From: Candidatus Harpocratesius repetitus
GTDB taxonomy: Archaea > Asgardarchaeota > Lokiarchaeia > Sigyniarchaeales > Promethearchaeaceae
Direction: 5' to 3'
Assembly: GCA_021498095.1 (NCBI GenBank)
Contig: JAIZWK010000001.1
Coordinates: 2,220,001 to 2,252,000, forward strand
DNA length: 32,000 nucleotides
Each line of letters starts with the position of its first letter. Position 1 is the first letter of the stretch. The notes below the pieces were generated by a model, which was not told the origin of the DNA, searched no databases, and saw only the letters and a list, made by a program, of their open reading frames with translations. A program made the translations under genes and the position numbers. Shown piece by piece: positions 1 through 32,000 of the stretch.

Positions 1-1
1 G

Positions 2-769
2 AGAAAAATAACTCCCAACAAACCGATTGTGTTATGGAAAGGGGGACAATCAGAAAGAGGAATAACGGCAACTTTTTCTCATACTGGAGGAATGGCTGGA
101 AGATACGATGTTTGGAAGGCAATGTGTAAGCAATCTGGAATAATACTGGCGGATCATTTTGAATTATTCCAAGATTTAGTTCAAACAATATGTGTCCGAC
201 CATCGCTGCCTAATGGATTACGGGTTGCGATATTAGTAGCTGGTGGTGGAATAGGTGTTGAATTTACGGACACTTTTGAAAAATTCGGATTGGAAATTCC
301 TGATTTTGATCCAGAAACGGTCCAAACCTTATCTGAAATCTTTCCTCATGTTAATACTAATTTTAAAAATCCTGTGGATTTAGGAGAATGGGGTTATAAT
401 CCTGTATTATTTGAAAAAGCACTAGATGCTGTTGTGAAAGATAAAAATGTGGATATTGTAGTTTTCGTTCGAGAACCTGAACGATTTAGAATAATATCAG
501 AATTACTCAATATTCCTGATGCACAAAAAGAAACAATTGATTCATTAGCAAGAATTGCGAAAAAGACAGAAAAACCATTATTCTGCAATCCTAGTATGAA
601 TAAAGATGATACCGAATCTTATAAACTGCGACATGAATTTCAAATTGCTATGATTAAAGCAGGTATACCTGTAATAAATTATATGTTAAATATTCCAAAA
701 ATAATATTACAACTTTGGAATTATCGTAAATTCCTAAAACATGAAATTTTTGATAAAAATATTACTTAA
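2..769 (+). CDS. Acyl-CoA synthetase (NDP-forming) alpha-type subunit, C-terminal part; 5'-truncated by the window edge
   Basis: Frame is open from base 2 (RKITPNKPIVLWKGGQSERG..SHTGGMAG). This matches the KPIVxxKxG..SHTG phospho-His motif; LAGGGG and NPVDLG motifs follow. Confidence 0.85.
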   Translation, partial: RKITPNKPIVLWKGGQSERGITATFSHTGGMAGRYDVWKAMCKQSGIILADHFELFQDLVQTICVRPSLPNGLRVAILVAGGGIGVEFTDTFEKFGLEIPDFDPETVQTLSEIFPHVNTNFKNPVDLGEWGYNPVLFEKALDAVVKDKNVDIVVFVREPERFRIISELLNIPDAQKETIDSLARIAKKTEKPLFCNPSMNKDDTESYKLRHEFQIAMIKAGIPVINYMLNIPKIILQLWNYRKFLKHEIFDKNIT

Positions 770-771
770 AA

Positions 772-1698
772 TTAGACATATATTGGATCTGGTTCAATAC
801 CCGGGCTGATTAATAATTTCATTGTTTTTTTTAAGATATTAATACTATTCTTCATTTCTAATGAAACTTGTTCAGGAGATTTCCACACTACATACAATGG
901 GTACGTCTTACCTTTTTTCTTTATAAAAAATTTAGAAAAATATATTTTACAATCATTGATATTGATTTCTAATTCGCTAATGATATTCAGTGATTCATCG
1001 ATTTTTTGCAGATAAAATAAGATTTGATTATTTAATTCTCTATCAATGTAGATATTTTCTGAGAAAATTGCACCTACTTGATAGAAATTAGAGGTAAAGA
1101 GAAATATTTCGTTAATTTTCCAATTAGATGCAAAATTTCTCAATAACATCTTTACTGGTTGTCTATATTCCATTTCTTCAAATATCGGATCCGAAAAGGC
1201 TGATATAATTGAGATTGGATGCTTGATTGATGTGTTGAAAAATTGATATTTAAAATTTTTTGAATCAAATAAATCTATAATCTTTTTTTGATAAGTAGAA
1301 GCTATTTTATTATATTTTGAAGAATTAGGCTCATCAAATTTATGAAAAAAAATAGAAAACATTTGGAGATGAGATAAATTAGAATTTCTGATTAGTTGAT
1401 TTATAAAATGAATGTTTTCTTGAAATCGTTCTTCATCTTGGATATCAATAACTAAAATAGCTAATTCAACATTATTTAATTCCGATTTTTCATTTTGAAT
1501 AATAAATTCGCGAAAATGAATTTGGCCTGGATAATCCGAAATTATTAAATGATTTCCAAGAAATTCAGAAAAATAGTGCTCGATATTGGTAGTAGGAATA
1601 TTATTGAAATAAGATTGGTAATCACCTCTTAAAATATGGATAATTGATGTCTTTCCTGCATTATCTAATCCTAAAAGAGCTATTTTTTCTAGAGCCAA
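772..1698 (-). CDS. Small Ras-superfamily GTPase (Arf/Rag-like) with a ~130-aa C-terminal putative roadblock/longin-like domain
   Basis: G1 GLDNAGKT, G2 PTT, G3 DYPGQ, G4 HKFD, G5 TSI. The C-terminal extension has an alpha/beta pattern as in Rag-type GTPases. Confidence 0.85.
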   Translation of the reverse strand: MALEKIALLGLDNAGKTSIIHILRGDYQSYFNNIPTTNIEHYFSEFLGNHLIISDYPGQIHFREFIIQNEKSELNNVELAILVIDIQDEERFQENIHFINQLIRNSNLSHLQMFSIFFHKFDEPNSSKYNKIASTYQKKIIDLFDSKNFKYQFFNTSIKHPISIISAFSDPIFEEMEYRQPVKMLLRNFASNWKINEIFLFTSNFYQVGAIFSENIYIDRELNNQILFYLQKIDESLNIISELEININDCKIYFSKFFIKKKGKTYPLYVVWKSPEQVSLEMKNSINILKKTMKLLISPGIEPDPIYV

Positions 1699-1859
1699 TT
1701 TTGATTACCAAATATATATAGGAATAATTAGAATTTTAATGAAAGTTCTTGCAAATATTCCAAATATAATTCCAAATTCTTAATAAACTTCCAAATTCAT
1801 AATATATTTTCAGATATGCATACAAATAATGAAAAAAAAAGAATGAAAATGGAATATTA

Positions 1860-3170
1860 TTAGCGATTACTCTCATATTCAGAAAAGAGTGTTGTAAATA
1901 TCTCAGGAATTAGTCGCATTTTTTCAGGTGTTTCTACGTATGCAATCCGCATTTGAGTCTTTCCTGGATTATTCTCAGGATCTTCAACGCTATAAAATCC
2001 CGCCATTGGAGCAACTAAAAGAGTATATAATTCTCCATCGATTGACACCTTTCCTTTTGTAGTGCAATACATAACAAAATCTGATGCATCAAAACCTGGT
2101 TTAGCAACATTTCTAACATCTATGACTGAATATATTGAAGCATCTGGACTTGAAACAATTAACCCTGGCATCCATTCGCTAAATTCTTCTTTAAGGGTTT
2201 TTCCAATTGATTTATAATAATTTCGCTGCTTTTTAAACCATTGATTCAATTGTTCATGAGACTCGTGAGCTAAAGCTCCAAATACATATTGAGCTAAAAC
2301 AGGAGCACATAGATTTGCTGTTTGTTCAAAAACACATTTTTGATGAAATTCTTCATTATCTGTTACAATCGCACCGATTCGTAATCCGCAGGCATTCCAT
2401 ACTTTACTTGCAGTCTCAATACTGATTCTGCGACCTTCAATTCCTGGTACAATATCATCAGTAAGTCCCCAGATACTTGTGGGTTTTGCATCAAGATAGT
2501 ATAATTCTCGGTAAGCTTCATCACTAATCATCCAAATATTGTATTTGACACATAATTTGGCGAGTTCTACCATTGTTTCATGATCCAAGAAATGTCCCGT
2601 TGGATTGTCATAAGGAATAACAACCAAGGCTCCTGGTTGTTTTTCTTTAATTAATTTTTCAATTTCTACAATATCTGGTAATGCAAATTTTCCATTTTCT
2701 AATAATTTGCGAGAAATTGAAATCGTTGCCCTTCCAGTGCGGTTGCACATAGATTTATAATTTGTATAAGCCGCATCTATTAAGAATAAGGGTTTTATAT
2801 TAGTTCCTGCATTTCCACAAGTTCCAACAATTACTAATTCCATAGCATGACTCCCCCCGTCAGTAATTTGTGAAAACAAATTTTGAGTAGGGAAGCCACT
2901 TGCTGCAATAATATTTAAAAAGGCTTGATTTGTTTCATCTAAGCCAACAGTCGCAGAATATTTCAATATACCATTATGAAATGGGCTATCATTATTTGTT
3001 ATATTTTGGAGGCGCTTAAACATCGTAGGATGCATAGGTAGGCTAACATTTCCTATTGCAACATTGATAGGTTGAACCTTATCGGTTCGCTTTGTAAATT
3101 CAATTTGAGCCATTCGAATATCTGATGGTTTCCGATTTTGAAATAGATTTGAAAGATGCGGTTTTGCCAT
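1860..3170 (-). CDS. PLP-dependent class I/II aminotransferase (aspartate aminotransferase-like)
   Basis: YDNPTG, SDEAYREL, and SKVWNACGLRIG containing the PLP lysine; C-terminal RIAY. Confidence 0.9.
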   Translation of the reverse strand: MAKPHLSNLFQNRKPSDIRMAQIEFTKRTDKVQPINVAIGNVSLPMHPTMFKRLQNITNNDSPFHNGILKYSATVGLDETNQAFLNIIAASGFPTQNLFSQITDGGSHAMELVIVGTCGNAGTNIKPLFLIDAAYTNYKSMCNRTGRATISISRKLLENGKFALPDIVEIEKLIKEKQPGALVVIPYDNPTGHFLDHETMVELAKLCVKYNIWMISDEAYRELYYLDAKPTSIWGLTDDIVPGIEGRRISIETASKVWNACGLRIGAIVTDNEEFHQKCVFEQTANLCAPVLAQYVFGALAHESHEQLNQWFKKQRNYYKSIGKTLKEEFSEWMPGLIVSSPDASIYSVIDVRNVAKPGFDASDFVMYCTTKGKVSIDGELYTLLVAPMAGFYSVEDPENNPGKTQMRIAYVETPEKMRLIPEIFTTLFSEYESNR

Positions 3171-3277
3171 AAGAAAATCAATTATTAAGAATTCTACATT
3201 ATTATTAAACGTTTTAAGGAAAGTATTATTCCAAAGAATATTTTATATAGCTTTTACTTCATAACTTAATATAATAA

Positions 3278-5986
3278 TTGGTGAACTTCTTGAAAGATAC
3301 TCTCCAAAAATCACATAATTATAAGAACTCATTTATTGATAGCATTATCCAGAAATTTAAATTGATAATGATTGTTTTTACTGTTAAAAAAGGAGAGTAT
3401 CATCTTGATTATATCTCAGAAAGCATCAAAATGTACGGTTATACTCCAAAAGATTTTAAAACAGATAAGGATTTTATGAAAACCATATTTTTTCAAGAAG
3501 ATTATTCATTTTTAATGAAGAGATATCATAATGCTTTAAGGAACCAAGAAAAATTTTTTCAAAGTGAATATCGAATTTGGTCAAAAGAACGAAAACTCTT
3601 TTGGATTCGTGATTTAACATATTTAGATTATAATTCTAAAGGTGAATTGATTAGAAATGAATCTATATGGATGGATATAACTAAAGAAAAAACAAAGCAA
3701 TTTGAAATTGAAGATCTAACGAGAATGAACCAAAATATCTTGGAATTAATGAATGATGCAACAGCAATTACAAATAGCGAGAATAAATTTACTTATATAA
3801 ATCCTGCATTTTCACGATTACTCGAAAATAAAAGTGATCAATTTCTTGATATAAATCTATTAACAATCATTTCTCCAGAATATCGAAATCAACTTTATAA
3901 ATTTTTGAAAGAAGAAAAGGCAATAATCAAAAAAAGTTGGGAAACTAAAATTGTTACTGCAAAAAGCATTGAACTTGATGCAGATGTGTCTTTACAGAAA
4001 TTGTATAATCGAAATGGTGATTATCTTGGGGTTTTAATGGTTATACATGATATTTCAGAATTAAAAAAAGCTGAAAATGATTTGCTTAGAACACAAACCC
4101 GATATTGGTCATTATTTGAATCAGCAAATGAAGCATTCTTTGTTATAAAAAATGATAGAATCGAAGAATGTAATAAAAAAGCTGCTGAATTGTTCCAATG
4201 TGATAAAGAAAAATTAATTGGGATGTATTTTGCCGATTTATCCAATAATGAAGGTATTTCTGATGAGATATTTCGGAAGAAATTCCACCAAATTTTCAAA
4301 AATCTAAAATATGGAGAAGAAATTGAATTTCAGTATACATATTGTAGAAATTCTGGTAAAACATTTGAAGCAAATACAAAATTGTCTCATATTCAAAATT
4401 TTAATGAATCTTATATATTTGCAATTTTAGATGATAACAGTTTTCAACGAAATCTTCAAATTGCTCTTGCAGAAGAGCGAAACCTTCTCCAGACTACCTT
4501 GAGTAATATTCAAGAAGCCCTAATTTCTTTGAATGCTGAAGGTAAAATTCTTCTTTTTAATCGCATGGCTGAAAAATTAACTGGTTGGAAAGTTAAAGAT
4601 GCTTTAGGAAAAAATTTGAATGAAATCTTAAAGTGCTTTCATTTTGAAAATAATACTCTTTCACTTGATCTATTCAATGAAATTCAACAGAAATTAATTG
4701 GTTCAAAATCCACTTTTTATGAAGATCGAATGATTATCCTTACAAAATCTAACTTCATTCGTAAAATTTCATTTCATTGCTCTATCATGACTCAGTATAA
4801 AAAGAAAATCCAAGGTTTTGTAATTGTTTTTCGAGACATTTCAATTGAAGAAAAAATCCGAGAAGAAGCATTCAAATCACAAAAAATGGAATCTATTGGA
4901 CTTTTAGCTGGAGGAATTGCTCATGATTTTAATAATATCCTTACTTCAATTTTAGGAAATATTTCAATTGCAAAATTGGAAATTGACCCAAAAAATGAAG
5001 AAATACAGCAATTACTCGAAGAAACTGAGAATGCTATTCATCGTGCAAATCGTTTAACAAAACAATTGTTAACATTCTCGAAAGGTGGTGCACCAATTAA
5101 AAAAATTACTTCATTAAAAGAAGTGATTGAAGAAAATGCAAAATTTGCTTTAAGGGGTTCAAAAATTAAATTGTTTATTCAAATTGCGCCTGATTTATGG
5201 AATGTTGAAGTTGATGAGGGTCAAATTGGTCAATGTATCCATAACATCCTTATTAATGCATTACAAGCTATGCCTAATGGAGGAAATATTATAGTTGAAG
5301 CTAGAAACGTTGAAGAATCGGAGAAAACACCCGTAATGCCAGCAAATCAAAAATTCATCGTTATTTCAATAATGGATCAAGGATGTGGCATACCTCCTGA
5401 AATACAAGCTAAAATATTCGATCCTTATTTTACAACTAAAGAAAATGGAACAGGTTTGGGATTAGCCATTGTCTATTCTATTATCTCAAATCATAATGGA
5501 TTCATTACTTTAGATTCAAAAGTCGGAGAAGGAACCATTTTTTACTTATATCTTCCTGCAGTTGAAAAAATTGCTAATATTGAACCTAAAAAGAAAAAAT
5601 CTCTTCAAGTTCGATCAGGGAATATTTTAATAATGGATGATGATCAGAATATTCGAAATATTTTTGAAAAAATGCTAAAAAGATTAGGATTTAAAGTAGA
5701 TTTTACAAAAGAAGGTAGAGAATTAATCTCATTCTATAAAGAACAATTATCAAAAAATATAATATATGATTACCTGATTTTAGATTTAACCATTCCAGGA
5801 GGAATGGGAGGAAAGGAAACAGCAGAAAAAATTCTTCAATTAAATCCAAAACAAAAAATTATTGTCACATCCGGTTATTCTACTGATCCTGTTATGGCAA
5901 ATTATAAATCATATGGGTTTATTGATCGATTGGAGAAGCCATTTAATATTTATTCATTAAGTAAGATATTCGAAAATTTTAACTAA
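3278..5986 (+). CDS. Cytoplasmic multi-PAS hybrid sensor histidine kinase with C-terminal receiver domain
   Basis: About four PAS/PAC repeats, H-box AHDFNNILT, N-box NILINALQAM, DQGCGI, FDPYFTTK, GTGLGL; receiver motifs ILIMDDD, LDLTIPGG, KPF. Start may be GTG 3278 or ATG 3368. Confidence 0.92.
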   Translation: MVNFLKDTLQKSHNYKNSFIDSIIQKFKLIMIVFTVKKGEYHLDYISESIKMYGYTPKDFKTDKDFMKTIFFQEDYSFLMKRYHNALRNQEKFFQSEYRIWSKERKLFWIRDLTYLDYNSKGELIRNESIWMDITKEKTKQFEIEDLTRMNQNILELMNDATAITNSENKFTYINPAFSRLLENKSDQFLDINLLTIISPEYRNQLYKFLKEEKAIIKKSWETKIVTAKSIELDADVSLQKLYNRNGDYLGVLMVIHDISELKKAENDLLRTQTRYWSLFESANEAFFVIKNDRIEECNKKAAELFQCDKEKLIGMYFADLSNNEGISDEIFRKKFHQIFKNLKYGEEIEFQYTYCRNSGKTFEANTKLSHIQNFNESYIFAILDDNSFQRNLQIALAEERNLLQTTLSNIQEALISLNAEGKILLFNRMAEKLTGWKVKDALGKNLNEILKCFHFENNTLSLDLFNEIQQKLIGSKSTFYEDRMIILTKSNFIRKISFHCSIMTQYKKKIQGFVIVFRDISIEEKIREEAFKSQKMESIGLLAGGIAHDFNNILTSILGNISIAKLEIDPKNEEIQQLLEETENAIHRANRLTKQLLTFSKGGAPIKKITSLKEVIEENAKFALRGSKIKLFIQIAPDLWNVEVDEGQIGQCIHNILINALQAMPNGGNIIVEARNVEESEKTPVMPANQKFIVISIMDQGCGIPPEIQAKIFDPYFTTKENGTGLGLAIVYSIISNHNGFITLDSKVGEGTIFYLYLPAVEKIANIEPKKKKSLQVRSGNILIMDDDQNIRNIFEKMLKRLGFKVDFTKEGRELISFYKEQLSKNIIYDYLILDLTIPGGMGGKETAEKILQLNPKQKIIVTSGYSTDPVMANYKSYGFIDRLEKPFNIYSLSKIFENFN

Positions 5987-6032
5987 ACATACATTGTATA
6001 TTTTTATAATAAATACATTAGAGGGAAATTCG

Positions 6033-7100
6033 ATGGAAAACTTACAGAATTTGTTAAAACTAAAAGAAACTGAGATTGAAAAATTAAATGATATTAAGAA
6101 AACTCTCAAAAGAAAAGTTATTGAATTAAATGATAAAATTTCGCTGAAAGAAATGAAAATTTCAACTCTCAGTAAAGAGAATCAAGAAATTAAAGAAAAA
6201 GTGAATAGTTTAGAATCTGAAATCCAAAAAACAAAAGAAGATTTAAAGAAACTATCATCGATCAAATCGCTAAATGAACAAGAAATTACTAAAGAGTTAG
6301 GTAATGGATCAACTGTCCCTTCTACTTCAGTTGAATTGGAAAAATTAATTCAGAGTCTTCATGAAAAAATTGATTTTTTAAATTCTACTTTTATCCAAAA
6401 AATTAATGTTATCGAGAAAAAAATTGAAAAATTGAACCAATCTTTTTCAGTTAATTCAAAAATTACTGATGATTCGAAATCTTTTGAAAAAGACGATTTA
6501 AAAGACCTTAGATCTTCAGCTCCTCCTTCTTCTATTGGAAAAGATCTTGAGTCAAGTAAATTTACTCGAAATTACCGAAAAAACCTAAAACCAAGTTCTT
6601 ATAAAAGTGAAAGAGGATATGAAAAAAAGCCGTCAACCCTTAAGAAACAAGTATATTCTAATTCACGTGATAACTTAAAACCAATTAAAAAGAAAATAAT
6701 TGCACCAATTGTTAATGCAGAAAAAATCAACCAAATTGTAAACCAAAAACCTAATTTGGAAGCAGAACAAAAAAATATATCATCTCAACTTCAACCATCC
6801 ATACCAGATGAGTACACTAAACCTGAGGGGCCTTCACCTACTATATCTCAAAATCGTACTTTACATTCTAATGTACAAGCAAGTATTGATGCAGGTTCTC
6901 ATTATTCCGCAAAAATGGGAAAGTATGGGGTTCCCACAATTCCTTATCCTGAAAATGGTTTTATTAAATGTCCAAAATGTGGTGGTAATAATTTTCAAGA
7001 GATGGAGAATAAAAAGAAAATCGTGATGTACAATCCCCGTAAATATGGAAAAAAATATTATTGTAAAGATTGTCGTACTGAGTGGGATTATGAATATTAA
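6033..7100 (+). CDS. Coiled-coil protein with S/T/P/K-rich linker and C-terminal zinc ribbon
   Basis: Heptad-rich N-terminal ~130 aa; C-terminal CPKC-x25-CKDC. ATG at 6033 is preferred over the TTG at 5994. Confidence 0.75.
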   Translation: MENLQNLLKLKETEIEKLNDIKKTLKRKVIELNDKISLKEMKISTLSKENQEIKEKVNSLESEIQKTKEDLKKLSSIKSLNEQEITKELGNGSTVPSTSVELEKLIQSLHEKIDFLNSTFIQKINVIEKKIEKLNQSFSVNSKITDDSKSFEKDDLKDLRSSAPPSSIGKDLESSKFTRNYRKNLKPSSYKSERGYEKKPSTLKKQVYSNSRDNLKPIKKKIIAPIVNAEKINQIVNQKPNLEAEQKNISSQLQPSIPDEYTKPEGPSPTISQNRTLHSNVQASIDAGSHYSAKMGKYGVPTIPYPENGFIKCPKCGGNNFQEMENKKKIVMYNPRKYGKKYYCKDCRTEWDYEY

Positions 7101-7109
7101 TTTTTTTTT
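7101..7109 (+). terminator. Oligo-T tract, probable archaeal-type terminator
   Basis: T9 run immediately after the stop at 7100. Confidence 0.4.
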
Positions 7110-7160
7110 AAATTTAGAAAATTTAATGAAAAACTTGATCACTTCGAATAATTTTCATTT

Positions 7161-8189
7161 ATGTTGACAGATATGCCGATTACAGTTGGAAAACCGATTA
7201 CAATTGATGGTGATACCTATTTCATCGAAAGAATATTAGATATAGGTGGTCTTTCGAGGGTATATTTGGGAATAAATCAAAAAAATCAAGAAAAAGTTGC
7301 GATAAAAGAATTTATTTATCAAAATTTTTATAACAAATTAACTCACGAGAATGATATTGATGATTTTTTCGATAATGAAGTTATCAATACCCAAGCACAA
7401 GCACGCAGTCCATATAAAACTATGAAAGTGCTTCATTATGAGAAACGTCTAAATTTAGAGACTCCAGAATATTATATTGTTTTTTCTTATATTGAAGGAA
7501 AAACATTCCTTGATTTTTATCGTGAATTTATACAATCCTGTCGGGGATTAGCCCATTTAGATTTAGCTAGTATTGTCCGATATATATTTCTTCCTCTTGT
7601 TGATTTACTCGATTACTGTCATAATCAAGAATATATAATTCACCGAGACTTTTCAGTTAAAAACATCATGATTCAAACTAATGAAGAAGGTGATTTTTGG
7701 CCAATTTTAATTGATTGGGGTGTTTCAAAATATGTTGGACCAGAATGGATATATTTTACTCCAAAACCTTATATGACTCCAGAAATGCCTCGAGATATTC
7801 CAATTAACCAGAAAGGTGCACCTCCTGAAATAAAATTCGGATATATGCCAACTGCTGCTTCTGACATTTACTATTTAGCTCACTTGATGTATTTTGTTTT
7901 TACTGGTGGAATAATGCGGGAAGATTCTGAGATTTTAAGTGATGAATCTTATGTATTATCTCCGAAAGATGTTAATTGGTTTATACCTGATGGATATAAT
8001 GAAGTTGTGAGAAAAATGACACAGTATGAACCTGCAGATCGCCCAAAGAATATGAAAGAAGTACGAAATATGTTGGAAGAATTAGTAAACATTCAACATA
8101 TTCATTTTGATTTTGAGTTTTTTATGCTAGAGCCTGATACAGATGAACTAACAGGAGAAAGAATCTCTTCTTCAAAAGAACCAAATTAA
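7161..8189 (+). CDS. Stand-alone Hanks-type (eukaryote-like) Ser/Thr protein kinase
   Basis: Gly loop IGGLSRVY, VAIKE, catalytic loop HRDFSVKN, DWG in place of DFG, PPE, SDIYYL, DRP. No transmembrane segment. Confidence 0.88.
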   Translation: MLTDMPITVGKPITIDGDTYFIERILDIGGLSRVYLGINQKNQEKVAIKEFIYQNFYNKLTHENDIDDFFDNEVINTQAQARSPYKTMKVLHYEKRLNLETPEYYIVFSYIEGKTFLDFYREFIQSCRGLAHLDLASIVRYIFLPLVDLLDYCHNQEYIIHRDFSVKNIMIQTNEEGDFWPILIDWGVSKYVGPEWIYFTPKPYMTPEMPRDIPINQKGAPPEIKFGYMPTAASDIYYLAHLMYFVFTGGIMREDSEILSDESYVLSPKDVNWFIPDGYNEVVRKMTQYEPADRPKNMKEVRNMLEELVNIQHIHFDFEFFMLEPDTDELTGERISSSKEPN

Positions 8190-8202
8190 TTTGATTTTTT
8201 GT

Positions 8203-9402
8203 TTAAAGTTCTTTTGAGGGAATTCGTTTTTCAAAATATTCACAGATCTTTTCTGGTGGAATATCGATAAGCTTTACTTGTATTTGTCTTCCCTTTTTTT
8301 CTGCAGTAGGATTTAAGTATTCTTTAAATATTGCCTTTACTGAAGCTAAATTTCGAATATACTTGCGAAAACTCATCTCTACATGCGCTTTATATCCAAG
8401 CTCTTCGCATATCATTTTATAGAATTCATAGGATTCATCAACTTTTGTAAATGGATTTCCTGTATGTTTGAGAGTAGATGCTATTGCCCATAAAGTTAGT
8501 TGTTCGTGAAAAGATAAACTATCTAGAATGTCTGCTCTAAAACTTGGGCTTATTGATTCACGAGATTGAAGTACCATATCACTTGTAATTGATGATAAAA
8601 GATGTTCATCAGCATGTAATCCACAAGAACGTAAAATATCAATCCCTGTTCGCATATTTTTTTGTTCGTAAACAATATCCGCAATAAGATCAAGTACACT
8701 ATCTTCTAAAACACCATCACGAAAAGCAAGATTTCTACGATATTGGAGAATTTCGAAACTCTCCTTCTTATTATATGGTTGCATTCGAATCACTTCTTGA
8801 ATTCGACTGCTGATTTTTTCATTATCTACCTTATACCAATCAGATTCCCGAGAAATACAAATTATACAGAACCTTGTATTTTGTTCACCAAAACCAATTG
8901 AAGCATTTAATAAAGCTAAAATATCATCTGGTGGAATTTTATGCACTTCATCTAAAATAATTAACAAAGATTCTTTTCTTTTAATTAATTCTTTCAATAT
9001 TTGCTCCATGATTTCGTTATCGGAATATCCATGTCCAGCACTGTAATGCAAACGTTCAGAAATATGTCTTAAAATACTACTTTTTGTCCGATGTTGTAAA
9101 CAATCATAATACTCAACAGTTAGTTTAATATCGTCTTTTAACGCAACTTCTCTGAATTTTTTTCCAAAATAACGTACAGTTAGAGTTTTACCAATTCCAC
9201 CTTTTCCGAGCACAAGAGTATTTGTTGAAAACTCACCCCTTGTGGTAATAATAGGGCGATGGATTAGTAATAGTTTTTTTAATTCATTTTGCCGACATAA
9301 TAATTTTTGTTTGTTATTTGGAACCCAAGCTTGATTTAAACTTTGCTGATCCTTAAAAACTGATTCTGTTTTCAAATATTTAGAAAAAATTTCATCGTCC
9401 AT
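8203..9402 (-). CDS. cdc6: Cdc6/Orc1 family replication initiator (AAA+ ATPase with winged helix)
   Basis: Walker A GKGGIGKT, Walker B IILDEVH, SSRI arginine finger, PY motif, sensor-2 NMRTGID, C-terminal winged helix, about 400 aa. Confidence 0.92.
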   Translation of the reverse strand: MDDEIFSKYLKTESVFKDQQSLNQAWVPNNKQKLLCRQNELKKLLLIHRPIITTRGEFSTNTLVLGKGGIGKTLTVRYFGKKFREVALKDDIKLTVEYYDCLQHRTKSSILRHISERLHYSAGHGYSDNEIMEQILKELIKRKESLLIILDEVHKIPPDDILALLNASIGFGEQNTRFCIICISRESDWYKVDNEKISSRIQEVIRMQPYNKKESFEILQYRRNLAFRDGVLEDSVLDLIADIVYEQKNMRTGIDILRSCGLHADEHLLSSITSDMVLQSRESISPSFRADILDSLSFHEQLTLWAIASTLKHTGNPFTKVDESYEFYKMICEELGYKAHVEMSFRKYIRNLASVKAIFKEYLNPTAEKKGRQIQVKLIDIPPEKICEYFEKRIPSKEL

Positions 9403-9644
9403 GCTAAAATCTTATCCTCGATTGCTGATTCTCTGAACTGTTATCCCTTTCTTAGTACTAGTGAAATCTTATTCTTCTAAAAATTTACCTCTTTCTGATT
9501 GATTCTTTTCATTATCAAAAAATTTTGGACTTTATTATATTAACAGGTGAATTGTATCTGTAATCTTTTAAATTAGTTGCATTTTTAGTAAAAATAATTA
9601 AATAAATTAGAATAAAAAAGAAAAAGAATTGTATTTTTGCTTTA

Positions 9645-9848
9645 TTAATGCTTTTTACTGCTTTCATACCATTTAAGATATTCCATTTTCATGCGGTGAC
9701 GATGATGGGCATCATCATTTGTGTGTTCTCTAATCTTGTCCCATGCCTTATCATACTCTGAACCTGTTAGAGAAAGTCCGCAAGTTTCACAAATTTTACG
9801 TTTCATTCGAGAAATCATATTCCCGCCGCATTCTGGACATTTAGCCAT
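9645..9848 (-). CDS. Small zinc-ribbon protein (67 aa)
   Basis: CPEC-x12-CETC followed by a helical tail; GGA-like element upstream of the ATG. Confidence 0.75.
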   Translation of the reverse strand: MAKCPECGGNMISRMKRKICETCGLSLTGSEYDKAWDKIREHTNDDAHHRHRMKMEYLKWYESSKKH

Positions 9849-10244
9849 TTATTTTCCACCAATAAAAACTTCTGTAATAAATTAATTATTATTAAATAAT
9901 AGTACATTGCATTTCAGAAAAAATTCACCTTTTTTGATAATAACTATAACTTTACATATGATTTTTTTTGTATTATCTAAATAGTATTTCTGGAATATAC
10001 AATTTCTAAAAAAGAACAGCATAATATTTTAAGCATATGAAGTTCGATTCACGAAAAAGGATATAATCTTGAAAACACACCGTGCGATCTATTATGAAAT
10101 ATTAGATCTCCATAATATATTGTTGTGCTAGTTGAACAAAGAAAGATAATGATGACATTCTGCTTAATATACATATTCAAATAAAGAATCTATTCTTCAA
10201 AAAATAATGTTATCAAAAAGAAAAATTTAAAAAATAGATAGAAA

Positions 10245-10316
10245 TTTGTATTTGGTCAATATCTTCTTCTTAGTTACTATTTTGTATTTGGTCAATATCT
10301 TCTTCTTAGTTACTAT
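10245..10316. repeat. Perfect 36-bp tandem duplication (2 copies)
   Basis: TTTGTATTTGGTCAATATCTTCTTCTTAGTTACTAT at 10245-10280 and 10281-10316. Confidence 0.95.
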
Positions 10317-11182
10317 TTTTTTGTCTGTTTTGTCGATTTTTTCTTTGTTTGCCTGGTTGATTTTTTCTTTGTTTGCTTAGTTGATTTTTTCTTTGTTTGC
10401 TTAGTTGATTTTTTCTTTGTTTGCTTAGTTGATTTTTTCTTTGTTTGCTTAGTTGATTTTTTCTTTGTTTGCTTAGGTTGATTTTTGTTTATTTGGGATT
10501 CATCCTTCTTTTTCGTTGGTTTAGAAATCTCTCTCTTCTTTTCTTGTAATTCTTTCTTCTCTTCTTGATTAACGTCTTGTTGCGAAATTTTGAAACGATC
10601 AACTCTCCAATGTGGTTTTACTGGGCCTAGGAAGAGAATCAATAAAACAGCAATAAAAACTGGCAATCCACCCCAAAAATATAAACCAATTGTGATTCCT
10701 AATGTAATGACTAAAACTTTTGGGAAACGAAATTGACCAATCACTATTGAATCATTTGCTAAAAAATGATATTCTTTTCTTTCAACTTTCGTAATATAAA
10801 GAATAGAATAAAACAAAAGAAGAATAACAGCGCCCGTATTTAAAAGAAAAGTAATAAAATTAAAATACCAGAATTTAAATTGAAATATACGGATAAATGA
10901 CCAAATCCATAATCCAATTCCTAGCAAAAAGGTTACACGCCATATCCATGGCCAGATTAATGTAAATATTCTTTCCATTTTATGCCAGTTTTCAGAACCT
11001 AAAACTAATTTGTTTTCTGAATCTTCTCCAATATCTGCAGATGATTCTTTCTGAGATTGTGATTTATTTGAAGATTTAGAATGATTAACAAGATAATTAC
11101 ATGTAGGGCAAATTTCCTCAACTGTTAACATTGTTCCACAAACAGGGCAATATTGTGTTAAATTAGACAATTTTTTCACCAT
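10313..11182 (-). CDS. Membrane protein with N-terminal zinc ribbon, about four TM helices and a Lys-rich repeat tail
   Basis: CPVC-x9-CPTC, hydrophobic stretches at aa ~75-190, C-terminal (KQTKKKST)n. Confidence 0.75.
   Translation of the reverse strand: MVKKLSNLTQYCPVCGTMLTVEEICPTCNYLVNHSKSSNKSQSQKESSADIGEDSENKLVLGSENWHKMERIFTLIWPWIWRVTFLLGIGLWIWSFIRIFQFKFWYFNFITFLLNTGAVILLLFYSILYITKVERKEYHFLANDSIVIGQFRFPKVLVITLGITIGLYFWGGLPVFIAVLLILFLGPVKPHWRVDRFKISQQDVNQEEKKELQEKKREISKPTKKKDESQINKNQPKQTKKKSTKQTKKKSTKQTKKKSTKQTKKKSTKQTKKKSTRQTKKKSTKQTKK
10316..10474 (-). repeat. 24-bp coding tandem repeat (~6.6 units) encoding KQTKKKST
   Basis: Unit TTGATTTTTTCTTTGTTTGCTTAG on the plus strand. The protein carries 5 identical units, one RQ variant and a partial unit. 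Confidence 0.95.
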
Positions 11183-11292
11183 TAGAACTGTTATTAATTA
11201 TATTCACATAGGTAAATGATAGTTAAATATGTTCTAGTGTTAAATAAATGTTAAATAAATTTTTATGCCATAATCATTTTGATTACTTATTT

Positions 11293-12750
11293 ATGACGGT
11301 TCCTAATCATCTTTCCTTTTTAGACGCTTTCTTTCATTCAAAGTCGGTGGCAGTTTTTGGAGCTTCGACCAATTCACAAAAAAGTGGTTATAAAATTGTA
11401 GAAAACTTAATGAATCATCATTATTTAGGAAAAATTTATCCAATCAATCCTCGAGGTGGTACAATTCTTGGATTACCTTTGTATAAATCTGTTCTTGATG
11501 TCGAGGATTCCATTGATTTAGCAATTATATTCGTCCCAAATGTTCATGTTGTTCAAATTGTAAAAGATTGCATCCAAAAAGGGGTGAAAGGTGCAATAAT
11601 TGAAGCAGCAGGTTTTGGTGAAGTTGGAATTAAGGGAAAAAATCTTCGAGATGAATTAAGAAGAGTAACAGAAAATTTCGCAAAAATTCGGATTTTAGGG
11701 CCAAATTGTACAGGAATTACCGCTGTGGAGGAAGATGGTGTTGGTTTTTTTTCTTCTTTTATACCCATGGCTAAAACCAAAGCTGGTAGTCTGGCTATTG
11801 TTTCACAATCAGGATTTATTAATGGTGCTTATTATCCAGATTTCACAGGAAGAAATCCACAATTAGGTTTAAGATATGTTGTTGCAATTGGAAATAAGCT
11901 AGATATTAATGAAAATCATTTATTAGAGTACTTTCTTTATGATGAAAGTGTATCAACCATCGGAATATATATTGAGTCTTTTAAGGATGTTCGGAAATTT
12001 ATTTCTTTAACTAGACGAGCTCATAAAAATAATAAAGATGTAATTCTTTTACGAAGTGGTTTTTCTCCTATTGGAGCAAAAGCTACAACTTCTCATACCG
12101 GCTCACTCGCTGAAAATTCATCTTTAATTAAAGCTGTTATTTATCAAAGTGGGTGTATTTTAGCGGATGATTTCTGGGAATTATTTCAAATTTGTCGCAC
12201 AATTAGTTTTCTAAAAGACACAAACACAAATTCTATTAAGTTACCTAAAGCTGCAATCATAACTATTTCGGGTGCAGCTGGTGCTATAATCTCAGATTGG
12301 TGCCATAGAAATGAGTTAATCATTCCAGAATTTGATGGTGAGAGATATGCACGATTAAAAGAACTATACCCACCTTGGATGGATCCCAATCCTTTTGCAT
12401 TGATTGATTACTGGCCGGCTGTGGAGCATCTAAAGTCATATGAAAAGGTCGTTATCTCAGCAACTGATATTGCTTTATCAAGTCCTGATATTCAAGTTGT
12501 TTTTTTAACTGTATATTATAATTCAAAATCTTGGGTGGTTGACTGGAATAAATTGAAAACTTTAATTGAAAAACATAAGAAACCAATTTTTGTTTGGATA
12601 TTTGGTGATTACCAAGATATTCTAAAGGCAGAGATGATCTTTCAAAAGATTAAAATACCTGTGTTTAATTCAGAAAAGGAAATTGTCCAGACATTTAGTA
12701 AGATATATAAATCTAGAGAATTCAGAGCTAAGCTTAACAGTAATTTTTAA
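11293..12750 (+). CDS. Acyl-CoA synthetase (NDP-forming) alpha-type subunit with CoA-binding domain
   Basis: SVAVFGAS, YPINPRGG, AAGFGE, GPNCTG, SQSG, GNKLD, SHTGSLA phospho-His motif. No fused ATP-grasp domain. ATG 11293 is preferred. Confidence 0.9.
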   Translation: MTVPNHLSFLDAFFHSKSVAVFGASTNSQKSGYKIVENLMNHHYLGKIYPINPRGGTILGLPLYKSVLDVEDSIDLAIIFVPNVHVVQIVKDCIQKGVKGAIIEAAGFGEVGIKGKNLRDELRRVTENFAKIRILGPNCTGITAVEEDGVGFFSSFIPMAKTKAGSLAIVSQSGFINGAYYPDFTGRNPQLGLRYVVAIGNKLDINENHLLEYFLYDESVSTIGIYIESFKDVRKFISLTRRAHKNNKDVILLRSGFSPIGAKATTSHTGSLAENSSLIKAVIYQSGCILADDFWELFQICRTISFLKDTNTNSIKLPKAAIITISGAAGAIISDWCHRNELIIPEFDGERYARLKELYPPWMDPNPFALIDYWPAVEHLKSYEKVVISATDIALSSPDIQVVFLTVYYNSKSWVVDWNKLKTLIEKHKKPIFVWIFGDYQDILKAEMIFQKIKIPVFNSEKEIVQTFSKIYKSREFRAKLNSNF

Positions 12751-12820
12751 TTTCTTTTTTTTAGAAAATAGAGTAGATATAAAAAAAATCGGCTATTTTT
12801 AATTACGAAGGATCAATTCA

Positions 12821-13162
12821 CTAGCACCTCGGTTTGATTTTTTTCCCCCATATTTCGATTAATTGAAACATTCGTTTAATCTCTAAATTATTCCACTCAT
12901 TAAAGAGAATTTTTGGGCTAAATCGGTGTGGAACAATGGTAATTCCTAAGATTTCGGGTTCATTTGTGATTGTAATATATATCCAAAGTCGCTGTTCTAA
13001 ACCCTCAGGTGGTTTAGGACCAGTTTAATGCACACGAGTCTTAATCCTACTATTAATATTCTCCGCCAGATTATTTGATATAACTCTTGCCACAAATAGT
13101 CTTGTATTTCCATAATAGTATCTGTAACTGCGGAAAGCACATTTTTTGCCAGTTTGAGAATT
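12821..13162 (-). pseudogene. Decayed C-terminal fragment of a probable DDE transposase (not in the ORF track)
   Basis: Minus frame reads ..VISNNLAENINSRIKTRVH*TGPKPPEGLEQRLWIYITITNEPE..KPRC*, with an internal TAA at 13025-13027. NNxxExxNxxIK resembles the catalytic-Glu helix of IS6/IS256-type transposases. Confidence 0.55.
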
Positions 13163-13278
13163 TTATAAAAAAGACAATTTTTGCATATCCCTGCTTTTCA
13201 TTGTCAAAAGCTTTAAAATGGTACACGCTTTGCTTAAAAATTTCAGAATAATTGCCAATAAGTTTTTTTTTGAATTAA

Positions 13279-15103
13279 GAGGATCTAGCAATTTTTATAT
13301 TTTTAAAGATTTTTGATTTTTTAGCTCAAAATTTCTTTGATTTTATCTTTTTATCCTAATTTTATTTTAGTCGGATAGTTTGAAATAATACTTAATGTAA
13401 TATTGAATGAAATGAAGGATAATAGGGATTTTATAGGTAATTTAATTGTTTACATAGAATTGATAAATAATCCATCTATTTTAAAGAAAAACAAATTATA
13501 TTCAGACCAAAAACTTAATTAAAGCCAGTATATAGAATATCATAGATCTCATAGATGGTGCCCGTATGTTTATATTAAAGTATTATAGAAAACCAACTAT
13601 TGTTCAGCATCAAATTTTAGACTACATTGAACCCCCTAAAAAAATTATTTTTGACATGTCAAATCCAGCAGAGTATAGAAGAGGTAGAAAGATACTTTTT
13701 CCTCAAAAACGTCCAAAAAAGCGCGGGCGTAAAAAACTAAGGTTGTTTGGAAGAGCAACATGTCTTTTTGACTATCTTATAAAGGGTAAATCATCAGAAA
13801 TGAGTGTACGTTATTTAATTCGATTTCCTCGCTATTTACGGGCACGTTCTGAAGAAGGAAAAAAATATTTGGATCAAATCGATGCCGTACTATATTGGGA
13901 AGTGCAAAATTTTACAGGATTTTATGATGACCTATTTTTTACGCAAGATCTCTCACATTGGGACAAATGGGAAGTTATTTTAGAAAAACAAGGAATTTTA
14001 CGAAATATTCCATGTTTGCACGATATGTTCATATATGAATGTTTACGCATTCATTTAGGAATTAAGAATTATTCTCAATTTTGGCGAATTCTATCCATTC
14101 TTAATCCAACAGCAATATTTCCCCTTTTAAAATGTCTTAATTTTGTTCCTACTGTGCAAGATTTCTGTGATTTTTATCATAACACACCTTTGGATGTTTT
14201 CAAAGAATATTTCTTCTCTTTGGTGAAGCAGTTGGTTAATCGGAGGATGATTTCCTATCGAATTCTTATATGGGATTGTCAATTTGTACATTCTAATTCA
14301 TCCGATTATAAATCTTCAAAATCACAATATTATTCTGATAAGGACGCAGGGTTAGGTCGACATAACAATAAGTTTTTGGGTGTAGGCTATATGGTATCAA
14401 CTCTCTATGCATATTGTGGTGATATTATTGCTCCTGTATTCTGTTTACACTTTCCTGCAAATGTTAATGATAAAAAAATTTTTTATGAAACTATGAAATA
14501 TTTTTTTAAATGGGCAAAGCAACCTGTAAAACTTGTTTTAGGCGATAGAGGGGCTTATTCATTAAAGAACTTGCAGTTATTAGCTCAACATGGAGCAATT
14601 GGGGTGATTGGAGCTACTAAAAATATAAAAAAGCACAATTTAGTAAAATTAAGTAGTACAATATTAATTAATCGTGATTTTGTTCCTTCTTCATGGTCTA
14701 ATGATGAATTACGTGAACTTTATGGACTAAGAACATGCATTGAACGGCAATTTTCCCATAATATTCTGGTTTATAATGCCAGACGGGTAAATATCAGAGG
14801 AATTGCTGAGGTTGCTAAGCATCGTTATATGATTCTTTGTTTAGATTTGCTTAAAACAATCGCATGCCATAAATTAGGTCGTGGGGATTTATTTCAGCAT
14901 TCCACAGCATTTTCTCAAATGCGAAGCGGATATACAGCACAGATGCTCCGAATGACATTTGATTTACAAGGATATAAATTGTTAGGACATGAAACAACCC
15001 AAAATATTCGACAAAAACAGAAACGGGATAGACACAAACAAAGGGGTAAAAGATAAGCAGAAAATTTCAAAAAATCTTAAAAATGAAATTTGCCTAAAAC
15101 CTC
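13279..15103 (+). mobile_element. Insertion sequence (IS4/IS5-like); ends tentative
   Basis: Contains a DDE transposase. Candidate imperfect terminal inverted repeats are GAGGATCTAGCAATTTT.. and ..AAATTTGCCTAAAACCTC, flanked by TTAA at 13275-13278 and 15104-15107. Confidence 0.5.
13566..15056 (+). CDS. DDE transposase, IS4/IS5 superfamily (DDE_Tnp_1-like)
   Basis: D1 in IWDCQFV, SDKDAGLG..GY motif, D2 in LGDRGAY, E in LYGLRTCIERQF (YxxRxxIExxF); basic N- and C-termini. Confidence 0.85.
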   Translation: MFILKYYRKPTIVQHQILDYIEPPKKIIFDMSNPAEYRRGRKILFPQKRPKKRGRKKLRLFGRATCLFDYLIKGKSSEMSVRYLIRFPRYLRARSEEGKKYLDQIDAVLYWEVQNFTGFYDDLFFTQDLSHWDKWEVILEKQGILRNIPCLHDMFIYECLRIHLGIKNYSQFWRILSILNPTAIFPLLKCLNFVPTVQDFCDFYHNTPLDVFKEYFFSLVKQLVNRRMISYRILIWDCQFVHSNSSDYKSSKSQYYSDKDAGLGRHNNKFLGVGYMVSTLYAYCGDIIAPVFCLHFPANVNDKKIFYETMKYFFKWAKQPVKLVLGDRGAYSLKNLQLLAQHGAIGVIGATKNIKKHNLVKLSSTILINRDFVPSSWSNDELRELYGLRTCIERQFSHNILVYNARRVNIRGIAEVAKHRYMILCLDLLKTIACHKLGRGDLFQHSTAFSQMRSGYTAQMLRMTFDLQGYKLLGHETTQNIRQKQKRDRHKQRGKR

Positions 15104-15390
15104 TTAAAATTTTGAAATAATTTAAAAAATAAAGCTTTTCTTAATTGTTCCTTCATTCTTAAAAATAGTCAAAAAATCTATTTTTGTGATTTTTTTGACA
15201 TTTTTTGCTCAAATAAATATTTAAATAAAATACCCTCCTTAGTAAGTTGAAGTATTGATTGAAACTCACAATTTTATAATTTGCATAAAATTTGTGTAAT
15301 CCTTTTTGATATTTAACTATTAACTGATAAAATATTAAATCAAAATGGAAAATAATAATAATTTTGATCTATAAATCACAAAAATGTTCT

Positions 15391-15470
15391 ATGTAGAATT
15401 AACAAACTTTATATACTTGAATTGACTGTATAGAATTAACAAAGTTTATTATGTAGATTTAACAAACTTA
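15391..15470 (+). promoter_or_regulatory. Three direct repeats TAGAWTTAACAAASTT around a TATA box
   Basis: Cores start at 15394, 15431 and 15454; TTTATATA at 15408-15415; ATG at 15475. Confidence 0.55.
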
Positions 15471-15474
15471 AAAA

Positions 15475-16857
15475 ATGATTTTTATGAAACGGCTTCATTC
15501 GCTTGATATTCTTCGGGGATTCATGATGGCATACATCATCATTCTCCATGCTCTTATCCAAAGAGTTTTTGTCTCAGATCCGGCGGCTTTTGCCACAACG
15601 ATCGATAAGCTCCCTGTTCTGCTTGTTTTAGCCATTTCTCCCTTTATCTTGATTTCATTATGGGGTTCTGTATTTAGTTTTATTACAGGAATTGCCACTG
15701 CTTATCAAATGGGAGGAATAATGCGAGATTCTCCTAATGATCTGGTAAAACAAAATCGATTTCTCAAGAATAGATTTGCTACCAGTATTATGATATATAT
15801 AGTATATGTTTTAAATAATATTTTCTTCTCAACTCGTTCAATTGAGCACGGTTTCCCAACTCAATCATTATTCACAGGTTCACTGGAAAATTTGAGTATT
15901 AAAGCACCAACATTTTTCAGTTTAACTGCAACTAGTACTTTAGAAACAATTGCTCTAACTGGAATTATAATCACTTTAGTATTACGTTCATCTTTAAAGA
16001 AACATCATCGAAATCCTGCACAAGTTATCAAGCGGTTATCAACAATTGCTCTGTTTATTTTTGCTATAAGTGTAATTTTACGGAATATTATTGGTGATCC
16101 ACTACCAATTCAACACCAATTAATTGAAAATGATCAATATTTCCTTTATTTCATATTTATGCGTATATATCCCTCTCGATTTGCCCTCTTTCCTGTGTTA
16201 GGATTTGGATTTATGGGTGCAAGCTTAGGTTTACTTCTTAGTCAAAAAGTATCCTATAAAGAATATGCAAAATATGCATTTGGTTATGCAGGATTGTTCC
16301 TTGGTATATTTGGGTTATATTTGCTTAATGGTTTTAAGATAATTCCACATTTTGCTGAAGAAATGACTCCAATGCCATTACAATTTATGAATATGGGGCT
16401 TCAGATCATTACAATTTCTGTATTGGTTTGGATATTTGACTATTCAAAAGGTCGAAAGCAGCAAAAGCGGTTAAAACGAGTCAAATTTCTAAAAATCTTT
16501 AGTAATTCTTCTCTTTCGATATTTGTTTTTGAACCACTAGTAGCTAGTGGATTGTATCTTGGATATCTTTCCGTTTTCGGTGATTTCTCAAATAACTTTG
16601 CAATTGTTGTCAGTTTTATGATTAATTTAGGCTTCATTTGGTATTTCTTACTCAGGCTATGGAGATATGTTAATAATAAAGGAAGTTGTGAATGGATTGT
16701 TGTAAATGGAAAAAAATGGCTCGTTAAACTACCAATTTTTAATGAATTTTCGATTTTATCTAAACCTAATAAAAACCAACCAAAAATTGAGAATCAGCAG
16801 ATTTTAAAAATTTATATGACTCCATATAATGAAATCCAAGCAATCAATCGACATTAA
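15475..16857 (+). CDS. Polytopic membrane acyltransferase-like protein (DUF1624/HGSNAT-like, acyltransferase-3 clan)
   Basis: N-terminal RLHSLDILRGFMMAYIIILH, about 10 TM segments, FPVLGF motif, C-terminal GSCEW. Confidence 0.7.
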   Translation: MIFMKRLHSLDILRGFMMAYIIILHALIQRVFVSDPAAFATTIDKLPVLLVLAISPFILISLWGSVFSFITGIATAYQMGGIMRDSPNDLVKQNRFLKNRFATSIMIYIVYVLNNIFFSTRSIEHGFPTQSLFTGSLENLSIKAPTFFSLTATSTLETIALTGIIITLVLRSSLKKHHRNPAQVIKRLSTIALFIFAISVILRNIIGDPLPIQHQLIENDQYFLYFIFMRIYPSRFALFPVLGFGFMGASLGLLLSQKVSYKEYAKYAFGYAGLFLGIFGLYLLNGFKIIPHFAEEMTPMPLQFMNMGLQIITISVLVWIFDYSKGRKQQKRLKRVKFLKIFSNSSLSIFVFEPLVASGLYLGYLSVFGDFSNNFAIVVSFMINLGFIWYFLLRLWRYVNNKGSCEWIVVNGKKWLVKLPIFNEFSILSKPNKNQPKIENQQILKIYMTPYNEIQAINRH

Positions 16858-16911
16858 TAGATCGTTAGCTGATTGTTAAAATCTCAATTATTTCATTTTT
16901 TTACCTCTTTC

Positions 16912-17829
16912 TTAATCATCTAGCAAATTTGAATAAAATATTTTAAGTAAATCGCGCAAAACTCCAAGATGTGACAAATAATCCCATTTTTTAAGTATAA
17001 AAGGCATAATTTCTTCTTGTAAAAAATTATACCACATGAGTTTTTCTTCAGGATTTGTGAGAATTTCTTGAATTGATTGAATAAACTGTCGAAATATCAT
17101 ATAATAGACTGCTTTCAATAAAGATTCCTCTAATCCTATTTTAGGATTTGATTGTATAATACTGTGTCCTAAAGAAGAATTAAAAATAATTTTTTCTTCA
17201 GACAAGTTAATTTTTGGAATAAATAACTCCAGTACCTCAAAAGCATTTGTATTAACATAATTTCCATATCTTTCTTTAAGTCGTGGGGAATTACTATGAA
17301 GATCAAATAATAACCGTCTGTATTTTTGGCCGTGAATATGTGTTTCAATAAAATTACATATTTTTAAAATACATTTTTGAAATATACGTAATAAATCAAG
17401 TATTTTTCCTAAATCCATACTTTTATCCGCAATTTTCCATTCTATGCTTAATTCATCTATTACTTCAGCGAAATCTAAAAAAAGATCTAAATCAATTGCT
17501 GTTTGCTCCCAAAATTTTTGGGAAATTTGATATTTTTGAATGAAAATTGTGTCAATAACAGAAAGTCGAGCCCGCATTACATTTGCGTTACTCTTTCGAG
17601 AATCTGCTCCAATTAAAAGTAAATTGTGCTCTGGATCGTTAAAGTAGACCCACTTGAGATCGTGCATATTGATTGATTGAATTCCTCTTTTTTGAATTTC
17701 GATTTCTGAGAAAGAATTCATTGCTGAAAGCAATCCAGAGACTAAAATTGCTTTAAAAGGAATATTATTATATGAATGATAAAAAAGCATCGTGGAAGAA
17801 TCTTTTTTTACAATCCAAACATGTTTCAT
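16912..17829 (-). CDS. Protein with N-terminal longin-like domain and uncharacterised helical C-terminus
   Basis: Beta-hairpin start (HVWIVKKDSSTMLFYHSY), helix LVSGLLSAMNSFSE, three strands, then helix (VMRARLSVIDTIFIQKY): the pattern of Asgard longin domains. Confidence 0.65.
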   Translation of the reverse strand: MKHVWIVKKDSSTMLFYHSYNNIPFKAILVSGLLSAMNSFSEIEIQKRGIQSINMHDLKWVYFNDPEHNLLLIGADSRKSNANVMRARLSVIDTIFIQKYQISQKFWEQTAIDLDLFLDFAEVIDELSIEWKIADKSMDLGKILDLLRIFQKCILKICNFIETHIHGQKYRRLLFDLHSNSPRLKERYGNYVNTNAFEVLELFIPKINLSEEKIIFNSSLGHSIIQSNPKIGLEESLLKAVYYMIFRQFIQSIQEILTNPEEKLMWYNFLQEEIMPFILKKWDYLSHLGVLRDLLKIFYSNLLDD

Positions 17830-18022
17830 TATTCAATCCTCGGTTAAATAATTCTCTTTTAGCAAAGAGAAGAATTTTTTATTTTAACATCTATTACAAA
17901 TTCAACTATATCAATAATATGTATATTTATTGACTTTTTCTTTTAAATGGTGTTGTTTCTATTATCTTTCGAGAAAATTCAGAAATATAGAAGTTTAAAT
18001 TTTTTTATATGAAATAAATAAA

Positions 18023-18751
18023 ATGATATGGGAATTAAATGGAGAGAATTTTGAAACATTAGAATTAAACCATTTTGTAATCTATGACAATCAACAAAAG
18101 ACAAAGATATTAAATATTTTAAAAGCATTAAAACTTCCAGGAATAATCATTAATAATATTTATCTATTGAATATTCCTGATAACCAAAAGGATTTATTTC
18201 TAAACCATTATGAAATTATACAAGAAGAAAATCCTTACCTAATAAATCCATTCAGTTTTGATGATTTCATCTTAGCATATATTGCTGCAGAATTTAATTG
18301 GAGTGTAATTTCATATGATCACCATCTTTTAAGAACAATTCATGACTATTTGGAATTTGAAGCTTTTTATCCAAGTGAAATTGATCAGATGCCTGCAGAT
18401 AGTGTGTTCTTAATTGATTCAAATATACTCTTAACTTATTCAAAAAAAAAAAAGAAATTAAAACAAGAAATAATAGTTATGTTTCAAAATAATCCCAGTA
18501 TGACCTTTTTAATTCCAGAAACAATATTAATGGAAACCTATCGTGTCCATAAATCTCTATCTTTCAGTACACGATTCAATCCTTTAATATATATGGAAAC
18601 AGAGGAGCAACATCTATCTCAATATATTGATAATTTTGAGGGATTTATTTCAAATCATGCACAACGTATTCGAAAGAAGAAATTTCAAAAGAAAATCGAT
18701 TCAAGGAATCATAGAGATCCTCTACATGGGAAATGGGGGAAATATATTTAA
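18023..18751 (+). CDS. PIN-domain-like protein with apparently permuted motif order
   Basis: DDFILAYIA..VISYDHHL..FYPSE precedes FLIDSNILL..IPETILME. Confidence 0.6.
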   Translation: MIWELNGENFETLELNHFVIYDNQQKTKILNILKALKLPGIIINNIYLLNIPDNQKDLFLNHYEIIQEENPYLINPFSFDDFILAYIAAEFNWSVISYDHHLLRTIHDYLEFEAFYPSEIDQMPADSVFLIDSNILLTYSKKKKKLKQEIIVMFQNNPSMTFLIPETILMETYRVHKSLSFSTRFNPLIYMETEEQHLSQYIDNFEGFISNHAQRIRKKKFQKKIDSRNHRDPLHGKWGKYI

Positions 18752-19558
18752 TTATTTCTTTATTTGAAATTCCTCTTTTTCGATAATTAATTTTTTCTTT
18801 TTTTTTCCAGAACTTGCACTAAAATCATTTATTATCTTAAAAATCACAGTAGAATCTGGATCTACTTCATTCCATAAACAATTTATTATCTTTTCTTGAG
18901 AAATCATGATGTAATTTGAATTTTGCGCCCAATATAGCGTATAATAATCAGACTGTTTTGTAAAACTACGAATTGCACCTAACTTTTGATTCATTAAAAT
19001 TGCTGCTGAGACTGAACTATGTTTAATTTTCCTATTTTTTATCCAAGAAATCACTTTTTGCCATGAATTTATTAAATCTCCGTTTTGTTTAAAGAAAAAT
19101 TCAACCATTGATCCATAGATTTCACTATCAATCATATTCATTCGCTTTAAAGAAAATGTTGGAAAAGTTTTCTTAAAATTATCAATATCATCATCTGAAA
19201 AATAAATTGTTCCATTATGCATGAAAAAAAATTCACTAAATTCGAATGGGTGTGTGTTTTCTAATGCTTTTAAACCACTTGAAGCTTTTCTAAGATGACA
19301 AAAAATCTGTCCTGCAAATGTGCCTTCTAAATATGGATTGAGTTTATCCAATAATTGATCGTTGATAATAGATTTTGTATTTTTTAATATTATGGCTTTA
19401 TCCCATTTAAAATTAGGTACTAATACAACTCCCCATCCATCTTGATGACCAGGAGATTCATCTGCTGGAACATTGCCATATATTGCTAATTGGGAAAATT
19501 TTTCAATGATCTCTTTCAAAGGAATCTCAGATCCCATAGCTGCAAACATACGACACAT
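18752..19558 (-). CDS. Class II (Ntn) glutamine amidotransferase, YafJ/EgtC-like
   Basis: N-terminal MCRMF nucleophile, HQDGWG, HLRKAS, NTHPF, HNGTI, DSE. Confidence 0.88.
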   Translation of the reverse strand: MCRMFAAMGSEIPLKEIIEKFSQLAIYGNVPADESPGHQDGWGVVLVPNFKWDKAIILKNTKSIINDQLLDKLNPYLEGTFAGQIFCHLRKASSGLKALENTHPFEFSEFFFMHNGTIYFSDDDIDNFKKTFPTFSLKRMNMIDSEIYGSMVEFFFKQNGDLINSWQKVISWIKNRKIKHSSVSAAILMNQKLGAIRSFTKQSDYYTLYWAQNSNYIMISQEKIINCLWNEVDPDSTVIFKIINDFSASSGKKKKKLIIEKEEFQIKK

Positions 19559-19755
19559 TTTTTTATCATTATTTTGCTGTTGTTTTAAGAAATAGACCTA
19601 TTTTAATTTAATGAGAATAAAAAAGAAAAAAATCCAAAAACCCAAAGAATTTGGAGATTTTATCTTTCCCGATAGGAGGAAAGGTAGTTTCTGCCTAATA
19701 CTTCTAAAATCTTCAAAGAATATTTAAAAATAATAAAAGCTAGACGATCAACCAT

Positions 19756-20013
19756 TTAAGAACGATTATATTTTTCCCGAATTGAAGATTTCTCTGTAAC
19801 TTTTACATCTCGGGCTTCTTGACCCTTTTCCCCATCAACAAGTTCAAATTCGACTCGTTCACCTTGGTAAAGGGTTTTAAAAGATCCTTCTGTTTCAGGA
19901 ATAATTGCAGAAAAATGTACAAAAACATCTTTCCCTTCTTCTTCGACACCATCGGGTGTGATAAAACCGTAACCCTTTCGAGAGTTAAACCACTTAACAA
20001 CTCCTTGCGCCAT
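19756..20013 (-). CDS. cspA: Cold-shock domain protein (CspA family)
   Basis: [15 protein letters not shown] (RNP1), DVFVHFSAI (RNP2), [13 protein letters not shown]. Confidence 0.93.
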
Positions 20014-20236
20014 ATTACAATTACCTACTAAATAATTACTTTATTACTGGAGGAAAGTGAAAACTACAAAAGGAGTAATTTACAAAATCTACCAGTATGA
20101 TCAATTAATTAAAGGTGCTAAAAAAGGATTGTGAAGAATTCTTAACAATTAGTCTAATTTATGAAAAAAATTCATAATTTAATAAATAATTAAAAGTGGG
20201 AAAAATTATTCAGAATTCAAAAGGAGTTATTAATTA

Positions 20237-20473
20237 ATGAGTCAAAAATGTAAATCTGAACAAAGTATATGGGATGAAATTGATAGAAAAATCGTAAAAT
20301 CTAAAGAAATTAGTGAATTGAACATGTTTTTATTCCAAAAAACCCGTCTTTTCCCATTTTTTTCTTCAATCCTTGAATATAGAAAATTTAAACAATTTAT
20401 TTTAAATTATAAAAATAAATCTCAAAAAATTAAAGTTTATTCAAACTTACTTTCACCTAAAAGGAAGAATTGA
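20237..20473 (+). CDS. Hypothetical protein (78 aa)
   Basis: Non-overlapping ORF with GGAG upstream of the ATG; no recognisable motif. Confidence 0.4.
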   Translation: MSQKCKSEQSIWDEIDRKIVKSKEISELNMFLFQKTRLFPFFSSILEYRKFKQFILNYKNKSQKIKVYSNLLSPKRKN

Positions 20474-20539
20474 ATGTAAGAAAAAAACAATTTTAAAAAA
20501 CAAATTGATATTTAAAATAAAAAAATATTTTAGATCAGG

Positions 20540-20806
20540 TTATTTGGAATCTAATTTGAATAAAATGCTATTCGAAGAAATAAAGAATGTATCTTTTTTC
20601 TTTAAAACAATAGTGTGGTAATATTCAGCTAATCCTAAAAAGCCTCTTATTACCGATTCATCATCCTCAAAAGTAAATTGAACAATAGTTCCATATCGTG
20701 GTTCAGAAATTACCGATTTGGAATAAACACGTTCGTCTACTAAGGGTATTTTTAGTTCTTGGACAATTTCATATACACGTTTAATAAATAATTCTTTTTT
20801 TGCCAT
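20540..20806 (-). CDS. Hypothetical protein (88 aa)
   Basis: Globular-looking composition; ATG at 20806 is preferred over the TTG at 20839. Confidence 0.65.
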   Translation of the reverse strand: MAKKELFIKRVYEIVQELKIPLVDERVYSKSVISEPRYGTIVQFTFEDDESVIRGFLGLAEYYHTIVLKKKDTFFISSNSILFKLDSK

Positions 20807-21085
20807 GATATTCAAAACTCCATCGTTACGATCTTTCAAGTGGTTTTTTCATTCCACCCGTTAAAGTGTAAAAATTGCTCTTTAACGGTGCTACCCCACT
20901 CTTAAAATCGTAAATTGAAATTTCCCTATTAGTATGATCTATATAAGCGGGTCGCTAAAAATATTTTGGGTGCTTAAGCATTTATAACTTTTGATCTGTA
21001 TTGAAGTGATACTTTTATATTGAATAATAACATAGATTCAAATACCTTCAATGTTGTATAAACGAATTGAAGTAAAGTGATTGTT

Positions 21086-21487
21086 ATGACTGATTGGATG
21101 TCTACTATTGATCCCGATACCATTATGGCCGCGTTTTCTGGGATCTTTTTGATTGTTTTTCTGGTAATATTTGTTATAATGCTGTTTGTAGAAACTTTAT
21201 TTCTCAAAATTGGGATTAATAAAGTGGATGGAAACAAAACTGAATTCGGCCCTGTATTTTTAACCGTAATTTTGATGAGTTTGGTTAGTTCAGTGCCATG
21301 TGCAGGAATTTTTCTTGCTTGGTGGGTTATCAGTACTCGACATGAAGTGAGTTATGGAAAAGCAATATTAGCATGGTTGATTGCTATATTATTGGCAATT
21401 CTTGTTGAAATTGTTCTTATTGTAATAATTTATTTCGCTGGATTAATCCCGACAGAATTAATGAATATGGCAACAACTTTCATATAA
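21086..21487 (+). CDS. Small integral membrane protein (3-4 TM)
   Basis: Long hydrophobic segments; T-tracts after the stop. Confidence 0.7.
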   Translation: MTDWMSTIDPDTIMAAFSGIFLIVFLVIFVIMLFVETLFLKIGINKVDGNKTEFGPVFLTVILMSLVSSVPCAGIFLAWWVISTRHEVSYGKAILAWLIAILLAILVEIVLIVIIYFAGLIPTELMNMATTFI

Positions 21488-21572
21488 AAAAACTTATACA
21501 TTTTTTTTTACCTTTTTTTACTTGTCTTTTATTTCTTCCCCTAAAATCAGATTTTTTACAAATTAAATATAC

Positions 21573-22100
21573 TTAAAATCCTTTATCTAAATTATAAGTT
21601 ATTTCTTTCATTCCAGGACATTCTCTCCAGTTTAACTTAAATTCGCATTTTTGACAAGTATGATATATTGAAATTGCTCTTAGAATACCATGTCCTAAAA
21701 AGGCGAATTGTAAAATAACAAAAACCATAATAATCCGACCAATTGGTGAAAAAGGTAATTTCCATAAAATACTTACCAAAAAGGCTCCACCTGCACCAAC
21801 CATTCCTTTAGAAATAATATTTAACCATTTAATTTTATGAAAATTGAATTTTCCTAAAATGTATCCTGAAGATAAAATTATACCAATTAAAACCAATGAC
21901 TTAGTTGTTAAATTTTGAAAATAGGATGTAATTAAACCAATAATGAGAATAATAAAAAATGTTGGAATCGCAGTAAAACATCCAATACAAAGATTAGTAT
22001 TATTTATTTTGATTGTATCATCTTCAAATTGTTCGCATTTAGGGTGATGTGCTAATAAGAAGTACTTGTTTCTGCGTAGAAAATTCCTTAATCTTCCCAT
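21573..22100 (-). CDS. Membrane protein with Cys/His motifs at both ends (DUF2085-like)
   Basis: HHPKC..LCIGC, four TM helices, then CQKC-x7-CPG; starts 2 bp after the MFS stop. Confidence 0.65.
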   Translation of the reverse strand: MGRLRNFLRRNKYFLLAHHPKCEQFEDDTIKINNTNLCIGCFTAIPTFFIILIIGLITSYFQNLTTKSLVLIGIILSSGYILGKFNFHKIKWLNIISKGMVGAGGAFLVSILWKLPFSPIGRIIMVFVILQFAFLGHGILRAISIYHTCQKCEFKLNWRECPGMKEITYNLDKGF

Positions 22101-22102
22101 TT

Positions 22103-23632
22103 TTAATCAATTTCAGCAAATTTTTCTTGTAAATTTTTAATTTTGGTACGATCTAATTGGGGAATCTTTTCGCGTTTTACTCTACTTAAGAAGGCTAAAG
22201 CAACCAACTGCCAGACTAGAACAAAAACAAATAGCATTCTATATTGATAACCAAGACCATAATAAGCAATTTTATCTGGGTTCAAATGAACGTAAAGATC
22301 GAATTCAATTCCTGCTGCTACTGGACTGATAATTGCTGCTGCTTGAGCAAAGAGATAATATGCACCTGTATATGCCCCAATTTTACCTTCTGGTGCTAAT
22401 TCCCAAATCATGACAACTGAGTTAATTCCAATCATAGCGTAAAATGCTCCTGTAAAAAAAACTACAACCATTGAAAGCCATAATCCTGCTGCTTCATAAT
22501 CGCCAATGTAGTGAAGAATTTCGACACAAATGGATAAACCGATTAATCCAATTGTTATTGTTTCCCTTCTACCGATTTTATCCGCTAATTTTCCTACAGG
22601 AACAGCTATTACAACCAAAGAAACAGGAGCCATCATTAAAGTTAATCCTGCTTGAGCATCGCTCCATCCCAACCATAATGTCGCAAAACTTGAATAATAG
22701 GTTTCAATCGAATTAAATCCAAAAAAACTTGAGAAAATTGCAAGAAGCATAAAAAGCGCAGATTTATCCTTTTCAGTAAATACAGTTTTTAAAAACCCCA
22801 TTTTATTTACTTTCTCTTCTTTTTTCTCTTTGATTTCTCCTAAATATTCTAAGGTAATCGGATCAATTGCTATTGGGTAATTTCCAATTTGGAGAAATTT
22901 GTCGCCAGTTGGTGTTTCTCGAATAGTGAAGAAAAGAACTAATAATGCAATTAACATTATCAGACTAACATAATTAAAACCCATGGATCGAGCGAGACGA
23001 ATTCCTTCAGGTGTGCTGGTATCAAATATTTTATCCATAATAATTGGTGCAGACATTCCTAAACTTAAAGCTAAAGCACCCATCAGATTGATTATTGAAT
23101 GTCCAGTGCTCCGAACTGCTGGATCCGTTAAATCTGGCATCAATGAAATTGCGCAATTACGATAAAATGCCATTGAAAAATTAAAAAACATGATTGTGAT
23201 AAATAAACCAGCAAATGTGCGCATATATGGAATTAAACTAAAAAAAATTGCTCCTGAAGTGCATCCAATCAAGATATAGGGCATTCTTTTTCCTATTTTG
23301 GAACGAGTATGATCGGATATAACTCCAAAGTAAGGTAACATAAGAATGGCTACAATATTATCCAAAATCATTATCATTCCTACAAAAGAATCTGCTCCTA
23401 AAAATCCAAATTGAAAATCTCCGATAAATTCTCTTAGTATTAATGGCATTATGAAATTGTAATATGCCCAAGCTGTTTGGGAAGTAAGAAAAGCTAAGCC
23501 GATTAAGATCGTCCTGCCGTAATTTAATTTACCTGGAGTATTAGGTTTCATTCTAGGTTTGTATTTTCCTTTGTTAGGAAATTTTGTTTGTTCCAAACTG
23601 GAGATAATATTGTTTTCAGAAATTGACACCAT
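22103..23632 (-). CDS. MFS transporter (GPH/sugar-type)
   Basis: About 12 TM segments; GVISDHTRSKIGKRMPY and GKLADKIGRR loop motifs; PDLT. Confidence 0.88.
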   Translation of the reverse strand: MVSISENNIISSLEQTKFPNKGKYKPRMKPNTPGKLNYGRTILIGLAFLTSQTAWAYYNFIMPLILREFIGDFQFGFLGADSFVGMIMILDNIVAILMLPYFGVISDHTRSKIGKRMPYILIGCTSGAIFFSLIPYMRTFAGLFITIMFFNFSMAFYRNCAISLMPDLTDPAVRSTGHSIINLMGALALSLGMSAPIIMDKIFDTSTPEGIRLARSMGFNYVSLIMLIALLVLFFTIRETPTGDKFLQIGNYPIAIDPITLEYLGEIKEKKEEKVNKMGFLKTVFTEKDKSALFMLLAIFSSFFGFNSIETYYSSFATLWLGWSDAQAGLTLMMAPVSLVVIAVPVGKLADKIGRRETITIGLIGLSICVEILHYIGDYEAAGLWLSMVVVFFTGAFYAMIGINSVVMIWELAPEGKIGAYTGAYYLFAQAAAIISPVAAGIEFDLYVHLNPDKIAYYGLGYQYRMLFVFVLVWQLVALAFLSRVKREKIPQLDRTKIKNLQEKFAEID

Positions 23633-23849
23633 TCTATCCCTTTACCTTGTTTTGTTTTAAGAAAATTTAACTTAACTTAACTTAATCATTAACGCTAGAA
23701 TACCCTCTCTTTCTAAAAAGAAGTAAATATAGATAACCTAAAGATTTTTGCTGAAAATGATATTTTTACAAATAAGTGTTTTGAGTAAAAATATATTGAT
23801 AGCTAAGATTAAAAATCAAAAATAATATGGGGAAAAGCATCTCTCATTC

Positions 23850-23871
23850 TTTATATAATAATCTCGAGATT
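23850..23871 (+). promoter_or_regulatory. TATA box followed by a perfect 12-bp palindrome (candidate operator)
   Basis: TTTATATA at 23850-23857; AATCTCGAGATT at 23860-23871. Confidence 0.45.
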
Positions 23872-23910
23872 CTTATAATAAGCATCAAAAAATGCTTTTT
23901 GTGATAAATT

Positions 23911-24496
23911 ATGAAAAAAACATCTCAAAGAATTCTACTTATTGCTTTACTTGGTATACTGTTATACTCTGCCGTTTATATTTCAAATGCAAATTCGAGT
24001 GAATCAAAGTCTCAGCGTTTCAATAAATTGTGATGCTCCGGGTTTAGTCGATAGAGAATTTGAAATGGATCTTAACACTTCGGAACCAATAACTGCAGAA
24101 ATGACAATTAGGACAGAAAATAGTGAAATAGGGCTCACAAATGGAAGTTTAGTCCAAAATCGAAATCGATTACAATATCGTTATCAAGAACAATTCATGA
24201 TTAATGTAAGTGTAAATGAATCAGTGCACCTTCAAGCGCGATTAGCATTAAAAATGGAAGATTCAAATGCAACTTGGGCTTATTATGATGAATCCACAGA
24301 AGAATTTGTACCTGTTGAAAGTACATATCAAAATGGTATGCTTGTTACATACACAGATCATTTCTCTTCATGGACAATTCTCACTTTAGAAGAAGAATCT
24401 GATAGCCCTGTAATTCCAGGATATATTTGGTTAGGTACTCCTTCATTAATTGGGATCGGAATTGCATTTTTAGTTATCCGAACAAAACGCGCTTAG
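23911..24496 (+). pseudogene. Frameshifted cell-surface protein: signal peptide, extracellular domain and IPGY-TM-basic C-terminal anchor
   Basis: ATG 23911 gives the signal peptide MKKTSQRILLIALLGILLYSAVYISNA, which stops at TGA 24031-24033. The mature domain (MQIRVNQ..TDHFSSW..IPGY..RTKRA) is in the +1 frame. Confidence 0.65.
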
Positions 24497-24594
24497 ATAA
24501 TTGAATAATCAATATATGGATAAAAATTGTTTTATCTATTAATTTATATCAACTTTTTTTTTCTTTTTTGCTTTACTGTTTTAAGTGTGAAATA

Positions 24595-25938
24595 ATGAAG
24601 AACTCTCACCATCGATTAAAAACGATAAGAAATGTAATAATCTTGCTATTCGTTCTTAGCATTGTAATCAATATAATGATTTCTCCTGTCAATTCTCAAG
24701 GTCCACCTGATACACCAGGAAAATTTAATGGAAATCAAGAGCATGGTCCTCAAACTTCTAAAAAATATAAATTCGGAGATAATCTATCATTTGAATTGAT
24801 ATCTAAAAATGGTGTTAATTTTTCAATTTCATACGATGAAAATTTAGCAGATAGAATGCTAGGAATGGAGATTAATAATACTGAGAATATAACTCTTCAA
24901 ATCGAATATTTAAGGTCATTTGATCATCCCATTGATAAAAAAATTAAACGAGGTTATGATTTTGATTTATTTGAATCATTTTCTTTCATGTCTGACTCGT
25001 ATTACTCCTTAAATTCTAATTTTCTTATAACAAATAATGAGAAAGAAAATGAAGATAATGAAATATTAATTGATTCAAACTTTGATTTAGAAACATATTT
25101 TACAATTACTCTGGAACCTGATAAAATTGAATCAATTGAAATATACACACTCTTAAATTATTCACAATCATATTCTTCAAGCGATAGTGATCAATATCTT
25201 TGGGTATATTATGATTCTAAATCTAATGAATGGATATCATTAAATACAGAAATTATTGAAAATGGTGTTTCATTTGTTCTTGATAGCGATTCCATTCCCG
25301 ATGAATTTACAATCACTGTTGTCAAAATCCGCAATGATTCATCAATTTTTCCTCTTCAAGAAAACTTGCTCTTCTATTTTATTTTAGGAATTATTGTTGT
25401 CGCTATCATCTTCGGAATTCTTATGTCATCCCAAGAATACCGCCAATTTCTTCTAAATCGTGTTCTTCATATAGATAAAGGTGCTCACAGACTTTCCATG
25501 GAAGATGTATTAGAAAATAAAAATCGCAATCAAATTATTGATATGGTTTTATCAAGTCCAGGTATTCATTTCAATGAGCTCTTGCGTAAAACTGGGCTTT
25601 CTGCTGGAAACCTTGCTTGGCATTTAGATATACTTGAAACCTTTAAAGTAATTCGAAAACAACGTATAGGTCAATATTTAGTATATTATCCATATCATGA
25701 ACGCAATCCCATTTCTAAATTAGATCCACTGCTCCAGAAAAGCCGAACTACCTTAGAAATTCTTCAGATGATTAACGACCATCCTGGAATTTTTCAAAAA
25801 CAAATAGCCCATCGGATGGATTTGGATCATAAAACTGTGAAATATCATATTGATAAATTATTTGATGCAAAAATTATAGTTAGTGAAAAAATCGGTCGAA
25901 AAAAGTTATATTATCCTGCAGATCATGTAAATGAATGA
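24595..25938 (+). CDS. Membrane-spanning transcription regulator: signal peptide, extracellular domain, TM helix, two cytoplasmic winged HTH domains
   Basis: Hydrophobic N-terminus; TM LLFYFILGIIVVAIIFGILM; wHTH1 PGIHFNELLRKTGLSAGNLAWHL; wHTH2 PGIFQKQIAHRMDLDHKTVKYHI. Confidence 0.8.
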   Translation: MKNSHHRLKTIRNVIILLFVLSIVINIMISPVNSQGPPDTPGKFNGNQEHGPQTSKKYKFGDNLSFELISKNGVNFSISYDENLADRMLGMEINNTENITLQIEYLRSFDHPIDKKIKRGYDFDLFESFSFMSDSYYSLNSNFLITNNEKENEDNEILIDSNFDLETYFTITLEPDKIESIEIYTLLNYSQSYSSSDSDQYLWVYYDSKSNEWISLNTEIIENGVSFVLDSDSIPDEFTITVVKIRNDSSIFPLQENLLFYFILGIIVVAIIFGILMSSQEYRQFLLNRVLHIDKGAHRLSMEDVLENKNRNQIIDMVLSSPGIHFNELLRKTGLSAGNLAWHLDILETFKVIRKQRIGQYLVYYPYHERNPISKLDPLLQKSRTTLEILQMINDHPGIFQKQIAHRMDLDHKTVKYHIDKLFDAKIIVSEKIGRKKLYYPADHVNE

Positions 25939-26169
25939 AACAAATACCTATTTTTGCGAATTTAATTATATAATCCTTTAAACGAAATATTTTTTCATTT
26001 TTTAATAAATTGCTCTAAAATTTAATATCTCGAATGATTGTGTTTGAAGAATTTCTTTTTTGAAAATATATGTGTTATTTCTCAGAACTGGATGAGATTG
26101 CAAGTTGAAATTGCCCTTTTCTAAATGAAGATCCAGATCTTATCGAAATCATTCATTATCCAGAAAATT

Positions 26170-26268
26170 GAACAATATATTAAGTTGTGTCAATATTTGA
26201 ACAACATATTATATCGTGCTAATAACAGAACAATATATTTTCTTGTTGGCTCAAAAGAACTTGATAAT
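26170..26268 (+). repeat. Non-coding array of 12-bp repeats with exact 29-bp period
   Basis: GAACAATATATT 26170, GAACAACATATT 26199, GAACAATATATT 26228, degenerate GAACTTGATAAT 26257. Confidence 0.7.
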
Positions 26269-26674
26269 ATCTGTATAGTCTTTAGATATTAAAAAAAATA
26301 TTTCAATCACAGAGCACGACAAAATCTAAATTTCCAAGAATAATGCTTTAAATATATATTTTATATAGAATTCATGAAAAAAGGCATAGATTATTAAAGA
26401 TTTTTAATAATTGAGTATTCTATTTTAAGATCGGAAGTTGTGATAAAATATGTCATGCACATATCATCTAACTTCACGAAATGATTCTTTCACGCCTTTT
26501 CGTAATCTCTTGAGAACATGTGGAGATATTTCATGTTGATTCTTTGTAAATCTTAGAATCATCTTAGATTGAAACTATTATGTTTGGGTTTTTTTTGATG
26601 AAAATTTTTTTTTAGTGCTAGAAAAAATAGAATAAAACCAATAATTTTTTATTTCAACTTGATGAAGATATTTC

Positions 26675-27022
26675 ATGGCTAAAAATTCAGGATTAGCAAG
26701 ATTGTTAGCAATTATTGGTGGTATTATTATACTTATTCAAGGTATATTAGCTTTATTAAATCACTTAGGTCTTTTTGCCTTTGGATTAGGAATTCCAGGA
26801 AAAGGAGGGTTTTTGGGAATTCTAGGTGATTTATTAAATGCGATAATTACTATTGTGGTTGGCTTATTAGTTCTGCTTTCAACTGAAACTATAAAATCGA
26901 AAAAAACAAAAATTGGTTTTAGTGGAATTGTATTATTAATTCTTGGAATTTTGGGGATAATTTTTGGTGGTCTTATTGGGGGAATCTTGGTTATAATTGC
27001 TGGAATTCTCTTAATGATATAG
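26675..27022 (+). CDS. Small Gly-rich integral membrane protein (about 4 TM)
   Basis: Almost entirely hydrophobic with many GxxxG-type motifs. Confidence 0.75.
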   Translation: MAKNSGLARLLAIIGGIIILIQGILALLNHLGLFAFGLGIPGKGGFLGILGDLLNAIITIVVGLLVLLSTETIKSKKTKIGFSGIVLLILGILGIIFGGLIGGILVIIAGILLMI

Positions 27023-27188
27023 CTTATTAGAAAATAATTTTTTTTCAGATTTCAATGAAATATAATCAATAAAAATTTTTCTGGTTTTTTTTGTTTTTTT
27101 TTAATTCTTTCTTAATTCTTTTTTAATTTCATCGTTCAGATTATATATTTTAATTTCTAGTTGCGTTCTTAATAATTATGATTAATTT

Positions 27189-28556
27189 TTAGATAAATAA
27201 AAACAATATTCTGCAAATTAACCATGTTCCATAAGCAAAAAAGGCCAATATTAATAATATTTTATAGATTTTTACATAAATTGTATTTTCTTTCCGTTTT
27301 TGATGAAATCTTTTTTCTGCTAAATACCATCCAATTCCTAAAGTGAATGTAATTAATACATTCAAGGGATAATACCACAGATAATTAATGGGATTTCCAT
27401 CAAATACATCTGGTGTACTTGATATTCCATCGTACATTTGCAAAAAGAATTGATATATAATAGAAAAATAGAATATCTGAGCCAAAAGAATATGATAAGT
27501 GGATTTACTAATGAGACGGAAGAAATCAGCAACTTTTCCTTTTGGGTTTTTAGGAATGAGACGCATTGCTATTAGGAAAAGTCCTGCAGAATACATGAAG
27601 TAAAATAAATGATAATCTCCAAATGGAAAAGGAATTGGAAGCATTTCTAAATAATTGAAAATCATATATGTTAATCCAATTGGAAAAAGAATCCAAGTAT
27701 ACAAATTTCGGAGAGCGTTCCATCGATAATTTGTTGAAAACCACAATCCCATCCCTACAGCACTTAACATGGAACTAATGCTATATAAGAAGAAAATTAT
27801 ATGCACATCAAAGTATCCATTATTTTGGATAATGATCATCGCTGAAATACCATGTGTTAACATTTCAATTATAAATGTACAAATCAGAGTTAAAATTGGT
27901 AATTTTGTATAACAATAATACAATAAAGGAAAAATTAGGATAGAACCAAACAAAACAGGAATAAACCATAATCCTGGACCGTAAAAGAATGTGAATCCTA
28001 AATAACGAAAAGCAGGTTGATCATAAAAAAATACTCCGTTGACAGGGATGTGTGCAAGATTTGTTACTAATCGTATAATCCCATGGATTAAATATAAAAA
28101 AAGATAAGGGATCATATAACGTCGTAATTTAGCTTCAAAATACTTGAATGAATAAAGTTCTTTAAGAGAATTAACTGATCTTTGGTGGAAAGAATATCCC
28201 ATATTAAATCCCATAATTATCATTAATATAGGTATTGATATCCGCTCCCAAAAAGACGAGTAATATTGATGAAGAAATTGATGAGTAAAACTGTGATCCA
28301 TTATAACTAAAGCTAACATGATAGCCTTCAGCATATCTATTTGAAAAAAGTGCATTGATTTCTCTTGATTATCATTTTGTTCTTCTAAATGTAAATCAGA
28401 TGATATTGATTCATTTGTTGATTGAATTGCTGATTGATTTATCTGTATATTTTCTCTATGATTTTCTGCTTGGTTTTCAACTTTATTTTCTATTTTCGTA
28501 ATTTTCTTGAAAGAAGCGTTCATTTTTTTCCACAAATGTTCATCAATGAATTTCAA
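27189..28556 (-). CDS. Acyltransferase family 3 (OafA-like) membrane protein
   Basis: FQIDMLKAIMLALVIMDH, FMIIMG, GPGLWFIPVLF, SKSTYHILLAQ; about 10 TM segments. True start is uncertain. Confidence 0.8.
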   Translation of the reverse strand: MKFIDEHLWKKMNASFKKITKIENKVENQAENHRENIQINQSAIQSTNESISSDLHLEEQNDNQEKSMHFFQIDMLKAIMLALVIMDHSFTHQFLHQYYSSFWERISIPILMIIMGFNMGYSFHQRSVNSLKELYSFKYFEAKLRRYMIPYLFLYLIHGIIRLVTNLAHIPVNGVFFYDQPAFRYLGFTFFYGPGLWFIPVLFGSILIFPLLYYCYTKLPILTLICTFIIEMLTHGISAMIIIQNNGYFDVHIIFFLYSISSMLSAVGMGLWFSTNYRWNALRNLYTWILFPIGLTYMIFNYLEMLPIPFPFGDYHLFYFMYSAGLFLIAMRLIPKNPKGKVADFFRLISKSTYHILLAQIFYFSIIYQFFLQMYDGISSTPDVFDGNPINYLWYYPLNVLITFTLGIGWYLAEKRFHQKRKENTIYVKIYKILLILAFFAYGTWLICRILFLFI

Positions 28557-28622
28557 ATTCCATTCTGGATCGTAATTTTCTCGAATGGAATAATTATTCT
28601 TCTTTAATTATCAAATCCTTTT

Positions 28623-29261
28623 TTAATCTTTTTCTCTTTTTGTTATAGGTTGACGGAGAATTGTTTTTAATTTTTCGGGTTCAATTTTTCGGGGATCACT
28701 TAAGTAAATTTCATGATGCTTACCTGATAATAAATATCCATTATCCTTAGCAAACTGATGCATTTTCTTTATTATTGGTGGTTCATCATTATATGGCCCA
28801 ACATACAGCAATTGAACACATTCACCTTCATCATAACTTTCCCAATATAATTTGGGTTGCATTTTAGGATTTTTAGATTCTTTTAATATTGTTACAGCTA
28901 GATTTATTTGATTCTCTTTTACAAAATCAGGTATTCTTATCATCATTATCCACTGCCATTGTTCTTTATTTTCCATAGACCATTTATTCATATCATCCAT
29001 AAACCATAGTCCTTCTAATGGAGGAACAACATAATCATTCTCTGGTTGCTGCTTTTTGATAACTTTCATTTTCAAAGTATATGAAATACTATATAGCAAT
29101 TGTACAGCTTCTTGATATTCTTTAGAATTGTTTGGATTACCCTTTCCATTAACCATAAAAAATTTCATTTTGGGGATTGTAATAAAAACTGGGGTTTCTC
29201 TTGGGGGATTATACAACTCTGGGAATTCTTTTTTAAAATCTATTTTTTTCTTTGATGACAT
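28623..29261 (-). CDS. GyrI-like small-molecule-binding domain protein
   Basis: DFKKEFPELY, GKGNPN, VPPLEGLW, YVGPYNDE, HHEIYLSDPR..KLKTILRQP. Confidence 0.85.
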   Translation of the reverse strand: MSSKKKIDFKKEFPELYNPPRETPVFITIPKMKFFMVNGKGNPNNSKEYQEAVQLLYSISYTLKMKVIKKQQPENDYVVPPLEGLWFMDDMNKWSMENKEQWQWIMMIRIPDFVKENQINLAVTILKESKNPKMQPKLYWESYDEGECVQLLYVGPYNDEPPIIKKMHQFAKDNGYLLSGKHHEIYLSDPRKIEPEKLKTILRQPITKREKD

Positions 29262-29409
29262 TGACTTTTTTCCTTCTAATTATGATAATGAAAAAAAAGG
29301 AGTGATTATGTTCTTAAATTCTAAAAATCAAGTGCTTAAGTATCTGATTTATTAAACTTATTTACACTTATTTACACATATCCACTCTATTTTTCGATCT
29401 TCTATTTCT

Positions 29410-29541
29410 TTAACTGCGAGGTTTAAAACTGTGAGTTGGGCAGTTCTCAACATTCATTGTAGCAGGAACTTCATGTCCAAAACAGTCCCCTTTCGATTCA
29501 TCAATTGGTTTATAATATTCACAATCTTTACATTGACTCAT
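29410..29541 (-). CDS. 43-aa four-Cys protein, HiPIP-like / benzylsuccinate synthase gamma (BssC)-like (not in the ORF track)
   Basis: MSQCKDCEYYKPIDESKGDCFGHEVPATMNVENCPTHSFKPRS; AGGTGA ribosome-binding motif 5 nt upstream of the ATG. Confidence 0.78.
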   Translation of the reverse strand: MSQCKDCEYYKPIDESKGDCFGHEVPATMNVENCPTHSFKPRS

Positions 29542-29685
29542 TATTTTCACCTATACAGCGTAATAATCAACCTTAATGTCTTATTATTCAAAATGCGAAT
29601 TTTTAAGAGATCAGGTTATTACTACTACCTTTATTTTCCTAAACACTTTATTTTGTGTATAAATGTTTAGGTGATTTGAAATTAT

Positions 29686-29743
29686 ATTTGTGACAATAAA
29701 AATATTTTTTAAAAAGAAAATTAATATTAAATTAGTCACAAAT
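29686..29743. promoter_or_regulatory. 9-bp perfect inverted repeat with 40-bp spacer in the divergent promoter region
   Basis: ATTTGTGAC at 29686-29694 and GTCACAAAT at 29735-29743. Confidence 0.4.
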
Positions 29744-29785
29744 TAAAAATAGAGGTTATTTCTAATTAATCAAAATCAAGTTCAA

Positions 29786-30790
29786 TTGCGCACCTTTTTC
29801 AGTGAATTGGGATTGAATGAAAATCAAATTGAAATCTTTTTCCTATTATTAACAAAAAATAGTCTTACTATTTCTGAGATTCAAGAAGAAACAAGTCAAT
29901 CATATTCCCAAACGGTTGTAAATCTCAAATACCTTCAAAAATTAGGGCTTTTAACTGTAGAAAACTGTAAACCAAAAAAAGTTCATTTATTTGATCCAAA
30001 AATATCAATACAACAACTAATTGAAAAAAAAAACGAATATTTCCAGCAGAATTTAGAAAAAATCGAAAGAGAAATAAAAATACAGACAAGCCATTTCGGT
30101 GTATGTGCAAAGGAAATTTCCCATTATTATTATTCTGATATAGGATTAGGTATTGAAAGGTGGTTTCGATTAATCTATAATGCAGAAAAATCTATTGTCC
30201 TTTCATCTCTTCCTTTGAAAATATATAAGCGAATTGAACCTGCATTAAAGCATGCGTTTCAAAAAGGAATTCAAATTCAAATTTACTATTCTCGATTGGA
30301 TTTTAATTTTGAGAATCAAGAGATGGAAGTTTTAGAAAAAATAATGGATATTCTTCAGAATTTGCGTTTTAATTTGATAGAATTAGAAGAAAAAACGTGT
30401 CAGAATGTTGGATTTAATAATCAAATAATTCAGAATGGATTTCTTCTAATTGATAACATTTTTTTTAATTCACTGGGATTTTTAGATGAAAAGGTGTTCT
30501 ACATTCATGGCTTTTATTCAAAGAATACCGTTGAACAAATTACTCGCCTTTTTCAGTTGAAAACCCCAAAAAAACATATAGAATTGAAATATCCAAAGGT
30601 GTATAGCAAAATAATCCAGATAATTCAAACAAACCAAAATCCTATTAAAACTCGAGATCTCAGTAGAATTATCGGAATTGGGGGAACTAAGCTTAAACAA
30701 ATGTTAGATTTTTTAGTGAGAGAAGGTGAAATTCAGAAAAAAATTGTCAGTTCTACTCGAGGTCGTCCTGCTGTTTATTATTTTTATTAA
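29786..30790 (+). CDS. TrmB-family transcriptional regulator with an additional C-terminal winged HTH
   Basis: ELGLNENQ..LTISEIQEETSQSYSQTVVNLKYLQKLGL (TrmB wHTH); central effector domain (NAEKSIVL); C-terminal KTRDLSRIIGIGGTKL..RGRPAVYY. Confidence 0.8.
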   Translation: MRTFFSELGLNENQIEIFFLLLTKNSLTISEIQEETSQSYSQTVVNLKYLQKLGLLTVENCKPKKVHLFDPKISIQQLIEKKNEYFQQNLEKIEREIKIQTSHFGVCAKEISHYYYSDIGLGIERWFRLIYNAEKSIVLSSLPLKIYKRIEPALKHAFQKGIQIQIYYSRLDFNFENQEMEVLEKIMDILQNLRFNLIELEEKTCQNVGFNNQIIQNGFLLIDNIFFNSLGFLDEKVFYIHGFYSKNTVEQITRLFQLKTPKKHIELKYPKVYSKIIQIIQTNQNPIKTRDLSRIIGIGGTKLKQMLDFLVREGEIQKKIVSSTRGRPAVYYFY

Positions 30791-31095
30791 TATATTTTTA
30801 GAAATATGATTTTTTTGAAAACTTAGCTCATAACCAGTGTGTATGAACAAAACTTTATATAATCCTATTTTTTGCATTCTTTTATTGATTTTAATTGAAT
30901 GGATTAGATTTTAAAATTTTACATAAAATAGAGCGAGTTTATTTGAGTTTTTAATATTCTCACGATGCTTATTGATATGTTTTAAGATCTTTTTTTTTGA
31001 TTACACATTGAAAGGACATAAAATAACAAACATTTATATATGATACACACTATTATTTAATTGTAATACACACTCATTACATAAAGTGAAAAATT

Positions 31096-31176
31096 ATGAA
31101 TCAATTAAATTACAATAATAGATACCCCCAATACCGATATCAAATTCAATTTGAAAATCGATTTGTTGCTTATTAA
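31096..31176 (+). CDS. Putative small protein A (26 aa)
   Basis: MNQLNYNNRYPQYRYQIQFENRFVAY; AAGTGA upstream, TATA at 31033-31040, T-tract downstream. Confidence 0.45.
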   Translation: MNQLNYNNRYPQYRYQIQFENRFVAY

Positions 31177-31251
31177 GAAATAGATGAATTCCTGTAGTTA
31201 TACCTTTTTTTTGATAATATTTAAACCAAAATAAAATTCAAGGTGAATTAA

Positions 31252-31341
31252 ATGAACCAAATGCATAATCGAAACCAACAAAAAAATCTTAATCGCATCC
31301 AAGCCGAAAATGAGACTTTCTATCTCCGATTTCGCTTCTGA
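31252..31341 (+). CDS. Putative small protein B (29 aa), related to A
   Basis: MNQMHNRNQQKNLNRIQAENETFYLRFRF; AGGTGA upstream, T-tract downstream. Confidence 0.5.
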   Translation: MNQMHNRNQQKNLNRIQAENETFYLRFRF

Positions 31342-31484
31342 ACAGAAATCTCAAATTTTATTTATATTTTTTTCCACTCCCTTTTTTACCTTAATGAAAG
31401 ATTATTGGCGAAATAAATTAAGATTAAGAAGAAAATATACAGAAAACTATTATTATTTCTTTGATTTAGCTGAATTTGATTAGA

Positions 31485-32000
31485 ATGAAATTTTATGATA
31501 TCAGCTTACAAATTGACGAAACTCTTCTAAATTATCCTGGTGATCCTCCTGTAAAATTTCAGAAAATAGAGACAATTGGAAAAAGCCAATGGAATTTATC
31601 AATAATCTCACTTAGCGCACATTCAGGAACACACGTTGATTCTGACTTGCATATATCTGCTACTGGGAGACCTGCCAGCGAAATAAATTTAGAGCAATGT
31701 TATGGAAAAGCATTAGTGGTTGATCTAACTGAATTATCTCTTGGGGAAATGATCCAAATTCATCATCTTAAGAATTTTATTATTCATCCTCAAGATTGGA
31801 CAAATTTAATTATCTTGTTTAAAACGGGTAATTCTAAAATTGGATATGATACTTTTCATGAAGATTGGGTAGGGCTTTCACTCGAAGGGGCTAATTTTCT
31901 AAGAAAATGTGGTATCAAAGCTGTAGGAATTGATTCACTTACAATCGGAACATATGATACTCATAAAGAATTACTATTACATCAAATCTTGGTGTATGAA
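31485..32000 (+). CDS. Cyclase-family metal-dependent hydrolase (kynurenine formamidase-like); 3'-truncated, not in the ORF track
   Basis: MKFYDISLQI..YPGDPP..AHSGTHVDS (HxGTHxD)..ILFKTG..AVGIDSLT; frame is open to the window end. Confidence 0.9.
   Translation, partial: MKFYDISLQIDETLLNYPGDPPVKFQKIETIGKSQWNLSIISLSAHSGTHVDSDLHISATGRPASEINLEQCYGKALVVDLTELSLGEMIQIHHLKNFIIHPQDWTNLIILFKTGNSKIGYDTFHEDWVGLSLEGANFLRKCGIKAVGIDSLTIGTYDTHKELLLHQILVYE

Follow-up and report, generated by a model that had tools for sequence, protein, structure and literature searches.

A conserved 43-residue archaeal protein with a predicted HiPIP fold, encoded beside DNA-binding regulators and genotoxin- or DNA-damage-related genes

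In the genome of Candidatus Harpocratesius repetitus, we analyzed a stretch of 32,000 nucleotides (nt) of contig JAIZWK010000001.1, referred to below as the window. A 43-amino acid (aa) open reading frame (ORF), here called S, lies in it between a GyrI-like gene on the same strand and a divergently transcribed gene of the TrmB family, and an operator-like sequence separates the two divergent genes (Table 1). An earlier note on this DNA had named both neighbors of S. The divergent TrmB-family gene and the GyrI-like gene were found as described, and the word "binder" used for the latter can be refined to a homolog of the Lin2189/YtkR7-type cyclopropanoid hydrolases.

Table 1. Features at the S locus, with positions counted along the window.
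Feature	Position	Strand	Basis and remarks
S, gene for a 43-aa four-Cys protein, predicted minimal HiPIP fold	29410..29541	-	Sequence, homologs, fold; end includes the stop codon
Ribosome-binding site AGGTGA of S	29547..29552	-	5 nt before the ATG; motif kept in homologs
Lin2189/YtkR7-type GyrI-like protein (cyclopropanoid cyclopropyl hydrolase subfamily)	28623..29261	-	Pfam GyrI-like; downstream of S, same strand
TrmB-family regulator, 334 aa: N-terminal wHTH, TrmB-like middle, second wHTH near the C-terminus	29786..30790	+	Pfam, linkage
Operator-like split palindrome: TTTGTGAC (29687-29694), 40-nt AT-rich spacer, GTCACAAA (29735-29742)	29687..29742		Between the divergent genes

Translation of S gives 43 codons and a stop, with M-S-Q-C-K-D-C at the N-terminus. 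The four Cys are spaced C4-x2-C7-x12-C20-x13-C34, and the other motif residues are Y9Y10, K17-G18-D19-C20, F21-G22 and F39. The pattern proposed in the earlier note was correct in its Cys, YY, GDC and FG spacing and incorrect in its last element, C-x3-F, since four residues separate C34 from F39. A GTGA-type ribosome-binding site is located 5–8 nt 5′ of the ATG in nearly all homologous loci (n = 18). An alternative frame with a GTG start would encode 46 aa, but it is unlikely to be used because the homologs start with M-x-x-C. A 79-aa frame antisense to S was without sign of coding.

A profile built from four close homologs detected S in 20 of 61 related genomes, representing four families, with E values of 1e-22 to 1e-30, so that the short ORF with its AGGTGA site, as first proposed, has homologs well beyond this genome. 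Across the phylum, profile searching found S in 37 of 301 genomes; an exhaustive search of representative sequences gave 84 clusters at 50% identity, and a scan of species genomes with a four-member S alignment gave 100 confirmed loci, 80 of which were kept, all of them named. Free-standing members of the family are 42–45 aa long. The four Cys, on whose conservation the earlier claim depended, are invariant in 57 diverse members and form the only invariant columns, G18 being nearly invariant. Among 19 orthologs, the pairwise difference was 0.17 at the first codon position, 0.10 at the second and 0.45 at the third. Across the relatives from the four families, S shows 62–84% identity, compared with 25–55% for the TrmB-like neighbor and 37–67% for the GyrI-like neighbor. 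The spread of homologs, the third-position bias and the invariance of the Cys are together far above chance, thereby indicating that S is a real, strongly conserved archaeal gene. The idea that its ORF is open only by chance, or encodes a leader peptide that does not fold, has the shortness of S and the many short ORFs of a 31% G+C genome in its favor, but it has practically no chance of being correct, being already contradicted by these conservation data, in which S keeps its identity while both neighbors diverge, and by the conserved ribosome-binding site, the stable domain fusions and the confident structural model described below.

The earlier note had likened S to BssC and to HiPIPs. Profile searches bore this out insofar as the matches were to HiPIP-type families, all below threshold. 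S of the window scored 15.8 bits (E 0.015, residues 1–20 only) with BssC_TutF (PF08201), for which the Pfam gathering cut-off is 25, and 15.3 bits with the model of the 4-hydroxyphenylacetate decarboxylase (HPAD) small subunit (NF033716), for which the NCBIfam cut-off is 50. When the 57 members were scanned singly, 18 touched BssC_TutF, 10 touched 4HPAD_g_N, nine HPIP_like, seven HIPIP (PF01355) and three BssB_TutG; every one of these HiPIP-type matches was sub-threshold, the best being to BssC_TutF (E 7.5e-4), and four unrelated Pfam families were each matched by single members. A profile of the S family searched against solved structures matched MasC (E 5.6e-4). Aligned along the HPAD-gamma domain, it placed three of the four Cys in register, with the first aligned column after C4.

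An AlphaFold model of S computed from the 57-row alignment had a pLDDT of 86.5. With this tiny model, Foldseek returned no match at E ≤ 0.001 and ranked HPAD gamma, HiPIPs and MASS gamma and beta first, at E > 0.05. In an exhaustive fold search against 48,161 chains, just 11 reached Z ≥ 2, and the top ten all had the HiPIP fold. The best match was one domain of HPAD gamma (2y8n_B; Z 5.4, rmsd 1.6 Å, 40 of 43 residues), and further matches were MASS gamma (Z 3.9), BSS beta (Z 3.7) and HiPIPs (Z 2.6–3.4 over 37–38 residues). The ESM Atlas returned unnamed clusters for S, together with DUF6472 at a score of 0.90; by hmmscan, no S member matched the DUF6472 Pfam family. From the small-protein model and the sub-threshold profiles, S is predicted to be a minimal, cytoplasmic HiPIP-fold protein.

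HiPIPs carry electrons in the periplasm of bacteria, phototrophs for the most part; they are exported through the Tat pathway, and their [4Fe-4S] cluster cycles between 3+ and 2+ at high potential. S is similar to them in its predicted fold and four-Cys spacing, but it differs in being cytoplasmic, mostly archaeal, only 43 aa long and below the Pfam cut-off, the matched HiPIP chains having 62–97 residues. Assignment of S to this exported class was rejected: S starts with M-S-Q-C, and with its first Cys ligand at residue 4 it has no room for an N-terminal signal sequence, in agreement with the lack of a signal peptide reported earlier.

The best sequence and fold matches of S are accessory subunits of glycyl-radical enzymes (GREs), namely BssC/TutF, MasC, BssB and the HPAD small subunit. 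S shares with them the CX2CXnCXnC motif beginning at residues 2–4, an N-terminal C-K-D/E-C-x-x-Y, a later G-D-C and the lack of a signal peptide. It is unlike them in scoring below every family cut-off and in its length (42–45 aa versus 51–86 in the fold-search matches). It also never lies beside a GRE, occurs independently of GREs, and has DNA-binding regulators and DNA-damage or genotoxin genes as partners. Membership in BssC/TutF was rejected because no X-succinate-synthase-type GRE adjoins S and the GREs of its own genome are of the PFL and PFL2/dehydratase types. Membership in the HPAD small subunit family, which needs two tandem domains (~80–86 aa), was rejected because S is a single domain of 43 aa. 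Some bacterial relatives (P0045, in loci L030–L032, and P0024) carry two S-like repeats in one 95–103-aa protein, as does the HPAD small subunit; in L030–L032 this tandem gene sits 3′ of a histidine-kinase-type (HATPase_c) gene.

As the earlier note had stated, the 32,000-nt window contains neither a GRE nor an activase, the nearest being ~27 kb from the ORF; the genome as a whole encodes two GREs, a PFL ~370 kb from S and an 843-aa PFL2/dehydratase-type enzyme, with its activase, at the ~27-kb distance. No GRE or activase homolog was found in 154 loci (944 kb) around family members and neighboring genes. A Gly_radical domain is present in 57 of the 61 relatives and S in 20, and one genome that is 99% complete (G046) has S and no Gly_radical match. 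On this linkage and co-occurrence the identification of S as a GRE subunit was dropped, the earlier view of S as a stand-alone protein held, and it is very probable that S has a role outside GREs. A variant in which S is encoded in trans as the small subunit of the orphan PFL2-type GRE ~27 kb away would draw on the resemblance of S to GRE gamma subunits and on the lack of a small-subunit gene beside the 843-aa enzyme and its activase. We regard it as highly improbable, given the 154 loci, the unequal distribution of S and Gly_radical and the G046 genome, and given that the 843-aa enzyme groups with dehydratase/PFL2 types, for which we know of no requirement for small subunits. The gene for this enzyme is in locus L002 (G000:C1:2275659-2280188), ~24 kb past the end of the window, and is followed directly by the activase gene; the first 150–180 residues of its product lie outside the family models, and all equivalog models score far below their cut-offs.

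The CX2CXnCXnC motif ligates a [4Fe-4S] cluster in BSS gamma and in MASS beta and gamma, which are HiPIP-fold proteins (PMC12358834). Considering the HiPIP-type profiles, the fold matches and this ligand motif of known proteins, we infer that S probably holds one [4Fe-4S] cluster through C4, C7, C20 and C34. The class of zinc ribbons and rubredoxins was rejected for S, because two CxxC (or CPxC) knuckles are needed and S has one. The second pair of S, C-x13-C, has the spacing of HiPIPs and BSS gamma and not that of a zinc ribbon or rubredoxin, and this argues against S being a purely structural mini-domain that binds Zn, or a single Fe, and that could still have a regulatory or adaptor role. 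Four-Cys mini-proteins are very often Zn-binding, the HiPIP-family profile scores of S are all below cut-off and, at 43 aa, S is shorter than the matched HiPIP-fold chains (at least 51 residues). We nevertheless consider a Zn protein improbable, since the conserved aromatic residues F/Y9, Y10, F21 and F39 flank the ligands of S, as aromatic residues likewise flank the cluster ligands of HiPIPs, and since the top ten fold matches among the 48,161 chains are HiPIP-fold chains and include no Zn-ribbon. A Zn-only S, equally improbable in this respect, would cut across the sensor and carrier roles considered below alike.

The GyrI-like protein encoded downstream of S matched Lin2189 (PDB 3b49_A) with an E value of 2e-52. 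The residue set of the cyclopropanoid cyclopropyl hydrolases (CCHs) comprises E157, E185 and the cage residues Y46, W85, W99, F154 and Y187 (PMC5684135); in Lin2189 numbering, the protein keeps E157, E185, Y46, W85, W99 and Y187, and has Y in place of F154. It is thus a homolog of these hydrolases in sequence, and a putative hydrolase. Lin2189/YtkR7-type GyrI-like hydrolases have yatakemycin and CC-1065 as substrates and protect cells (PMC5684135).

The S loci are similar to the yatakemycin self-protection system (YtkR7 hydrolase and YtkR2 AlkD-like glycosylase) in the Lin2189/YtkR7-type GyrI-like gene of the window and in a comparable pairing in locus L112, where a GyrI-like gene is followed by an AlkD-like one; AlkD-like genes also lie 3′ of S in non-Asgard loci. 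AlkD-like glycosylases act on the same lesion class as the YtkR7-type hydrolase substrates. The S loci differ from the yatakemycin system in having no biosynthetic cluster. To our knowledge, no Fe-S protein or TrmB/AbrB regulator has been described for the rest of the ytk system. The CCH study likewise describes neither an Fe-S protein nor a TrmB/AbrB regulator (PMC5684135), in contrast to the S loci.

The GyrI-like gene is located 3′ of S in about 18 of the 20 relatives' loci and in 39 of the 80 named loci. The spacer between them is 3–43 nt in most relatives versus 148 nt in this genome, and in P0089, represented by three MAG records, S and the GyrI-like protein are joined as one 256-aa protein. 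The spacer of the window (29262-29409) includes a 10-nt repeat in tandem, CTTATTTACA (plus strand, 29357-29376). At 29291-29298, 30 nt ahead of the start of the GyrI-like gene, it also has a run of eight A, which reads T8 on the coding strand. Because of the 148-nt gap with its T8 run, co-transcription of the two genes is uncertain here, and they may be transcribed separately in this genome. A predicted complex of S, the GyrI-like protein and a 4Fe-4S cluster scored 0.00, which is uninformative either way.

The two genes also occur apart. GyrI-like orthologs are found without S or TrmB in 12 relatives, and TrmB with S is found without a GyrI-like gene in three genomes (G010, G014 and G018) and in family f26; a caspase-like protein, a 145-aa membrane protein or others are then encoded 3′ of S. 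Since S and the hydrolase each occur without the other, the constant pair is the regulator and S, and the cargo varies. In another Asgard lineage (L063, L067, L120 and P0106), the gene after S encodes a conserved membrane protein of 145 aa without a clear family; in one record (P0106) the two are fused. In two genomes (G011 and G012; loci L071 and L072) and in L004, a radical-SAM plus helix-hairpin-helix gene of another family adjoins the GyrI-like or TrmB-like gene; we take it to be of the COG4277 type, which in the SOS regulons of bacteria is found paired with a UDG-like gene. A 64%-identical copy of this radical-SAM/helix-hairpin-helix gene is present at G000:C1:3784218-3785612.

The divergent regulator scored 39.6 bits with Pfam TrmB (PF01978; cut-off 25.6) and weakly matched Regulator_TrmB (E 0.05). 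Its scores with the NCBIfam TrmB models were far below cut-off, which places it in the TrmB family, though not among the sugar-TrmB equivalogs. In all 20 of the relatives' loci, in all 13 extended loci and in 45 of the 80 named loci, the divergent neighbor of S is a TrmB-like gene; the pairing was also observed in the distant family f26, where the identity of the regulator is 21–25%, and in L047. At the start of the C-terminal part of the regulator, a G-x-C motif (G105, C107) is invariant in 21 orthologs, including those with 21–24% identity, and Cys107 might serve as a thiol switch or as the site where S makes contact.

The intergenic regions between the divergent genes share the split palindrome ATTTGTGAC-N(~37)-GTCACAAAT, with half-sites in 12–14 of 18, and the 8+8 pattern of the window, TTTGTGAC-N40-GTCACAAA, occurs only once in the 4.36-Mb genome. 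Since these regions share the palindrome, which has no second copy in the genome, the regulator is probably a dedicated local one and would control both divergent promoters through this putative operator. The split palindrome also lies 5′ of the S-fusion gene of L048, a 1191-nt contig from marine sediment. The gene (P0006, 167-970) joins residues 1–36 of S to the C-terminal part of a TrmB-like protein without its N-terminal wHTH, and has a normal operator and ribosome-binding site in front of it, and at the edge of the contig a divergent gene begins; P0006 is possibly a real fusion of S and the regulator, or else an inverted assembly chimera. The distance from the operator to the start of S is ~145 nt here versus ~50 nt in relatives (29542-29686 of the window), and the extra leader DNA includes an 11-bp inverted repeat (29638-29648 and 29661-29671) that could form a hairpin.

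The named S loci are mainly archaeal. On the Asgard side they come from Promethearchaeota, Hermod-, Hod- and Thorarchaeota and Candidatus Lokiarchaeum ossiferum; the other archaeal carriers are Methanomicrobia, Methanosarcinales, Archaeoglobales, Thermococci, Thermoproteota/Bathyarchaeia, Thermoplasmata and a Methanobacterium isolate, and a few bacteria also carry S. Two of the carriers are in culture, Candidatus Lokiarchaeum ossiferum Loki-B35 (L122) and Methanobacterium sp. MZD130B (L155). Wherever the sources name S, it is annotated as "hypothetical protein". Two genomes of the same genus as the present one (G001 and G002; 87% and 92% complete) yielded neither S nor the GyrI-like gene with these queries, and the module of TrmB, S and GyrI-like genes looks like accessory, patchily distributed DNA. 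One contig labeled as a Candidatus Nanopelagicaceae bacterium (L113, DATKTW010000160.1) carries the Asgard-type trio together with Asgard flanking gene clusters, and is probably mis-binned.

Outside the Asgard archaea, a recurrent gene order is an AbrB/SpoVT-type gene, S, a gene for an AlkD-like HEAT protein and one for a radical-SAM enzyme of the PA0069/Rv2578c families (COG1533, SplB-like). The AbrB-type domain (PF04014) is fused to S in P0017, P0133, L115, L124 and L126, and in L134 (5 nt; PF04014 score 45.9 bits), L139, L140, L141, L144 and L149 an AbrB-type gene lies within a few tens of nt 5′ of S; these fused or adjacent arrangements occur in Thermoproteota, Archaeoglobi, Thermococci and others. 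Genes for PA0069/Rv2578c radical-SAM enzymes are present in 16 of the 80 named loci with S or AbrB-S directly upstream, and the enzymes from three independent S contexts are 32–33% identical. In P0132, S is fused to a PA0069-type enzyme through a helix-hairpin-helix part, beside an AlkD-like gene. The AlkD-like domain (PF08713) was above cut-off in L146, L139, L112, L137, L149 and L033, and the Asgard locus L112 has TrmB, S, GyrI-like and AlkD-like genes in that order. No PA0069-type homolog was found in the present genome. In bacteria, radical-SAM genes of COG1533 are members of SOS regulons (PMC8565304). None of S, AbrB-S, the GyrI-like protein and the radical-SAM fusion matched a PADLOC defense-system model. 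No obvious regulator accompanies S in its contexts in Methanosarcinaceae, ANME-2 and some bacteria.

The gene linkage tentatively suggests that S is an Fe-S sensor module acting with a DNA-binding regulator in a genotoxin or DNA-damage defense unit. In this genome, S as the first gene and the GyrI-like hydrolase gene would form a small unit, which the divergent, locus-specific TrmB-family regulator would control through the split palindrome. In this two-part switch, S would do the sensing through its metal cluster, and the neighboring DNA-binding protein, which is TrmB-like in Asgard archaea and of the AbrB/SpoVT type, fused or adjacent, in other archaea, would read out the redox state or the integrity of that cluster. 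The read-out would switch on genes that neutralize DNA-alkylating or redox-active genotoxins or repair the damage they cause, this cargo being the GyrI-like hydrolase here and the AlkD-like glycosylase and SplB-like radical-SAM enzyme elsewhere. Such a role accounts for the pairing with a regulator, the stable AbrB-S architecture, the variable cargo and the lack of a redox client in the present genome, where a PA0069-type enzyme is missing and the hydrolase can work without electrons. SpoVT itself consists of a DNA-binding domain and a sensor domain, a layout also found in AbrB-S. The earlier note had proposed a redox or sensing role, and the regulator-linked context of S fits sensing; we place the probability of a sensor or regulatory role a little short of even. 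The contexts without an obvious regulator count against it, the divergent regulator may control S as an ordinary product without feedback from S, and the fusions in P0089, P0132 and P0106 would fit an accessory subunit or electron carrier at least as well as a sensor.

An alternative, which we consider possible but rather unlikely, is that S docks on a neighboring enzyme, as its accessory Fe-S subunit or as a small carrier of electrons, and that the regulator simply controls the expression of S. In most archaea its partner, with the same modest likelihood, would be the SplB-like radical-SAM enzyme; in Asgard archaea S would serve the GyrI-like protein or a different client. The arrangement, no more probable in this form, would parallel the HiPIP-fold beta and gamma subunits on GREs. 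GRE accessory subunits are indeed the closest sequence and fold relatives of S, which is fused to GyrI-like (three MAG records), PA0069-type radical-SAM and membrane proteins; S or AbrB-S also lies directly 5′ of homologous radical-SAM genes in the 16 loci mentioned, radical-SAM enzymes need a reductant, and most relatives have only 3–43 nt between S and the GyrI-like gene. A carrier is harder to reconcile with the present genome, where the PA0069-type family has no homolog and the remaining neighbor performs Lin2189-type hydrolysis chemistry, which needs no electrons (PMC5684135), if it acts as predicted. The occurrence of the GyrI-like gene without S in 12 relatives, and of S without it in G010, G014, G018 and f26, also argues against an obligate pair of this kind, and a carrier role leaves the stable AbrB-S architecture unexplained.

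For the sensor role that we favor, SoxR, Wbl/WhiB and SpoVT offer a functional and architectural analogy only, without sequence or fold relation to S. SoxR and Wbl have a small Fe-S module through which transcription responds to redox-active compounds or to damage of the cluster. S is unlike these proteins in that its DNA-binding partner is of the TrmB or AbrB type and that its sensing is deduced from gene linkage. GyrI-like domains are described, in part of the literature, as the drug-binding parts of BmrR- and BrlR-type regulators.

The fold class and the ligand motif of S are already known, and the free-standing 42–45-aa form is new to the profile libraries, because no Pfam or NCBIfam model reaches its cut-off. 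A literature search found papers on GRE subunits and on GyrI-like proteins and none on a free-standing archaeal mini-HiPIP family, and the literature found was without the archaeal range of S, its dedicated regulator and operator, or its company of DNA-damage genes. If it binds a cluster, S would be, at 42–45 residues, smaller than any characterized natural [4Fe-4S] protein known to us and perhaps the smallest natural one with a single cluster, and it would be of interest for the study of minimal or ancestral Fe-S proteins and for protein design. If the predictions hold, it would represent a third use of the HiPIP fold, free-standing and cytoplasmic, after the periplasmic carriers and the GRE accessory subunits, and it is a possible clue to the GRE small subunits, whose Fe-S clusters lack a clearly assigned function.

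In its most specific form, the proposal is that S and its DNA-binding partner constitute an archaeal Fe-S switch that senses genotoxic or redox-active compounds, or damage, and activates DNA-alkylation defense genes; we regard this form as doubtful. Asgard archaea have, as far as we know, no LexA-type SOS system, and such a switch would do, in organisms that lack both, what SoxR or LexA control does elsewhere. That S is constantly paired with a DNA-binding protein, and recurs near DNA-alkylation and genotoxin genes, offers a testable starting point for finding out how archaea, including the Asgard relatives of eukaryotes, switch on such defenses.
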